Below, piece after piece: positions 1 through 64,000 of a DNA stretch of 64,000 nucleotides. The DNA is from an uncultured Methanoregulaceae archaeon. Lineage in GTDB: Archaea; Halobacteriota; Methanomicrobia; Methanomicrobiales; Methanospirillaceae. Both the position numbers and the translations under genes were made by a program. How positions within the stretch are numbered: position 1 is the first letter of the stretch; every line of letters starts with the position of its first letter. The notes under the pieces were generated by a model, which did not search any database, was not told the origin of the DNA, and worked only from the letters and a program-made list of their open reading frames with translations. The DNA is taken from contig OY969564.1 of NCBI GenBank assembly GCA_963701095.1, positions 352,001 to 416,000 of the forward strand, written 5' to 3'.

Positions 1-396
1 ATCAATCTCCCCTTTGTAGGGGGCCATAAAAAACCAGAGGAGTTCGTATGGATCAATAAGTTTCCGGCTGGGTATTATCGTCGTTGGATCGATACATTTC
101 CAAGAATTGATGATCTTGACGTTATACAGTTTGCCGTTGATTGTATCCGGTTTTTCATTCTCAACAGTAACTTCAACCAAGTCACCGGCAGCTGGTGGAG
201 AGCCGTACGGTGCGACATAGATCTCCTCTCGGGGCGTCGGAAGAAACGGCGATGGATCGAGGTAGAAAAGCCATGGTTGACCTTCTATGGGCCGGACAAA
301 ACCCGTATCCTGTCGATCAAAGATAAGTGCTCTTTCAATCTGAGCAAACTGATATCCGTTGTATCGTTCACCTAGGGATGGTTTCTTTTTTACCAT
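1..396 (-). CDS. Hypothetical protein, partial (3' end runs off the window); downstream of type III res
   Basis: ATG at 396 with an AGGTAGGT RBS-like sequence upstream. Open for 132 codons (MVKKKPSLGERYNGYQFAQIERALIFDRQ...) to the window edge. Not in the ORF track. Confidence 0.6.
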   Translation of the reverse strand, partial: MVKKKPSLGERYNGYQFAQIERALIFDRQDTGFVRPIEGQPWLFYLDPSPFLPTPREEIYVAPYGSPPAAGDLVEVTVENEKPDTINGKLYNVKIINSWKCIDPTTIIPSRKLIDPYELLWFFMAPYKGEID

Positions 397-420
397 TTAA
401 CCTACCTCTTTTCTCCTTAC

Positions 421-3210
421 CTATCTGTGGGTCTCTATAATCTCCACGATATCTTTTGGGTTCTTCGATACAGCCCATTCCCATTTGCCAAAACCACCCT
501 GCGAGTTTACTGCTCGAATCCATTCGTCGAGGAACTCCCGTTTCGTTCGGTCTTGTTGGGTATCTTGTCCTTTAACTTCGAGGACAAGATGTTTACCACT
601 CTTGAGCTTGATGATAAAGTCCGGACGGTATTTATGGATAATACCTTGGTACGTGTAGGTGATCTCGAAGCCGAGGTGATCGTTCTTGACCCAGGCCTCT
701 ACATTCTCGTTTCGGTCGAGTTCCCAAGATTCGCTGGCTTCCCAACGGCTGTCATACACGCAATGGTTGATATGAGATTTCTTCGTATACTCGCATGGCT
801 TGCTGGTATACCATGGACGCATATCGGACGTGCTTTTGATCGGATGCTCACGGTCATAGTTGGGCAAGAGTGTCTGAGTATTCTCGAACCGGATAGCCTC
901 CCAGATGTGCTGGACCACCTTGTTCATGTTGAGGGTAATGATGATCCGACGTCTCATATCCTCCTTGTCATAGAAGTCAGGATCCACCCTGATCTTACGG
1001 GACCGGACGACTTTTTCAACGAGGGGAATGATCTGGGCGATGAGGACATCCTTGTTACCATTCCATGAGGGCTGTACCTGCTCGTAGACCTCTTTGGCGG
1101 TATCGAAGATGATCTTCTGCATCCGGAACTTCTCGGAGAGTTTCTGAAGGTCTATAGTTGTGATCTTGGTGATGTCCGGCTTGCCGTCAAGTAACGGCGC
1201 GAGTTCGGCAAGGGTTGCTGTATCCTGAGCGCGAAGAACCAAGGGCTTCACTCTCTCAATATCGATGGACAATACAGGTCTGTACATGTGGTAGATACTG
1301 AGGATATTGGGCCAGTGGATCTCAAACTTCTGTTTTTCTGGGGCAGGATTGATCTGCATCTTGGGTGCTGGGGGTGGCGGAGGTCCGTCCTGTGATGTTT
1401 CATGGGGCAGGAATGTGAACGGCACTCCAAAAATGTTGACGTATTCCGGATCAAAGAATCCCTTATCGTTCAGTTCGTAGGAGGTTCTGCGGAGCCCCCG
1501 GCCCACTACCTGTTCACATAACAGCTGGCTTGTAAATGCACGTAGCCCGAGGATGTGAGTGACGGTCTTGGCATCCCACCCCTCGGAAAGCATTCCGACC
1601 GAGATGATGTTCTGGTATTGTTCGCCAGGTTTACCGAGCTGCCCGACGGTATCGACAATCATACGGAGTTGTTCGGCATTCTGTTGTTTGGTTAGCTTCG
1701 GACTAATTTCCTCGGGTGTATCGTCCTGTTCTGCCGGGACTTCCCCTAGTTCGATAATGTCATCTTGTTCTTCCGCTTCACCAAGGAGCTTTGAATCAAT
1801 GCGGAGTGTCCGGTCCGGGTTACAGAGTTCAGGGATACGAACCTTGTTCTTATCGAAGGAATACTTGATCCGCGCTGAGGTCTCGACACGGTTTGCAACC
1901 GTGATCATGACGGGAGGGGTCTTGTAGCCTTCCTCTTCCCAGCGTTTCTTGGCTTCGAGCCAGTCGAGTCCCAGAAGGTAGTACGCGTGGATGATCAGGT
2001 CCGGAAGCGGCTCATTCTCAGCAGCCCTGCGGTTGAGATCTTCCCTGACTTCGGCATCGTTGTAGATGTGGTATAACCGCGATTTGAAGTTTGCAGCCAC
2101 ATTACTATCATCACGGACAACAACACGGGGAGTCTTGACCAAGCCTGACTCTATGGCATCGTTGAGTCCGAAGTCGCTGACAATCCAACCGAAGAGATCC
2201 TCGTTCTTGCTTTTCAGGCCCATTGGGATGAACGGTGTCGCCGAGAAGTCGTAACAAGTCTGGATGGTCCGGGCTTTGTGGATCCGGTCGAGTGCACCGA
2301 TCCAGACGGTTGCCTCCTCGATATCCTTCTTCTTTTTACCGATCTCCACGTCTTGTGCAGGTACGCGCCAGGCATGGTGAGCTTCGTCATTTATGACAAG
2401 GATGTTGTTCGTTGTACTAAGCTCTCCCATCACGCTGCGGACATACGCCTCGTCGCTCAGGGCACCACGTTTGTCCACGCTATGCCGCTTTTGGATCTGC
2501 TCTTCGGAGTCCCACTGGAGTGCATGTCTGTTGCGGACGAGAACCTTGCCCTGCCGGAGTTTGTCATCAAGGCCCTGCGGAATGATGCTGAACTCTTCGT
2601 AATAGTTGCCGTTGTACGATGGTATCAGAACCTGCAACCGGCTCCTGATGGTCAACCCAGGTGCAATAACAAATACGTTCTTTGAGAACCGAGCGTCCTG
2701 CGGGTAGGTTACTTTGTTGAGGATCTGCCACGCGATAAGCATGGACATGACGATAGTCTTGCCGGATCCCGTCGCCATCTTGCAGCAGATACGCGGGAAC
2801 AGACTGCCATCGTTGGGAATATCGATGCCTACTCTCTGTGATTCTGGAGCTTCGATGAGCCAGATGAGGGTTTCAATGGCTTCGAGCTGGCAGAAGAAGA
2901 ACCGTCGGTTTTCCCGCTCCTCGGGATTGTACCAATATTCGAGGAGCCGCCGGGTTATACCTGTTACACCTGGGTATCCTGCCTCCCGCCATTCTTTGAC
3001 ACGTTTCCGGATAGTATTTACCAATGGGATCTCGATGAAGTGTCCTGCATCGTCAAAGGACTTGGAGTGCTCTGATGCAACCAGATATCCCGCTCTCCGT
3101 CGCCCGACCTTTTTCTCGAACCGCTTGGTCTTGAAGTTGTAATCCCAGTATAGTTTTGGTTCGTCAAACGGGTTGTTGAGGATGAGCTGGTCGATTTCAC
3201 CGGTTGCCAT
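421..3210 (-). CDS. res: Type III restriction enzyme Res subunit (SF2 helicase/ATPase plus PD-(D/E)XK nuclease)
   Basis: Walker A MATGSGKT, DEAHH, motif III FSATP, EGWD and motif VI QVVGRGLRR; C-terminal YRPDF...LEVKG nuclease; TGATG overlap with mod. Confidence 0.92.
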   Translation of the reverse strand: MATGEIDQLILNNPFDEPKLYWDYNFKTKRFEKKVGRRRAGYLVASEHSKSFDDAGHFIEIPLVNTIRKRVKEWREAGYPGVTGITRRLLEYWYNPEERENRRFFFCQLEAIETLIWLIEAPESQRVGIDIPNDGSLFPRICCKMATGSGKTIVMSMLIAWQILNKVTYPQDARFSKNVFVIAPGLTIRSRLQVLIPSYNGNYYEEFSIIPQGLDDKLRQGKVLVRNRHALQWDSEEQIQKRHSVDKRGALSDEAYVRSVMGELSTTNNILVINDEAHHAWRVPAQDVEIGKKKKDIEEATVWIGALDRIHKARTIQTCYDFSATPFIPMGLKSKNEDLFGWIVSDFGLNDAIESGLVKTPRVVVRDDSNVAANFKSRLYHIYNDAEVREDLNRRAAENEPLPDLIIHAYYLLGLDWLEAKKRWEEEGYKTPPVMITVANRVETSARIKYSFDKNKVRIPELCNPDRTLRIDSKLLGEAEEQDDIIELGEVPAEQDDTPEEISPKLTKQQNAEQLRMIVDTVGQLGKPGEQYQNIISVGMLSEGWDAKTVTHILGLRAFTSQLLCEQVVGRGLRRTSYELNDKGFFDPEYVNIFGVPFTFLPHETSQDGPPPPPAPKMQINPAPEKQKFEIHWPNILSIYHMYRPVLSIDIERVKPLVLRAQDTATLAELAPLLDGKPDITKITTIDLQKLSEKFRMQKIIFDTAKEVYEQVQPSWNGNKDVLIAQIIPLVEKVVRSRKIRVDPDFYDKEDMRRRIIITLNMNKVVQHIWEAIRFENTQTLLPNYDREHPIKSTSDMRPWYTSKPCEYTKKSHINHCVYDSRWEASESWELDRNENVEAWVKNDHLGFEITYTYQGIIHKYRPDFIIKLKSGKHLVLEVKGQDTQQDRTKREFLDEWIRAVNSQGGFGKWEWAVSKNPKDIVEIIETHR

Positions 3211-5831
3211 CAGTCAACCTCGATGATCTTGATACTCTCTATGCCTCGGTCATCGACAATCTTTACTGCGATGGTATTGTAGGTCCCGAGTTTGAAAGGC
3301 AAGGATGTTGTCCCATGGTATGCTTCCATGAGCTCTTCATCAATCTCGGCCTTGAGGTTATTTGCCAGTCGTGACCAGCCGCCCTTCTCGTCTGCCATCG
3401 GGAAGAAAACCTGCTTGGGATAGAGGCTGCGGCCATCGTAATCGGTGTCCAACATCCAGACAGCAATATTGTGGGCTCCACCCGATACCACCGAGCCATT
3501 CTTAGTATCGTAGTAATCAAACCCGAGCACCTGCACCTTGTATTTGCCCTTGTCATCCCCATCCTTGATCTTATCTAATTGCACATCCGGCTGTCCGATC
3601 AACCAGAAGCTCTCGTTGCTGATCCGTTTCTTCTTCAGGTCATCAGTAAGGAGGTCGGCGTTCATCTGGACCTTGAGGAGCGTGACATCTTTCCAGTTGG
3701 TCTCATCGACATTCTTGGCAGCTTCAGGATCAAACTGGAATGCCACGAATAACACGATGTTGGGTTTGGGCACACGTCGCTCTGCTTCCTTAATCGCCAG
3801 CTCAACCTGTTTCGGCTCCAACGGTGCGTGTTCCGGCCCGAATGAAATTACGACGGTCTGCGGATTTGTTTCTTTTGTTGCTGCCTCGGCATGGAGCCAT
3901 CGTGCGCCGGATATCGGTTCAACACGGGAGAACTCGATCTTTTGCCCACCTTTGCCTCGGATACCTGTGCGGAGTAGTTCGTCCCTCCAATCGCTCTGAC
4001 GCAGAGTTTCTCCACTGCGAGCAATTGAATCATCTGCGGGGGTTTTCACATCGGGTTCAAAGAGGGGTTTGACAGTGGGGGATGGAACTGCTTCAACGGT
4101 GAATGGGCCAGTTACCCTAATTCTAGACTTATCGAGTATAGGCTGATCAAACAAAGTTTCAGAGGATGGAGGTTCGAGATTTGCAATAGAGCGTAGTGTA
4201 ACGTGCGGAACGGTCTTGTATCGGAATCCACTTCCAACACCCTCCTGATGGCTCTGGAGTTCATAATATTCAAAGATCGAAGTCATGAGTCGTTGTCTTG
4301 TGAGGGTAATTGCAACCCGGGATGTATCACAGGAAATCCAGCGACGGCCCCACTGTTCAGATACAACTGACGTTGTGCCAGAACCACAGGTTGGATCAAG
4401 AATGAGGTCTCCTGGATCGGTCGTCATTAAAAGACAACGCGCAATTACCTTTGTTGATGTTTGAACAACATACTGTTTATCGACGGCAAATGTACTCTGA
4501 ATTGTGTCGTCCCAGAAATTATTGATCGTAGAAACCGGGAAATCATCTGCATATCGTTTAAACGCCAAAGTATTGCCTATACCAATCAATCGGGTCATCT
4601 TGGCAAGATTTTGCATCCCTGAAAGATTGGTTTTCCATGAGTTATTTTTTGAAGGTAAATACTGTTTATTATTGAATGTAAACGGAAATGTGGTCGTTTC
4701 TGATTTACCTTGAGATGTCAAATTGTCCGATCTGAATAATTTACCTTTGACAAGCTCATTTTCATTATCTTTAACAGTGTGACGCTTTACTGTTCCATCA
4801 GGAAGTTCAATCCAACTAAAGGATGCAAGTTCTTTCCGCGTATACTCTTTAAATATTTGATGATATTTGAGATTGTTCTTGGATTTTGCATACCACAATA
4901 GAATATCATAAACCCCTGCAAGCAATTTAGTTGGACTACCACTTGTTTTTAGGAACGGGATTTGTGCAACAAAATTTTCTTTTCCAAATACCTCGTCCAG
5001 AATCTCCCGAACGTGATGTAAATTTTCATCTGAGATCTGAACGAAAACGCTACCACTATCAGTGAGTAATTCACGGGAGAGCAGTAGCCTGTCCCGCAGG
5101 TATGTCAGATAGGAATGGATACCGAGTTCCCAAGTGTCTCTGAATGCCTTAACCATCTCCGGTTCCTGTGTCAGGTCCTCGTCCTTTCCATCAACGACGT
5201 TCCGTTTATTAACAAAAGGCTGGAAATTTGACCCATACTTGATCCCATACGGCGGATCGATATATATCATCTGAACTTTGCCAGCCATACCCTCCTTCGC
5301 CAGCAGGGAGTTCATCACCAACAGGGAATCCCCGGCAATCAGTCGGTTTGACCAACCGTGTTTGTGCTTGTAGAATTCGATGGCTTCACGGATGGGGGGG
5401 TTTTCCCCGGCATATTCAAAAAGGGAGACCTGGCGTTCACCAGCGCCATTGCGTTTCTTTACGGCATTGATGAGGGTATAGGGGTCGATACGTTCGTGGA
5501 CATGCAGAGAAACGGTGGGAACGTCAAACGAGGTGTGCTCCACCTTGCCGGCCCATTGCAGTTGGGGATCAAGGTGGGGATCGTACTGGTAGGTCTTCTT
5601 CTCACCTTCAGGATCAGTCTCTGCACGTACAAGGCCGATGGGGGGATTGTTGCAGCGTGTCTTATCCTTATGGTCGTATTGCTCGATCTGCTTCTTGGAC
5701 TCGGCCTTGACCGAGCTGGCCTTCGTGATTTTGGTCTTTGTCTCGTCTGGTGACCGCGTATCTGCGGTTATCTCGTATTCTGCGGTGGTTTCTGATACTC
5801 CAGTAGTCTTCGGTTTGCGTCCCCGTGGCAT
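3210..5831 (-). CDS. mod: Type III R-M Mod subunit, N6-adenine DNA methyltransferase (beta class)
   Basis: Catalytic IYIDPPY precedes the TRD, followed by SAM-binding LDPTCGSGTT; translationally coupled to res. Confidence 0.92.
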   Translation of the reverse strand: MPRGRKPKTTGVSETTAEYEITADTRSPDETKTKITKASSVKAESKKQIEQYDHKDKTRCNNPPIGLVRAETDPEGEKKTYQYDPHLDPQLQWAGKVEHTSFDVPTVSLHVHERIDPYTLINAVKKRNGAGERQVSLFEYAGENPPIREAIEFYKHKHGWSNRLIAGDSLLVMNSLLAKEGMAGKVQMIYIDPPYGIKYGSNFQPFVNKRNVVDGKDEDLTQEPEMVKAFRDTWELGIHSYLTYLRDRLLLSRELLTDSGSVFVQISDENLHHVREILDEVFGKENFVAQIPFLKTSGSPTKLLAGVYDILLWYAKSKNNLKYHQIFKEYTRKELASFSWIELPDGTVKRHTVKDNENELVKGKLFRSDNLTSQGKSETTTFPFTFNNKQYLPSKNNSWKTNLSGMQNLAKMTRLIGIGNTLAFKRYADDFPVSTINNFWDDTIQSTFAVDKQYVVQTSTKVIARCLLMTTDPGDLILDPTCGSGTTSVVSEQWGRRWISCDTSRVAITLTRQRLMTSIFEYYELQSHQEGVGSGFRYKTVPHVTLRSIANLEPPSSETLFDQPILDKSRIRVTGPFTVEAVPSPTVKPLFEPDVKTPADDSIARSGETLRQSDWRDELLRTGIRGKGGQKIEFSRVEPISGARWLHAEAATKETNPQTVVISFGPEHAPLEPKQVELAIKEAERRVPKPNIVLFVAFQFDPEAAKNVDETNWKDVTLLKVQMNADLLTDDLKKKRISNESFWLIGQPDVQLDKIKDGDDKGKYKVQVLGFDYYDTKNGSVVSGGAHNIAVWMLDTDYDGRSLYPKQVFFPMADEKGGWSRLANNLKAEIDEELMEAYHGTTSLPFKLGTYNTIAVKIVDDRGIESIKIIEVD

Positions 5832-6016
5832 TGGATCCCTCTCTCGTTGAAGAGAGATGGAATCGCATCAGCGTTAATGTTTGTGAAATATATTGATATT
5901 GAGAATTATTGGATTTCGACAATAAGTTCATTGTTTGAAATAGGGATTTACTGAACACTAAATTTTGTTGAGCTTAATATATCTAATAAGAAAATCCCTA
6001 AATGAGTTCGGATCAG

Positions 6017-6230
6017 CAACTTTCCCGACTTTTTTTGTCCGATTGTAAAACAGAGAGAATTTTTACGTAAATTTAATAGAGCAAAAGGACACTAGTCACG
6101 TAATCTGATTACCTATTGTTACAATCTGGTGTAAAAAATTGGAAAAATCGCTTAATACGGGCTCCTATTGACAACTTTCCCGAGCTTTTTTTGCCCGATT
6201 TCAAAATGAGGGAAATATTCACGTGAACCT
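6017..6230. repeat. Imperfect ~55-bp direct repeat (copies start at 6017 and 6172) in the AT-rich region upstream of mod
   Basis: caactttcccga-ctttttttgtccgattgtaaaacagagagaatttttacgtaaa vs caactttcccgagctttttttgcccgatttcaaaa-tgagggaaatattcacgtgaa. Confidence 0.75.
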
Positions 6231-6286
6231 TATCTAATAACTCATATCATTCGGTAAATGCCTATTACGAAATTGCATGATTGTGA

Positions 6287-7186
6287 GCACAGGTTCACGT
6301 CGTCGGATACATCGACCAGTCAGTAACCACAACCACCGCACTCGACACCGCAGCCCGGTTCTACGACAATGCCCTCGTAGACCCGCTTCGCCAGACCCTC
6401 ATCGGTCGGAAAGTTATCGCAGACAACCCCTCCGTAAAGGGAGACGGTATCTTCAACGTGGATGTCAACTACATCCGCGAAATGAGCTCCGGCACTATCG
6501 CCTACTCCCTGCCCTCTGGCAGAGAAGGACGCGACATGATCCGGGTCGACGGCACGAATGTCAACCTGCCGATCCTCTTCAAAGAGTTTGAAGTTCCCCG
6601 CATGGACTTTGAGGCATGGTCAACCAAGAACGTTCCGCTCGACGCAGCCGCCGCGATCTCCGCCGCGCAGATGGTCGGCGTTCAGGAAGATCAGCTCATC
6701 CTCAAGGGATGGAACCCGAACAACGACGGCACCACCTTCACGATCCCCGGTATGCTCAACGTAGCCAGCGCACAGGCCATCACGACCTCGCTCTCGTTCG
6801 CAACCGCAGGGAACGCAACCAAGGCAATCGCCGCCGCGTTCGCAGCCTTTGAACAGGCAAATGCACTGTCACAGGCATACAACCTGATCATCAACCCGAC
6901 ATCATGGGCGAACCTGCTCTCTGCACGGTTCCCGACCTCGAACCAGCGTGAAATGCCCGAAATCATGGAGCTCATCAACTTCGGCAACGCAGACGGCCCC
7001 GGTCGCATCTACGTTACCCCTGTGTTCTCCGCAGGTCAGGGCGTCCTCGCACCGGTCGATCCCGGTCGCGTGAACATGGAAATCTACGTTCCGCGTGAGA
7101 TCAGCGTCGATCTCGGCTACGACTCACGGATGCCGAACACGTCGAACATCTACGGTATGGTCTGGGGACAAAATTTACTGACCTAA
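6287..7186 (+). pseudogene. Remnant of an HK97-fold/encapsulin-like major capsid protein gene of an archaeal tailed virus; native start missing, C-terminus apparently truncated
   Basis: Stop-free frame from 6287: ...ALDTAARFYDNALVDPLRQTLIGRKVI...EMSSGTIAYSLP...EDQLILKGW...YNLIINP...IYGMVW, resembling Linocin_M18-like capsid proteins of methanogen proviruses. Strong C-ending codon bias ends abruptly at about 7165. Confidence 0.7.
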
Positions 7187-7285
7187 ATCCGCGATATAAT
7201 CCATTGTCCAACCTCGCACACCCGCTCGCCATACAGCATATATAAGACCACATCTCTACGTTGAAACACAACCAGAGGAAACACC

Positions 7286-8449
7286 ATGATATCGAGCGAT
7301 TTTATGAATGATTCAGAAATCAGGAAAGGCCTTCAACGACGAATAAGGGAAGCACGAGGCCGTGCAAAAAAAGGATCTGACTTTGATCTCACCGTTGAGT
7401 ACCTTCAGGCCTTGTTCGTTAAACAGGACGGCCTTTGCTACTACACGAAGAAACCAATGACTTGGGCCTCAAACGTATACAATACCGTTGCAATTAGCAG
7501 GTTGGATCCGGATGGGCCATTTACACAAGCAAATGTTGTCTTGAGCTGCTTAATTGTTACAAATATGAAAAATTCGTATAGTGATGAGACTACCTTTGAA
7601 TACTGCCAATCTGTTGTTAATAATCCCCTTCCTCTGAATGAGCACCGCCTTATGAAACGTTATGATGAAGAGTCTCATCTTTTACTGCGTCCATCAAGTC
7701 ATGGCACCGGTCTAACCGATATAAAAAATCAGCAAAGCCTGAAAGGAACTCGTCTATCATTAAAAATCATATCAACATCCCCTCGTAAGGACAGAAAGAA
7801 AAGCAATGAAGAGCTTGCACCATATTACTTGAAAGAATGCAGTGATTGTGAGAAAATTTTACCGTTGGATTGCTTTGGATCTGATCGCACCAGACCAGAT
7901 GGTCGGGATTATAAATGCCGAGAATGCGAACGGCAACGAAGCTTGGGAAGAGTAAACCTCGAAGAGCTTATAAAGGGAAAAGCATGGAATGCCAAAATTC
8001 GGTCGTCGAAAAAAGGGATCGCATGTGGCATTTCAGTTGACCTCCTGATGTCGATATTGGAACAGCAAAAGGGACTATGCTATTACACAAAAAAACGTCT
8101 AACAGGTGTGCCTGGAAATCTCGATAACGTTTCAATCGATCGCGTCGACTCTACGAAACCTTATGTCCGAGAAAATGTAGTCCTGTGCTGTGAAGCCATC
8201 AATATAATGAAAAACGAGATGAGCTATGAAAATTTCTTAGACTACTGCAATGCAATTGTCGCCCATCCGCTGTCTCTCAATGATCCACGTCTTCAAAAAC
8301 GTCCCAACGAAAGTCAAGGCTCGAAACGACGGAAGGCAGCGGAGGATAAGAAACCCGACCTTCATGATTTTATATTCGAAAAACACGGAATCGGTGGGTT
8401 TAGTGTTAGGAAAAGACTTCCTGAACAGAACCCCCAGATTGTTCTCTAA
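7286..8449 (+). CDS. Protein with two tandem His-Me finger (HNH-like) endonuclease domains separated by a C4 zinc ribbon
   Basis: Repeat 1: QDGLCYYTKKPM...AISRLDPDGPFTQANVVLSCLIVTNMKN. Repeat 2: QKGLCYYTKKRL...SIDRVDSTKPYVRENVVLCCEAINIMKN. Linker: CSDC...CREC. Confidence 0.72.
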   Translation: MISSDFMNDSEIRKGLQRRIREARGRAKKGSDFDLTVEYLQALFVKQDGLCYYTKKPMTWASNVYNTVAISRLDPDGPFTQANVVLSCLIVTNMKNSYSDETTFEYCQSVVNNPLPLNEHRLMKRYDEESHLLLRPSSHGTGLTDIKNQQSLKGTRLSLKIISTSPRKDRKKSNEELAPYYLKECSDCEKILPLDCFGSDRTRPDGRDYKCRECERQRSLGRVNLEELIKGKAWNAKIRSSKKGIACGISVDLLMSILEQQKGLCYYTKKRLTGVPGNLDNVSIDRVDSTKPYVRENVVLCCEAINIMKNEMSYENFLDYCNAIVAHPLSLNDPRLQKRPNESQGSKRRKAAEDKKPDLHDFIFEKHGIGGFSVRKRLPEQNPQIVL

Positions 8450-8540
8450 TGGGATTAGGGATACTAGATATAATGAACAAAAAAATTTTGTTAAGGCTTT
8501 TTATTTAAACATACCATTGCGAATCGTTTCGAGACTGATA

Positions 8541-8711
8541 TTATGACGATACCTCCATTGATTCCGTGATGGTGATGTAACCAAGTTCAGCTGCTATACG
8601 TCCCCAACCAGCCAATCCATAGAACTTCTCAAAGTTTTGAATGGCGTTCCGGGAAATTTTTACTGGATACTTAAGAGTACAAGTTTTTTCTGTCTGTACG
8701 ATGCATGACAT
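8541..8711 (-). CDS. Small hypothetical protein (56 aa) downstream of the integrase
   Basis: ATG at 8711 with GGTGA RBS 4 nt upstream; MSCIVQTEKTCTLKYPVKISRNAIQNFEKFYGLAGWGRIAAELGYITITESMEVSS. Below the ORF-track cutoff. Confidence 0.55.
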   Translation of the reverse strand: MSCIVQTEKTCTLKYPVKISRNAIQNFEKFYGLAGWGRIAAELGYITITESMEVSS

Positions 8712-8886
8712 TATGTCACCAGGTCTGTCTGTGTGTCACCCGGCGGGAGCGGGAACTGTCGCCGGGTTTACGGATTCTACAACAATACAAAATAAATAAA
8801 AAAAAAGGATGGTCTGACTCGTTATCACCTCGGAACGAGACAGGGAGAGTTGATCATCTATTTATGAGTAATTGAAGTTTGCATAA

Positions 8887-10104
8887 TTAGGTGGGTACTT
8901 GCATCTGATTCTGGGCCATCCGTTCCTGGGCGAGGCGAAGCATGATTTCAGGTTTGTCCTCAGAAATTCTTCGTAGTGTAGTGAATTGAGCTGCAGCATC
9001 ATCCGTGAGCTGGTGTCCGCATACATAGCAATAACCGGAAAATGGAGGGTTCACCGTTTGACAGTGTGGACATTGCTTAGGAGTCATTTGTTGTTCTTTT
9101 GCCTTTTTTTGCGGCTCAATGCCGTACAGGCGTAAAACTTCGTTATCAACATCTAAACCTGTCAGATGAAGGTATGTTTTAAACATTCGGGAATCAACGG
9201 AACCCCACATAATTTGACTAATAACGCTTTGCGCCATACCTTGTTTCATCAAGTCGGTTACCCGTGTGTGCCTGAAGAAGTGCGATGTAATATGTCTCTC
9301 GATACCAGCCCGTATTATGATACGGTCAATGGATCTCGATACTGAACCATGTGTTAGAGGCTTGTCACGCTTAGTCAGAAAAACCAATGCCGATCCTTCA
9401 GGTACTTCCGGATATATTGACTTCCATTTTGCCAAATATCCTACTGACATTATGAGCCGAACGTACCGCGGTTTATTGGTTTTAAAATTCACGTTAACAA
9501 CCACACCATAATCATCGAACTTGACCTGCGACCATGTAAGTGTTCCAAGTTCTCCGATTCTAAAGCCCCCTTCATAGAGCATCATAAAAAGGGCACGATC
9601 ACGGTCACTTAAACAGGCTTGGATAAATCGGGATAGCTCATCAGGTGTGATAAGATCGGCAGCCGTTTTTGTCATTGCATCCTTCGACGGATTTTTTATT
9701 GCCCTGACCTTCTCAAGTGGGATCGAAGAGTGGTTATTGATAATGGCCCAAGTATAAAATTGTTTTAAAATTTTTATAAAATCTACAATAGTGTTTTGCT
9801 TATACGGCTTGCCTTTTTCGTTGACTGCGTTTTTGATTGTTGGTATAGCCTTATGGAGATCAGTAATCGTATTTTTTGAATATTCACCAACAAACCGCCG
9901 CAGTGATACGAGCGTAAAAGTGAGTTTATTGACCCGTTGGATACTGATATCGTTCGTGGCCTGCATCTCAGCGCAAAAAGCCTTAATTAAATCTGCGTCC
10001 TGTTGTGTTAACCGACCTTTTGCGATGGCAGCATTGATTGAGTTGTCCGCATATTCGGGGCGTACCAGATTAAAGGCGGATGCAACAGGCTTGTCTCGGC
10101 TCAT
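8887..10104 (-). CDS. Tyrosine recombinase/integrase with C-terminal zinc ribbon
   Basis: GFRIGEL (R), FKT (K), HFFRH (HxxR), W...KTY (W/Y) catalytic set; CPHC...CYVC ribbon; starts about 65 bp past the tRNA 3' end. Confidence 0.92.
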   Translation of the reverse strand: MSRDKPVASAFNLVRPEYADNSINAAIAKGRLTQQDADLIKAFCAEMQATNDISIQRVNKLTFTLVSLRRFVGEYSKNTITDLHKAIPTIKNAVNEKGKPYKQNTIVDFIKILKQFYTWAIINNHSSIPLEKVRAIKNPSKDAMTKTAADLITPDELSRFIQACLSDRDRALFMMLYEGGFRIGELGTLTWSQVKFDDYGVVVNVNFKTNKPRYVRLIMSVGYLAKWKSIYPEVPEGSALVFLTKRDKPLTHGSVSRSIDRIIIRAGIERHITSHFFRHTRVTDLMKQGMAQSVISQIMWGSVDSRMFKTYLHLTGLDVDNEVLRLYGIEPQKKAKEQQMTPKQCPHCQTVNPPFSGYCYVCGHQLTDDAAAQFTTLRRISEDKPEIMLRLAQERMAQNQMQVPT

Positions 10105-10170
10105 CTGGAGCAAAATGAGCGTTAAGTTCTATATATGCTGTGTGGCAGAGACTCTAACCTAATGGCCGGA

Positions 10171-10242
10171 TGCGCCGACCGGGACTCGAACCCGGGTTTA
10201 GGCGTTGGCAACGCCTAGTGATAACCACTACACTATCGGCGC
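10171..10242 (-). tRNA. tRNA-Gly(GCC)
   Basis: gcgccga tagtgtagtggttatcact aggcg ttGCCaa cgcct aaac ccggg ttcgagt cccgg tcggcgc a: complete cloverleaf, no intron, no encoded CCA. Confidence 0.97.
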
Positions 10243-10416
10243 AGTGTGCTCTAAAGTGTGGTCATTCATAGAATTTAAGTATATCGACCTTTTGGGCATA
10301 AAACAGGCTTATTTGCTGGTTGGTGTCCTCGTAAGACACGTTTCAAATGTAAGAAGCATCTTTTCAGATTCAAATGCCATATCTTAAAGTAACGCAATCG
10401 CTCTATGTATTGATCA

Positions 10417-11040
10417 ATGATTCCGCTCTTCGTGGAGTGCACGGGAAAACGAGTGGTCATTTTCGGGGGAGGAGAAGTAGCGGCACGGAAAGCTGGGCAT
10501 TTTGCACGGGAGGCGGATGTCCTGATGGTAAGTCGGACATTCAGGCCGGCCTGTAGGATGCTCCCGGTCCAGCTTCAGACCCTGAACACTCGTGCGGCCC
10601 CGGATGCGGAACTTGGACTCCTCATTGCACCAGCATTTCTTGTGATTAGCGCGCTTTCCGATCGGTCCGAGAACGATCGGATCGGAGCAATCTGTAAGGA
10701 ACACGGTGTCCTCTTCAACAATGCTGATGGAAAACCTGGCGATGTTGTTATCCCAGCAATGACAACGGGAACCCATTATACCGTTGCCGTCAGCACCGGA
10801 AGCGGAAGCCCTGCTGTGTCGCGGTTCATCCGGGAGGAGATAGAGAAAAATTATCCGGCGATGGATACTATGGTTGCGCTTCAGCACCGGCTGCGTGCGA
10901 CGTTGAAAGAACGCATGACAACCCCGGAAGTGCGTAAAAAGATTCTCTGGTCAGTACTTCGTGACAAACACATCTGGTCAATTCTCAGTAAATCCCCGGA
11001 CAAAGCGTGGGAACGGGTAGAGGAAAAGTATCTTTTATGA
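10417..11040 (+). CDS. sirC: Precorrin-2 dehydrogenase/sirohydrochlorin ferrochelatase (SirC/Met8, CysG N-terminal-like)
   Basis: MIPLF...VVIFGGGEVAARK Rossmann motif, VSTGSGSPAVSR; first gene of the hem operon. Confidence 0.85.
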   Translation: MIPLFVECTGKRVVIFGGGEVAARKAGHFAREADVLMVSRTFRPACRMLPVQLQTLNTRAAPDAELGLLIAPAFLVISALSDRSENDRIGAICKEHGVLFNNADGKPGDVVIPAMTTGTHYTVAVSTGSGSPAVSRFIREEIEKNYPAMDTMVALQHRLRATLKERMTTPEVRKKILWSVLRDKHIWSILSKSPDKAWERVEEKYLL

Positions 11041-12324
11041 ATAAGTATAGTTCGCGGATTGCAATTGCCGGGGTCAGCCACCATACCGCTAATGTAATGG
11101 CGCTTGAAGATTTCCGGTTTCCTGATGAACCGGCATTTCTTGTCGCAGCGAAAAAGAAATTCTCTGGCGTGCTTCTCCTCCAGACCTGCAACCGGGTCGA
11201 AGTAATTGTAGAAGGTAATGCCCATGCACTTCGGGATTTTCTTGAAAGCCAGTTGAGATCGGAATTCTTTCTTCTTGAAGGCCGCGAGGCTTTACACCAC
11301 CTTTTTTCTCTTGCAGCGGGTATCGAGTCAATGATTGTTGGTGAAGATCAGATCATCGGGCAGTTAAAAAAAGCAGTTGCAGATGGCGAAGTAGCTGGTA
11401 CGGCAAGCCCGTTTCTTGCACTCTGCGTTAACAAAGCCGTTCACGTTGGGGTGGGTGTCCGCAAGAATACCCGGATAAACCGGGGAGCAGTCTCAGTCGG
11501 CTCGGCCGCGGTTCTCCTTGCCGAAGCCGAAATCGGGACACTTGAGGGGCGCCACATTCTTGTTGTAGGGAGCGGTGAGATGGGTCTTCTTGTCGCACAA
11601 GCACTTGCAGCTGAAGCAGCTGACTGCAATGTATGTCGCAAACCGAACATTCGGCCGGGCAGTCAAACTCGCAGAAAAGATTGGCGGAAAAGCGGTACGG
11701 ATGAATGAATTGTATCATTACATCACGCTCTCTGATGTGGTGATTTCCTGCACATCGGCTCCACATCCGGTCATCCATAAGGAAGCGTTAAAAGAGGCGA
11801 TGCAGGCACGCTGCTGGCCGGTCGAGGGGCATCCTCGGCCGCTTATCCTGATCGATATAGCCCAGCCCCGGGATGTCGAAGAAGGTTCCGGTGCAATAGA
11901 TGGTGTCCGGCTCTTTACCATCGACGACCTACGGCGGGTCAACGAACAGACCATGAGCACGCGAAGGGTTGAAGCTGAACGGGCAGCAGACTTTGTAAAT
12001 GAAGAACTAGATCTCTTTATTCGGCAGCTGCACCGAAAATCTGCTGACGATTGTATAGCCGCCCTTCACAGTTGGGCGGAATCTGTCCGCCTGCGTGAAC
12101 GAAACAAGGCGCTTGCACGACTTGGCGATACCGATGAACGGACCACAGAAATAATCGACGATCTCTCAAGAGTCCTCACAAAGAAAATTCTTACCGATGC
12201 AACGGCATCCATCCGGGCGTGTGCGGAAGAAGGGGATCATGGCTCTGCGGAAGCATTAGTCCATGCTCTCACCCGGGGAACGACTTCAACGGAACCACCT
12301 AAAAATAAAGGATCGACCGAATAA
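11037..12324 (+). CDS. hemA: Glutamyl-tRNA reductase (one extra base at about 11612 splits the frame; probably sequence error)
   Basis: LQTCNRVE, SMIVGEDQIIGQ, VVGSGEMG in the first frame; VANRTFGRA, DIAQPRDVE in the second. Confidence 0.9.
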
Positions 12325-12396
12325 ATAGCCGGGCCACTACGGAAAAATTTCCCGGCAAATTCAGATAAAAAGAATACGTTGGGATAATTTCTGTGA

Positions 12397-13059
12397 TTAC
12401 CCGATTTTACTGTATGCCGTTTCAGCAAGTGTCTTAAGGGTACTATATTGTGCACCGGTTCCGGTAATCCTTATTACTTCAAGGATGTCGCCCTTTCCAA
12501 AGACCACTTCGCTAAATCCTATTGGAGGCGGAGCTGTGGCATTAGTGGACGAGGAAGACAAGAATGGATTATTTTCTGTTTTTGCAGTTGCTGCGTTTGC
12601 CATTGCTGAAAAAGCTTGGGTTTCGGGTCCGGTGTTTGGTGATGGCAAGTCATTATAGGAGAACCCTGTTACTTGCCTGTCGTTGACATTAATAAGTGAA
12701 ACGAGACTAGGAATATTTCCTGCCGGATATTCCGTAATAGTCTGTGTTATGACAGTCGGATTTACAGTTTCGTTCCCAGATGACGAGTATGTAGCAACGT
12801 ACCCTCCCACCCAACCGAGATCTTTTGCTTCTCCACCGAGCTCACTTATTGATTTCTGTCGACCGGATACTTGGATAAAGCCTGGTGGTAGATCCGCTTG
12901 AGTAAACACAAGTCGTGCAAGTGATACCGAGTTTGCCGCAGAGCCGGTTGCCGGTGCTAATGTAACATTTCCCGGAGAACCGGAAGGTGAGACACAACCG
13001 GCACACACGGTAATAGCACATGCCACAAAAATATAGACGAAAAATGCAATTCTCTGCAT
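12397..13059 (-). CDS. Putative lipoprotein on the opposite strand between hemA and hemB
   Basis: Signal peptide with lipobox VCAGC; Ser/Thr-rich; LVFTQADLPPGF motif. Confidence 0.7.
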   Translation of the reverse strand: MQRIAFFVYIFVACAITVCAGCVSPSGSPGNVTLAPATGSAANSVSLARLVFTQADLPPGFIQVSGRQKSISELGGEAKDLGWVGGYVATYSSSGNETVNPTVITQTITEYPAGNIPSLVSLINVNDRQVTGFSYNDLPSPNTGPETQAFSAMANAATAKTENNPFLSSSSTNATAPPPIGFSEVVFGKGDILEVIRITGTGAQYSTLKTLAETAYSKIG

Positions 13060-13198
13060 GGGAAGTAGTAAAGTCGGAAACAGGATATAACTTTCCGCTT
13101 ATGCTTTCCGGAAACCGGGATAAATTTCTCCTGATAATATAACCATAAATACCATGCATCTGCAAACTGTACTTGATAACGTCCAAGGTATGGTGCCC

Positions 13199-14176
13199 AT
13201 GTTCCTTCAGCGACGAATGCGGCGGGTAAGGTCCCGCACTATCCAACCCCTTCTGCGTGAAACAACCCTGACAAAAAACGACTTCGTCGCTCCCCTTTTT
13301 GTAGATGAAACGGCAGCGGCCCCGGTGCCTATTGAGTCCATGCCCGGGCAGTCCCGGTATCCTGTTAGTTCTATAGCTACAGTTGCCGGAAAACTGTGGG
13401 AACGGGGTATCCGGGCTGTTCTTCTTTTTGGAATTCCAGCCCAAAAGGATGAAGCAGCAACTGGTTCCTATGACCCCGAAGGAATAGTGCAGCAGGCAGT
13501 GCGGCGGATAAAATCTGAATATCCTGACATGGTGGTCATAACCGATGTCTGTGCCTGCGAATACACAAGCCATGGTCATTGTGGAATTGTCGGTGGGACC
13601 CGGTGTGGGGGAAAGGACCTCTTAAATGACGAGTCCCTACTTCTCATGAACCGGATCGCAGTCAGCCATGCTGAGGCAGGAGCGGATATTGTTGCCCCGT
13701 CTTGTATGCTTGACGGGATGGTAGCGTCGATCCGGGCTGCGCTCGATGACAGTGGATATGAGGATGTCCTGATCATGTCGTATTCGACCAAATTTTCGTC
13801 AGCACTCTATGGACCGTTCCGGGAAGCTGCGGAATCAGGGTTCACGTTTGGTGATCGCACGACATACCAGATGAACCCCGCAAATGCCCGTGAGGCCTTC
13901 CTTGAGTCACGACTTGATATGGAGGAGGGGGCAGATATTTTGATGGTCAAGCCTGCAGGACCCTACCTTGATATCCTCGCTGACATTGCAAAATTAGGTC
14001 TCCCCGTGGCGGGTTACCAGGTTAGTGGAGAATACTCAATGATTAAGGCTGCATCGGAACGGGGATGGATTAAGGAAAGGGAAACGGTGCTTGAGCTCCT
14101 TACCTGTATCAAACGGGCCGGGGCTGATCTTATTATCACCTATTTTGCATACGATGCCTGCGGGTGGCTGGAATGA
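13199..14176 (+). CDS. hemB: Porphobilinogen synthase (Zn-dependent ALAD)
   Basis: [19 protein letters not shown]n site, [28 protein letters not shown]. Alternative upstream start at 13154. Confidence 0.95.
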
Positions 14177-15409
14177 AAAGTCAGGATCTATTTGATCAAG
14201 CCAGAACTCTTATACCGGGCGGTGTCTCAAGCCCCGTCAGGGCAATAAAACCGTATCCGTTTTATACGGCCTACGCTCAGGGAGCACATCTTTCAACAGT
14301 CGATGGTTCAACCCTCATTGACTGCTGCATGGCATACGGACCACTGCTTCTCGGTCATGCACACCCGGAGATCAAAAAGGCAATTACGGATCAGCTTGAA
14401 AAAGGGTGGCTGTATGGTACTCCAATATCGAATGAACCTGAGTTTGCCCGACTCATCACCAGTGACCACCCTGGCATGGATATGGTCCGTTTTGTGTCGA
14501 GCGGTTCGGAAGCGACGATGGCCGCGATCCGGCTTGCCCGGGGTTTTACCTGTAAATCAGATATCATAAAAATAGAGGGAGGATTTCACGGCGCACACGA
14601 TGGTGTTCTGGTAAAGGCCGGTTCAGGAGCCACGACAATGGGTGTTCCTGATTCTGCCGGGTACCGCCGGCCGTGGTTGCCCACACCCGGCAGCTTCCGT
14701 ATAATGATGCAGAAGCGCTTGAATCTCTCCTTGCACGGGATCATGATATTGCTGCCCTTATTATTGAACCGGTCCTTGGAAATATCGGGCCTGTGCTCCC
14801 GGAAGAGCGTTACCTGAAAGATATCCGAGAGATTACCAAAGCCTACGGTGTCCTTTTAATCTTCGATGAAGTAATTACCGGCTATCGCCTGGGTATTGGC
14901 GGGGCTCAGGTAATGTTTGGTGTGAAACCGGATATTACAACATTTGGGAAGATTATCGGTGGCGGTCTTCCCATTGGTGCATTCTGCGGTCGCCGGGAGA
15001 TAATGTCGCTTGTTGCGCCACAGGGCCCGGTATACCAGGCCGGCACTTTCTCGGGTAATCCCCTCTCACTTGCAGCAGGACTCGCAACTATCCACTGGAT
15101 CCATAATCACCCTGAGATATACCGGGATCTTGATGAAAAAACCGGGCTATAGAAGAATCCGTGGGGAATGGAACGGGATCGTTTGTACGCATTGGTTCAA
15201 TGTTCAAGTATTTCTTCCGGGAAAAAGTACCGAAGAATTACACCGAAGTTAAGGAATGCGATACCGCTGCTTTTGGCAGATTCTGGCAGAACACACTTTC
15301 CCGCGGAATTTTCCTTCCGCCTTCACAGTTTGAAACAAACTTCCTTTCGGTGGCACATTCCAATAAAGATCTTGAATCTATTGCTGGGGGGTATGCTGCG
15401 TGTCTGTAA
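14173..15409 (+). CDS. hemL: Glutamate-1-semialdehyde 2,1-aminomutase (two single-base homopolymer deletions at about 14660 and 15143)
   Basis: [47 protein letters not shown] and PPSQFE spread over three consecutive ORFs. Confidence 0.9.
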
Positions 15410-16291
15410 GGGTCGGGACCCGGGGCAGCAGGCTCGCTCTTGCCCAGACGGCGACCGTCATAAAAAAGATCCAATCGTTAGGTATTGAAGTTGAACAAAA
15501 AATTATTAACACGCAGGGCGATGAAGTAACTGGTATCCCTCTCCACGCGATTGGAAAACAGGGAGTTTTTGTCCGTGCCCTTGACGATGCTATACTCAAT
15601 AACGAAATTGACTGTGCTGTACATAGCATGAAAGATATCCCTGCTCTTCGTCCTTCAGGTTTGATCACGTCAGCGATCCTTCCCCGGGATTCCCCTGCCG
15701 ATTTTCTTGCTTATTCCGGTCCTGTTTCATCAGTCAGGATCGTCGGCACTTCAAGCACACGGCGGCGGGCCCAGCTCCTGCGACATGATCCAGGTCTTGA
15801 AATTAAAGATCTCCGGGGGAATGTCGATACAAGAGTCAAAAAACTCAGCGAAGGTCAATTCCATGCAATCGTCCTTGCAGAAGCAGGGCTTTCACGGCTA
15901 GGCATCCGGATTCCGGGTGACCGGCTTCCCCCGGAAAAATTTGTTCCGACAGCAAACCAGGGTACTATCGCTGTCGTCAGCCGGGCAGATCCTTCCCTAA
16001 TCGAGGGTACTATCCTCTCTCGATCATCCTGTCACCCGGAAGGATGTTGCCATTGAGAGGGCCGTCATGGAACAGATCGGTGCCGGCTGCTTCACACCTA
16101 TGGGCATTTATTGTAAAAATGGCCACCTTATTGCTGAGGTTCTTTCTCTCGATGGAAAACGGACGGAACGTATCGAAAAGAACATCGGAACATTAGAAGA
16201 TGCACGTGCAGAGGGAACGGCGTTTCGATCAGTGGCAGGCGACCTGATTGCTGAGGCATATCACACATTAGGGATTTCTTATGAACGGTAA
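15400..16291 (+). CDS. hemC: Hydroxymethylbilane synthase (one extra G at about 16005)
   Basis: VGTRGSRLALAQ, AVHSMKD, GTSSTRRRAQL, LRGNVDTR; cofactor Cys motif GAGCFTPMG in the downstream frame. Confidence 0.9.
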
Positions 16292-17045
16292 AGTGTATCT
16301 TGTTGGCTCAGGCCCTGGCGGTACAGGACTTCTGGCGCAGCATGCAGCGGAAGTGATTGAAATAGCAGATGTCATCTTTTATGACCAGCTACCTGGTGAA
16401 GAAATCCTTTCGTCTCTCCCGGTAAATGTCGAGAAGATTGACTGCGGAAAATACGGTGGCCGGCATACACTCGAGCAGCAGGAGATAGAGTCCCTGATGG
16501 TTGAGCAGGCAAAAAAAGGGAAAATTGTTGTCCGACTAAAGGGAGGCGATCCCTTCCTTTTTGGCCGGGGCGGAGAAGAGCTGGAGACCGTACAGGCCGC
16601 CGGTATCGCGGTCGAGATGGTGCCGGGCATTTCCAGTGCACTTGCAGTGCCGGCGTCGGTGGGTATTCCGGTTACACACCGAAAATATTCCTCTCAGGTT
16701 ACCATTCTCACAGGTCACGAAGATCCTACAAAACCGGAACCTGCGCTTGACTGGCAGTTACTTGCCAGAAGCCGGGGGACAATAGTAATCCTTATGGGGG
16801 TCGCAAATCTTGGTAATATTGCACGGGCCCTGCTGGACAACGGTAAAAATGGAAACATACCGGTCGCTATAATCGAACGGGGTCTGCGAAAAGACCGCCG
16901 GGTTACAACCGGTCCCCTTTCAGACATTGGAAAAATTGCACTCCAGGCTGAAGTAAAACCACCGGCCGTCATTGTTATCGGGGAAGTTGTCCGGTTATAT
17001 GATCCAAGGCAACCGGATCTTATTCCTCCGGGGGAGAGAAAATGA
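16281..17045 (+). CDS. cobA: Uroporphyrinogen-III C-methyltransferase
   Basis: VYLVGSGPG, VVRLKGGDPFLFGRGGEE, VPGISSA, GIPVTHR. Confidence 0.95.
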   Translation: MNGKVYLVGSGPGGTGLLAQHAAEVIEIADVIFYDQLPGEEILSSLPVNVEKIDCGKYGGRHTLEQQEIESLMVEQAKKGKIVVRLKGGDPFLFGRGGEELETVQAAGIAVEMVPGISSALAVPASVGIPVTHRKYSSQVTILTGHEDPTKPEPALDWQLLARSRGTIVILMGVANLGNIARALLDNGKNGNIPVAIIERGLRKDRRVTTGPLSDIGKIALQAEVKPPAVIVIGEVVRLYDPRQPDLIPPGERK

Positions 17046-17497
17046 TTGAGCAGATTGACAGGTTTGAACGCATAATATATACCATCCTTATTGTCCTTCT
17101 CGGTGTTGTGCTTATCTTTGCTTTGATCGGCATGGTTTATCTGATTATATCAAGCATTATTTCACCGTCTATAGGACTACTGTCTAACACGAATATTGTT
17201 TCAATCCTTGGCTCATTTTTACTTGTGCTCATCACTGTCGAGCTTTTGGATACGATGAAGGCGTATATTGCAGACAATGTAGTACATGTTGAAGTGGTTG
17301 TGCTTTTGGCAATCATCGCAATCGCGCGGAAAGTAATTCTGCTGGACCCGGCATCAGCTGATTCCACGGAACTTATCGGGTTCGGCGTGATTATTGTCGG
17401 GCTTGCAGCTGCCTATTACCTCATTAAAAAAGCGGGTGTTCAAATAGGATATGGCTTTAACAAACCCCCTCAGGAAAAGCATCAGGTCAAAGAATAA
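17042..17497 (+). CDS. Phosphate-starvation-inducible PsiE-family membrane protein
   Basis: Four TM helices; LLVLITVELLDT...VEVVVLLAIIAIARKVI signature. Confidence 0.8.
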   Translation: MIEQIDRFERIIYTILIVLLGVVLIFALIGMVYLIISSIISPSIGLLSNTNIVSILGSFLLVLITVELLDTMKAYIADNVVHVEVVVLLAIIAIARKVILLDPASADSTELIGFGVIIVGLAAAYYLIKKAGVQIGYGFNKPPQEKHQVKE

Positions 17498-17622
17498 CCT
17501 GTAGTCTGAAATATTTCAGGTCGTTCAACATTTTTTGGTAATATGATGATATACCAATTTTTCGTCAGGGAAAACAAGTCTGTTTTATTCAACCAATTCA
17601 ATGGTATTAATCCAGCACGCCT

Positions 17623-18762
17623 TTAAAAGATGGATTTCCCGCCAAACCGGAAGCAGCCGTCCGGGATTTCAATCTCAAAACGCACACCACTACCAAAGTT
17701 CCCACATTCCCTGATAGACAACCCGGTAATCGAGAGAATTTCCCGGCTGATAAACAATCCAAGCCCGGTGTTTTTACCAAAACCTTTTTCGAATATCTTC
17801 TTTTTATCTGTTTCAGGGACGCCTGCTCCATCATCCTCATAAATGAGTAGTAATCTAGATCCTGATTTTTCGTATTTGACTGTAACCTGCCGGACATGTT
17901 CGCCATGCCGTATCGAATTATCAACCATGTTCTCGAAAACTTTTTCAAGGAGTGGATCAGCGAATATCTCGAGATTTCCGGTCAAGATGCGGAGCTCGAT
18001 ACCAGCTCGCACGAGAATTGGTGAAATAAGGGCTATAATCTGCTCTATATTATTCCACTGGGCTGCTTTTACACCGATATCCTCATATGTCCTAGTGAAC
18101 TCTATCTGACGAAGGATGTTGTTTGCAACAATTTCCTCTTTGTCGAAATTTGTTTTCATCTCTACGCTCTGATCAATCATTTTGGAGAGCTCGATGTACG
18201 CTAAGAGTGCCGTCAACTGGTTTTTGATATCATGTCGGGTAATGCTCGACAACAGGTTGAGTTTTTTATTTGCGTTAACAAACGCTTTCTGTGTACTATC
18301 AAGCTGCGAGTTCAGAGCCGTCAATTCCCTATTCTTGGCAAGCACTTGTTTATGGTACCGTTTTATTTCCTCAACAAGCTTCCAGATAACGATAGCAACA
18401 ATCAGAAGAATCAAAGCGCGAAGGATCGGTTCGTACGGGATAATATGCGGTTCTAGTACCATGCTAATGAAAATCTGGAGACCGCCAAAGAATAGGGCAG
18501 TTGCGATTGCCGCCCTTCCATACCAGAGCCCGGCAACTGCTACAATCAGGTAATAAAACTGGGTATATACAACAGTTATGCCGAATATGAGATGGACTAC
18601 ACTTTCAAGAAGGATGCCCGAAAGAATGAGAACGGAAAAAACAACAAGTTTTAGTTTCTCTTGTCCCTGCGGTACAACTTCCGATGTTTTGATCAGGTTC
18701 AACACGTTTACTCCAGCAATAATACCCACTAGGTTTGTTATCATGTGCCATATATATCTCAC
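17623..18762 (-). CDS. Membrane-bound sensor histidine kinase
   Basis: N-terminal TM module (VYTQFYY...GLWYG); H-box LSSITRHDIKNQL; N-box NMVDNSIRHG; G boxes DDGAG and GKNTGLGL. Confidence 0.9.
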   Translation of the reverse strand: MRYIWHMITNLVGIIAGVNVLNLIKTSEVVPQGQEKLKLVVFSVLILSGILLESVVHLIFGITVVYTQFYYLIVAVAGLWYGRAAIATALFFGGLQIFISMVLEPHIIPYEPILRALILLIVAIVIWKLVEEIKRYHKQVLAKNRELTALNSQLDSTQKAFVNANKKLNLLSSITRHDIKNQLTALLAYIELSKMIDQSVEMKTNFDKEEIVANNILRQIEFTRTYEDIGVKAAQWNNIEQIIALISPILVRAGIELRILTGNLEIFADPLLEKVFENMVDNSIRHGEHVRQVTVKYEKSGSRLLLIYEDDGAGVPETDKKKIFEKGFGKNTGLGLFISREILSITGLSIRECGNFGSGVRFEIEIPDGCFRFGGKSIF

Positions 18763-18889
18763 GAAACAATTCGAAATGATTAATTCGCTTGCTTAAACTT
18801 ACTGTTATCAATTAAGGTAACTTTATATCATTTCTCTGGGGTCTGGCTTATATAAAATCCAGATTATTGAACAGGACTAAAAGAATGCA

Positions 18890-19387
18890 TTATCGATCGT
18901 TTTTCAGATTTTCAAAACTATCCTTACTCCGGAGCAAAAACGGATTCAGCTCAGGGATCTCATCTATCCAATCCAGATCTTCCACGCCGGACTGGTGGGG
19001 TTGATAATTGGCTTTGCTTATATTCTTTAAGTCCGCTCGAGGTACTAGGTTGCCTAGACAGAATTCTCGGGAATTCAACGGTTGATCTCCGGCAATAGGC
19101 ATGGAAAGAGGGTTCATTGCGGTATTGTTGTCATGCCAGAATGAATCATTATGGTCAAAATACCATGATCGTAACTGCTTGATATATTCAGCAGATGCAG
19201 GCCGGTAGAGATACTCAGGAATATCGAATTCTGTCTGCTGGACTTTTCTCTTAACCTTTGACCTGCCAAGTATGGCAGGAATTATAACAAACAGGAATTC
19301 AATAGATGCAAATAATACGATGAAGAAAAAAAGAACCAAATATCCGAAATTTACAGCCATATTTATATTATTATACTTCATCTCCAA
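18890..19387 (-). CDS. Hypothetical protein with N-terminal TM helix
   Basis: 165-aa ORF, hydrophobic residues about 12-40; start codon uncertain. Confidence 0.45.
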   Translation of the reverse strand: MEMKYNNINMAVNFGYLVLFFFIVLFASIEFLFVIIPAILGRSKVKRKVQQTEFDIPEYLYRPASAEYIKQLRSWYFDHNDSFWHDNNTAMNPLSMPIAGDQPLNSREFCLGNLVPRADLKNISKANYQPHQSGVEDLDWIDEIPELNPFLLRSKDSFENLKNDR

Positions 19388-19581
19388 TTAAGGACTTTTC
19401 GGTTTACTCTCGGAAATAACTATCTTTTGAACCCATATTGAGCCTTTCCTTTCTTTGGGATAAAAATCAGGATGTAGCTTATCAATATTTCACTACGTCA
19501 ATCCCTTTCTCCCGGCTAAAATGAGATATATTTTATTATTCATTATCTTCTCCGAAGTGTTCGGAAAATATACTCCTTCAA

Positions 19582-19666
19582 AAAAGGGTAGCCAAGTCAG
19601 GTTAAAGGTGTTAGGTTGAGTGCCTAATCTCGCAGGTGTTCTTGGCTTTGAATCCCTTCCCTTACA
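19582..19666 (+). pseudogene. Degenerate tRNA-Leu(GAG)
   Basis: aaaaggg ta gccaagtcaggttaaaggt g ttagg ttGAGtg cctaa tctcgcaggtgttc ttggc tttgaat ccctt cccttac a. Class II layout, perfect anticodon stem, 5/7 acceptor pairs, broken T-stem (TTCGA changed to TTTGA), followed by a T run. Confidence 0.8.
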
Positions 19667-19808
19667 TTTTTTCCGTCAGTTCTTGAACATATTCTCTGGG
19701 ACAAGATTCTCCCCAAGAATGGTATGGAAATGCAATTGAGTAGGCCTCATTCGTTATCGGTGTTTTGGATCTGATTTTCCTATGGCAATTTTCCAGAGCA
19801 GGAAAAAA

Positions 19809-20570
19809 TTACTGGTAGTAGGTGGGTTTATCCGTTTCGGTACCGGGAGCCGTGCCAATTGTTTTACTTGGGTAATACTGGAACGACATGATCATGTTTT
19901 CATAGGTCCCCCGGTTTATGATGCCACCAGGAGTTACCGAGTAAATCATTTCCGGAAGATATCCCTTTTGGTTTGCATTTGCCTGGTTGCCGACATAGAT
20001 GACGGTTTCGTCCGGTGTTCCCGTAAAGGGATCGGTCCTGGTATCAAACCGGGTGTAGGTGATCCCGTTCAAAGATGTAACCGTAGATTCATCAAATACC
20101 GTACCGGAATTTCGCAGGAAAGCTCTGAGATTCTGACTTACGTCAAGAGAGGTGGAATAGGAGAAGATGGTCAACGAATCGGCAAGTTCAGAATAATTTC
20201 CGCTTTGGTCATCAATTATCTGACTGCTTCCTTGCGTAGCGGGGTTATATATGGTTGTTTTATAGTCGTTGGTGTACCCGGTTGAAATCACCCTGATTGA
20301 AGTGCCTGTATACCCTTCCGGTGCTGAGATGGTAAAGAGCAGAGGCGTGTCTTTGATGGTTGTCGGGAGGGAAATGGCTGGGGCAATTGTTGTTGGTGCG
20401 GGAACCGGGATTGTAGAGACAGGTGTCGGAACTGCAGTTGGTATTTCGGTTGGGACAATCGTTTGCGAAGGTATAGGTGTCGGTTGAGACTGAGGAGTCT
20501 GGGTGCACCCGGCGGTTGCAAGCAGAACCACTATCGCACATGAAAGTGCGACAAAAATCGAAATTTTCAT
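19809..20570 (-). CDS. Putative lipoprotein with Pro/Thr-rich linker
   Basis: Lipobox LLATAGC followed by a PT-rich segment. Confidence 0.75.
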   Translation of the reverse strand: MKISIFVALSCAIVVLLATAGCTQTPQSQPTPIPSQTIVPTEIPTAVPTPVSTIPVPAPTTIAPAISLPTTIKDTPLLFTISAPEGYTGTSIRVISTGYTNDYKTTIYNPATQGSSQIIDDQSGNYSELADSLTIFSYSTSLDVSQNLRAFLRNSGTVFDESTVTSLNGITYTRFDTRTDPFTGTPDETVIYVGNQANANQKGYLPEMIYSVTPGGIINRGTYENMIMSFQYYPSKTIGTAPGTETDKPTYYQ

Positions 20571-20812
20571 ACACGTGGATACATCTCGAAGTTAATATAA
20601 ATTTCTGAAGGTACGAGATCGGTTTGGGAAGGACTTCCCTCTCCTTAAATCATAAAAAAATGGAATGAAGAATTTTACATTGTATTCATAAAGATTCCAT
20701 TTATCGACAAATTTCTCTTGGAGGAACAGTTCAGCCTTTTCTTAAAAAAAACGACAAAACAGGTGTTGCATCTTTGTACATTTATCGTTCCAAAATCAAC
20801 AATCGTATCGTT

Positions 20813-20862
20813 TTTTGCAATAACAGCACATGCTTATCCACTATCTCGTTCAATGGTGGCCT
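20813..20862 (+). promoter_or_regulatory. Shared upstream motif TTTTGYAA-N13-TTAWCC, copy A
   Basis: ttttgcaa taacagcacatgc ttatcc ...aatggtggc; related copies at 21482(+), 22288(+), 26370(-) and 26827(+). Confidence 0.7.
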
Positions 20863-20908
20863 GTTCTGATAGATAAAAATCAATATCAGAACAGGAATTG
20901 GAAACATA

Positions 20909-21163
20909 ATGACTGACACCCCGAAAGTAAAGGCAAGCAAAGCTGTAGATGACGCACGCGTAGCTTCACATGCTACGAATGATGATGCGAAACTCTCGTC
21001 ACATAATACCCTCAAGGATGCGAAGACCTCTGCATATTCCACACGCAATGACGCAGTAAAAGCACAGAATATATCAGATAAATTCAACATCCATGCTCAC
21101 CAGGTCGATTCCCGGGCGAAAATTGCGGCACACGAGTCTCAATCAGAATCGATGATGAAGTAA
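20909..21163 (+). CDS. Small hydrophilic protein with 11-mer repeats (LEA group 3-like)
   Basis: ASHATNDDAKL/SSHNTLKDAKT/SAYSTRNDAVK/AQNISDKFNIH/AHQVDSRAKIA/AHESQSESMMK; rich in A, S, K, D and H, no Cys or Trp. Confidence 0.65.
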   Translation: MTDTPKVKASKAVDDARVASHATNDDAKLSSHNTLKDAKTSAYSTRNDAVKAQNISDKFNIHAHQVDSRAKIAAHESQSESMMK

Positions 21164-21481
21164 TGGTGAAATAAATTGATCTCTGAAGTAATTGTTTAGA
21201 TAAGTTGGATAAAAGTGAGGTATTTTTCAATAGGAAAAACCAGAGATCTTCAACCAACTTATCAGAACTGTCATTCTCAAAATTTCTTCCTGCCGTTTTT
21301 ATTGAAATCCATTCTTCCTAGGGGCACATCCATGGCGTTGTATGCGCTTAACGGAACTTCAAGAACGTAATGTCGTCCTACTGCACCAGTCCTGCGGGTA
21401 ACGAGTTTCCGAGATGTACGAAAACCTATCTGCAGAAAGGATCGAACAGATCGTTTTTCAGAAAACAATAATTGTAACGTT

Positions 21482-21531
21482 TTTTGCAATAACAGCACAG
21501 CCTTAACCGCCAGGCAGCTCAATGGTGGCTT
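21482..21531 (+). promoter_or_regulatory. Shared upstream motif, copy B
   Basis: ttttgcaa taacagcacagcc ttaacc ...caatggtggcttgttctgatag, a near-duplicate of copy A and its leader. Confidence 0.7.
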
Positions 21532-21547
21532 GTTCTGATAGAGAAAA

Positions 21548-22102
21548 ATGATTTCGGGACAAGGAGTTGAAAACATTATAACTGACACGAAACAAGATGC
21601 GGCCAAATCCGCAAAAGCCAAAAGAACTGCTGACAAAGCTACGCTTAAAATGCATGATGACGTAACCACATCGCTCGAGCAGCTGGAACATCCCGGAGTA
21701 ACAGCCAAGAAAGTACCAGAAGAGCCAAAAACCGGTGCCCATAAACACATGACCGGTGAAGAAAAGATTGCCACTTTCAATCAGCACAAGCATGCCGGAG
21801 GTGAAAATCATAAGGGCTCCCCAGCTACAAGTGCCCACAAAGATGTTCCCGGCCATTCAAAGACTGAGATCCAGAAACTAATGTATTCACATATTTCTAA
21901 GGCACTTGCGAAAGCGAAGTTCCCCATCTCCACCCGTGCAGAGTTCATATCTGCTTTTCCACACGGTGCAGAAACAACCTGTCATGTGGGTAACTGCACA
22001 ATGACCGCCGGAGATGCGGAAAAACTTATAAGACCCACAGACTTCCCGTTCAGGAATGTGAAGTCAGTTGCTGATGTTATCATTGCGCGGACTGAATCAT
22101 AA
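21548..22102 (+). CDS. MTH865-family domain protein with a Lys/His-rich hydrophilic N-terminal extension
   Basis: C-terminal ALAKAKFPISTRAEFISAFPHGAETTC...MTAGDAEKLIRPTDFPF..VADVI matches the MTH865 family pattern. Confidence 0.75.
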   Translation: MISGQGVENIITDTKQDAAKSAKAKRTADKATLKMHDDVTTSLEQLEHPGVTAKKVPEEPKTGAHKHMTGEEKIATFNQHKHAGGENHKGSPATSAHKDVPGHSKTEIQKLMYSHISKALAKAKFPISTRAEFISAFPHGAETTCHVGNCTMTAGDAEKLIRPTDFPFRNVKSVADVIIARTES

Positions 22103-22287
22103 CCTCGATTTTTTCGGTTCTAAAATAACCGAGACTGATGACCATAAGTTCGGCAAGTGATCGTTTCCTGAGGTGCGCGCAAATGGCACCAAGTAGAGGA
22201 ACGGTAATAATCCCTCCAGATTATTATATCATAGGAATTCAATTTATTCTCGTTTTTTTAAGATTCTGCAATAAGACGGGAATCAGA

Positions 22288-22314
22288 TTTTGCAACTTTA
22301 GTGCAAGATTATCC
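22288..22314 (+). promoter_or_regulatory. Shared upstream motif, copy E (orphan, faces the 3' end of the TMEM175 gene)
   Basis: aatcagattttgcaa ctttagtgcaaga ttatcc; upstream gattattatatcatag is also shared with the region at about 26756. Confidence 0.55.
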
Positions 22315-22343
22315 AGTAAACCGGAATTCACTGTTTGCTGTAG

Positions 22344-22985
22344 TCAGGCAAAACGTCCGATTATATAAATTACGATGGGGATCATCAGGTATAGTGATAA
22401 ACTCCAGATGCTCCCCTCCAGTGCGAAAATGATGCACGCAATGGAGATCCCGGGGACGACAAGGTTTTGTAAACTGACTTTTCTGATGTATTCTGGTCTC
22501 AGCGTTGACTCTATAAGCCGGTAGTCGTGCGATGCGTACCACCAGAGGAAGCATATACAGACACCGATAGCAAAGAGATTTGCTTCAAATACCATTGGAC
22601 CGATCGGGATTGTGGAAAAATCGCCAGAATATGATGTTGAAAAAGGAAGGAGCGCAACAAACATGAGCATAACGAGATTAATCCAGGTGAATATTGTATC
22701 ATGAGCCCGTATTGAATAGAACAGTGTGCGTTGGCTGAGCCAGAATACCCCGAGAATAAGAAACGCGAGAACATAATTCAAGAAAGCAGAACCAAGGGAG
22801 ACGAGAACATGAAGTGCATAATAATCTGATGGTATTAGTGATGTTTTTTCCGGCAGGCCCAGTCCAATGACAAGAAGCGTCATCGCGAACGCGAAGATAC
22901 CGTCAGAAAGTGCTTCCAGTCTGCCTTTGAGGAGATGTGATACGTTCTCGGTATTTTCTTCTGTCATAATTTTCCTCGTCTCCAT
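22344..22985 (-). CDS. TMEM175-family (DUF1211) potassium channel
   Basis: RLEALSDGIFAFAMTLLV signature, LLPFST, about six TM helices. Confidence 0.9.
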   Translation of the reverse strand: METRKIMTEENTENVSHLLKGRLEALSDGIFAFAMTLLVIGLGLPEKTSLIPSDYYALHVLVSLGSAFLNYVLAFLILGVFWLSQRTLFYSIRAHDTIFTWINLVMLMFVALLPFSTSYSGDFSTIPIGPMVFEANLFAIGVCICFLWWYASHDYRLIESTLRPEYIRKVSLQNLVVPGISIACIIFALEGSIWSLSLYLMIPIVIYIIGRFA

Positions 22986-23243
22986 ACTGCGAAGTGATCG
23001 GATTTATGTTCTTGGGATTTTTGCAAAGAAAATAATTGGATCGTGCAAAAAAATTTATCTGAGGTTCTTTTGTCTGGCTAATATTTTATAAAAAAATTGG
23101 ATTGGATAAGATACTGATTTTTGCCGCATGATTGCACCCATATTGCAGCAGATGCAAAAAGATTGAATATCATGAAGGATCATTTCTGTTTTCTCGCTTG
23201 ATCGCCCGGGTGCTTATATTCGTTCCATGATAAAGGACCGGTT

Positions 23244-24314
23244 CTATGAACTAGAGGGAACAGACCTCCACACATCATTCAGATATCCGTTGCTGTAACC
23301 GCCCATCAACACTATGCTGTTATCCGGCATTGCCACAATGCTCTGACCTTCTCTTCCCGACCAACCGGCGTGGGCGATTATCTCAGCCCAGGTGGCGCCG
23401 TTATCTGTAGAGCGCAATACATTATCCGGATGTCTGCCTCCGGTATCCTCGCCTCCCACAAGCACTATGCTTCCGTCTTGCATCGCCACGCTGCTTTGGT
23501 ATGATCGTGGCGGCCAACCGGCATGAGCGGTCATTTCAGTCCATGTGGCGCCGTTATCCGTTGACCGCCATACGTCATTGTAATGGGAAATGTTATTGTT
23601 CGCATCCCCAACACCACCCATGAGCACTATGCTACCGTCAGACATTGCTACACTGCTTTGGTATGATCGTGGCGGCCAACCGGCATGAGCGGTCATTTCA
23701 GTCCATGTGGCGCCGTTATCCGTTGACCTCCACACGTCATTGTACGTGGTAATAACATTGTTTGTATTCCCTACACCACCCATGAGCACTATGCTGCCAT
23801 CCGGCATTGCTACACTGCTTTGGTATGATCGTGGCGGCCAACCGGCATGAGCGGTCATTTCAGTCCACGTAGAGCCGTTATCTGCTGACCTCCATACGTC
23901 ACTTTTATCTCCGTTAAAATCGTTACCACCCATCAGCACTATGCTGTTATCCGGCGTTGCCACAATGCTCAGACCGTTTCTTCCTGACCACCCGGCATCT
24001 GCAGTCATTTCAGTCCATGTAGCGCCGTTATCTGTAGACCTCCATACATCATTGTAACTGGGAACTGTATCGCTTGAACCCCCCATGAGCACAATACTGC
24101 CGTCCCGCATCGCCGCGCTACTCTGGAAAAATCGTGGCGACCACCCGGCGTGTGTGGTCATCTCAGTCCAGTGCGTTGTATTGAATGGATGGGTTCTGTT
24201 AGATCCAGTGGGTCCATGAGAGGTAAGGTTCGTTGATCCTGTGGTTGTGCACCCGGCAACAATTATCGTTCCCATGTAAATGATCATAAGAATGAAGATT
24301 GTTTTTTTCAGCAT
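23244..24314 (-). CDS. Lipoprotein with Kelch/Asp-box (BNR) beta-propeller repeats
   Basis: Lipobox IVAGC; six repeats of WTEMTAHAGW..R...S.VAMPDGSIVLMGG...NDVWRSTDNGATW. Confidence 0.85.
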   Translation of the reverse strand: MLKKTIFILMIIYMGTIIVAGCTTTGSTNLTSHGPTGSNRTHPFNTTHWTEMTTHAGWSPRFFQSSAAMRDGSIVLMGGSSDTVPSYNDVWRSTDNGATWTEMTADAGWSGRNGLSIVATPDNSIVLMGGNDFNGDKSDVWRSADNGSTWTEMTAHAGWPPRSYQSSVAMPDGSIVLMGGVGNTNNVITTYNDVWRSTDNGATWTEMTAHAGWPPRSYQSSVAMSDGSIVLMGGVGDANNNISHYNDVWRSTDNGATWTEMTAHAGWPPRSYQSSVAMQDGSIVLVGGEDTGGRHPDNVLRSTDNGATWAEIIAHAGWSGREGQSIVAMPDNSIVLMGGYSNGYLNDVWRSVPSSS

Positions 24315-24720
24315 ATCTCCCTCATACTATCCTGATATGATAATGATTGTCGTTGGAATCAAATTGATCTACTGAACCATCCTTGGAATTGTCCATTAAA
24401 ATTTTTATCCGGCTTTATCAAAACGACGAGTAAAGTAACCGTGAGTTGAGTGTGTTTCAGCCAATAATCCAACGCTACCATGTGTTCCGGGCAGGAGGAG
24501 CGAGCCCCAGTTTCTGTCCGTTAGACCGCCACCAGATATAAAGAAAACTGATATATGGATCTCTTTTATCCGCCAGCGTCGTCATGGTTCCATAAAAGGA
24601 AAATCAACAACAGTCCTGTTCCTTCTCTGTTTTCAATAAACACATTTCCAATAATGTATCCCTCAACGCGTTTTTGTTATGATATCGGTTGTTTCCTTAC
24701 AGCCAAATTCTTTGTATTAG

Positions 24721-25995
24721 TTATTCCGTCTTATACCTGAGGATTGCTCCAATTCCCCCATACAACGACAGGAATGTTAGCCCCTCTTCAGTAGCATCAG
24801 AAATAATAACCGTCTTCGCATGGGTTTGATCGGCCATGTGTGTCAGTTCTTCTGTTATGTCCATCTGTTCGTTTTCCAGAACAGGATCTGTGCAGACACG
24901 GCACGTATGTACAAGGATATCCTTTATTCCGGATCCCGGTTCCAGATTAAACGTCCGCTCTTCCCCATGCCCGCATTCCTGGCATGTGACGCGAAACCGG
25001 TTTTTGCGAAGGGATGCTGACAGAAGAAGTGTTCCTACGGCTCCGTCTGCAAGGTTTTTACGAACACTTTCTTCACCTTGCACTGCAACCCCGCCTCTGT
25101 TTTCGAGATCTTCGAAAAACCTCTTTATGAGAACCTTTTGGTTTTCGGTGTCTGTTCCTTTGATGATTTCCTGTGCTTTATTCGCAAGCTCCCACAACCC
25201 CGCCTTGTCCGTACGTGCTACTTCGACAAGGCCAATAACTCTTTGCCGGACTTCATGATTGAGGTAATCACCTTCGAGGAAATTTTCCCGTGTTGGTGTC
25301 TGTCCCCCAATCATGACTCCCCGAAATCGTTTGAAATAATCTCTCTCAGAAAGGAAAACCGTGCTTGCGTGTTCACCAACCCGGGCAAAAAACTCATTGA
25401 TTGCAATCTGCCGTCCACGCTGAAACCGGGGTGCAGACTGCCCCCCTTTTTTCTGTTTACTTGAAACATTTGCAGTGGCACTCCCTTTAAATTCAATATG
25501 ATCGCCACGAAGAAAGCCCCAATATGCTTCACGCACATCGATTGTAATCAAACCGTAAACATTCATCATCCCCAGCATCTGTTTGAGAGGTTCTACATCG
25601 TACATCGATGCACAACGGTAGAGATATATGTTGAGCGATTCAGGCGGTTCAATAACGGTGCAGGGAAGATCAGTTCCGTTTATGTCAGTCAGGTTTTTTC
25701 CGCAGAACAGTGCGACGCCGTGCGGCGGAATGTGTTCGTAATTTTTCAAACGCGAAAGAATCGAAGAAATTGTCTTTTGCACATGGGTACGCGTCTCTTT
25801 ATCACTGATAAGTTCCGTTTTTGTATATTCATCTTTCAGGTATTCTGTCACTTCAGAGAGATTTTTGTCCGGAGGGATATACAAGGTGATGAGTTCATGC
25901 CCATCCGCTTCTTCTGATTCGAGTTTTTTAAGTGTTGCCTCAAATTCGTAAATTTTTTGGGATTCCTCAACCTCTCCGGGTTCCGGCTTTTTCAT
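24721..25995 (-). CDS. prf1: Divergent archaeal peptide chain release factor 1 (aRF1) paralog
   Basis: ELITLYIPPDK, YLYRC, KGGQSAPRF, zinc knuckle CQEC...CRVC and YGGIGAILRY; NIKS position reads LISD; AGGAGG RBS. Confidence 0.88.
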   Translation of the reverse strand: MKKPEPGEVEESQKIYEFEATLKKLESEEADGHELITLYIPPDKNLSEVTEYLKDEYTKTELISDKETRTHVQKTISSILSRLKNYEHIPPHGVALFCGKNLTDINGTDLPCTVIEPPESLNIYLYRCASMYDVEPLKQMLGMMNVYGLITIDVREAYWGFLRGDHIEFKGSATANVSSKQKKGGQSAPRFQRGRQIAINEFFARVGEHASTVFLSERDYFKRFRGVMIGGQTPTRENFLEGDYLNHEVRQRVIGLVEVARTDKAGLWELANKAQEIIKGTDTENQKVLIKRFFEDLENRGGVAVQGEESVRKNLADGAVGTLLLSASLRKNRFRVTCQECGHGEERTFNLEPGSGIKDILVHTCRVCTDPVLENEQMDITEELTHMADQTHAKTVIISDATEEGLTFLSLYGGIGAILRYKTE

Positions 25996-26027
25996 TTTCC
26001 TGTCCTCCTGAAATTTTAAATCGGTTT

Positions 26028-26290
26028 ATTTCACCTTCAATGTAAATTTGAAAATGTGTGCTCCGATTTTTGTACGGGAATCAGCCTGGCGAGTTCGATA
26101 GTGAATTTACCTGATTTTTCCTGTGATTTGATTTCATCATTGCATGTAGGTCTGTAGCGACCTTTGCCTCCCAGCGGGTTGATGGGGATGAACACGGGGC
26201 CCCCTCACTCACGTTATGGGATGCCATGCGAGAGTTATTGACGAAATTGCAGCCTTTTTGGGATTGCCCGATCTGATTTCCGACTCTTTT
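26028..26290 (-). pseudogene. Decayed paralog of the LEA-like 20909 ORF, upstream of aRF1
   Basis: Minus strand caggctgattcccgtacaaaaatcggagcacac vs caggtcgattcccgggcgaaaattgcggcacac in the 20909 gene; downstream ggtgaaataaa shared; frameshifted, no start codon. Confidence 0.65.
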
Positions 26291-26320
26291 ATACGGCTAT
26301 TTTTAATTCTTTATAGGCGT

Positions 26321-26370
26321 AAGCCACCATGGTGTGAAGAAGTGGATAAGCCTGTCCTGTTGTTACAAAA
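26321..26370 (-). promoter_or_regulatory. Shared upstream motif, copy C (faces the pseudogene and aRF1)
   Basis: ttttgtaacaacaggacaggcttatccacttcttcacaccatggtggctt is 38/50 identical to copy A, ungapped. Confidence 0.7.
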
Positions 26371-26826
26371 TTTGCAGTAAAAATAATCAGGTTCTGCACA
26401 AATCCCCTCTCAAGAAGTGCATAGAAAGCGAAAAAGGATGGTGTTCGGTGTCTTTTATCAATGCGATTGGTTGATCCGATATAATGTCTGTGAACATAGA
26501 GCCTATTGATAATGTATCGCAGCGTTCTGGTGTTTAATCTGTGACTGTTATATCTACCAGGTCGAATTCATTCCATTCGCCTTTGATCGTTAAATATCTC
26601 GTTCCGGGTTCACGTACGGCAAAAAGAATAAAAAAATGAAACGGTTACCATAAACGTCAGTCCGTTAATAAAAAATTTCCAAAAGAAGAAGTCTCTAAAG
26701 AAAGGACAAACAGACTTAACTCAGAACCAATCTGGAACCTATGATAAATTCTTTGGATTATTATATCATAGAACTTTTTTTTCTGATTTTATTAGTGAGA
26801 TCTCCTGTAAGAGTGCACGAATCAGA

Positions 26827-26877
26827 TTTTGCAACAACGGGACATACTTATCCGTTTACCCGCTGGAATGGCTGGCG
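26827..26877 (+). promoter_or_regulatory. Shared upstream motif, copy D (upstream of the DedA gene)
   Basis: ttttgcaa caacgggacatac ttatcc ...aatggctggc. Confidence 0.65.
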
Positions 26878-26898
26878 GGAATTAAAGATTGATTTGCC

Positions 26899-27564
26899 AT
26901 GTTTCCCCTCATAGCATTCCTGTTTCCGCTTACCAGCCTTTCTATCTCAAATCTGATTCTTCAGTATGGGATATGGGTATACGTCTTAACCTTTGTCATT
27001 ATCTTACTCTCATCTACTGTCGTTGGTGGGACGATTCCTGACAATACGTTCCTGATCCTGGCCGGAGCAGTTACTAATGGGACCAGTTTGTCTATGACAT
27101 GGTTGTTTGTCGCAGCGGTCGGAGGTGGGTTTGTGGGTTACGAGATCAACTACTGGAGTGGGGAGAGATTCGGGTTACCGATTAGCCGAAAAATATTCCC
27201 GGCGGTGCTTCACGACAAAAATGTAAAGAAGGCTCTTGATATGATGAATCGGTTCGGCATCTCTGCCCTTATCTTCAGCCGGTTCATGCCGGATCTGAAC
27301 CTGCCTTCATTCCTCGATGGAGTGAACGCGATGGATTATCGCAGATATGTAGTATTTAATCTCGCAAGTGCTGTCGTATGGTGCGGGATTCTTTTGATGC
27401 TGGGATATTATATCGGGAGTCTCCCTATAATCAACGCGTACCTGGATTATGTCACGGATCTCTTCATTGTTATGCTGGTAGCAGGGATAATCTTTATAAT
27501 CGTTATAGCCGCCCGAAATTACATGAAACGAAAAAGCAGCGGCTCACCGCAATTAAAGGAATGA
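26899..27564 (+). CDS. DedA/VTT-family membrane protein
   Basis: IPDNTFLILAG, GYEINYWSG, IFSRFMP, MDYRRYVVFNLASAVVW. Confidence 0.88.
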   Translation: MFPLIAFLFPLTSLSISNLILQYGIWVYVLTFVIILLSSTVVGGTIPDNTFLILAGAVTNGTSLSMTWLFVAAVGGGFVGYEINYWSGERFGLPISRKIFPAVLHDKNVKKALDMMNRFGISALIFSRFMPDLNLPSFLDGVNAMDYRRYVVFNLASAVVWCGILLMLGYYIGSLPIINAYLDYVTDLFIVMLVAGIIFIIVIAARNYMKRKSSGSPQLKE

Positions 27565-27830
27565 CATAAAACTCCCCATTTCGAAGAATATCCGCTCCCT
27601 AAAACTCTGGGAAAATCTGACACGGATTTTCGGGTAAAATAGTGCTTTTCAATCTCGATTTTATGCGTTTGACCCGTTTGCTAGAAATCGGCTCACAAGA
27701 ACTCGATAGCTTGGCTTGCAGTCGGTAGTTAACCATTAACTCACCTTTAATCCACCGTCACTACCACTTTTAAGAGAGAAATAAATGCCCCGGTCCTCCC
27801 GGGATTAGGGGTTCTTAACTTGAAAAAAGA

Positions 27831-29705
27831 TTAATTCCGGTTCTTCCGGGCCAGAACTATCAGGCCGCATAATGCAAACGCTCCAATGACCGGAACTGCA
27901 TCAAGTCCTGATTGTGTACTGACGGGCATTGTCTGCGTAGTCATCACAGGTGTTATTGTGGATTGAGCGAATACTGTAATCGATTGTGTAAAAGCATTGT
28001 TGCTGCTACCACCATTATTATTCGTCGTTAACGACACTGTATAGGTGCCAGCTCCCTGGTAAGTATGCGAGGGGTTTTGTATCGAGCTTGAACTGCCATC
28101 ACCAAAGTTCCAATTCCATGATGTAGGTGAATTGGTTGACGTGTCGGTAAACTGGACCGTAAGCGGAGCCGGACCGGAAGAGGGTGAAGCAAGGAAGCTC
28201 GTAGTCGGGGCTGTCGAGATTACGGCAGCATAGGTAAATTGGCTGCTGGATGAACTCGTTGTTGTACCATAGGGCGTGGTGACTGCAACACTTACGGTTC
28301 CAGCTGCTTCATCCGGGCTTATTGCGGTAATCTCTGAATCGCTTATGAACGTAACCGAAGTTGCCTGGGTGCTGCCAAACATGACATAATTCACGTCACT
28401 TGCACCAGCACCGTTTGAAAAGCCGCTTCCATAGATAGCTACCGATGTGCCACCATTTAGCGGGCCGGAAGTAGGTGAGATGGTATAGAGTGTCGGGGCT
28501 GAGCTTACGGTGGAATAGGTAAATTGACTCCCGGAGGAACTCGCTGATATTCCAACGGGCGTGTTAACAGCGATATTAACCGTTCCATATCCACCGGGGC
28601 TGATCGCTATAATCTCCGAATCGCTGATGAACCTAAATGAGGTAGCCTGGGTACCACCGAACATGACATAATTCACGTTACTTGCACCGGCACCGTTGGA
28701 AAAACCGCTTCCATAGATAGTCACCGAGGTACCACCATTTATCGGGCCGTTGCTCGGTGAAATACTGGATACTGACAGGCTTGAGGCTCCGCCGGTATAG
28801 GTAAATTGATCGCTGGATGAAATCGATGAAGTGCCCGCAGGTGTGGTGACGATGACGTTCACGGTTCCTGCCGACGCAGCCGGACTGGTGGCGGTGATCT
28901 CGCTATCGCTGATAAACGTATTTGAGGTCGCCTGGATGCTGCCGAACTTGATATAATTCACATTGCTTGCCCCAGCACCATTCGAAAAACCACTTCCATA
29001 AATAGTCACCGTCGTACCACCGGACGAAGGTCCAATGATCGGTGAAAGGCCGGTAACCGTCGGGATCGAAGCTGATGCGACATAGGTGAATTGGCTATTG
29101 GATGAACTAGCTGATGTCCCTGCAGGTGTAGTAACACCGATATTCACCGTTCCTGCTGATGCAGCCGGGCTGGTGGCGGTGATCTCGCTATCGCTGATAA
29201 ACGTATTCGAGGTTGCTTGGATGCTACCGAACATGACGTAATTCACGTTGCTTGCACCGGCACCGTTGGAAAATCCACTTCCATGGATAGTCACTGTCGT
29301 GCCACCGGTCGAAGGCCCTGAGCTCGGTGAGATAGAAGTTACTACCGGGGTTGCTTCAGTTACTGGACCTACGGCTCCACTTGTAGCTGCACCGGTATAG
29401 CTGCCTGTACCAGTAACTACAACTTCAATAAACTTCGAAGCATCCCCAGCAACCACAGTATAAGAGGTTGTTGTTGCACCCGCAATGGAGGTGTATGTCC
29501 CTCCAGATGTGGGAGATTCCTTCCATTGATAACTTGCAGTTGCACCTGATGGTACCAATGATCCCGCTACCAGCACACTACCGACTTGCGGTGAACCGGA
29601 AATCGGACCGATTCCTGAAATCGCTGTTGCTGCAGATACCGGTAAAACGACAATGCCGAAAAGTACAATCATCACACAACAAAAGAAGACAGTTTTAAAG
29701 TTCAT
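27831..29705 (-). CDS. Cell-surface glycoprotein: four IPT/TIG domains, a PKD domain and a C-terminal membrane anchor
   Basis: Signal peptide; 4x SP.SGP..GGT.VTI.GSGF; PKD motif VQFTDTS...WNWNFGDG...NPSHTY; C-terminal TM plus RKNRN. Confidence 0.88.
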   Translation of the reverse strand: MNFKTVFFCCVMIVLFGIVVLPVSAATAISGIGPISGSPQVGSVLVAGSLVPSGATASYQWKESPTSGGTYTSIAGATTTSYTVVAGDASKFIEVVVTGTGSYTGAATSGAVGPVTEATPVVTSISPSSGPSTGGTTVTIHGSGFSNGAGASNVNYVMFGSIQATSNTFISDSEITATSPAASAGTVNIGVTTPAGTSASSSNSQFTYVASASIPTVTGLSPIIGPSSGGTTVTIYGSGFSNGAGASNVNYIKFGSIQATSNTFISDSEITATSPAASAGTVNVIVTTPAGTSSISSSDQFTYTGGASSLSVSSISPSNGPINGGTSVTIYGSGFSNGAGASNVNYVMFGGTQATSFRFISDSEIIAISPGGYGTVNIAVNTPVGISASSSGSQFTYSTVSSAPTLYTISPTSGPLNGGTSVAIYGSGFSNGAGASDVNYVMFGSTQATSVTFISDSEITAISPDEAAGTVSVAVTTPYGTTTSSSSSQFTYAAVISTAPTTSFLASPSSGPAPLTVQFTDTSTNSPTSWNWNFGDGSSSSIQNPSHTYQGAGTYTVSLTTNNNGGSSNNAFTQSITVFAQSTITPVMTTQTMPVSTQSGLDAVPVIGAFALCGLIVLARKNRN

Positions 29706-30209
29706 TCCTATTACCTCCTGAGATAATTTACCCTTCAATATCCCGGAGGATTATTAATTGTATGGTTATTTTACAAATTATAGAATTGAGGACTTGGTGA
29801 TTTTACATTGAGGAGTTTCTCTTTCATTAAACCTTAGATTCAATAGAAATCAAGATTCCTGATAGATATTATGTTCAACGTACTGGTCATGAATATGAAA
29901 ATATATTTTTGACACACAAAAAACGCGAACAAATGCTGTCATTTCGCAAAAATCGAAAAGAACCGGGCATGTCTTGTCCCATGCCCGGAGTTACGTGGTT
30001 GTACTGCGTGCTCATGGTGACCGCCCTTCTTGCGGTCGGATTCTTATAATTTTGAGAGGTTAAAAATTAATGGATATCTTCTATTTTTTGCAATAATTTT
30101 CAGTTATCTGGTTCTACTACGGATTCAGAATGCTAAATTAGTGTATGTTGACGAAGCACACCAATTTTATTTTTCGTTATATTCTGGAACCGATGTACCG
30201 GAAAAGAAA

Positions 30210-31468
30210 GGTAGTGTCTCTATAATGCTGTAAAATCAGCACACCCAGTATCCAAAGAGATCATCTCACTCTTCACAGATAAATACCGGTTACCCGTGAT
30301 CCACTCCTCATTAATATCGATAAGGATCGAACCGGTAAGTCTTAACAACGAAGCATCATTCGGGAAAGCCCCTATTTTTCTGCTCCGTCGTTTGAGTTCT
30401 TTATTAACCCGTTCCAGGAGATTAGTAGTCCGGATCTTTTTCCAGTGTTCCGGGGGAAATGCCCGGTAATTCATCAGGCCGTGCTCGAACCGGTAGATGG
30501 TATCAGCAGCCCGAGAGAGCCCGAAATTCTCCAGTTCCTTCGCATAAGCAAGTAAGAGAGCATGATCACTGAGACATTCTTTGAGTCGTTCGGCGATCGA
30601 CTTGTGATATTTTCGGGAGACTTTTCTCAGAACTGCCCGGATAAAATGAACGTGACAAAGCTGCCATGATGAGCCAGGGAACATCCTTTCGGCAGCCGAT
30701 TGGATCCCGGAATGTCCATCTGAAATAACGAGATCCACCTTACTGAGACCACGATCCTTGAGGTCGGAAAATATTCCTTCCCAGGTAAGTTCATGTTCCG
30801 CATCAGCTACACGAGCTCCGAGGATCTCCCGGTATCCGTCTTCCCGTACCCGGCTACTACGAGAAGAGTCTTTGTTGACGTACTTGACTCCATCTCTTAC
30901 TTTGAAGTACGATGCATCGACGAAAAGATACGGAAAGTGTGAGTCGATGGTTCTTTCCATAAACTCCGTGATTTTCACATCGAGTTCCTGTGCTACCTTC
31001 GAGACGTAGGACGCCGAAATCTGGGTGACGCCCAGATGTGAGATTACTTTCTCGACATTCCGGGTCGATACGCCCTGAAGATACGATTCGATGATCGCGT
31101 TCACGAGCGCTTTCTCAGCCCGGGAGTATCGTTCGAATACTTTTGTCTCAAACGGGATCTCGCGTAACTGCGGTTTCTGGAGCATGAGATCCCCGAACCG
31201 GGTCTTCAGGGACCTAGACCGGTACCCGTTCCGATGCGCTCTTCTCGAACTCGATCTCGCGTGTTTCGGTACTCCGGCTTGTTGGGCCACTTCCTCGTTC
31301 ATCACATCGTTCAGAAACCACGTGATGAGCTGTTGCATTCCCTTCTCGTTATCGGTAAGATAATTTAGTACGATGTCGTTTAGATTCATTGCCCTGTATT
31401 CTCCTTGTTGCAATCTGATGTTGGATACAGGGCGTCTTCACTTTTTACAGCACTTCGTGTACACTACC
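30210..31468 (-). mobile_element. IS256-family insertion sequence, copy 1 (no target-site duplication)
   Basis: 26-bp imperfect TIRs ggtagtgtctctataatgctgtaaaa / ggtagtgtacacgaagtgctgtaaaa; flanks aaaagaaa and tgatggca do not match. Confidence 0.92.
30220..31413 (-). CDS. IS256-family (Mutator-like) DDE transposase
   Basis: RNGYRSR, YLQGVSTR, YLFVDA, VISDGH, WQLCHVHF, IRTTNLLERVNKELKRR. Confidence 0.95.
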   Translation of the reverse strand: MQQGEYRAMNLNDIVLNYLTDNEKGMQQLITWFLNDVMNEEVAQQAGVPKHARSSSRRAHRNGYRSRSLKTRFGDLMLQKPQLREIPFETKVFERYSRAEKALVNAIIESYLQGVSTRNVEKVISHLGVTQISASYVSKVAQELDVKITEFMERTIDSHFPYLFVDASYFKVRDGVKYVNKDSSRSSRVREDGYREILGARVADAEHELTWEGIFSDLKDRGLSKVDLVISDGHSGIQSAAERMFPGSSWQLCHVHFIRAVLRKVSRKYHKSIAERLKECLSDHALLLAYAKELENFGLSRAADTIYRFEHGLMNYRAFPPEHWKKIRTTNLLERVNKELKRRSRKIGAFPNDASLLRLTGSILIDINEEWITGNRYLSVKSEMISLDTGCADFTAL

Positions 31469-32801
31469 TGATGGCATCCGGCAATCTCGAATTCAAACTG
31501 GATCTTAAGCCGCCTACAGAAAACACAAGATCTGCTTACGAACAGTTCGTCATTATAAATTCAATGATCGAGAAAGTCCGCGAAGCACTCATACTCATGA
31601 TTGCTGATGCCAATATGCTCGCCGATGCTGCCGTAGCAGGAAAGCTCGAAACCCGTGCTGATGCCTCTCGTCACGAGGGAGATTTCCGTAAAATTGTCGA
31701 AGGTGTCAATGTCACACTCGATTCTGTAATCAGGCCGGTCAACGAAGCCCTCCGAATGTCCCAGGAATACGCAAAGCAGAACTTCTCAGCCAGAGTGGAT
31801 GAAAACCTCAAAGTAGCTGGCGATTTCTTGGCATTTAAAAATGCCCTTAACAATATCGGGATTGCCGTATCAGCTGCTGTGAAAACCGTGAATATGCAAA
31901 CGGGAAATCTGTCAGTTTCTTCGGCGAAAGCACTCTCAAATCTTAAAGATGTATCAACTGCATCTGATCGGATTACTGCCAATGCCCAAAAAGTCAATGA
32001 AAACGCCGGCATAAGTGCACAGGGTGTGGAACAGGTACTCAAGGCAATGGAAGATATGAATTCTGCAATCGAACAGGTGACAGCCAGCATGGAAGGCGTT
32101 TCATTGCAGGCAAAACAGGCATCAGAAGCGTCAAAAAACGGTGCCATCCTTGCTGAGAATGTAGAAAAAGGCATGGGCGATATTACGAAATCCACCGATT
32201 CGGTGAACAGTATTGTCAAAGACATCGAAAAGCAGATGGCCGATATCTCCAAGATTGTTGTTCTAATTCGAGACCTTGCAAACCAAACAAACCTACTTGC
32301 CCTCAATGCTGCCATTGAAGCAGCTCGGCCGGTGAAGCCGGCCGAGGATTTGCGGTTGTTGCCGTTGAAGTTAAAGCCTTGGCACAGGAATCAAAGACCA
32401 GCGCCGAAAAAATAGAGGAGATGATTTCGACCCTCAATAAATCCACAAAGAAAGCGGCAGTTGCAATGGACGATACGCACAGCCTAGTTATAAAAGGCAC
32501 AACAATGTCAACCGAAGCATTCGACGCGTTCCAGAAAATTAAAGTCGCTGCAGAAGGTGTCGCAAATTCTGTCTCCGAAGTTGCTGGTGCTTCAGAGCAG
32601 CAGGCAGCAGCGGTCGAAGAGATCACCGCAAGTGTCCAGGAAGTAAGGATAAAAATTGAAGGCACAGCTAAAGAAGCAAAAGAAGCCGCAGAAGCGGCAG
32701 AAGAAGCAACTGTAGCGATAGATGAAGTGAACAAAGTTGTTGTAAACGTCAATGCGATCGCTGAGAGCGTGTCCCGAGAAATGGCGAAGTTTACTCTTTG
32801 A
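31469..32801 (+). pseudogene. Methyl-accepting chemotaxis protein, 5'-truncated at the IS256 end (also a single-base deletion at about 32328)
   Basis: HAMP-like segments, then LANQTNLLALNAAIEAAR / (A)GEAGRGFAVVA hairpin-tip motif split across frames; sequence starts mid-domain exactly at the IS end. Confidence 0.85.
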
Positions 32802-32930
32802 TCAGAATGTCAATTCAATGACTCCTGTAAATCAAATGAATCGGGTTACCTAACATCCGGGAACCGGGATAGCAGATACCTACGGGATGGAGAAAACCTA
32901 AAAAAGCGCATTGCCAGGTAAAGACTAGGG

Positions 32931-34109
32931 ATGAAAACCATGACACACGATATTGCAATCCTCGTCATTGATGACGATCCTGATTTTCTCACCATTAGCA
33001 GGATGTATCTCAAAGAGGGGGGTTTTCAGGATATAGCAACATCGTGTTCCTCCAATGAAGCGCTCGAAATCCTTGCATCCCGTTCATTCGATGTTATAGT
33101 GGCCGATTACGACCTTCCGCCGGGCATGAACAGCATCGAACTTTTGAAAAAATTAAAATCTCAGGGAGATACGACACCTTTCATTATTTTCACGGGAAAG
33201 AGCCGTGAAGAGGTAGCAATCGAGGCTCTCAACACCGGGGCTGCCTATTATCTCCAGAAAGGCATTGAAATTGAGGCCCAGTTCGCCGAGCTCAGGAACA
33301 TGATTATTCAACTTGCAGAAAAAAAGCGGGCAAAAGAACTGGTTGAATTTCAGGAAAGAGAACTCCGCTCAAAAAACCAGGAACTTGAGTCATTCTGTTA
33401 TTCAATCTCCCATGATCTGCGGGCACCACTCAGAGTAATTGAAGGGTATAGTGCTGTTATCCAGAATATCGCAGGAAAAGATCTTTCTCCCGAGGCCATA
33501 ACCTATTTCAATGGGATCCGGTCTGCAAGTGCAAAAATGGACACAATGATCGAGAGCCTGCTGAAATTTTCCCGTGCAGGTAGACTCGCAATAAATTATC
33601 AGGAAGTGGATCTTTCGAAAATTGCACAGGATATTATAGAAACCCTCAGGCAGCAATACCCGCAGCGAAACGTAACGGTAAATATTGATGCACCGATGAT
33701 AGTGTTCGGCGACCGTAATCTTCTCATGATGGCCTTGCAGAACCTGCTTGACAATGCCTGGAAATATACCGGGAAAAAAAGCCATGCGAAGATATCATTC
33801 CGGGTGATAACCGATGCTACTGGCAGGAAATTCTCTCTCAGCGATGATGGCGCGGGATTTGATGCAGCCACGGCAGAAAACCTGTTTTCTCCGTTCACAC
33901 GATTCCATACAGAATCTGAATTCCCCGGGACCGGTATCGGTCTAGCGACGGTCCATAGGATAATCGAACGGCATGGCGGTCAGATTCGTGCTGAAAGTGA
34001 AGAGGGGAAAGGGGCAACCTTCTTATTTACCCTACCGGACGGCAGGGATATCAGGAACCATGGTCAGATCGATGGTGAAAAAAAATCTTGTTCTCAGAGA
34101 GGCAGGTGA
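32931..34109 (+). CDS. Hybrid REC-HisKA-HATPase histidine kinase
   Basis: VIDDD...ADYD REC domain; ISHDLRAPL H-box; NLLDNAWKY; GTGIGLA. Confidence 0.92.
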   Translation: MKTMTHDIAILVIDDDPDFLTISRMYLKEGGFQDIATSCSSNEALEILASRSFDVIVADYDLPPGMNSIELLKKLKSQGDTTPFIIFTGKSREEVAIEALNTGAAYYLQKGIEIEAQFAELRNMIIQLAEKKRAKELVEFQERELRSKNQELESFCYSISHDLRAPLRVIEGYSAVIQNIAGKDLSPEAITYFNGIRSASAKMDTMIESLLKFSRAGRLAINYQEVDLSKIAQDIIETLRQQYPQRNVTVNIDAPMIVFGDRNLLMMALQNLLDNAWKYTGKKSHAKISFRVITDATGRKFSLSDDGAGFDAATAENLFSPFTRFHTESEFPGTGIGLATVHRIIERHGGQIRAESEEGKGATFLFTLPDGRDIRNHGQIDGEKKSCSQRGR

Positions 34110-34118
34110 AAAAGAACT

Positions 34119-35968
34119 ATGGATACGCCTCTCAGACAAAAATTTGGGATCACACGGAACACACCGTGGATTGCCACCGTTTCAGCCACCGCGATATGTC
34201 TCGCGGTTAGTGTCTTCTCCCTGATGTCAGGATGGCTGACCATTTTCCAGAACCTTTTTTATGTTCCCATCATTCTTGCTTGCATATTTTACACTAAGAA
34301 GGGTTTTGTTTTTTCCGTGTTCCTTTCATTCGTGTATTTTATCGAGATGGCGATATTCACCCAGGATCCCGGTACCTCCAGGGTGCTTTTATCCGTGTTC
34401 TGATATTCATTTTTGTTGCCGCTGTGATAACCTATCTCTCGCTTATCCAGCAGAGGACCCAAGTTGCACTCCAAGAACGTGAAGCACTATTCCACGAGAT
34501 TTTCGACAATGTCAATGACGCCATTCATCTGCATGAATTTGACGAGCATGGCCGACCAGAAAAGTTTATTGAAGTAAATGCCATTGCCTGCCGGATGCTC
34601 CAGTACACAAAAGAAGAGATGCTTCAGCTGGGCCCTCTCGACATTACGACGGAGTTCCACAGTATTCCGGTGGATGAGATTGGGAAGGAGTACAAACGAT
34701 GCGGTCATGTCATATTTGAGACAGAACACCAGAGAAAAGATGGCACTATTGTTCCTGTTGAGGTTAACGGACATCTTGTCACAATCCATGGAAAAGAACT
34801 GATCCTTGCAGTTGTCCGTGATATTTCTGAACGGAAACGTACAGAGACAGCACTGCGTGAAAGCGAGGAGTTTAACCGCGGTCTTGTTGAAAATATCCCT
34901 GATATTGTAACCGTTTATGGCATAGACAGGAAAGTCCGGTATGTCAATCCTGCAATCTTCCCCCTACTCGGCTATCAGCCGGAATCGGTTGTTGGAACCG
35001 ATATCTTGTCCTATGTTGCCGAAGATCAGCGTGAAAAGGCATACCATACAATCTCGCAGCGGCTCGCGTCCGGGAATGTACAACCAATTGAGATCGACAT
35101 TTTAAAAAGTGATGGGAGTAGGTTGACGACCATTACGAAAAGTTCGAACACGCATTTTAAAAATGAGCCGGCAGTCCTTTTGATGTTGACTGATATCAGT
35201 GAAAGAAAACAACACGAACAGGAGATGCAGCAGCACAACGAGGATACTGAACGCAGTTCCCGCATCCTTGGCATGGCCAATAAAAAACTCAACCTCCTGG
35301 GAAGTCTGACCAGGCATGATATTCTCAATAAACTTTCATCTTTAGCTGCATATACCCAGATATTAAAGAAAAATTCAGAAGATCCTGAACACATCCGGAT
35401 TCTTGAAGCTGAGGAAAATTTACTAAGGACAATTGGTGGATACCTCGAATTTACAAAAATGTACGAGAAGATTGGTGTTGCGGCCCCTGCATGGATTGAA
35501 CTGGACGCCGTGATTCGGAAAGCGTTTGCGGCCATCCCACACCGTGAGATTATTCTTGAAAGCAATCTCGAAGGATTCAGGGTATATGCCGATCCCCTCT
35601 TCGAAAAAGTGTTCACTAACCTGCTAGATAATGCGGTACGTCATGGGGATCATGTATCAAGGATCCATGTGTCAGCACAGGAATTAGATACAGGTTTAGT
35701 TCTTGTCTGGGAAGATGATGGGATAGGTATTGAAGAAGATGAAAAAGTGCATATTTTCGAACGGGGTGTAGGAAAGAATACGGGAATGGGGTTATTCCTG
35801 GCCCGTGAAATTCTCACCATCACCGGAATGACAATTCACGAAACGGGTAAACCAGGTAAAGGTGCACGGTTCGAGATTACGATCCCTAACGGTGGTTATC
35901 AGAAGGGACTGACCCCATGTCCTGTATCAGGATCCGACCAAGCGAACGCAGAGGTATTTATTAAATAA
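34119..35968 (+). CDS. Membrane PAS-PAS histidine kinase (single-base deletion at about 34375 separates the TM N-terminus)
   Basis: TM module IFQNLFYVPIILACIFY; adding one C restores GTLQGAFIRVLIF in frame; two PAS domains; LTRHDILN; GKNTGMGL. Confidence 0.85.
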
Positions 35969-35982
35969 TTCCTGGAGTGTGT

Positions 35983-38900
35983 ATGGCCCCGATTTCTGTT
36001 CTTTATGTTGATGACGATGTAACTCTTCTCGACATCTGTAAGATATTTCTCGAAGATGGTGGAAAATTCAAGATCGATACATCGGAATCAGCCAAAGACG
36101 CGTTAAAAAAGATGTCCTCCAATACCTATGACGCGATCTTATCGGACTACCAGATGCCAAAGATGGATGGCATTCAGTTCCTTATCGAAATCCGGAAACG
36201 TTTTGGGTCAATCCCATTCATTCTTTTCACCGGCAGGGGCAGGGAAGAGGTAGTTATCCAGGCGCTCAACAGCGGAGCGGACTTCTATCTCCAGAAAGGC
36301 GGGGATCCTGAGTCACAGTTTGCAGAACTTTCTAACAAGATCACTTATGCCATATCGCGAAGACGTGCGGAGGCGGCAAAGCAGGAGAGTGATGCAAGTC
36401 TTGATCTTGCACTTCGTTCAGCAGAAATGGGGGTCTGGCATTGGGACATTATAGAGGGGAAACGATATTTTGACGACACGACCTGTCATCTTTTAGGGAT
36501 CGATCCGTCCGTATTCACGGGATCTGCAGAAGAATTTTTCAAGGTAGTCCATCCCGAGGACCATCAAATACTGAAAGATTCACTCAACCGTACTATTGAG
36601 CAAGATGTGCTTTATGAGCCAGTGTATCGTGTCATACATCCTGATGGAAGTTTCCGCTTCGTAGCCGCCCGTGGCAGACTGGTAAAAAATGCCGCTGGAA
36701 AACCGGAACGGATTAATGGAATAATCTGGGATATCACCGAACGCAAACAGACAGAAGAAGAACTGCATGTACTCACTGATCGCCTGTTCCTCGCAACGCG
36801 TGCAGGTGGCGTTGGTATTTGGGATTATGATGTTGTCCATAATACGCTGGTATGGGATGACCAGATGTTTGCCCTCTACGGGATTACACGGGAGCAGTTT
36901 GGCGGAGCCTATGAAGCATGGCAGGCCGGACTTCACCCGGATGACCGGACGCTTGGAGATGAAGAGTTCCAGAAGGCATTACGCGGAGAGAAGGATTTCA
37001 ACACCGAGTTCCGTGTCCTCTGGGCTGATGGCAGCACCCATTACATCCGGGCCCTTGCCATAGTTCAACGGGATTCAGATAGTAAACCTCTGCGTGTAAT
37101 CGGCACGAACTGGGACATCACCGAACGCAAGCAGATGGGCGAGCAGCTGGATATGGAAAGGACCTTCATCGACGCCATCTTCAACAGCGCTCCCGGTATG
37201 ATCTATCTTTACAATACCGACGGGCAACTGGTTCAGTGGAACAAAAACCATGAGCGGATGACCGGTTACTCTGCCGAAGAATTATCGCATATGCACTTAT
37301 TGGACTGGTATAAAGGCGATGCAGAAAGTCAAGCAGCAGTGACGGAAGGCATCAGGACAACAATCGAAAAAGGATTCGGCTATGCCGAAGCCAACCTGCA
37401 GAAGAAAGACGGCACACGCATTCCCATGTATTTTACGGCCAGTCCGCTGCTAATCAATGGCCAGCAGTACTTTACCGGTATTGGGATCGACATTACCGAA
37501 CGAAAACGGGCAGAAGAGGCGCTGCTCAAGAGAAACGAAGAACTCCACGGAGCCTATGAGCAGATCCAAGCAACCGAAGAGGAACTCCGTGGAAACCTGG
37601 ATGAATTGAGCCGGCAGGAACAGGGATTGCGGCGAAGCGAGGAGAAATACCGCTCACTCTACATCCATATGATTGAAGGTGCAGCGCTTCACCAGCTCAC
37701 CTTCACCGATCAGGGGATACCTGATGATTATATCATTCTTGAAACAAATCCTGCGTTTGAAAAACAGCTAGGCATATCCCGAAATGACGTCATTGGTAAA
37801 ACCAGCCGGGAAGCCTATGGTGTATCCGAACCACCCTATCTTGAAACCTATGCAAGGGTAGCCCTCACGGGGAAACCGGAGGTTTTTGAAACCTACTTCC
37901 AGCCCCTTGACAAATATTTCTCAATATCCGTCTACTGTCCGGAAAAGGGCAAATTCGCCACAATTTTTGAAGATATCACCGAACGAAAACGGGCGGACGA
38001 AGTGCTAAAAGAGAGCGAAGCAAAGTTCCGTTTTCTTTCCGAAAGCAGTCCGGATTATATCATGCGGTATGATCGTCAGTGTCGTCATACTTACATGAAT
38101 CAGGCGGGATTACGGGTTTCTGGATTGACAGCAGATCAGCTCATCGGAAAAACCCATCGTGAAGCCGGGTATGATGAGGATCTCAGCCGGATGTGGGAAG
38201 AGAAGATAACCGGGGTTTTCGAGACCGGTAAACCCAGCCGGACCCAGTTTGAGTGGGGCAGTGCCGAAGGTCGTGTTGTCATTGACTGGCTACTCACCCC
38301 GGAATTAGCCGACGATGGCTCCGTCAGATCAGTACTGGGAGTTTCAAGAGATATTACCCGGCTCAAACAGGCTGAAGAAGGGTTAGAATCCGCACAACAG
38401 AAACTTAAAGAGGTTCATCACCTGGCCCATATCGGAACATGGGATTGGGTTGTTGATACAGATACGGTAACCTGGTCTGATGAATTATACGAGATCGCCG
38501 GCTGGGATCCCGCAAAACCTGCGCCAACGTATGCACAACATCCCTGTTGTTATACCCCATCCAGCTGGGAGAGACTAGACACAGCGGTAAAAAAGGCGCT
38601 CACTACAGGAGAGCCATATAACCTTGAACTGGAACTGGTCCGGCCTGATGGCAGTACACGATGGACGAATGCCTTTGGTGGCAGGATGACCGATGCGAGC
38701 GGCAAATGTATCGGCCTTCATGGCACTATGCAGGACATCACCGAGCGAAAACGGGCAGAGGAAAAACTGAAGGAAAGCGAAGTACTCCTTGCCGAGGCAC
38801 AACGCATTGCTCACATGGGGAGCTGGAGCTGGGATTTCACCACAAACAAGGTCGCGTGGTCGGATGAGATGTACCGGATTTTCGGGATATCTCCCGATAT

Positions 38901-41331
38901 CTATGATGGAACTCCGGAGATGGCCCTGAATGTTGTTCATCCTGATGACAGGGAGCGCTTTATACAGAATATGGAGGACATTATGTCCCGGGGTGTATGG
39001 AATCCTCTCGAATATCGCGTGATCCATTCCGACAGATCCATCCACATTGTCTATGCCAATGGTGTTGTCGAGTTCGACAATGCAGGCAATCCGGTCAGGA
39101 GCACCGGCACAGTTCAGGACATCACCGAACGTAAGCTGGCTGAACAGGAACTGCAAAAATCCCGGAGTGAATATGTCCATCTGCTTGAGAATATACACGA
39201 TATATACTACCGTAGCGATACAGAGGGAAGACTCGTTCTTGCAAGTACATCTTGGGCAAAAAAACTCGGGTATGATGACCTCACCGAGTGTCTCGGTAAA
39301 AATATTGCTGATACGTTCTATGCGGATCCCAGAGATCGTAAAAGATTCCTTGATGAGGTTTACAAAAACGGTTACGTGTCCGATTACGAAGTAAACCTGA
39401 AGAAAAAGGACGGGACAACACTCCCGGTTGCGGTAAGTAGTTACCTCTATTTCGATAAAGCCGGCACTATTCTCGGGATTGAAGGTACATGGCGTGATAT
39501 CACTGAGCGCAAAAAAATGGAAAATGCCCTGAGAGAGAGCGAAAAGAATTACAGCCTTATTTTAGAGAATGCAAACGATGCAATCTTTCTCCACGAGATA
39601 TTGCCGGATGGCAGGCCAGGAAAGTACGCTTTGGTTAATACAATTGCCTGCCAAAGACTCGGCTACACCCATGATGAACTGCTGCAAATGTCAGTCAGTG
39701 ACGTGGCTTCTCCTAGACATATCCCCAATATACCGGAGTTAGCAAAGAAGTTGCATCAAGATGGATATGCAACCTTTGAAGGGATCCACCGGAGAAAGGA
39801 CGGCACAGAGTTTCCTGTCGAGAATAGCACTCACATATTCGAGATGGGTGGCCGAAAGGTTGCAATAACGTTTTCTCGCGACATCACTGACCGCAAACAG
39901 ATCGAAGAAGCATTGAAAAAGAGCGAGGAAAAGTACCGGAATGTGATAGAAGTCCAGACCGAACTCATTTGCCGGTTCCGACCTGACGGAACTCACATCT
40001 TTGTCAATGAAGCATATTGCCGTTATTTTGGTGTAAAACGGGAAGATCTCCTCGGACATCGTTTCATACCATGCATCCCTGATGGGGACAGGGAGTTCCT
40101 GAAACAGTTCTTTGCCTCATTAACCCCGGACCACCCCAGTGGTGATATCAGGCACCGCATCATCATGCCAGATGGAAATGTGCGGTGGCAGCGATGGAGC
40201 GACCTGGCCATCTTCGATTCAGAGGGTCATATAACTGAGTATCAATCGGTCGGGCGAGATATCACCGATATGAAAAAGGCTGAAGAAGCGCTTGCTGAAA
40301 GCGAAGAAAAATACCGCACTCTTGTCGAAAAGGCAAACGAGGCAATTATCATTGTTCAGGATGAACATTTCGTTTTCGCCAACTCAAAGATGTCTGAACT
40401 TCTTGGTGTGCCGAAAGAAGATTTTATAGGCAAGTCTATAATCGATTTCATCTGGCCTGATGATCGGAAAATGGTGATGGAGAAATACCGGAGACGTATG
40501 AATGGAGAAGCGCAAAGTGACGCGTACGATTTCCGGATCGTTGGAAAAGAGGGCAGACTGAGATGGGTCTTCCTGCAGGCTGCGTTAATCCAATGGAATG
40601 GAAAGCCGGCAACGCTCAACATCTTGACCGACATCACCGAACGCAAGCAGGCTGATGAGGCAATCCGTCTGATGAATAAGAAACTCAATATCCTTTCCAG
40701 TATCACTCGTCACGACCTTAAGAACCAACTTATGGCATTAAAATCTTATCTGGCGATCTCAAAACGTGTTTTCGGCGATCCTGCAAAAACGTCAGAGATT
40801 AATGCCAAGGAAGAGGAGGTAATAAAAAACATCGAACGTCAGATCGACTTCACCAAAGAATACGAGGACATCGGCGTTAAGGCCCCGATATGGCAAAACT
40901 GCCACACGCTCGTGGAGCACGCATCAAAGCAAATCTCGTTTGGGCAGATTATCGTGAAAAACAATGTCCCCAAATGTACTGAAATGTTTGCTGATTCGTT
41001 AGTTGTCAAAGTTTTCTATAATTTGATGGAGAATGCAATCCGTCATGGCGGTAAAGTCACGACCATCAGGTTCTTTACTGAAGAACGTGATGGTGCTAAT
41101 ATCATCGTGTGTGAAGACGATGGAGACGGTATTATTCCAGGAGAAAAGGAGGCGATTTTCGACCGAGGATTCGGGAGGAACACCGGCCTTGGACTTTTCC
41201 TTGCCCGGGAGATTCTCGATATCACCGGGATCAAAATCTCAGAAACCGGTGAGCCGGGAATAGGGGCACGATTCGAAATCGCAGTCCCTAAAGGTGCCTT
41301 CAGGCTGTCCGATGAAAATACCATATGTTAG
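35983..41331 (+). CDS. Very large REC-multi-PAS/PAC histidine kinase
   Basis: VLYVDDD REC; many PAS/PAC units ending in DITERK; ITRHDLKNQL; HATPase boxes. Confidence 0.93.
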   Translation: MAPISVLYVDDDVTLLDICKIFLEDGGKFKIDTSESAKDALKKMSSNTYDAILSDYQMPKMDGIQFLIEIRKRFGSIPFILFTGRGREEVVIQALNSGADFYLQKGGDPESQFAELSNKITYAISRRRAEAAKQESDASLDLALRSAEMGVWHWDIIEGKRYFDDTTCHLLGIDPSVFTGSAEEFFKVVHPEDHQILKDSLNRTIEQDVLYEPVYRVIHPDGSFRFVAARGRLVKNAAGKPERINGIIWDITERKQTEEELHVLTDRLFLATRAGGVGIWDYDVVHNTLVWDDQMFALYGITREQFGGAYEAWQAGLHPDDRTLGDEEFQKALRGEKDFNTEFRVLWADGSTHYIRALAIVQRDSDSKPLRVIGTNWDITERKQMGEQLDMERTFIDAIFNSAPGMIYLYNTDGQLVQWNKNHERMTGYSAEELSHMHLLDWYKGDAESQAAVTEGIRTTIEKGFGYAEANLQKKDGTRIPMYFTASPLLINGQQYFTGIGIDITERKRAEEALLKRNEELHGAYEQIQATEEELRGNLDELSRQEQGLRRSEEKYRSLYIHMIEGAALHQLTFTDQGIPDDYIILETNPAFEKQLGISRNDVIGKTSREAYGVSEPPYLETYARVALTGKPEVFETYFQPLDKYFSISVYCPEKGKFATIFEDITERKRADEVLKESEAKFRFLSESSPDYIMRYDRQCRHTYMNQAGLRVSGLTADQLIGKTHREAGYDEDLSRMWEEKITGVFETGKPSRTQFEWGSAEGRVVIDWLLTPELADDGSVRSVLGVSRDITRLKQAEEGLESAQQKLKEVHHLAHIGTWDWVVDTDTVTWSDELYEIAGWDPAKPAPTYAQHPCCYTPSSWERLDTAVKKALTTGEPYNLELELVRPDGSTRWTNAFGGRMTDASGKCIGLHGTMQDITERKRAEEKLKESEVLLAEAQRIAHMGSWSWDFTTNKVAWSDEMYRIFGISPDIYDGTPEMALNVVHPDDRERFIQNMEDIMSRGVWNPLEYRVIHSDRSIHIVYANGVVEFDNAGNPVRSTGTVQDITERKLAEQELQKSRSEYVHLLENIHDIYYRSDTEGRLVLASTSWAKKLGYDDLTECLGKNIADTFYADPRDRKRFLDEVYKNGYVSDYEVNLKKKDGTTLPVAVSSYLYFDKAGTILGIEGTWRDITERKKMENALRESEKNYSLILENANDAIFLHEILPDGRPGKYALVNTIACQRLGYTHDELLQMSVSDVASPRHIPNIPELAKKLHQDGYATFEGIHRRKDGTEFPVENSTHIFEMGGRKVAITFSRDITDRKQIEEALKKSEEKYRNVIEVQTELICRFRPDGTHIFVNEAYCRYFGVKREDLLGHRFIPCIPDGDREFLKQFFASLTPDHPSGDIRHRIIMPDGNVRWQRWSDLAIFDSEGHITEYQSVGRDITDMKKAEEALAESEEKYRTLVEKANEAIIIVQDEHFVFANSKMSELLGVPKEDFIGKSIIDFIWPDDRKMVMEKYRRRMNGEAQSDAYDFRIVGKEGRLRWVFLQAALIQWNGKPATLNILTDITERKQADEAIRLMNKKLNILSSITRHDLKNQLMALKSYLAISKRVFGDPAKTSEINAKEEEVIKNIERQIDFTKEYEDIGVKAPIWQNCHTLVEHASKQISFGQIIVKNNVPKCTEMFADSLVVKVFYNLMENAIRHGGKVTTIRFFTEERDGANIIVCEDDGDGIIPGEKEAIFDRGFGRNTGLGLFLAREILDITGIKISETGEPGIGARFEIAVPKGAFRLSDENTIC

Positions 41332-41340
41332 GAGGAGATC

Positions 41341-41967
41341 ATGACATTATCAACTATTCAGATGGATGCGATACAGGAACTGGGAAACATCGGTGCCGCT
41401 CATGCCGCAACATCACTTTCCCAGATATTGATGAGCCCAGTCGAGATGCATGTCCCGAAAATCAGAGTTGTTAATCTTAACAAGCTGGGAAATTATATTA
41501 GTGAAGACTCCGCTGCTATGGTGGTTTTTGAACTCCAGGGAGAGATCCCGCATGGAGGTTATATCGTCTTTTATATCACAAAGCCATCAGCTGTCCAATT
41601 GTCCAACACGTTGCAGGGACTGACCGAAATCGATCGTCCACTTAACGAGATGGATGAGAGTGCACTCCTTGAGATCGGAAATATCATGGCCTCTGCATTT
41701 CTGGACGCCACATCTGAACTTCTTGGTATTGTCATGCTTCCGTCACCTCCTGCTATGACTATTGATATGGCGCACGCCGCCATGCAGACCTTGATCGCCC
41801 AGATGATCGAGGAGGTCGATCAGGTCATCCTGTTGTCCACAGAATTGATTTGCGAAGAGCATAAGATTGAAAGCGATATTATCCTGATGCCGGAGATTAG
41901 CACGCTGAAAAAAATGGCTGACCTATTGGAAAATCTCACGAATCCTGGTAAGAAATCGGATGTTTGA
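41341..41967 (+). CDS. cheC: CheC-family phosphatase
   Basis: Two D/S-xxx-E-xx-N motifs (DAIQELGNIG, SALLEIGNIM) and PSPP. Confidence 0.9.
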   Translation: MTLSTIQMDAIQELGNIGAAHAATSLSQILMSPVEMHVPKIRVVNLNKLGNYISEDSAAMVVFELQGEIPHGGYIVFYITKPSAVQLSNTLQGLTEIDRPLNEMDESALLEIGNIMASAFLDATSELLGIVMLPSPPAMTIDMAHAAMQTLIAQMIEEVDQVILLSTELICEEHKIESDIILMPEISTLKKMADLLENLTNPGKKSDV

Positions 41968-42152
41968 GAATGACTGACAAGCACTCATGGAATCTGGGGA
42001 TTAGTAGTTGATGTTATGCAGATGTACTAGGCGTTAATGACCAAAATTTCACGTTGAAAAAAACTAGCAACCAGATGACATATAATCTGTTTGATATAGA
42101 TATGATGGTTATTTACACACTCGTTATGCAATAGGATTGTTGGACGGAACAA

Positions 42153-45100
42153 ATGCCCGCGATTTCATTACTCTATGTTGACGACGACAAGCATCTTCTC
42201 GACGTGTGCAAGATGTACCTCGAACAGATGGGTTCGATGAAAGTCGATACCGCACTCTCCGCCAAGAATGCACTCGATAAGCTTGTCACTACCCATTACG
42301 ACGCGATTGTTTCAGATTACGAAATGCCAGAGATGAACGGGATTGATTTTCTCAAAGCCGTACGAAAAAGTTACGGATATCTCCCGTTCATTATATTCAC
42401 GGGCAAAGGCCGCGAAGAGATTGTTATTGAGGCAATAAACAGCGGGGCCGATTTCTATCTTCAGAAGGGAGGGGATCCGGATGCACAATTTGCTGAACTC
42501 TCACATAAAATCCGCCAGGCTGTTAAAAGTTATAAGGCAGATGTTTCTCTCAAGGATAGTGAAGAGAAGTTTCACCAGATTTTCAACAGTGTCAATGATG
42601 CGATCCACATCCACGAGATTGACAAAGAGGGTCTACCGGGAAAATTTACTGATGTTAATGAAGTTGCCTGCCGGATGCTCCAGTATAAACGGAGTGATTT
42701 GCTCAAAATAATGCCACTGGATTTAACAACAGAATATTCCAGCATACCTGTTGAGGAGATTGAGAAAAAATTAACAAGTACCGGCCAAGTGATCTTTGAG
42801 ACATTTTACATTCGTAATGACGGTCAGACCATCCCGGTTGAGATCAATGCACATGTTACTGTGCTGAAAGGAAAAAAAGTTGTTATCTCCGTAGTTCGTG
42901 ATCTCAGCGAACGCATTCGAGAGGAGAAAATTCTCCGTACCGAACTTGATCTCGGAAAGGATCTCCAAAAAATTCGCAATCTCCCTGAAATGCTTGAGAC
43001 CTGTCTTTCCTTTGCCATCGATGCATCCGGTCTCGATGCAGGAGGGGTTTATCTTGTCGACGATATTACCGGCTCATTAGATCTTATCGTTAGCAGAAAC
43101 CTTGGTCCTGAATTCCTTTCCTCCTTTACAAAAAATCCTGCAGGAACGCAATTTGCACAAATGGCCACTACCGTTAAATCGCAGTATTTTCCTCCTGATC
43201 TTGAGACGCCGATTCACAAAGAATTGTGCAAGAAGGAAAATCTTCTCCTATTTGCGCTTATACCGGTTATCGTGAAAGGTCATCCTGTTGCCTGCTTGTT
43301 TGTGACATCACATACTGCAAATGAGGTTTCTGAACATTCACGCATCGTTCTTGAAACCATTGCAACCCTGATCGGGATTTCGATAGAAAAAGTGCGGGAC
43401 GACGAAACTACAAAATCCAATTTAGTCCGGCTTGAAACTGCCATGGAAATAGGTAATCTTGCATGGTGGGAGATGGAACTTCCGCAGGGCACCATCCGTT
43501 TTGATGAGCGCAAAGCAAAGATTCTCAGGTACTCACCCGAAAAGTTTGTTCATTATTCCGACTTTACTGCACTTCTTCATCCAAATGACTATGAACAAAC
43601 CATGCAGGCAATGAGGGATCATCTGGAGGGAAAGGTATCCCGGTATTACGCGGATTATCGCATCCAGGATGCTGACGGGAATTATCATTGGTTCCGGGAT
43701 GTCGGGGGTATAACCCAATCCCATGCCGATGGGACACCAAAAATAGTGTCCGGTGTTGTGATCGATTTAACCACCAGCAAAAAATTAGAAGTTGAACTCA
43801 CACAAAAACATGAAGAGTTGCTGGCATCGTTCGAACAGCTCACTGCAACAGAAGAAGAACTGCACCAGAACTATGACGAACTGGAAAAAGGCTATAAAAA
43901 ATTAGCGAGAAGCGAACAGGAATTCCGCAATCTTTTCGAGAATATTGTTGAAGGACTTGCTGTTCACGAACTTGTCCGCGATGCGAACGGGCAGGTATCC
44001 GAATACCGCATTCTTTCCGTTAATCCGTCGTTCGAACGTATCATTGGTATTAATGCAACAAAGGTGATCGGAAAAATCAGTTGCGAGGCTTATGGAACCG
44101 ACAAGCCCCCATTCCTTGAGATTTACACGAGGGTTGCGGAGACCGGCAAGCCGGAAGTATTTGAGACCTATTTTCCACCTATGGATAAATACTTCCGTAT
44201 CTCCGTTTATTCTCCGGGAAAAAACCAGTTTGTTACGGTTTTCTCAGATATCAGCAAGGAAAAACGTAATGAAGAGGCATTAATACAGAAAAATACTGAT
44301 CTTGAAGCAGCCTACGAAGAACTGACTGCAACTGAAGAAGAGATCAGATCTAATCTCGACGAACTGACGGCGAGTCAACAAGAACTTCGCAAGAGCGAGG
44401 AGCAGTACCGGCGAATTGTCGATACTGCAAACGAGGGTATCTGGGAGTTGGATGCCGAGTTCCATATCATTTTTTTCAATCCCCGGATGTCGGAGATCCT
44501 CGGTTATTCATCTGAAGAGATGATGGGCCGCCGTATCACAGATTTTGTTCCTCCAAAAGAGGTTTCAGCGTATGAACACCATCTAAAAGATCGCCGCTAC
44601 GGCCATGACGGCCACTATGAACAGAATTTTGTGAGAAAAGATGGCTCTATCGTAATTCTATACGTATCAGCAACTCCTGTCGTTAGTAAAAGAGGAGCGT
44701 TTCTTGGATCCTTTGCCATGTTTTCTGATATTACCGAGCGTAAAAGAGCCGAAAATGAACTTAAACAAAAAAATACTGATCTTGAAGCAGCCTATGAAGA
44801 ACTGACCGCAACCGAAGAAGAGATCCGCCATAATCTTGAGGAGCTTGCCGCAAACGAGATTAAACTCCGCAGGAGTGAAGCACACCTTGAGGCAGCCCAA
44901 AAACTGGCCCAAATGGGGAGCTGGGAGTTTGATATTTCCTCAGGAAAGATATCATGGACAGCGGAGACCTTCCGAATTTTCAACGTGGAGCCATCACAAG
45001 GGGAACCTACTTTTGAAGAACTGATACGATACTGGCACCCGGATGACCTGGAACCGTTCTTGTCGGCAGTAAACGATGCCCAGGAACATGGAGTTCCTTA

Positions 45101-46634
45101 TGATCTCGAAAACCGAATTCTTCTTCCTGATGGCACACCAAAATATATCCGGGCACAAGGTCAGGCTGAGAAAAGGAAAGGCAAAATCGGCAAGCTTTGG
45201 GGTACGATACAGGACATCACCAGTATAAAGAAAGCCGAAGAAGCCCTACGGGAGAGTGAAGAGCGGTACCGGAACGTTGTTGAGAGCCAGACCGAGTTTA
45301 TCTCTCGGTTTTTACCAGACGCTACACATGTTTTTGTCAACGAGGCCTACTGCCGGTATTTTGGTCTCTCCCGTGACCAGATCATCGGTCACAGGTTCAG
45401 GCCACAGATTCCCGCCGCAGACCAGGAACGAATGAAACGGTTCTTTGAATCGTTAACTCAAGAACACCCGGTCGATACTATCGAACACCGTATTGTCATG
45501 CCAGACGGCAGTATACGATGGCAGCGGTGGAATGATCGTGCGATCTTTGATCCCAACGGAAATGTGATTGAATACCAGTCTGTTGGTCGGGATATTACCG
45601 AGACAAAAGAAGCTGAGGCAGCTTTACAGGAAAGTGAACATCGGTTCCGTGAACAATACCAGAATAACCCTCTCGCCATTTGCACCTGGCAGCATCAAAA
45701 GGGGGATTTTGTCCTCGTCGATTGCAACCCGGCAGCACAAAACCTCACCAACGGGCGATCCAATGAACTCATTGGAAGAACCGCATCTGAACTGTATGCA
45801 AAACGTCCTGAAATCCTCTCTGTTATCCGCCAGTGTATTTCCGAAAAGAAGGTGATCACCAAGGAACTCGTCTCTGAGAACTTCCTGCCCGGAAGACTGA
45901 TCAGTTCTACTGCATCTCCAGTCCCTCCGGACAAGATTATGGTGCATATACAGGATATCACTGATCGCGAACGTGCAGAGTCCGCGATTCGGCAGGCCAA
46001 TAGGCAACTTAACCTCCTGACCAGCATTACACGGCATGACATCCTGAATAATATCTCTGCAATACAGGCTTATCTTATCATAGCGAAGAAAAAAGAACCT
46101 TCTCCCGAGGTAAGCACAATCATCGATAAGATTGGAACTACTACTGCGACCATGAAAAACCAGATAGAATTTACCCGGGTATATAAGGATCTCGGTACCC
46201 ACGATCCGCAGTGGCAGGATATTGGAACTATCACCACCCGACTCAGTCCTCCTCCAACACTTGCGATCAACAATGGAATTACGGGGTTGGAGATATATGC
46301 TGATCCTATGCTCGAAAAAGTATTTTCTAACCTGCTCGATAACACCATACGCCATGCAGAAAAGGCAACTGAGGTCGCTCTGTCCTGCCGGAAATTGGCT
46401 GATGACATTATTATCCTGTGGGAAGACAACGGTGTTGGTATACCAAAAGACGAAAAGGAGGATATATTTGCCCGGGGCTATGGGAAAAACACCGGGTTTG
46501 GTCTTTATCTTGTCCGAGAGATACTCGCAATCACCGGAATCAGCATAAAGGAGACCGGAGAGCCTGGTAAAGGTGCACGGTTCGAGATTAATGTGCCGAA
46601 TGGAGCATGGAGAACTGCAGGAACGCAGTTATGA
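42153..46634 (+). CDS. REC-PAS-GAF-multi-PAS histidine kinase
   Basis: REC; GAF ([10 protein letters not shown]); repeated EELTATEEE coiled coils; ITRHDILN; HATPase. Confidence 0.93.
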
Positions 46635-49600
46635 AAGCAGTAAAAAAGAAGAAAATACCACAAAAAAAGGACACTACTACTGCAAGTCCCAAACGATCTT
46701 CATCAGATGAAGATAGGGATGCAATAAGGAAATGTGTTGAAAGATATCGTCTGTTGATAAGCAGTTCCAGCGATATAAGTGCAATTCTTGATCCTTCGGG
46801 AAAAATCCATTACATATCGGATAATGTTAAGAATATCACCGGTTTTCAACCCGATGAATATAAGGGAAAAACAGCACTGGAATTCGTGCATTCCGACGAC
46901 CAGAAAGAGTCTGGATCTGCACTTGAACGAATTATTCGTGGTTTTGAAAGGCATATAACAAAAGAGCTCCGGGTTTGCCGGAATGATGGCGGTTGGGCCT
47001 GGGTCGAAGTACTCGGGACAAATCACATTGATAACCCCGAGATACATGGGGTTGTGCTGAATATCCGTGATATATCTGAACGCAAACAAGTTGAAAATGC
47101 ATTGAAAGAAAGTGAAGAGCGATACAGACTTCTATTCGAGAAATCGCCGGTTCCTTACCAGTCCCTGGATGCTGATGGACGATTCATTGAAGTAAATGAA
47201 GCGTGGCTTCAGGAACTGGGTTATACAAGAGAGGAAGTCATTGGTCACTGGTTCGGGGATTTTATAAGTCCCGAATTTTCTGAGACGTTCCGGATTAATT
47301 TCCCACGATTCAAAGAAGCCGGAGAGACATTTGTAGAATTTGATATGATACGTAAAGATGGCTCTCCGATTACCGTGGCATTTGATGGAAAAATAGGGCA
47401 TTATCCAGATGGTTCGTTCCGGCAGACGCATTGTGTATTCCAAAATATTACGGAAAGGAAAAAGGCGGAAACAGCGCTGCGTGAGAGTGAGGAGAAGTAC
47501 CGGCTCATAACAGAAAATACCGCAGATACTATTTTTATTTTCGATATGAACCTCCACATGACCTACGTAAGTCCAACCGTGAAAAAACAGCGGGGATTCA
47601 CCGTTGAAGAAGCCATGAAGCAGTCCTTGGATCAAATGCTAACACCAGAATCCATTTCGGCCGTAAAAAAACTCTTTAATGATGAGGTGGCTCGGGAAGC
47701 CACCGGAACTGCTGATCCTGATCGCTCTATTTTTATTGAAACCGATGTTTACTGCAAAGACAGGTCAATTAAACCGATCGAGAATTCCCTGCGTTTTCTG
47801 CGAGATTCTAACGGTCGTCCGTATGCAATCCTAGGTATTTCACATGATATCACGGAGCGTAAGAAGGCGGAACAGGCTCTGAAGGAGAGCGAAAAGAAGT
47901 ACCGGGACATTTACGAGAATGCAGTAACAGGTTTTTTTAAGGCTACCGTTGACGGTCGGATTGTCGAGGTTAATGATGCATATGCCCGCATGTACGGTTA
48001 TTCCAATGCGGCAGAAATGTTAATGGCGGGGTTAAATGCAAACCGTGATCTCTATTCTAACCAGGCTGACTTGAAACAGGCACTCTGTATTCTTAATGAA
48101 AAAGGTAATATAGAAAATTACGAATCCCTGCGCTTAAAGCGGGACGGTACCCGTTTCTGGACCTCGATAAATGCACGAGTTATTCAGGATACTGCGGGTA
48201 AAATTATCCTTTACGAAGGCACATCCATCGACATCACCAATCGCAAACGATACGAGAATACGTTAAAACTCTCAAACAAGATCTTATCGATTTCAAACAA
48301 TAACCAGCATCTGGCTTCCATGCTGGATGATGTCGTGCATGAGATACAAGATTACACCAAATGCGATTCAGTTGGTATCCGTATCCTCGATGCAGAGGGA
48401 AATATCCCGTATCTTGCCTACACCGGGTATACACAATCATTCTACGAAGGCGAAAGCCCGCTTAGTATTAAATCGGATGAATGTATGTGCATCTATGTGA
48501 TACGGGGCGATGTCAACCCCGATCTTCCTGTTATTACACCAAAAAAATCGTTTTACTGTAACGGGACGACAAAATTCCTTGCCGGTGTTTCCGAAGAAGA
48601 TAAAGGAAGGACCAGAAACGTCTGCAACGCAGTTGGTTACGAATCGGTAGCCCTTGTTCCTATAAAACATAAAGATACCATTCTCGGGGTTATCCATATT
48701 GCTGATCACCGTGAGAGGATGGTTCCTCTTGAAATTGTTGAAACTCTCGAAGACATCTCTCAAGTGCTAGGATCTTGCGTCAAACGCTTACAGGTAGAAG
48801 AGAAGACTCAAAATTTATTACTCGCCGTTGACTCGGAAAAAAAGCGATTGACGACCCTGATACAAAGTATCAGCGATGAAGTTTGGTATGCTGATAAACA
48901 GAAAAAGTTTGTTCTTGCAAATCCCTCGGCCTTGAATGAATTCAATTTGAATTCAAATTCTGTGGATATAGAAAATTTTACGAAGAATCTGGAAATATAT
49001 CGGTCTGATGGGAGTCTTCGCCCTCTTGATGAAGCCCCATCATTACGTGCGCTTCGTGGCGAAGTTGTGAGACAACAAGAAGAGATCGTCCGGATTCCTA
49101 GAAGTGGAGAGTTGAGATACCGGCAGGTCAATTCCAGCCCGGTAATAGATCAATCCGGTACTATTATCGGTTCGGTATCTGTTGTCCGGGATATTACCGA
49201 AACCAAACAGATGGAGATGGCGCTTATAGAAAATGAAGATCGGTTCAAGCGCATCTCTTCGATCATGTCTGATTTTGCGTTCTCCTGTTTAGAAAAACCG
49301 GATGGGATCTATACTATCGATTGGATATCCGGTGCGGTCGAACATATTACAGGGTACACTATTGATGAACTGAAAAAATTTGGGTGCTGGCGATATATCG
49401 TCGATGAAAGGGATCTTCACCTTTTTGATAAACATGTCACAGGAATTGAACCGGGATCAACGGGAAGCTGTGAACTGCGAATCCACAAGAAAAATGGCGA
49501 AATCGTATGGTTCTTCTGCAGGACAACCTGTATTTATGACTTCATTCATCCGTCTATAAAACGTCTGTATGGTGGATGCCGGGATATCACCGAACGTAAG

Positions 49601-50278
49601 AAGGCGGAAGATCAAATCCGGCAAGCCCTTGCCGAGAAAGAAATCCTTCTCCGCGAACTCCACCACCGGGTGAAAAATAACCTTGCCGGTATCCTCTCCC
49701 TGATTGGGCTTCAATTAAGTCAGGCTCCGGATTCCAATATCGGATCCCAGTTAAAAGATCTTGAAAGCCGGATTCGGAGCATGTCACTGGTTCATGAATT
49801 ACTATACAAAACCAAAAATCTCTCGGAGATTATGTTCCAGGATTATTGTAATAATCTCATCAACTATCTTGTCCAGTCTTATGGAAGCTCTTTAGATATT
49901 AAATGGGAAATTGCGATGGGAGATACAACCTTACCCATGGATTCTGCTATAGTCTGTGGCATGCTTATCACCGAGATTGTCACAAATAGTCTCAAATATG
50001 CATTCCCGCCGGGGTTCTCCCGCTCCGAACGTGATGACGAACCCTGGACGATTACCCTAACTTTGAAGCGTGATGGAGACGCGACTGTAATGACTATAAG
50101 TGACAACGGTATAGGAATACCCAAGAATATTATCGAGAGCCAACCCACAACACTTGGCATGACCCTGATACATCTCTTTGCCAAGAACCAGCTTCAGGGA
50201 GAAGTTGATATCGATAACAAACGGGGGACAAAGTACACTATTACATTCACTCCAAAATACACAGAGGAATATACATGA
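46631..50278 (+). CDS. Multi-PAS/GAF histidine kinase, HisKA_2 type
   Basis: [13 protein letters not shown]-box; [19 protein letters not shown] overlaps the previous stop codon. Confidence 0.92.
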
Positions 50279-52963
50279 CATCAGGAAAAAAAGTCCTTAT
50301 TGTAGAAGACGATGCTCTGATATCAGCAGGACTTTTGCAGACCGTCCGCAGTTTTGGATATGAAACTGGAAAAGTGGTGGCCACAGGAGAAGATGCTGTA
50401 ATCAGTGCCAAAGAAATCAAACCTGATATTATTCTTATGGATATCAAGCTCGCCGGTACTATGGACGGTATCGAAGCGGCGAGAATCATACGAAGCGCAC
50501 AGGATATTCCGGTGATCTATCTGACCGCTTATTCAGATGACGAGCGATTACGGGAATCTCTCCACACAGAACCTTATGGCTACCTCATCAAACCAGTTAA
50601 GAACGATGACCTACGGACAACCCTTGAAATTACCCTCTACAAACACCAGATGGACATCGCACTTCGGGAAAGCGAAGAACGCTACCGGGCGATAATCACC
50701 CAAGCAATGGAAGGAATCGTTCTTTTCGACCGGGATTCGCACACCATCATCGAGACCAATCCTGCATTCAGGGATCTAGTCGGGTACACAGAAAAAGAAC
50801 TTGCAACTATGAATATCTTTAATATCGTCCCTTATCCTCCAGAGACAGTTAAGTCCCTTTTTTCCAAACTTGAGTGCGAATCGCAATGCAGGCTTGGAGA
50901 ACAGAAAATTCGTCGTAAAGACAATTCCCTGCTCGACGTAGAATGCAACTCGAGTTTTATCCGTTACAAAGGGAAAAACATGATCATCTGCGTTATTGCA
51001 CACGATGTGACCGAGCGTAAGCGTGCAGAGTCCGCCCTTTTTGAAGCCAACAAGAAACTGAACCTGCTCTCCTCCATAACCCGTCATGATGTCCTTAACC
51101 AGCTCATGGCGTTAAGAGCATATTTCATTTTAACAAAAAAGAAAATTACCGACCCAGACCTTTCCGATATCATCCATAAAGAGGAAGAAGTACTCGATAC
51201 CCTCGAACATCACGTAATATTCACTCGAGATTACCAGAACCTGGGGATGAAAGGATCAGCATGGCAAAATGTTGATGAGATTGTACGGAAAGTGGCTGCA
51301 ACGCTGCCGATTAATAAAACACGAGTTGAAACTGATCGATCAGACCTTGAATTGTATGCAGATCCACTATTGGAAAAAGTATTTTATAATCTGATTGACA
51401 ATGCCCTCCGCTACGGGGGAGAGCATATGACAACCATCCAGTTTTCCTCTCGTGAAACAGAAAAGGGGTTTATTGTTTTCTGCGAAGACGATGGCGTTGG
51501 TATGGTAGTGTCTCTATAATGCTGTAAAATCAGCACACCCAGTATCCAAAGAGATCATCTCACTCTTCACAGATAAATACCGGTTACCCGTGATCCACTC
51601 CTCATTAATATCGATAAGGATCGAACCGGTAAGTCTTAACAACGAAGCATCATTCGGGAAAGCCCCTATTTTTCTGCTCCGTCGTTTGAGTTCTTTATTA
51701 ACCCGTTCCAGGAGATTAGTAGTCCGGATCTTTTTCCAGTGTTCCGGGGGAAATGCCCGGTAATTCATCAGGCCGTGCTCGAACCGGTAGATGGTATCAG
51801 CAGCCCGAGAGAGCCCGAAATTCTCCAGTTCCTTCGCATAAGCAAGTAAGAGAGCATGATCACTGAGACATTCTTTGAGTCGTTCGGCGATCGACTTGTG
51901 ATATTTTCGGGAGACTTTTCTCAGAACTGCCCGGATAAAATGAACGTGACAAAGCTGCCATGATGAGCCAGGGAACATCCTTTCGGCAGCCGATTGGATC
52001 CCGGAATGTCCATCTGAAATAACGAGATCCACCTTACTGAGACCACGATCCTTGAGGTCGGAAAATATTCCTTCCCAGGTAAGTTCATGTTCCGCATCAG
52101 TGACACGAGCTCCGAGGATCTCCCGGTATCCGTCTTCCCGTACCCTGGCTGACTACGAGAAGAGTCTTCGTTGATGTACTTGACTCCATCTCTTACTTTG
52201 AAGTACGATGCATCGACGAAAAGATACGGAAAGTGTGAGTCGATGGTTCTTTCCATAAACTCCGTGATTTTCACATCGAGTTCCTGTGCTACCTTCGAGA
52301 CGTAGGACGCCGAAATCTGGGTGACGCCCAGATGTGAGATTACTTTCTCGACATTCCGGGTCGATACGCCCTGAAGATACGATTCGATGATCGCGTTCAC
52401 GAGCGCTTTCTCAGCCCGGGAGTATCGTTCGAATACTTTTGTCTCAAACGGGATCTCGCGTAACTGCGGTTTCTGGAGCATGAGATCCCCGAACCGGGTC
52501 TTCAGGGACCTAGACCGGTACCCGTTCCGATGCGCTCTTCTCGAACTCGATCTCGCGTGTTTCGGTACTCCGGCTTGTTGGGCCACTTCCTCGTTCATCA
52601 CATCGTTCAGAAACCACGTGATGAGCTGTTGCATTCCCTTCTCGTTATCGGTAAGATAATTTAGTACGATGTCGTTTAGATTCATTGCCCTGTATTCTCC
52701 TTGTTGCAATCTGATGTTGGATACAGGGCGTCTTCACTTTTTACAGCACTTCGTGTACACTACCGGTTGGTATCGCTGATGATGAAAAAGATCTCATCTT
52801 TGAACATGGATTCGGGAAAAACACCGGTCTTGGACTGTTCTTAGTCAGGGAGGTGTTGGGAATTAACGGTATGACCGTTAAAGAAACCGGTACACCAGGT
52901 AAAGGAGCACGATTCGAGATTACCGTTCCAAAAGGGATGTACCGGCGAGTTGAAGTAACTTAG
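50275..52963 (+). pseudogene. REC-PAS histidine kinase interrupted by IS256 in the G1 box
   Basis: ...CEDDGVG, then the IS, then (I)ADDEKDLIFEHGFGKNTGLGLFLVRE...GARFEITVPKGMYRRVEVT* ending at 52963. Confidence 0.9.
51504..52764 (-). mobile_element. IS256-family insertion sequence, copy 2, with 8-bp TSD GTTGGTAT; transposase 51514-52709 frameshifted at about 52150
   Basis: Near-identical to copy 1 with the same TIRs; gttggtat at 51496-51503 and 52766-52773, with one extra G at 52765. Confidence 0.93.
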
Positions 52964-53111
52964 ATCTTTTTGGGTTCTGTCAAGTCTTCGGATGTTGGCG
53001 TTAAGCCTACATCGAAGAAAATATGTCATCTCCCGCAGACTTGACAGAGCCCAGCTTTGTATTAAACGGATTTGTAAGAGAATTCCAACAGAAAATGGAG
53101 GATTTATTTGA

Positions 53112-54074
53112 TCAGGATTTTTTGAACCGCGTGAGAATATAGCTCGTCAGGGTCTTGCCACTGATATTTCGGGTAGATGCATCAACCCGGATAAAGAAGA
53201 ACTCTTCACTACCGGTATCAACAAAGACCGGTTTTTCTGCCGGGGTGATATGCACATGACAAAGTGTTTTTTCCGAGATAACCGGGAATGTGATGTGAAT
53301 ATACTGGCTCGCTGTCTCATAGATCTCAGGAATGTACCGCCGTATTACCGAGTCAATTAGCATTCGCCGGTACCCGTCCGGGTTTCGGTCTTTTTCCAGC
53401 ATTCGGGAATAATCGTCATCGATCCCCACAACCTTTATCATATTTTTTACCCGGTCTTCTTCTATACCTATAATGAGATCTCCACCACTGGAATTCAGGA
53501 AACCGGCAATTGACCTTGCGATAATAAATTTCGAAGCGTTGGTCCGGTATTTTCGCACTTCTGCCGATTCACTAACATCAGCCTCTTCTTTGGAAACCCT
53601 CGTGCTCCAAAGGGCTTTAAACTTAAACTCAACCCTTTCACTTTCCCCGGTGGCGATCATCATCCTGACAGCAATGGTATCATCCTCGGGCACGTTGATT
53701 TGAAGTGCATTCCGTTGTTTGATGACGTAGGAAGAAACCACGGCAATGCCGATAAACAGAAGCGCCTGAAAGATTACGCCACCTACGACAAACACATTTG
53801 GAGTGAGAAAATATGCTGATACCAGCAGGTAAGAAACTGCACAGCCTCCGGCGACATAAATCCCGCGAGAAGGGTAAAAATACGTGGCATAAAGGATTGG
53901 GAAATAGAAAAGCTGCGGGACTATTGAGCCATATCCGGCCGCCATGGAAATATAGGTAACCCCGATGATAGAGGCAGTAATTGAAGCGATAACCCAAAAC
54001 CTGACAAGATCGTTTTGCTGTATTTGAAAGGTGTTCGGTAAACGGTATCCTGGAAGAGCGGGTGTTGGATCCAT
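53112..54074 (-). CDS. Membrane protein with C-terminal Schlafen/AlbA_2 domain
   Basis: About four N-terminal TM helices (PQLFYFPILYATYFYP); GESERVEFK, IAGFLNSSGGDLIIGIEED and FFIRVDAST AlbA_2 motifs. Confidence 0.8.
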   Translation of the reverse strand: MDPTPALPGYRLPNTFQIQQNDLVRFWVIASITASIIGVTYISMAAGYGSIVPQLFYFPILYATYFYPSRGIYVAGGCAVSYLLVSAYFLTPNVFVVGGVIFQALLFIGIAVVSSYVIKQRNALQINVPEDDTIAVRMMIATGESERVEFKFKALWSTRVSKEEADVSESAEVRKYRTNASKFIIARSIAGFLNSSGGDLIIGIEEDRVKNMIKVVGIDDDYSRMLEKDRNPDGYRRMLIDSVIRRYIPEIYETASQYIHITFPVISEKTLCHVHITPAEKPVFVDTGSEEFFFIRVDASTRNISGKTLTSYILTRFKKS

Positions 54075-54233
54075 TGTTAATGAGGGCTTAGACTAAGAGG
54101 CTAATAACCATATCTATAGTCGGTGTTGTTGCTTTAATCGATAGTTAGTGATCTGATTGTCGTCAATATTGACCGATTAATTTTCTCGTTGTTGACTGTC
54201 CCCAAAAACAAAGGATCTCAAATCCTCCATTAA

Positions 54234-54291
54234 TCCCCTTTCAGTACACCAAAATTAACATAAATGTTAAGGTTGGTGTATCTAAGGGGGA
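54234..54291. promoter_or_regulatory. Long imperfect inverted repeat upstream of abiEi (probable autoregulatory operator)
   Basis: tcccctttcagtacaccaaaattaacat-aa-atgttaaggttggtgtatctaaggggga; 22/28 positions complementary. Confidence 0.7.
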
Positions 54292-54309
54292 AATTGGGAG
54301 AGGAAGGTT

Positions 54310-55068
54310 ATGACAATTGAAATCCTGAAATCAATGGCAAAAGAGAACCAGATCTTTTCTTTTGCACAGATTTACCAGAAAACGCACATCAAAAAAGAGA
54401 TGCTCTGGGTTATCCTCTCCCGCATGGAAGAGAAAGGGTTCATCGAACGGATTGAGAAAGGAAAGTACCTGATCATCCCCTTGGGTAGCGAGAAAGGGAA
54501 ATATACGCTCCATGAGTTCGTCATTGCGTCCTATATCGTAGAACCGTACGCGATCTCATACTGGAGTGCACTCCATTACTACGGGCTCACGGAACAGATT
54601 CCGACCACCGTCTTTGTCCAGACCCCCGCACGTAAAAAGAAGAGCCGGATAGAGATTTTTGGGGTGAATTACCAGATTGTGCGGGTGAAAGAGGACAAGT
54701 TCTTTGGTATCCGCAATGAGTGGATCGAAGAGACCAAGGTCAATGTCACGGATAAAGAAAAAACGATTATTGACTGCCTTGACAAACCACATTACGCTGG
54801 GGGCATAATCGAAATAGCGAAAGCCATGAAGGATAGGTCGCTGAATTACAATAAGCTCATGGAACATGCAGTTAAACTCAACAACTTTGCAGTTATCCGA
54901 AGGCTCGGTTTTCTTTCCGAGAAAATGGGTGTGCCAATTAATCTCCCGCCACCTCGGTCGAACAAATATTTGCTGCTGGACCCTACGATGCCAGCGAAAG
55001 GGGCAAACGATCCTAAATGGCGGCTTGTGATTAATCAGAATATCATCCCGCCGGAGTCACTTGAATGA
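54310..55068 (+). CDS. abiEi: Type IV TA antitoxin, AbiEi family
   Basis: N-terminal wHTH (RMEEKGFIERIEKGKY), ISYWSALHYYGLTEQIP, TDKEKTIIDC, RRLGFL. Confidence 0.88.
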   Translation: MTIEILKSMAKENQIFSFAQIYQKTHIKKEMLWVILSRMEEKGFIERIEKGKYLIIPLGSEKGKYTLHEFVIASYIVEPYAISYWSALHYYGLTEQIPTTVFVQTPARKKKSRIEIFGVNYQIVRVKEDKFFGIRNEWIEETKVNVTDKEKTIIDCLDKPHYAGGIIEIAKAMKDRSLNYNKLMEHAVKLNNFAVIRRLGFLSEKMGVPINLPPPRSNKYLLLDPTMPAKGANDPKWRLVINQNIIPPESLE

Positions 55069-55847
55069 TATCAACTCTTGAGATCATGGAGCACTCACGT
55101 GAGCTCGGCGTGCCACCATCAACCATCGAACGAGACTATGCACAGAACTGGCTCCTTGCCGCCTTGCGTCCTATCAATATAGCTCTTAAAGGAGGAACTG
55201 GCATCCGGAAAGTGTTTATTGAAAACTACCGTTTTTCCGATGACCTTGATTTTACTCTCCTTGAGCCGATCGATGCTGTTACAATGCGAGCCGCAGTTCA
55301 CGATGCAGTTATACAGGTTCGCGATGAGAGCGGTATCCAGTTCGAAAATGAACTCAGCTTCCGAGAAACCAAGAACGGTTTTAAGGCAACTGCCCGGTTC
55401 CGGATCCTGAACCGTCACTCTGCATCCCCGGTAAAAATCGATTTGGACCTGACGAGCCCAAATCAGGAGATGGTTTTGCTTCCGGTCAGTATGCGCCCAG
55501 TCTTCCATCCATATTCCGATAGACTTCAGGGATCTATAACATCGTATGCGCTAGAAGAGATTTTGGCTGAGAAGATTCGCTCTATCTTCCAAAGGACCCG
55601 TTCTCGCGATCTCTATGATGTCTGGCAACTCGCAGATCTTGTGAACCGTGAGAATGTGAGATCAATTCTTTACCAAAAATGCGATTACAAAGGTGTTATT
55701 GTAGACACCGCTATGTTAAAAGTCAAGCGGGACCGGTTTGAAGCGGATTGGAGGGTTTCTTTAGGTCATCAAATGAGACAGATACCCGATTTCAATGAGG
55801 CGTTTGATAAAATCCTGGTTGAGATTGAGGATTATTTAAAAGAGTAA
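55065..55847 (+). CDS. abiEii: Type IV TA toxin, AbiEii-family nucleotidyltransferase
   Basis: IERDY, LKGGTGI, RFSDDLDF, AEKIRS, RSRDLYD; ATGA overlap with the antitoxin. Confidence 0.9.
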   Translation: MISTLEIMEHSRELGVPPSTIERDYAQNWLLAALRPINIALKGGTGIRKVFIENYRFSDDLDFTLLEPIDAVTMRAAVHDAVIQVRDESGIQFENELSFRETKNGFKATARFRILNRHSASPVKIDLDLTSPNQEMVLLPVSMRPVFHPYSDRLQGSITSYALEEILAEKIRSIFQRTRSRDLYDVWQLADLVNRENVRSILYQKCDYKGVIVDTAMLKVKRDRFEADWRVSLGHQMRQIPDFNEAFDKILVEIEDYLKE

Positions 55848-55915
55848 ATAGTCAGCGTTAATGAATCTGATAGGATCGCAGGACTTGAGATTTCATCCAG
55901 AGTATTCTGTTTCAA

Positions 55916-56290
55916 TCAATCGATTCTTTGCGCCATTTCAATTGCAGTACGCAGTTGACGCATATTGTAGGGTTTTAACAGGTACCCGTCGGGTAAGGTT
56001 TGACGAGCGGTGTTCAGGATTTCCGGTTCGTCGTGTGCGGTGACGTAGATAAAAGGGATATCGGTGTTATTAACGAGATGATCACCGACAATGACACCCT
56101 CGGGTTTTCCCTGGAGCATCAGATCTATCAAGACTATGTCAGGGTTTACTTCTTTGATCTTTGCGATTGCGTCCTGAAAGGTTGCAGCCGATCCGGCACA
56201 CGCATATCCCAGTTTTTCTAAAAATGCTTTGAGAAGTTGGGTCTGATCCGCCTCGTCTTCAACAAAAAAAACACGTTTTGGCGCTGTCAT
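55916..56290 (-). CDS. Stand-alone response regulator receiver protein
   Basis: FVEDE, VLID, YVTA, LLKPY; GGAGG RBS. Confidence 0.88.
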   Translation of the reverse strand: MTAPKRVFFVEDEADQTQLLKAFLEKLGYACAGSAATFQDAIAKIKEVNPDIVLIDLMLQGKPEGVIVGDHLVNNTDIPFIYVTAHDEPEILNTARQTLPDGYLLKPYNMRQLRTAIEMAQRID

Positions 56291-56560
56291 GGTATCCTCC
56301 TATATCGTTGTTTAGATGCTACTGTTACATCAAACCTGCAACCGTTTACAGGGACGATGAAGTGAAAGTCAATTTAATATAAATTAATCTTTATGATTAA
56401 TAATAAATCTGCATAGTGGTCCGGTAAAATACCAGGTTTGTTTTTTTCTAATTGTGCAATTCTTTCAATTCGTGCTTGAAAACGCCTGTTTATCTAAGTA
56501 CCCGTAGATTCTTTTGTGTCATTTCCGCGTCCGGACACGTGATGACAGAGTTGAACGGCT

Positions 56561-57235
56561 ATGTCATCAGCAACCAGCACCACAATGTCAAATCTCCTGA
56601 CAGCATCCATCACGCTCATCGCAGGATACATGGGGATTACAATCCCCAACGGCACCGCTTTACCCGCAATGGCAGTCATCATTGTTGCCGCAATAGTATC
56701 GCATTTCCATAACAGCAATCTCATATCAGAGATCGAATCTGCATTTGAAGGAACCGCCAATTCATCGCCCCAGACCTCTTCCAATAGTTCGAAGGTAACA
56801 CCTTCTAGCACGCAATCTTCCGTACCTGTAGCAGTTACCCCATCTGTACCAGCACCTCAGACAACTCCGGCACCGTCATCTGCAACCGCTACCGCAGCTT
56901 CGTCATGGATCCAGAATGCTAACGGTACCTATACCAACACGGTCACCGGACGAACATACGCTACACTCGCCCTCGGATATTCCATCGAAGCGACCATTGC
57001 TGCAGCCCAGGCATCGACTGCAGGTACACCACATACGGTCGTTACCCCGAACGGTCAGCAGTTCAGTACCACTTATTCCCAGTACTGGATGGACCCTACC
57101 TACAACACGGCCATCTATGGCACACCCTCTGCTGCTGTGAAAGCGGCATACTCGGATGCCACGTATGCATTTGCCATCGCTCAATACACGATAGGCGCTA
57201 CAACCACGGCCCCGGCCGTTCCGACAACTTCCTAA
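56561..57235 (+). CDS. Ser/Thr/Ala-rich membrane protein of unknown function
   Basis: Two N-terminal hydrophobic segments, S/T/P linker, C-terminal Tyr/Thr-rich domain; acc/gca codon bias like the capsid remnant. Confidence 0.65.
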   Translation: MSSATSTTMSNLLTASITLIAGYMGITIPNGTALPAMAVIIVAAIVSHFHNSNLISEIESAFEGTANSSPQTSSNSSKVTPSSTQSSVPVAVTPSVPAPQTTPAPSSATATAASSWIQNANGTYTNTVTGRTYATLALGYSIEATIAAAQASTAGTPHTVVTPNGQQFSTTYSQYWMDPTYNTAIYGTPSAAVKAAYSDATYAFAIAQYTIGATTTAPAVPTTS

Positions 57236-57246
57236 TCATATATACC

Positions 57247-57333
57247 GGGTCCGTGTTTGCCTGCCGTCTGGACCTGTCTCCCGGCACGGCGCAAAACCCT
57301 GTTCGAGGGTGCGGTTCATCCCGCCCGGACTCA
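57247..57333 (+). ncRNA. Putative tRNA-like cloverleaf RNA (not a canonical tRNA)
   Basis: GGGTCCG/CGGACTC+A 7-bp closing stem; long tttgc..gccgt/acggc..gcaaa arm; accct-gttcg-agggt hairpin; gcgg-ttcatc-ccgc T-like arm. Confidence 0.45.
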
Positions 57334-57395
57334 TCTCCCGTGTAGCCAGACAACCACCTGCCACCGTCATCTCTGGCTGCCGGGAAAATCACTCC

Positions 57396-58040
57396 ATGAA
57401 AACCTACCCTCCCCTGCCCGGGATACCGCAGTGCAACTCCACCTCCACACGAGGAAATAAAATTGTCTGGATGAATGGGCCTGAAGGATATCATTATTTC
57501 CGGCAGGTTGAATTTACTGTTTATCGAAATGAGCGCCCTGTAAACCTGGAATGGATTGTCGAGAATTGCCCCCGTATTAATCATATTAACGCATATGAAA
57601 AACCCCTTCCGTGGAATAAGATAGATGGCGATATGCAAACGATCCACGCGTGGTATCTTCGGAATTATGATTATGATTGTGACCCCGAAGGCAATTACAA
57701 ATTCGCCGCACCGGGTGAGGCAATTTTTCCATATCTTGTGGGATGGGTGCCGGGCTCAACATGTGGGGATTGTTACACTCTCGATAATCCACAAAATAAA
57801 ATCCCGCATTGGGTTATGACTAGGAAAAAATACGGAGACGGGAATTTTGGGTATTGTTATGATGCAATACACTACCGTGCTGACCACGCTCATACCCCCG
57901 GACAATACAACCACCTGAAAAGCATCGAATTGGATTTGGAAAATGCGTTAAGGGCGTACAAATCCACGCATAAAGAAAATTGGTTCGATCCCACATTATG
58001 GGATATGGGATTGGAACCTTCTGGATGGGGAATCCACTAA
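57396..58040 (+). CDS. Hypothetical protein (aromatic/Cys/His-rich)
   Basis: 214-aa ORF from ATG 57396. The track's GTG start at 57309 lies inside the structured RNA. Confidence 0.55.
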   Translation: MKTYPPLPGIPQCNSTSTRGNKIVWMNGPEGYHYFRQVEFTVYRNERPVNLEWIVENCPRINHINAYEKPLPWNKIDGDMQTIHAWYLRNYDYDCDPEGNYKFAAPGEAIFPYLVGWVPGSTCGDCYTLDNPQNKIPHWVMTRKKYGDGNFGYCYDAIHYRADHAHTPGQYNHLKSIELDLENALRAYKSTHKENWFDPTLWDMGLEPSGWGIH

Positions 58041-58060
58041 TCAAAATTTAGGTGAATAAA

Positions 58061-58273
58061 ATGACTGAAAAAATAATTAATATCGATAACAGGGAGCGTG
58101 TTTTTGTTCCCTGTCAATGTAAAGACTGCCTGAATACAACCGCGTATATGGTAGGCGATACCTACCGGCGGAGATATTGCAATTTCCATTATCGACAAAT
58201 CCACAATGATCTAATTGCCAAAGGTGCGACGGCAGAAGAATTAAAGAAGGCACTTCTGGAGGATTTGGTATGA
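58061..58273 (+). CDS. Small zinc-finger protein
   Basis: AGGTGA RBS; CQCKDC...YCNFH; ATGA overlap with the next gene. Confidence 0.6.
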   Translation: MTEKIINIDNRERVFVPCQCKDCLNTTAYMVGDTYRRRYCNFHYRQIHNDLIAKGATAEELKKALLEDLV

Positions 58274-59760
58274 CGGAAACTATACCCGGTCTGAATATCT
58301 CATTATCTGATCTGGATATTGAAACTCCGTTAATTCTTCATGGTTCTGATAAATACAACCACGATGAGACAATTCAAAAAATCATACAGATTCTTGTTTA
58401 TAACGAAGTGAACCAGAAGGATCTAAAATATGAAAGATTCTTAAAACCCTTAAAGAAGGGCGAACAGGAATCAAAATTTTATCCACTAACAAAGGACGAA
58501 TTAAAAATCTGTATCGAAAAATCAAAGGAAATAATTCTATCCATTCATCGGATGAATGAAGAGAAAACACAAGCAACAGAGGATCAACTCAACCAAGGAC
58601 GAGAAACCATACAGAAGATGAGAGAGGAGAGACTAGAGAAAGAAGAACAAAACAATATTGAACTTCTGGAATATGCCGGATCGATATTCTATGGAGGGGA
58701 TTTCATCGAATATTGTAAGGCGGTTTTTGAAAAGATATGGTATGGAGATGAGTATGTACTAGAGGCGGTTCTTTATCAATCAGCAATTGCCAGAATGAAA
58801 AACCCCTATGATGGGTTGCATCTTCATATTGCCGGATCAACACAGATGGGAAAATCTGATAGTATAGTTCATTCTCTCTATTTCGTTCATCCTTCTGACG
58901 TTCTGAATATGAAATTCTCAAAACAATGGATGTTCTATACCAAAAAATTACATGAAAGAATGATTCTGTTTAACGATGATGTGACGATGGGACCGGATGA
59001 GGCGCAACACCTGCGGGCATTTCTCACTTCTTGGAAGACGGGAAACAAAAGAGGAGTTGTAATAAATGGGGATGAAAGGGAATTATCAATTCCCCGGCGT
59101 GTAAGTCTCATCTTAACAAGTGTGGAAAATGTTTCTAAAGAATCTGAAGATGCACAAGACGAAAGCAGGTTCTTAACGGTGAATATGCGAAACAGATCAC
59201 CGGAAACAGAGAAAGCAGTAAGAAAATTCATGCAGCAACCCCCGGTTGACATATCACGAGAACTAAAAATAATCCATCTGATATGGGATTATTTCGTAGA
59301 GCCAGAAAAAATAAAGGTTGAACTTCACGACACGATAGAAAAAGAAATGCCAAACAGGGAGTTTAAGCGATTTCTTTCAATGATACAGGCACATGCTCTC
59401 CTTTGCGGTAGAACAAAAACGACTAAAGAAGATACGGATGCAATAGATATTTTCTTACTAAACACGCGTCCGATGTTAAACGCAACCACGGCGGGATTTA
59501 CCAATAACGAATTGTGTGTATCCGAATGTCTCAGTACGGAAAATTGGATGAGCACAAGGGAGATACAAGAGAAAACAGGTATGAGTTATGCAAATGTAGC
59601 AAGGGCATTACATGGTAACAAAGGTACTTTTGAGAATCCAACCAATGGACTTTTGGTAAAATCCAAAATCCAACAGAAATTAAACAGAGATGAAAATGAA
59701 AACAACGTTCGAAAATTCAAGAAAATGGTGGTTGGTGCGGCAGTACAGACAAAATTTTAA
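58270..59760 (+). CDS. Putative replication ATPase/helicase (MCM-like AAA+) with C-terminal winged helix
   Basis: Walker A GSTQMGKS, Walker B ILFNDD, sensor LILTS, arginine finger DESRF, wHTH MSTREIQEKTGMSYANVARAL; iterons follow immediately. Confidence 0.7.
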   Translation: MTETIPGLNISLSDLDIETPLILHGSDKYNHDETIQKIIQILVYNEVNQKDLKYERFLKPLKKGEQESKFYPLTKDELKICIEKSKEIILSIHRMNEEKTQATEDQLNQGRETIQKMREERLEKEEQNNIELLEYAGSIFYGGDFIEYCKAVFEKIWYGDEYVLEAVLYQSAIARMKNPYDGLHLHIAGSTQMGKSDSIVHSLYFVHPSDVLNMKFSKQWMFYTKKLHERMILFNDDVTMGPDEAQHLRAFLTSWKTGNKRGVVINGDERELSIPRRVSLILTSVENVSKESEDAQDESRFLTVNMRNRSPETEKAVRKFMQQPPVDISRELKIIHLIWDYFVEPEKIKVELHDTIEKEMPNREFKRFLSMIQAHALLCGRTKTTKEDTDAIDIFLLNTRPMLNATTAGFTNNELCVSECLSTENWMSTREIQEKTGMSYANVARALHGNKGTFENPTNGLLVKSKIQQKLNRDENENNVRKFKKMVVGAAVQTKF

Positions 59761-59777
59761 AAATTAAAATACGCCCG

Positions 59778-60062
59778 ATTAACACGGATTACGCGGAATT
59801 ACACAGCAATTTACACACTTTTTTTTAAACCTTCGGGGCCATTTACACATTTACACGTTTTTTGGTGTTTGCGAGCAAGCAACCAAAAAAATATTTTCAA
59901 AATTCATACGCGTTCTATGAAAATCATTATACACGTTCTAAAAATGAAAAATATTTTTCAAAATACCCCCCTCTCATTTTTGTGTAAATAGGTGTAAATG
60001 TGTAAATGCTCCTCTATAATAATAAAAAATAATAATGTAAATAGGTGTAAATAGGTGTAAAT
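59778..60062. repeat. Converging ATTTACAC/GTGTAAAT iterons around an AT-rich core (probable replication origin)
   Basis: ATTTACAC at 59809, 59841, 59849 (plus 3 degenerate); GTGTAAAT at 59982, 59992, 60000, 60045, 60055 (plus 60035); palindrome tgaaaaatatttttca at 59945-59960. Confidence 0.8.
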
Positions 60063-60319
60063 CATTGTTAATGGACAAAACGGAGTTTAATTCTTTGTCC
60101 GTTTCCACTTTTTCAGAGGTGCGTATTCATAACTATATCCACAAAGTTATGAACTTCATATACATTCTATCCCACCACCCGGCGCTTCAATATGCGTTCT
60201 GTTATGAACCGCTCATAACCCCCCGTGGAGGGTTTCATCTCGCGTTCTGTTATGAATTATCCCAACACCCGCGTTCTATCCAGCAATCGATCCAACCCAG
60301 TTACCCCACAACGCCCGCG

Positions 60320-60414
60320 TGGTTATACAACTTCGACGTAGTTATACAACTTGTTTTGTGGTTGTATAACTTCGACGTGAATATAGTTGTATAACTTCCT
60401 TGTAGTAATACAAC
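60320..60414. repeat. GTTATACAAC x2 / GTTGTATAAC x2 repeat cluster
   Basis: Direct copies at 60322 and 60341, inverted copies at 60361 and 60386; ttcgacgt follows copies 1 and 3. Confidence 0.8.
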
Positions 60415-60472
60415 CATTATAGGGCTTTGTACCTAAAGTCCGATCAAGGATGAGTCAAACTTGGCGACAACA

Positions 60473-61063
60473 TCACTCATGCCTTTGGTTTTGCCACTTT
60501 TTCCACGCAGAAAGGATCATTGACGCCTCAAGGGGAGTTTTAGGCGAATTGGTTAAGCGCATCCCGCCTAACCGCCCGCGCAGATATAAAGCATCAGTGT
60601 CTTTAGGTGTAAACCGCAACACATAATCTAGGCACCACAACGCTTCCTGATATCGCTTAAGATTAAAGAGCGCCCACGAATAGTTATACAGCGTCGCACA
60701 ATTAACCACCGGCAGGGTGTTGGCCTTCTGGCTACCGAGCAACAGGAGGATTAATCCGGCGATGCTCTCGTTTTGATTGTCTATGTAAAAATCCCCCACA
60801 CCCTCTATCAGTAGATTGCCACGTAACGATTTCTCCCATGCCAGCAACGCAGCTGGGAGATCACCTATATTTGAATAGGCATAACCCAATGTCCACCAGT
60901 CAAAAAGTGTCATGCTCTCTGGTGGAACCTCTTTCATCGTCGTAATGCACTTTTCCCATTCCTTCGCACTGGCGAACTTTGTTGCATCCTTGGCAAGTGA
61001 GTGCGTCTCCATCGGGTATGGCTTCGTTTTCTCCTTCTTTTTCAGAAAGTCAAAAATGCCCAT
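60473..61063 (-). CDS. TPR-repeat protein
   Basis: WWTLGYAYSNIGDLPAALLAWEKSL and YNYSWALFNLKRYQEALWCLDYVLRFTPKDTDALYLRG. Confidence 0.75.
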   Translation of the reverse strand: MGIFDFLKKKEKTKPYPMETHSLAKDATKFASAKEWEKCITTMKEVPPESMTLFDWWTLGYAYSNIGDLPAALLAWEKSLRGNLLIEGVGDFYIDNQNESIAGLILLLLGSQKANTLPVVNCATLYNYSWALFNLKRYQEALWCLDYVLRFTPKDTDALYLRGRLGGMRLTNSPKTPLEASMILSAWKKWQNQRHE

Positions 61064-61323
61064 TGTTATCAACTAAATTATCATTTCAAAAATATATTAA
61101 GTTCGGGCTAGGGCTTAATGTCAGAGTTCTTCATTAAGACCACCGCGAGACTTACGCATAAGATAAAAAAAAGATTGTGGGCTTTTTGGAATGCTGGACA
61201 GGTAAGAAACACATCCGCTCTTATATTTTAGGTGCAAGTCAAAGACTTTAGGTGCAGAACGCAACTTCAGATGCCCCATTATAGGAAATGTTTATATACA
61301 TAAATTATCTAGGCATATATATT

Positions 61324-61611
61324 ATGATTGGTTCTGACAAACAAATGGTTAACGTTGCGCTTCTCCGTGAAGATGTCGAACGCATTAAGAAATTGAAGAA
61401 ACCTGTATCGGAGTTTTGCTGTGAGACGGTAAGCGAACGATTAAGGATTATCGAATTGGCAAAAGAGAACACGGTGCAGGATTGGATGTATGTGGATGCA
61501 GACACGGTGACGGATACAGACCAGATAGTTATTGAGCCGGATCCGGTTCATGATGATCCCCCGGTTATGAAAACAAACCCGGATTGGTCTAAACTTTTTG
61601 CCAGAGTATAG
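61324..61611 (+). CDS. Small ribbon-helix-helix-like DNA-binding protein
   Basis: VNVALLREDVERIKKLKKPVSEFCCETV beta-alpha-alpha pattern; TTTATATA box and tttaggtgca repeats upstream. Confidence 0.5.
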   Translation: MIGSDKQMVNVALLREDVERIKKLKKPVSEFCCETVSERLRIIELAKENTVQDWMYVDADTVTDTDQIVIEPDPVHDDPPVMKTNPDWSKLFARV

Positions 61612-61905
61612 ACGCGTATTACATCATCATGAAATAGAAATCATACGCGTTCTATCGTCGCTGCTAATAATAATAAAATCGCATAGCGCGGTTTCTGTGG
61701 TTTTTACACAAACCACATGCACTTATGCGATCCGGCAGCACTTTTGCCACTGGGCGCAATCTGTGCGGGTCACGGAATGATGTGAGCGGGTGGAGGGAAT
61801 CAACATCTTGATGAATCATCAAAAGCGTATTTTGAAATTCATAAATACATTTATGATTTTCACCAAACCGATAGGTATTTGCCCATTTGAATAAATCAAT
61901 CGTGT

Positions 61906-62130
61906 ATGGTAAAATGGGAAATCATTATACCCGGTATAATTTGTTTCGTAATTGGTATAGCGGCAATTGTTTATGCAGCAAGTTTGGGAACTTCGTCTAA
62001 TATCCCCAATACTTCGTGGACAGAATCACAAATTCTTGGATATCCCGTCCGGGTAATTGGTGAATATATCTTTGGAGTTAGTTTGATTATAATAGGGCCT
62101 TATTTGATGAATAAAGGGTGGAAGTTCTAA
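61906..62130 (+). CDS. Small two-TM membrane protein
   Basis: 74 aa with two hydrophobic helices. Confidence 0.6.
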   Translation: MVKWEIIIPGIICFVIGIAAIVYAASLGTSSNIPNTSWTESQILGYPVRVIGEYIFGVSLIIIGPYLMNKGWKF

Positions 62131-62324
62131 CATCCTACCCTTTTAACTTCGATAAATGCGCCACTTATCGTTAAAATTGTAGCAATGAGAACCATGTAAA
62201 AACCACTATCCAAATTTTCTGGAATTCGTAAATATTCACCTAATAGAAGTTCAACCATAATGATACCAGCAATTCCCATAAACCAATAGGCAATTAATTT
62301 TTGATTGTCTCTAAAAAATGTCAT
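62127..62324 (-). CDS. Small two-TM membrane protein
   Basis: 65 aa; GAGGAG RBS; ATGA overlap with the upstream gene. Confidence 0.6.
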   Translation of the reverse strand: MTFFRDNQKLIAYWFMGIAGIIMVELLLGEYLRIPENLDSGFYMVLIATILTISGAFIEVKRVGC

Positions 62325-62602
62325 AGATTACACTCCTCTATCTTCACACTTCCCAACCACGCACCAAAAAATACCAGGCAAAAGGCAAGCACGATTAAAT
62401 CCCCGATGAGAGCATACCCACCGTACTGAGCCGGCGCCGTGTGTATTGTATCGGTGAATCCAGCCATCATGTTTGAATAGTACGCATCCACGATCCGGGG
62501 CATTATCGAAGAGAAAAACGCCAATATCAAAAAAGAGGGTATGAGGATAAAGGAAAGTCTAGTTTTTATTGGAGATCTCCTTATCTCGTATGCGGTTATC
62601 AT
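62321..62602 (-). CDS. Small two-TM membrane protein
   Basis: 93 aa; ATGA-coupled on both sides. Confidence 0.6.
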   Translation of the reverse strand: MITAYEIRRSPIKTRLSFILIPSFLILAFFSSIMPRIVDAYYSNMMAGFTDTIHTAPAQYGGYALIGDLIVLAFCLVFFGAWLGSVKIEECNL

Positions 62603-62733
62603 TTTTCCAACCGCACAACAAGATCCGGATACACTTCTAATATTCCCAAAAGTGCCTCTTCGGGAATATCTACCAACACCCCGCCGTCTTTAATTTCTAA
62701 TCCGGTATCAGTCGTATCCAAAATCATCCCCAT
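62599..62733 (-). CDS. Tiny acidic hypothetical protein (44 aa)
   Basis: MGMILDTTDTGLEIKDGGVLVDIPEEALLGILEVYPDLVVRLEK; stop overlaps the next ATG. Confidence 0.45.
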   Translation of the reverse strand: MGMILDTTDTGLEIKDGGVLVDIPEEALLGILEVYPDLVVRLEK

Positions 62734-62869
62734 CCTCAAACTGGTGCTCCAGCTTCCATGCAAAGTCCTCATTTCTCTGCGCCAAAAATGCCAGTTCTTC
62801 TATGGATGCATAAAACGGTTCTCCGTTTTCATCGGCAATCACTGTGTAAAATTCGTTTTTACGCACCAT
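62708..62869 (-). CDS. Tiny acidic hypothetical protein (53 aa)
   Basis: MVRKNEFYTVIADENGEPFYASIEELAFLAQRNEDF...; TGATG-coupled to the upstream ORF. Confidence 0.5.
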   Translation of the reverse strand: MVRKNEFYTVIADENGEPFYASIEELAFLAQRNEDFAWKLEHQFEDGDDFGYD

Positions 62870-63015
62870 CAGAAATCACGTGGTTCTCCTGTCTCACGGC
62901 ATAATTCCCGGCAGCATTTTGTACAAATTATCGCCAATGGTGTATCGAAATACTGCCGGCGCTTGTGCGTTTCACAGAGACGGCATTTCCTTACTCTCCA
63001 CGGGCCGGAACTCAT
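62869..63015 (-). CDS. Tiny C4 zinc-finger protein (48 aa)
   Basis: MSSGPWRVRKCRLC...ICTKCC; starts 5 nt after the stop of the 63020 ORF. Confidence 0.5.
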   Translation of the reverse strand: MSSGPWRVRKCRLCETHKRRQYFDTPLAIICTKCCRELCRETGEPRDF

Positions 63016-63019
63016 GATA

Positions 63020-63331
63020 TCACAAAATCCTTTTCCCCATCGCATATACCGCCGTGCCGCTTCCAAACGCCGGTCTTTTCTTGGCAGCGGGCCGGTGTTG
63101 GGTTTGTGCTCTCTGTTGTGCGGTTTGTGCCCGCTGTGCATACGCGGCAGCTTCCCCGGGTGTGATTATTTTCCCGTTCAAACTTCGATACCCCTGATTT
63201 GCCAGATACTTCATTGCCGCTTGTGATATTGCCGCTTGCGAAGCGCCGGGATTTGCACGGGCGATTTTGTTATAAATCGCGTTAAATGCTGCTTGTGCCG
63301 CTGGACTTGCATTTAGTTTAGGTGGTGTCAT
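63020..63331 (-). CDS. Ala/Gln-rich basic hypothetical protein
   Basis: GAGGGAGTGA RBS; 103 aa. Confidence 0.6.
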   Translation of the reverse strand: MTPPKLNASPAAQAAFNAIYNKIARANPGASQAAISQAAMKYLANQGYRSLNGKIITPGEAAAYAQRAQTAQQRAQTQHRPAAKKRPAFGSGTAVYAMGKRIL

Positions 63332-63436
63332 GTGCGATCACTCCCTCTAAACGACGCGCCGGCCACATGTGCATTTTTACGACTATGCGGAATGCGGAGT
63401 TTGAGATTTGAACTTGTCTTAACCCGTGTGTAGATT

Positions 63437-63592
63437 TCATTCCCTGTCACCACCACGGCCACCAAAGAAAGAAAATCGTTTCTTTTCTCCCTGTTCTGCA
63501 TTCTTGCTAATTCTACCGAGAAACCCGGTTTCATTATTTATGTTTTGATTTACACGATCCCACTGTGAACCCTTCTTATCTAAAAATCCCAT
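63437..63592 (-). CDS. Tiny hypothetical protein (51 aa)
   Basis: MGFLDKKGSQWDRVNQNINNETGFLGRISKNAEQGEKKRFSFFGGRGGDRE; AGGACGTGA upstream. Confidence 0.4.
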   Translation of the reverse strand: MGFLDKKGSQWDRVNQNINNETGFLGRISKNAEQGEKKRFSFFGGRGGDRE

Positions 63593-63736
63593 ATTAATCA
63601 CGTCCTGAATTTTTCTTAAATCAACCGATATTCAAACCACGATTTACTTTTTCATTATATCTGGTGATATCCCCTTCCGCATCCTTCCGGATCGGCACTT
63701 CTTGCTTTTCACGAATGATAAAAATTCTATCCATCA

Positions 63737-63964
63737 TTACCGCCTCCGTGAGGGTTTCTTTTTTCTTTTCGCTGTAGTGGATTTTTTTGGAAGACTTGAA
63801 CCAATACCAAACCCGCCTCCGGACATAAGACCAGACATGCCAGGAACAGAACTTGGAACAGACCAAAGAGAATGATAATTATCATTCGCAGTTTTTTTAT
63901 TCGATACTCCTATAGGCGCAGTAACCCATGTACCAGAAACATTCTCCCAGCCACTACTACGCAT
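63737..63964 (-). CDS. Small Ser/Gly-rich protein with a highly basic C-terminus
   Basis: GAGG RBS; ends KKSTTAKRKKKPSRRR; stop overlaps the next ATG (MMDRIF..., 63737-63621). Confidence 0.5.
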   Translation of the reverse strand: MRSSGWENVSGTWVTAPIGVSNKKTANDNYHSLWSVPSSVPGMSGLMSGGGFGIGSSLPKKSTTAKRKKKPSRRR

Positions 63965-64000
63965 TGCCTCATGTCTGCGATTTGCGACGTTTGAACCTTC

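Follow-up and report, generated by a model that had tools for sequence, protein, structure and literature searches.

Does a second aRF1 gene whose product has given up the residues that read stop codons still encode a working release factor, and if so, for which ribosomes? This question is raised by the gene found at 24721..25995 on the minus strand of the window, i.e., the whole 64,000-nucleotide stretch of an uncultured Methanoregulaceae archaeon analysed here. In domain 1 of eRF1/aRF1, the NIKS, GTS/GTE and YxCxxxF motifs decode stop codons, and GGQ hydrolyses peptidyl-tRNA. The sequence-only reading had described an intact ORF of 424 amino acids with a strong ribosome-binding site, GGQ, a zinc knuckle and GGIGAILRY, and all of this was borne out by ORF, motif and domain analysis. 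The ORF starts with ATG, 8 nt downstream of AGGAGG (26004..26009, minus strand, read from the sequence), and encodes an N domain with LISD and GH, an M domain with the catalytic loop KGGQSAPRF (GGQ at 184-186) and a C domain with the CxxC...CxxC knuckle (C338/C341/C365/C368) and the C-terminal motif GGIGAILRY at 413-421. Motif positions were taken from a gap-free alignment to the canonical aRF1 of the same genome, with which the paralogue shares 53% identity. The losses of NIKS and GT claimed earlier reappear in this alignment: canonical NIKS (residues 60-63) corresponds to L62-I63-S64-D65, and the GT position is occupied by G32-H33. The YxCxxxF position reads Y126-R-C128-A-S-M-Y132; the Tyr and Cys of the YxC reported before are indeed retained, and the replacement of the final Phe by Tyr has to be added to that description. 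Of the sequence hallmarks of a stop-codon-decoding class-1 release factor, the protein has kept GGQ and lacks NIKS, the threonine of GT and the full YxCxxxF.

A canonical aRF1 had been expected elsewhere in the genome; it lies 1.1 Mb away (G000:C1:1482666-1483892, 580 bits) with all motifs, and the paralogue is not the sole aRF1. Domains, model score, fold and tree position make the paralogue a member of the aRF1/eRF1 family by descent and fold. Pfam recognises eRF1_1 (27-141, 55.5 bits), eRF1_2 (147-279, 93.8 bits) and eRF1_3 (286-422, 70.0 bits), the NCBIfam aRF-1 model TIGR03676 is matched over positions 2-403 of 403 with 423.1 bits for a cut-off of 234.7, and the best solved relative by sequence is the aRF1 4af1 (E 1.9e-78, paralogue residues 10-423). 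An AlphaFold model built from an alignment of 119 rows reached a pLDDT of 78.9 (the 16-row paralogue alignment gave an unusable model, pLDDT 42); this predicted structure matched aRF1/eRF1 chains over about 415 columns in Foldseek, with 4af1 on top (E 7.4e-36, 417 columns), and its predicted N domain compares with 2llx at a TM of 0.81. The paralogue resembles canonical aRF1 (TIGR03676; 4af1) in descent, length, three domains, GGQ, zinc knuckle and GGI(A/G)AILRY, and differs from it by the absence of NIKS, GT and the final Phe of YxCxxxF; moreover, canonical aRF1 is universal, whereas the paralogue is accessory and resides in a variable region among stress-type neighbours.

Phylogeny places the paralogue in a monophyletic clade of about 48 protein clusters, nested inside the Methanomicrobiales aRF1 (Methanoregulaceae-type) with a stem length of 0.33 changes per site and divided into two subclades, "par" (99% support) and "par2" (100%), that are joined with 100% support. 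In the free tree the clade groups with the canonical aRF1 of other genera in the family (99% support), and an alternative in which it joins the aRF1 of the host genus was not rejected by an AU test chosen after the tree had been seen (p 0.134), so that both a duplication within the genus and a transfer are compatible with the data; the second copy of G342, 38% identical to the query, was excluded from the trees. The paralogue would have arisen when an aRF1 of the Methanoregulaceae type was duplicated. All of GT, NIKS, YxCxxxF and GGQ are present in 63/63 canonical Methanomicrobiales rows, against 0/25 for NIKS and 0/25 for GT in the paralogue rows, which puts the loss of both motifs beyond chance; GGQ is found in 24/25 of the latter, and the full YxCxxxF in 2 of the 16 "par" rows and none of the 9 "par2" rows. 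The same picture emerges from a census of 158 protein clusters pooled from two database searches: NIKS occurs in 106, every one of which also has GT, YxCxxxF and GGQ, and the other 52 consist of two canonical-like clusters reading NIKG, two truncated ones and 48 paralogues. GGQ persists in 51 of the 52 NIKS-less clusters (47 of the 48 paralogue clusters), and one cluster reads GGE.

Such changes might reflect a codon-dependent release factor with altered or narrowed specificity, for instance for one stop codon or a codon context, that tunes termination. The N domain is itself under purifying selection (omega 0.09-0.35), x-I-x-D recurs at the NIKS position (Ile in nearly all members, Asp in most), the flanking DKETRT is conserved, and I63 and E56 are kept, as are Y126/C128 in "par"; because of this constraint, the protein may make a specific contact with the A site or the mRNA, or have a changed codon preference. 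Ciliate eRF1s with variant NIKS did change specificity, according to the available portion of Atkinson 2008 (PMC2613156). Against this stands the variability within the clade, where the N and K of NIKS and the T of GT are unconserved, with 12 different tetrapeptides at the NIKS position in 16 "par" rows; deletion has shortened the NIKS loop in several "par2" members (at least three), and this sister subclade has also lost the Cys of YxC. Among the columns invariant in canonical aRF1, 53, spread over all three domains, vary among the paralogues (T31, N60, K62, D53, G56 and C58 belong to these), whereas a switch to a new fixed residue is seen in only 4 columns, none of them in the N domain. The pattern of residues thus suggests loss of decoding rather than re-specification. 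A complete canonical aRF1 is present besides. None of the genome's 48 tRNAs is a Pyl, Sec or suppressor tRNA, and PylS gave no match over the cut-off in this genome; on these two grounds we rejected a recoding role. Altered specificity is, in our opinion, quite unlikely.

The distribution of the gene is patchy. Profile searches of whole genomes recovered a copy in about 10 of 102 same-genus genomes, two of them broken (G331, in two pieces with a TAG; G396, by a frameshift), and in a single one of the order's remaining genomes (about 299); a single-protein search of the species genome contigs found no relative. The gene, which was not found in most relatives and is broken in some genomes of the genus, is dispensable. 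Rarity and broken copies are what one expects of a redundant duplicate heading for loss, deprived of a function of its own and with conserved features that merely decay slowly; the non-synonymous rate, 10 to 27 times that of canonical aRF1, and a loss of constraint spread across all three domains go in the same direction. In the pair G339 and G391, dS is equal for second copies (0.62) and canonical genes (0.59), whereas dN is 27 times higher in the second copies. Nevertheless, dN/dS amounts to 0.14-0.33 in 13 paralogue pairs over dS values from 0.25 to above 1, compared with 0.009-0.029 in the 4 canonical aRF1 pairs with unsaturated dS, and selection on the paralogue is therefore purifying but relaxed. 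It was anticipated by the sequence-only reading, as opposed to a ratio near 1 with random decay, that NIKS-less and GGQ-positive copies would form one clade under purifying selection, and this is what the 100% support and the above ratios indicate. Constraint is visible in all three domains, the GGQ-bearing M domain having the lowest omega in 3 of 4 "par" pairs. The knuckle cysteines, C-terminal motif and GGQ (47/48) of some 48 intact clusters, together with an upstream motif and neighbours conserved between organisms, likewise speak against decay, which we hold to be very unlikely.

Second copies of aRF1 are not new among methanogens. An aRF1-2 occurs in M. barkeri and M. acetivorans (Alkalaeva 2009, as cited in PMC12626013), and it resembles the paralogue in being full-length, carrying GGQ and accompanying a canonical aRF1 in a methanogen. 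In our trees the second copies of five Methanosarcina-family genomes cluster by themselves (100% support) next to the first copies of that family, far from the paralogue clade. They keep the Thr of GT (5/5), mostly YxCxxxF (4/5) and N-I at the NIKS position (NIKS, NIKP, NIQP, NIES), and score 560-581 bits with the aRF1 model versus 423 for the paralogue. Tree and motifs led us to reject a shared event in favour of an independent duplication inside Methanosarcinaceae. The second Methanosarcina copy is reportedly inactive; a duplicate of aRF1 may thus carry GGQ and yet not act in release.

The surroundings of the gene give some hints about its use. An accessory-island setting had been claimed and is apparent in a variable, non-syntenic and IS-bearing region, marked by a Mutator/IS256-family transposase gene (30220..31413, minus strand) with 4 copies in the genome. 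The upstream motif said to be common to LEA-like genes is there as well, about 350 nt 5' of the paralogue start: the 27-nt copy at 26344..26370 (minus strand) reads TTTTGTAACAACAGGACAGGCTTATCC and runs into ATGGTGGCTT, a sequence that also follows the LEA-like copies; this copy is retained at L049, the orthologous locus with 91% identity. The other copies lie on the plus strand. One at 20813..20839 stands about 70 nt before a LEA-like ORF (20909..21163, plus strand) that encodes 84 hydrophilic residues outside any Pfam family, and one at 21482..21508 before a second LEA-like gene; the 184-aa ORF at 21548..22102 (plus strand) joins a hydrophilic LEA-like N-terminal half to an MTH865-like domain. 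The copy at 22288..22314 is antisense to the end of a TMEM175-like gene, and that at 26827..26853, divergent from the paralogue's own, precedes the gene of a DedA/VTT-domain membrane protein (26899..27564, plus strand), which adjoins the paralogue both here and in L049. Exact matches to the 27-nt core number 5 in the 2.63 Mb genome, all at 20813-26853 of the window, hence within 6 kb and with two preceding LEA-like genes (0 in the reversed-genome control), and a looser pattern has 16 matches versus 1 in the control, 9 of them within 372-460 kb, counts that are partly circular because both patterns derive from the window's own copies. The looser pattern added four new matches, two of them before further LEA-like genes, one before a DUF883-like gene and one before a DUF2099 gene.

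Comparable neighbourhoods are found in other genomes. In L052 and in L051/L047 of genome G355, a LEA-like gene lies directly 5' of the orthologue and a TTTTGCAAC element is found upstream; in L052 this gene is a homologue of the 84-aa ORF and in L051/L047 a longer one. The stress-type neighbourhood of G355 includes a ferritin gene, and in L050 a DUF883-like gene lies 3' of the orthologue. Three "par2" loci (G339, G391, L058) have a gene for a predicted RNase with NYN and OST-HTH/LOTUS domains directly 5' of the paralogue, and the upstream motif, sought in the "par2" loci, gave no convincing copies there. A TATA-like TTTAAAAT at 26013-26020 is nearer to the paralogue start than the motif, and an RNA-family search of the leader and motif region returned only two sub-threshold, snoRNA-like chance matches. 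We also considered whether a small ORF at 26081..26227 might be a LEA-like gene conserved 5' of the paralogue, and dropped the idea because L049 does not conserve it. It is worth mentioning that contigs of one metatranscriptome (X11) cover 25047-25379, 25446-25713 and the LEA-like genes; being only 90-91% alike, they come from a relative. RNA libraries such as this one can hold DNA, and such contigs are no proof of paralogue transcription; equally, gaps in the X11 coverage of the window carry no information. Taking motif and neighbours together, the expression of the paralogue is probably tied to a putative stress regulon of LEA-like, DUF883/ElaB-like, DUF2099 and DedA genes.

A stress context is shared with ribosome hibernation, and the paralogue could be a hibernation-type occupant of the A site that, like Balon, needs no mRNA for binding and under stress shields or silences ribosomes that are idle or paused, GGQ serving only as a contact with the peptidyl-transferase centre. 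The motif common to LEA-like, DUF883/ElaB-like and (in G355) ferritin genes fits such a role, since ElaB/YqjD are counted among bacterial hibernation factors in the accessible text of PMC13324472. Balon itself is an aeRF1 homologue with mRNA-independent binding, often encoded in stress operons (PMC10901736), and in the fold comparison of the predicted structure Balon chains rank next after aRF1/eRF1 (E 1e-18 to 1e-14). The paralogue and the Balon/Rv2629 family have in common the aeRF1 superfamily, three domains, the absence of NIKS and a link to stress genes; binding to the A site is known for Balon. However, as far as the consulted sections of PMC10901736 and PMC13324472 go, Balon, its mycobacterial homologues and a "potential archaeal Balon" are defined as having neither NIKS nor GGQ, and the family has inserts of its own, whereas GGQ is retained throughout nearly all of the paralogue clade, within the most constrained domain of "par". 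Identity to the Balon chains is 10-17%, and the hibernation factor model NF052289 (Rv2629) gives 35.4 bits for a cut-off of 320. Membership of Balon/Rv2629 was rejected on GGQ and on this score, and hibernation by a GGQ-bearing aRF1 seems to us unlikely, if a serious contender.

Pelota/aDom34 belongs to the same superfamily and is a codon-independent rescue factor of the A site, as we propose for the paralogue. It lacks GGQ and has an Sm-like N domain, as stated in the available excerpts of PMC2613156 and PMC6514570; the presence of GGQ and a TIGR00111 score of 27.7 bits (cut-off 177.65) exclude the paralogue from this family, and the genome has a pelota-like gene of its own (G000:C1:265706-266167). 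Retention of GGQ along with loss of the decoding residues would also agree with a role off the translating ribosome, on peptidyl-tRNA that is released or 50S-bound after splitting, as for Vms1/VLRF1. A weak Pfam acVLRF1 match (35.1 bits) overlaps eRF1_2, and VLRF-1 families exist in some archaea, the archaeal family being devoid of the classical C-terminal domain in the portion of Burroughs and Aravind 2019 (PMC6514570) available to us. The paralogue, by contrast, has the full classical aRF1 architecture with eRF1_3, falls inside classical aRF1 in the tree and scores 21.5 bits with the acVLRF1 model NF041024, far from the cut-off of 125; we rejected membership, and of all the readings considered an off-ribosome role is the most doubtful. 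The proposed logic is nonetheless alike in ArfB/YaeJ-ICT1 and in Vms1/VLRF1, in which the catalytic Gln is kept and stop reading abandoned (PMC6514570, in the part consulted). ArfB/ICT1 has an unrelated bacterial release-factor fold, and the resemblance concerns a possible way of working, not membership. Burroughs and Aravind 2019 argue, in the same portion of the paper, that release-factor paralogues have repeatedly been recruited to the rescue of stalled ribosomes.

Altogether, and in keeping with the accessory rescue or stress-induced release factor that the sequence-only reading had proposed, the paralogue is most likely a candidate peptidyl-tRNA hydrolase, independent of stop codons and linked to stress. 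To the explanation as a whole, a functional accessory aRF1 that would carry out codon-blind, GGQ-dependent release on stalled ribosomes with stress-linked expression, we give a probability of about 0.5. The GGIGAILRY-type surface of canonical aRF1 serves delivery by aEF1-alpha. With its three domains, zinc knuckle and GGIGAILRY surface retained, the paralogue could be delivered likewise and occupy the A site as a tRNA mimic, where its GGQ loop would cut the peptidyl-tRNA bond. As the N and K of NIKS and the T of GT (in "par2" also the Cys of YxC) are gone, the nascent peptide would most likely be released with no stop codon being read, on ribosomes stalled at damaged, cleaved or non-stop mRNA, presumably under stress, and ABCE1 would then recycle the ribosome. 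One may go further and propose, with less confidence than we attach to this explanation, a first archaeal GGQ-dependent and stop-codon-independent rescue factor made from an aRF1 stripped of its decoding residues and functionally analogous to ArfB/ICT1 or Vms1. One subclade would then act in a desiccation-or-dormancy regulon of LEA-like, DUF883 and DUF2099 genes, and the other would be coupled to an NYN-LOTUS RNase that creates the non-stop substrates.

How archaea free ribosomes that hold peptidyl-tRNA but no stop codon is poorly understood. Pelota and ABCE1 split such ribosomes and leave the peptide uncut from its tRNA, and for archaea we know of no hydrolase resembling ArfB or Vms1 whose action has been demonstrated. 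An aRF1 that keeps GGQ without NIKS, GT and in part YxCxxxF, under purifying selection in some 48 lineages, is a candidate for this hydrolase. The paralogue also offers a natural separation-of-function mutant for the coupling of decoding to catalysis in a/eRF1. NIKS and YxCxxxF are stated to be universal in a/eRF1 outside ciliates in the available part of Atkinson et al. 2008 (PMC2613156), a universality that the paralogue clade qualifies. There is also a consequence for annotation: all clade members bear the database label "peptide chain release factor aRF-1 / subunit 1", and they pass for ordinary duplicates wherever aRF1 copies are counted. The upstream motif, for its part, probably delineates a small and previously unnoticed stress regulon in these wetland and soil methanogens. 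A small conserved family that is tied to stress genes and carries GGQ without the decoding residues may, for these reasons, be an archaeal ribosome-rescue factor.

The aRF1 copy encoded on the minus strand at window positions 24721..25995 is an uninterrupted ORF of 424 residues with an ATG start and an AGGAGG ribosome-binding site 8 nt 5' of it (26004-26009, minus strand). The protein matches Pfam eRF1 domains 1, 2 and 3 (55.5, 93.8 and 70.0 bits) and covers the whole of TIGR03676, the NCBIfam aRF-1 equivalog model, at 423.1 bits (cut-off 234.7); its closest solved chain is the aRF1 of 4af1 (E 1.9e-78, residues 10-423). A canonical aRF1 is present elsewhere in the genome (G000:C1:1482666-1483892, 580 bits) and aligns with the paralogue without gaps at 53% identity. 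At the stop-codon-reading positions GT is replaced by G32-H33, NIKS by L62-I-S-D65, and YxCxxxF reads Y126-x-C128-x-x-x-Y132; the peptidyl-tRNA-hydrolysing loop (KGGQSA.RF), the four knuckle cysteines and GGI(A/G)AILRY are retained. This motif-by-motif comparison therefore confirms the sequence-only reading, which had described GHE in the GT loop, LISD for NIKS and an intact GGQ, and adds to it the minus-strand orientation and the altered final residue of YxCxxxF. According to the part of Atkinson et al. 2008 (PMC2613156) available to us, NIKS and YxCxxxF are universal in a/eRF1 with the exception of ciliate NIKS variants and YxT in some Crenarchaeota. Our structure model, built from 119 aligned relatives (mean pLDDT 78.9; an earlier one with 16 rows only reached pLDDT 42 and was unusable), matches aRF1/eRF1 chains over ~415 columns, 4af1 being the best (E 7.4e-36), with Balon and Pelota chains ranking after them at much weaker scores. 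A Balon-like occupant of the A site would likewise be devoid of NIKS, but Balon and "potential archaeal Balon" are defined, in the accessible portions of PMC10901736 and PMC13324472, as lacking both NIKS and GGQ, whereas the paralogue keeps GGQ, and we consider this reading doubtful. We hold it very unlikely that the protein acts off the 70S ribosome.

The paralogue is not an isolated case. Searching 5.8 billion proteins yielded 15 clusters at 62-91% identity, before the next drop to ~55%, and its motif losses recur in all 15. Metagenome loci L053, L055, L058 and L059, at first taken as canonical, also lack the decoding motifs, as do second aRF1 copies in same-genus genomes; together they form "par2", the sister group of "par", the subclade holding the window paralogue. 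A search from one par2 member added ~32 further clusters, one labelled Methanoregula sp. When both searches are pooled, 106 of 158 clusters have NIKS, every one of them also with GT, YxCxxxF and GGQ; the other 52 comprise 48 paralogues, 2 NIKG clusters otherwise canonical and 2 truncated ones, and GGQ is found in 51 of the 52, the exception (P0004) reading GGE. P0004 is 71% identical to the window paralogue and comes from a 20-kb contig; no other paralogue cluster reads GGE, and the rest of the protein is intact. In the curated alignment all four motifs occur in 63/63 canonical Methanomicrobiales rows; among paralogue rows NIKS or GT occurs in 0/25 and GGQ in 24/25, and YxC is kept in 15/16 par rows vs only 1/9 par2 rows.

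Two trees of 71 and 77 rows (IQ-TREE quick mode, LG+C20 by PMSF), rooted on haloarchaeal first copies and built without the short haloarchaeal paralogues and the very divergent second copy of genome G342, unite the NIKS-less, GGQ-positive copies in one clade (par 99%, par2 100%, both together 100%), nested within Methanomicrobiales aRF1 on a stem of 0.31-0.33 changes per site. The unconstrained tree joins this clade, with 99% support, to canonical aRF1 from other genera in the family and not to that of the host genus, although the latter placement is not rejected by the AU test (p 0.134). In the Methanosarcina-type family, second copies group in a clade of their own next to their first copies and, unlike the paralogue clade, retain N-I at NIKS, the GT threonine and, for the most part, YxCxxxF, which rules out that the paralogue derives from the known Methanosarcina aRF1-2 event; aRF1-2 is therefore a different, milder event. 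In a PNAS 2025 article (PMC12626013), 4.3% of archaeal genomes (n = 81), most of them Methanosarcina, are reported to have two aRF1 copies, which are regarded there as by-products of genome expansion.

Two full-length aRF1 matches were found in the window's genome only among 121 family genomes, those of the other two-match genomes (G045, G110) being pieces at contig ends. A clade-profile search of 401 genomes of the order gave par scores only in G000 (the window's genome), in G355 of the same genus and in G201 of another family. Follow-up of the genomes with several matches gave intact par2 copies in G339, G391, G344, G392 and G342; G365 carries a contig-end fragment 72% identical to the window paralogue, and G399 one aRF1 fragment not assigned to type. 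A copy is carried by ~10 of 102 same-genus genomes vs 1 of ~299 others, numbers drawn from samples with many incomplete MAGs, so that non-carriers are "not found in those searched" and not "absent". Two canonical-type copies with all motifs occur in G314 (C1:81171-82397, C5:254514-255740) and in G278 (C26, C5); they could be genuine duplications or a sign of mixed MAGs (contamination 2-4%). Haloarchaeal genomes G647, G507, G581, G563 and G605 (loci L076-L081) encode short extra homologues of 349-362 aa that score 195-333 bits against the aRF-1 model. Of six examined, four have lost NIKS (QRDD, KLDE, YLDA, YLDE) as well as YxC, and all six retain GGQ; they are an independent instance of the same pattern.

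Is the paralogue merely a decaying duplicate? Two copies are indeed broken, that of G396 by a frameshift and that of G331, which is in two pieces, with a TAG. Nevertheless, pairwise Nei-Gojobori estimates (in-house script) give dN/dS of 0.14-0.33 over 13 paralogue pairs, as expected under purifying selection; canonical aRF1 gives 0.009-0.029 (four pairs with unsaturated dS), and the window paralogue against its 91% orthologue L049 gives dN 0.050, dS 0.36 and omega 0.14. In G339 and G391, dS is the same for second and canonical copies (0.62 vs 0.59), so the second ones were co-inherited, yet their dN exceeds the canonical value 27-fold. Constraint extends to every domain (omega 0.07-0.37), and omega is lowest, in 3/4 par pairs, in the M domain, which carries GGQ; we regard decay as quite unlikely. 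Canonical-invariant columns turned variable number 23/83 in the N, 19/84 in the M and 11/58 in the C domain, T31, N60, K62, D53, G56 and C58 among them. Only 4 columns are fixed to a new residue, none in the N domain; the replacements of N and K vary between members (12 tetrapeptides among 16 par rows), and the NIKS loop is shorter in several par2 members. Aragorn found no Pyl, Sec or suppressor tRNA among the genome's 48 tRNAs and PylS gave no match at cut-off, which excludes a recoding role; altered specificity is in our opinion unlikely. One tRNA-like gene with a two-base "anticodon" (G000:C1:2137141-2137209, minus strand) was left without assigned identity by aragorn. Sequence comparison thus points to a loss of decoding constraint with general relaxation, and to neither a new fixed specificity nor neutral decay.

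The gene had been placed in an accessory region, and this holds: synteny with 15 same-genus relatives covers window 14000 to ~17430 only (tetrapyrrole genes, PsiE), beyond that point, as far as 33000, matches in them are scattered or lacking, and a Mutator/IS256-family element (30206-31469) has three further near-identical copies at 403.5, 430.8 and 930.2 kb, four in all. Neighbours are two hydrophilic plus-strand LEA-like ORFs (20909..21163 and 21548..22102), a TMEM175-like channel, a Kelch/BNR lipoprotein, a DedA/VTT protein and a TIG/PKD surface protein. The lipoprotein (23244..24314, minus) is a beta-propeller made up of tandem repeats, whose units are 150-162 nt long and 64-92% identical to one another. 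At 35977..41331 (plus), a gene for a response-regulator and histidine kinase of 1784 aa, in which at least 7 PAS domains occur, is followed by a CheC-like gene. The LEA-like family, made up of small, hydrophilic, His/Lys/Ala/Asp-rich proteins, has no Pfam family matches and one member fused to an MTH865-like domain; it has further members at L051 545..1198, L052 791..1075 and genome positions 432688-432873 and 458684-458851 (both minus). In two other organisms (L051/L047 of G355, and L052) a LEA-like gene lies directly 5' of the paralogue and in the same orientation, apparently as one operon, and CAGATTTTGCAAC stands upstream; further CAGATTTTGCAAC copies precede a ferritin gene and a small ORF (MTDN...). 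A 48-aa ORF (26081..26227, minus) between the upstream motif and the paralogue start contains a HAMMKSNHRKNQ stretch similar to the L051 LEA-like protein, and since it is truncated at the 91% orthologous locus it may be what is left of a LEA-like gene formerly 5' of the paralogue. At L050, a DUF883-like gene (sub-threshold, 23.9 bits vs 27) and two membrane ORFs lie 3' of the paralogue; a Zn-phospholipase-C-like gene is common to L050 and G201, the latter also having DUF2099. A predicted RNase with an RNA-binding domain (NYN + OST-HTH/LOTUS) is encoded directly upstream of the par2 copy in G339 (L100 2882..3583, minus), G391 (L101 2904..3707, minus) and L058 (4962..5816, plus) and, in G355, at a distance of 9 kb from the par copy (L047 605..1435); the window's genome gave no homologue. 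The same radical-SAM gene lies downstream of par2 copies (L058, L101) and 3' of a par copy (L052), which argues for one ancestral locus.

A 27-nt motif core, TTTTGYAAY-N4-G-N2-CA-N2-HTTAWCC, occurs without mismatch at 5 places in the 2.63-Mb genome and at none in the reversed-genome control (9 vs 0 with up to 2 mismatches), counts that are partly circular as the patterns were built from the window's own copies. All five lie within 20813-26853: 5' of each LEA-like gene (20813-20839, 21482-21508), antisense to TMEM175 (22288-22314), ~350 nt 5' of the paralogue (26344-26370, minus) and 5' of DedA (26827-26853). At L049 both motif copies and DedA are conserved; the motif was not found in par2 loci. 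A looser pattern (TTTTGYAA, 8-12 nt, TATA-like TTAW...) gives 16 genome matches vs 1 in the control, 9 of them within 372-460 kb, and four new sites near G000:C1 432987 (-), 442791 (-), 453287 (+) and 458950 (-) stand 5' of two more LEA-like genes, a DUF883/ElaB-like gene and a DUF2099 gene; these sites are informative because the same gene kinds adjoin the paralogue in other organisms. The element reads (CAG)ATTTTGCAAC, with TATA-like TTATCC/TTATAC ~12 nt on, followed in three copies by ATGGTGGCYT. It marks four LEA-like ORFs, the paralogue, DedA, the DUF883-like gene and DUF2099, concentrated in 87 kb, and looks like the operator of some regulator. The region is present in four DNA runs. In one wetland metatranscriptome, contigs cover the LEA-like genes (94-99% alike) and the paralogue at 25047-25379 and 25446-25713; the latter, being only ~90% alike, come from a relative and give a weak hint of paralogue transcription.

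The sections of Burroughs and Aravind 2019 (PMC6514570) we could access describe the baeRF-1 and VLRF-1 families, argue that release-factor paralogues were repeatedly recruited to rescue, and mention no NIKS-less clade within classical aRF1; the word NIKS is absent from the whole article. In the full-text literature, whose coverage leaves subscription journals mostly outside, we found no aRF1 clade of Methanomicrobiales described as NIKS-less and GGQ-positive. The paralogue is an intact, selected, accessory aRF1 that has kept its catalytic loop and would have lost stop-codon reading, and we propose, with a probability of about 0.5, that it carries out stress-linked, stop-codon-independent peptide release or rescue.
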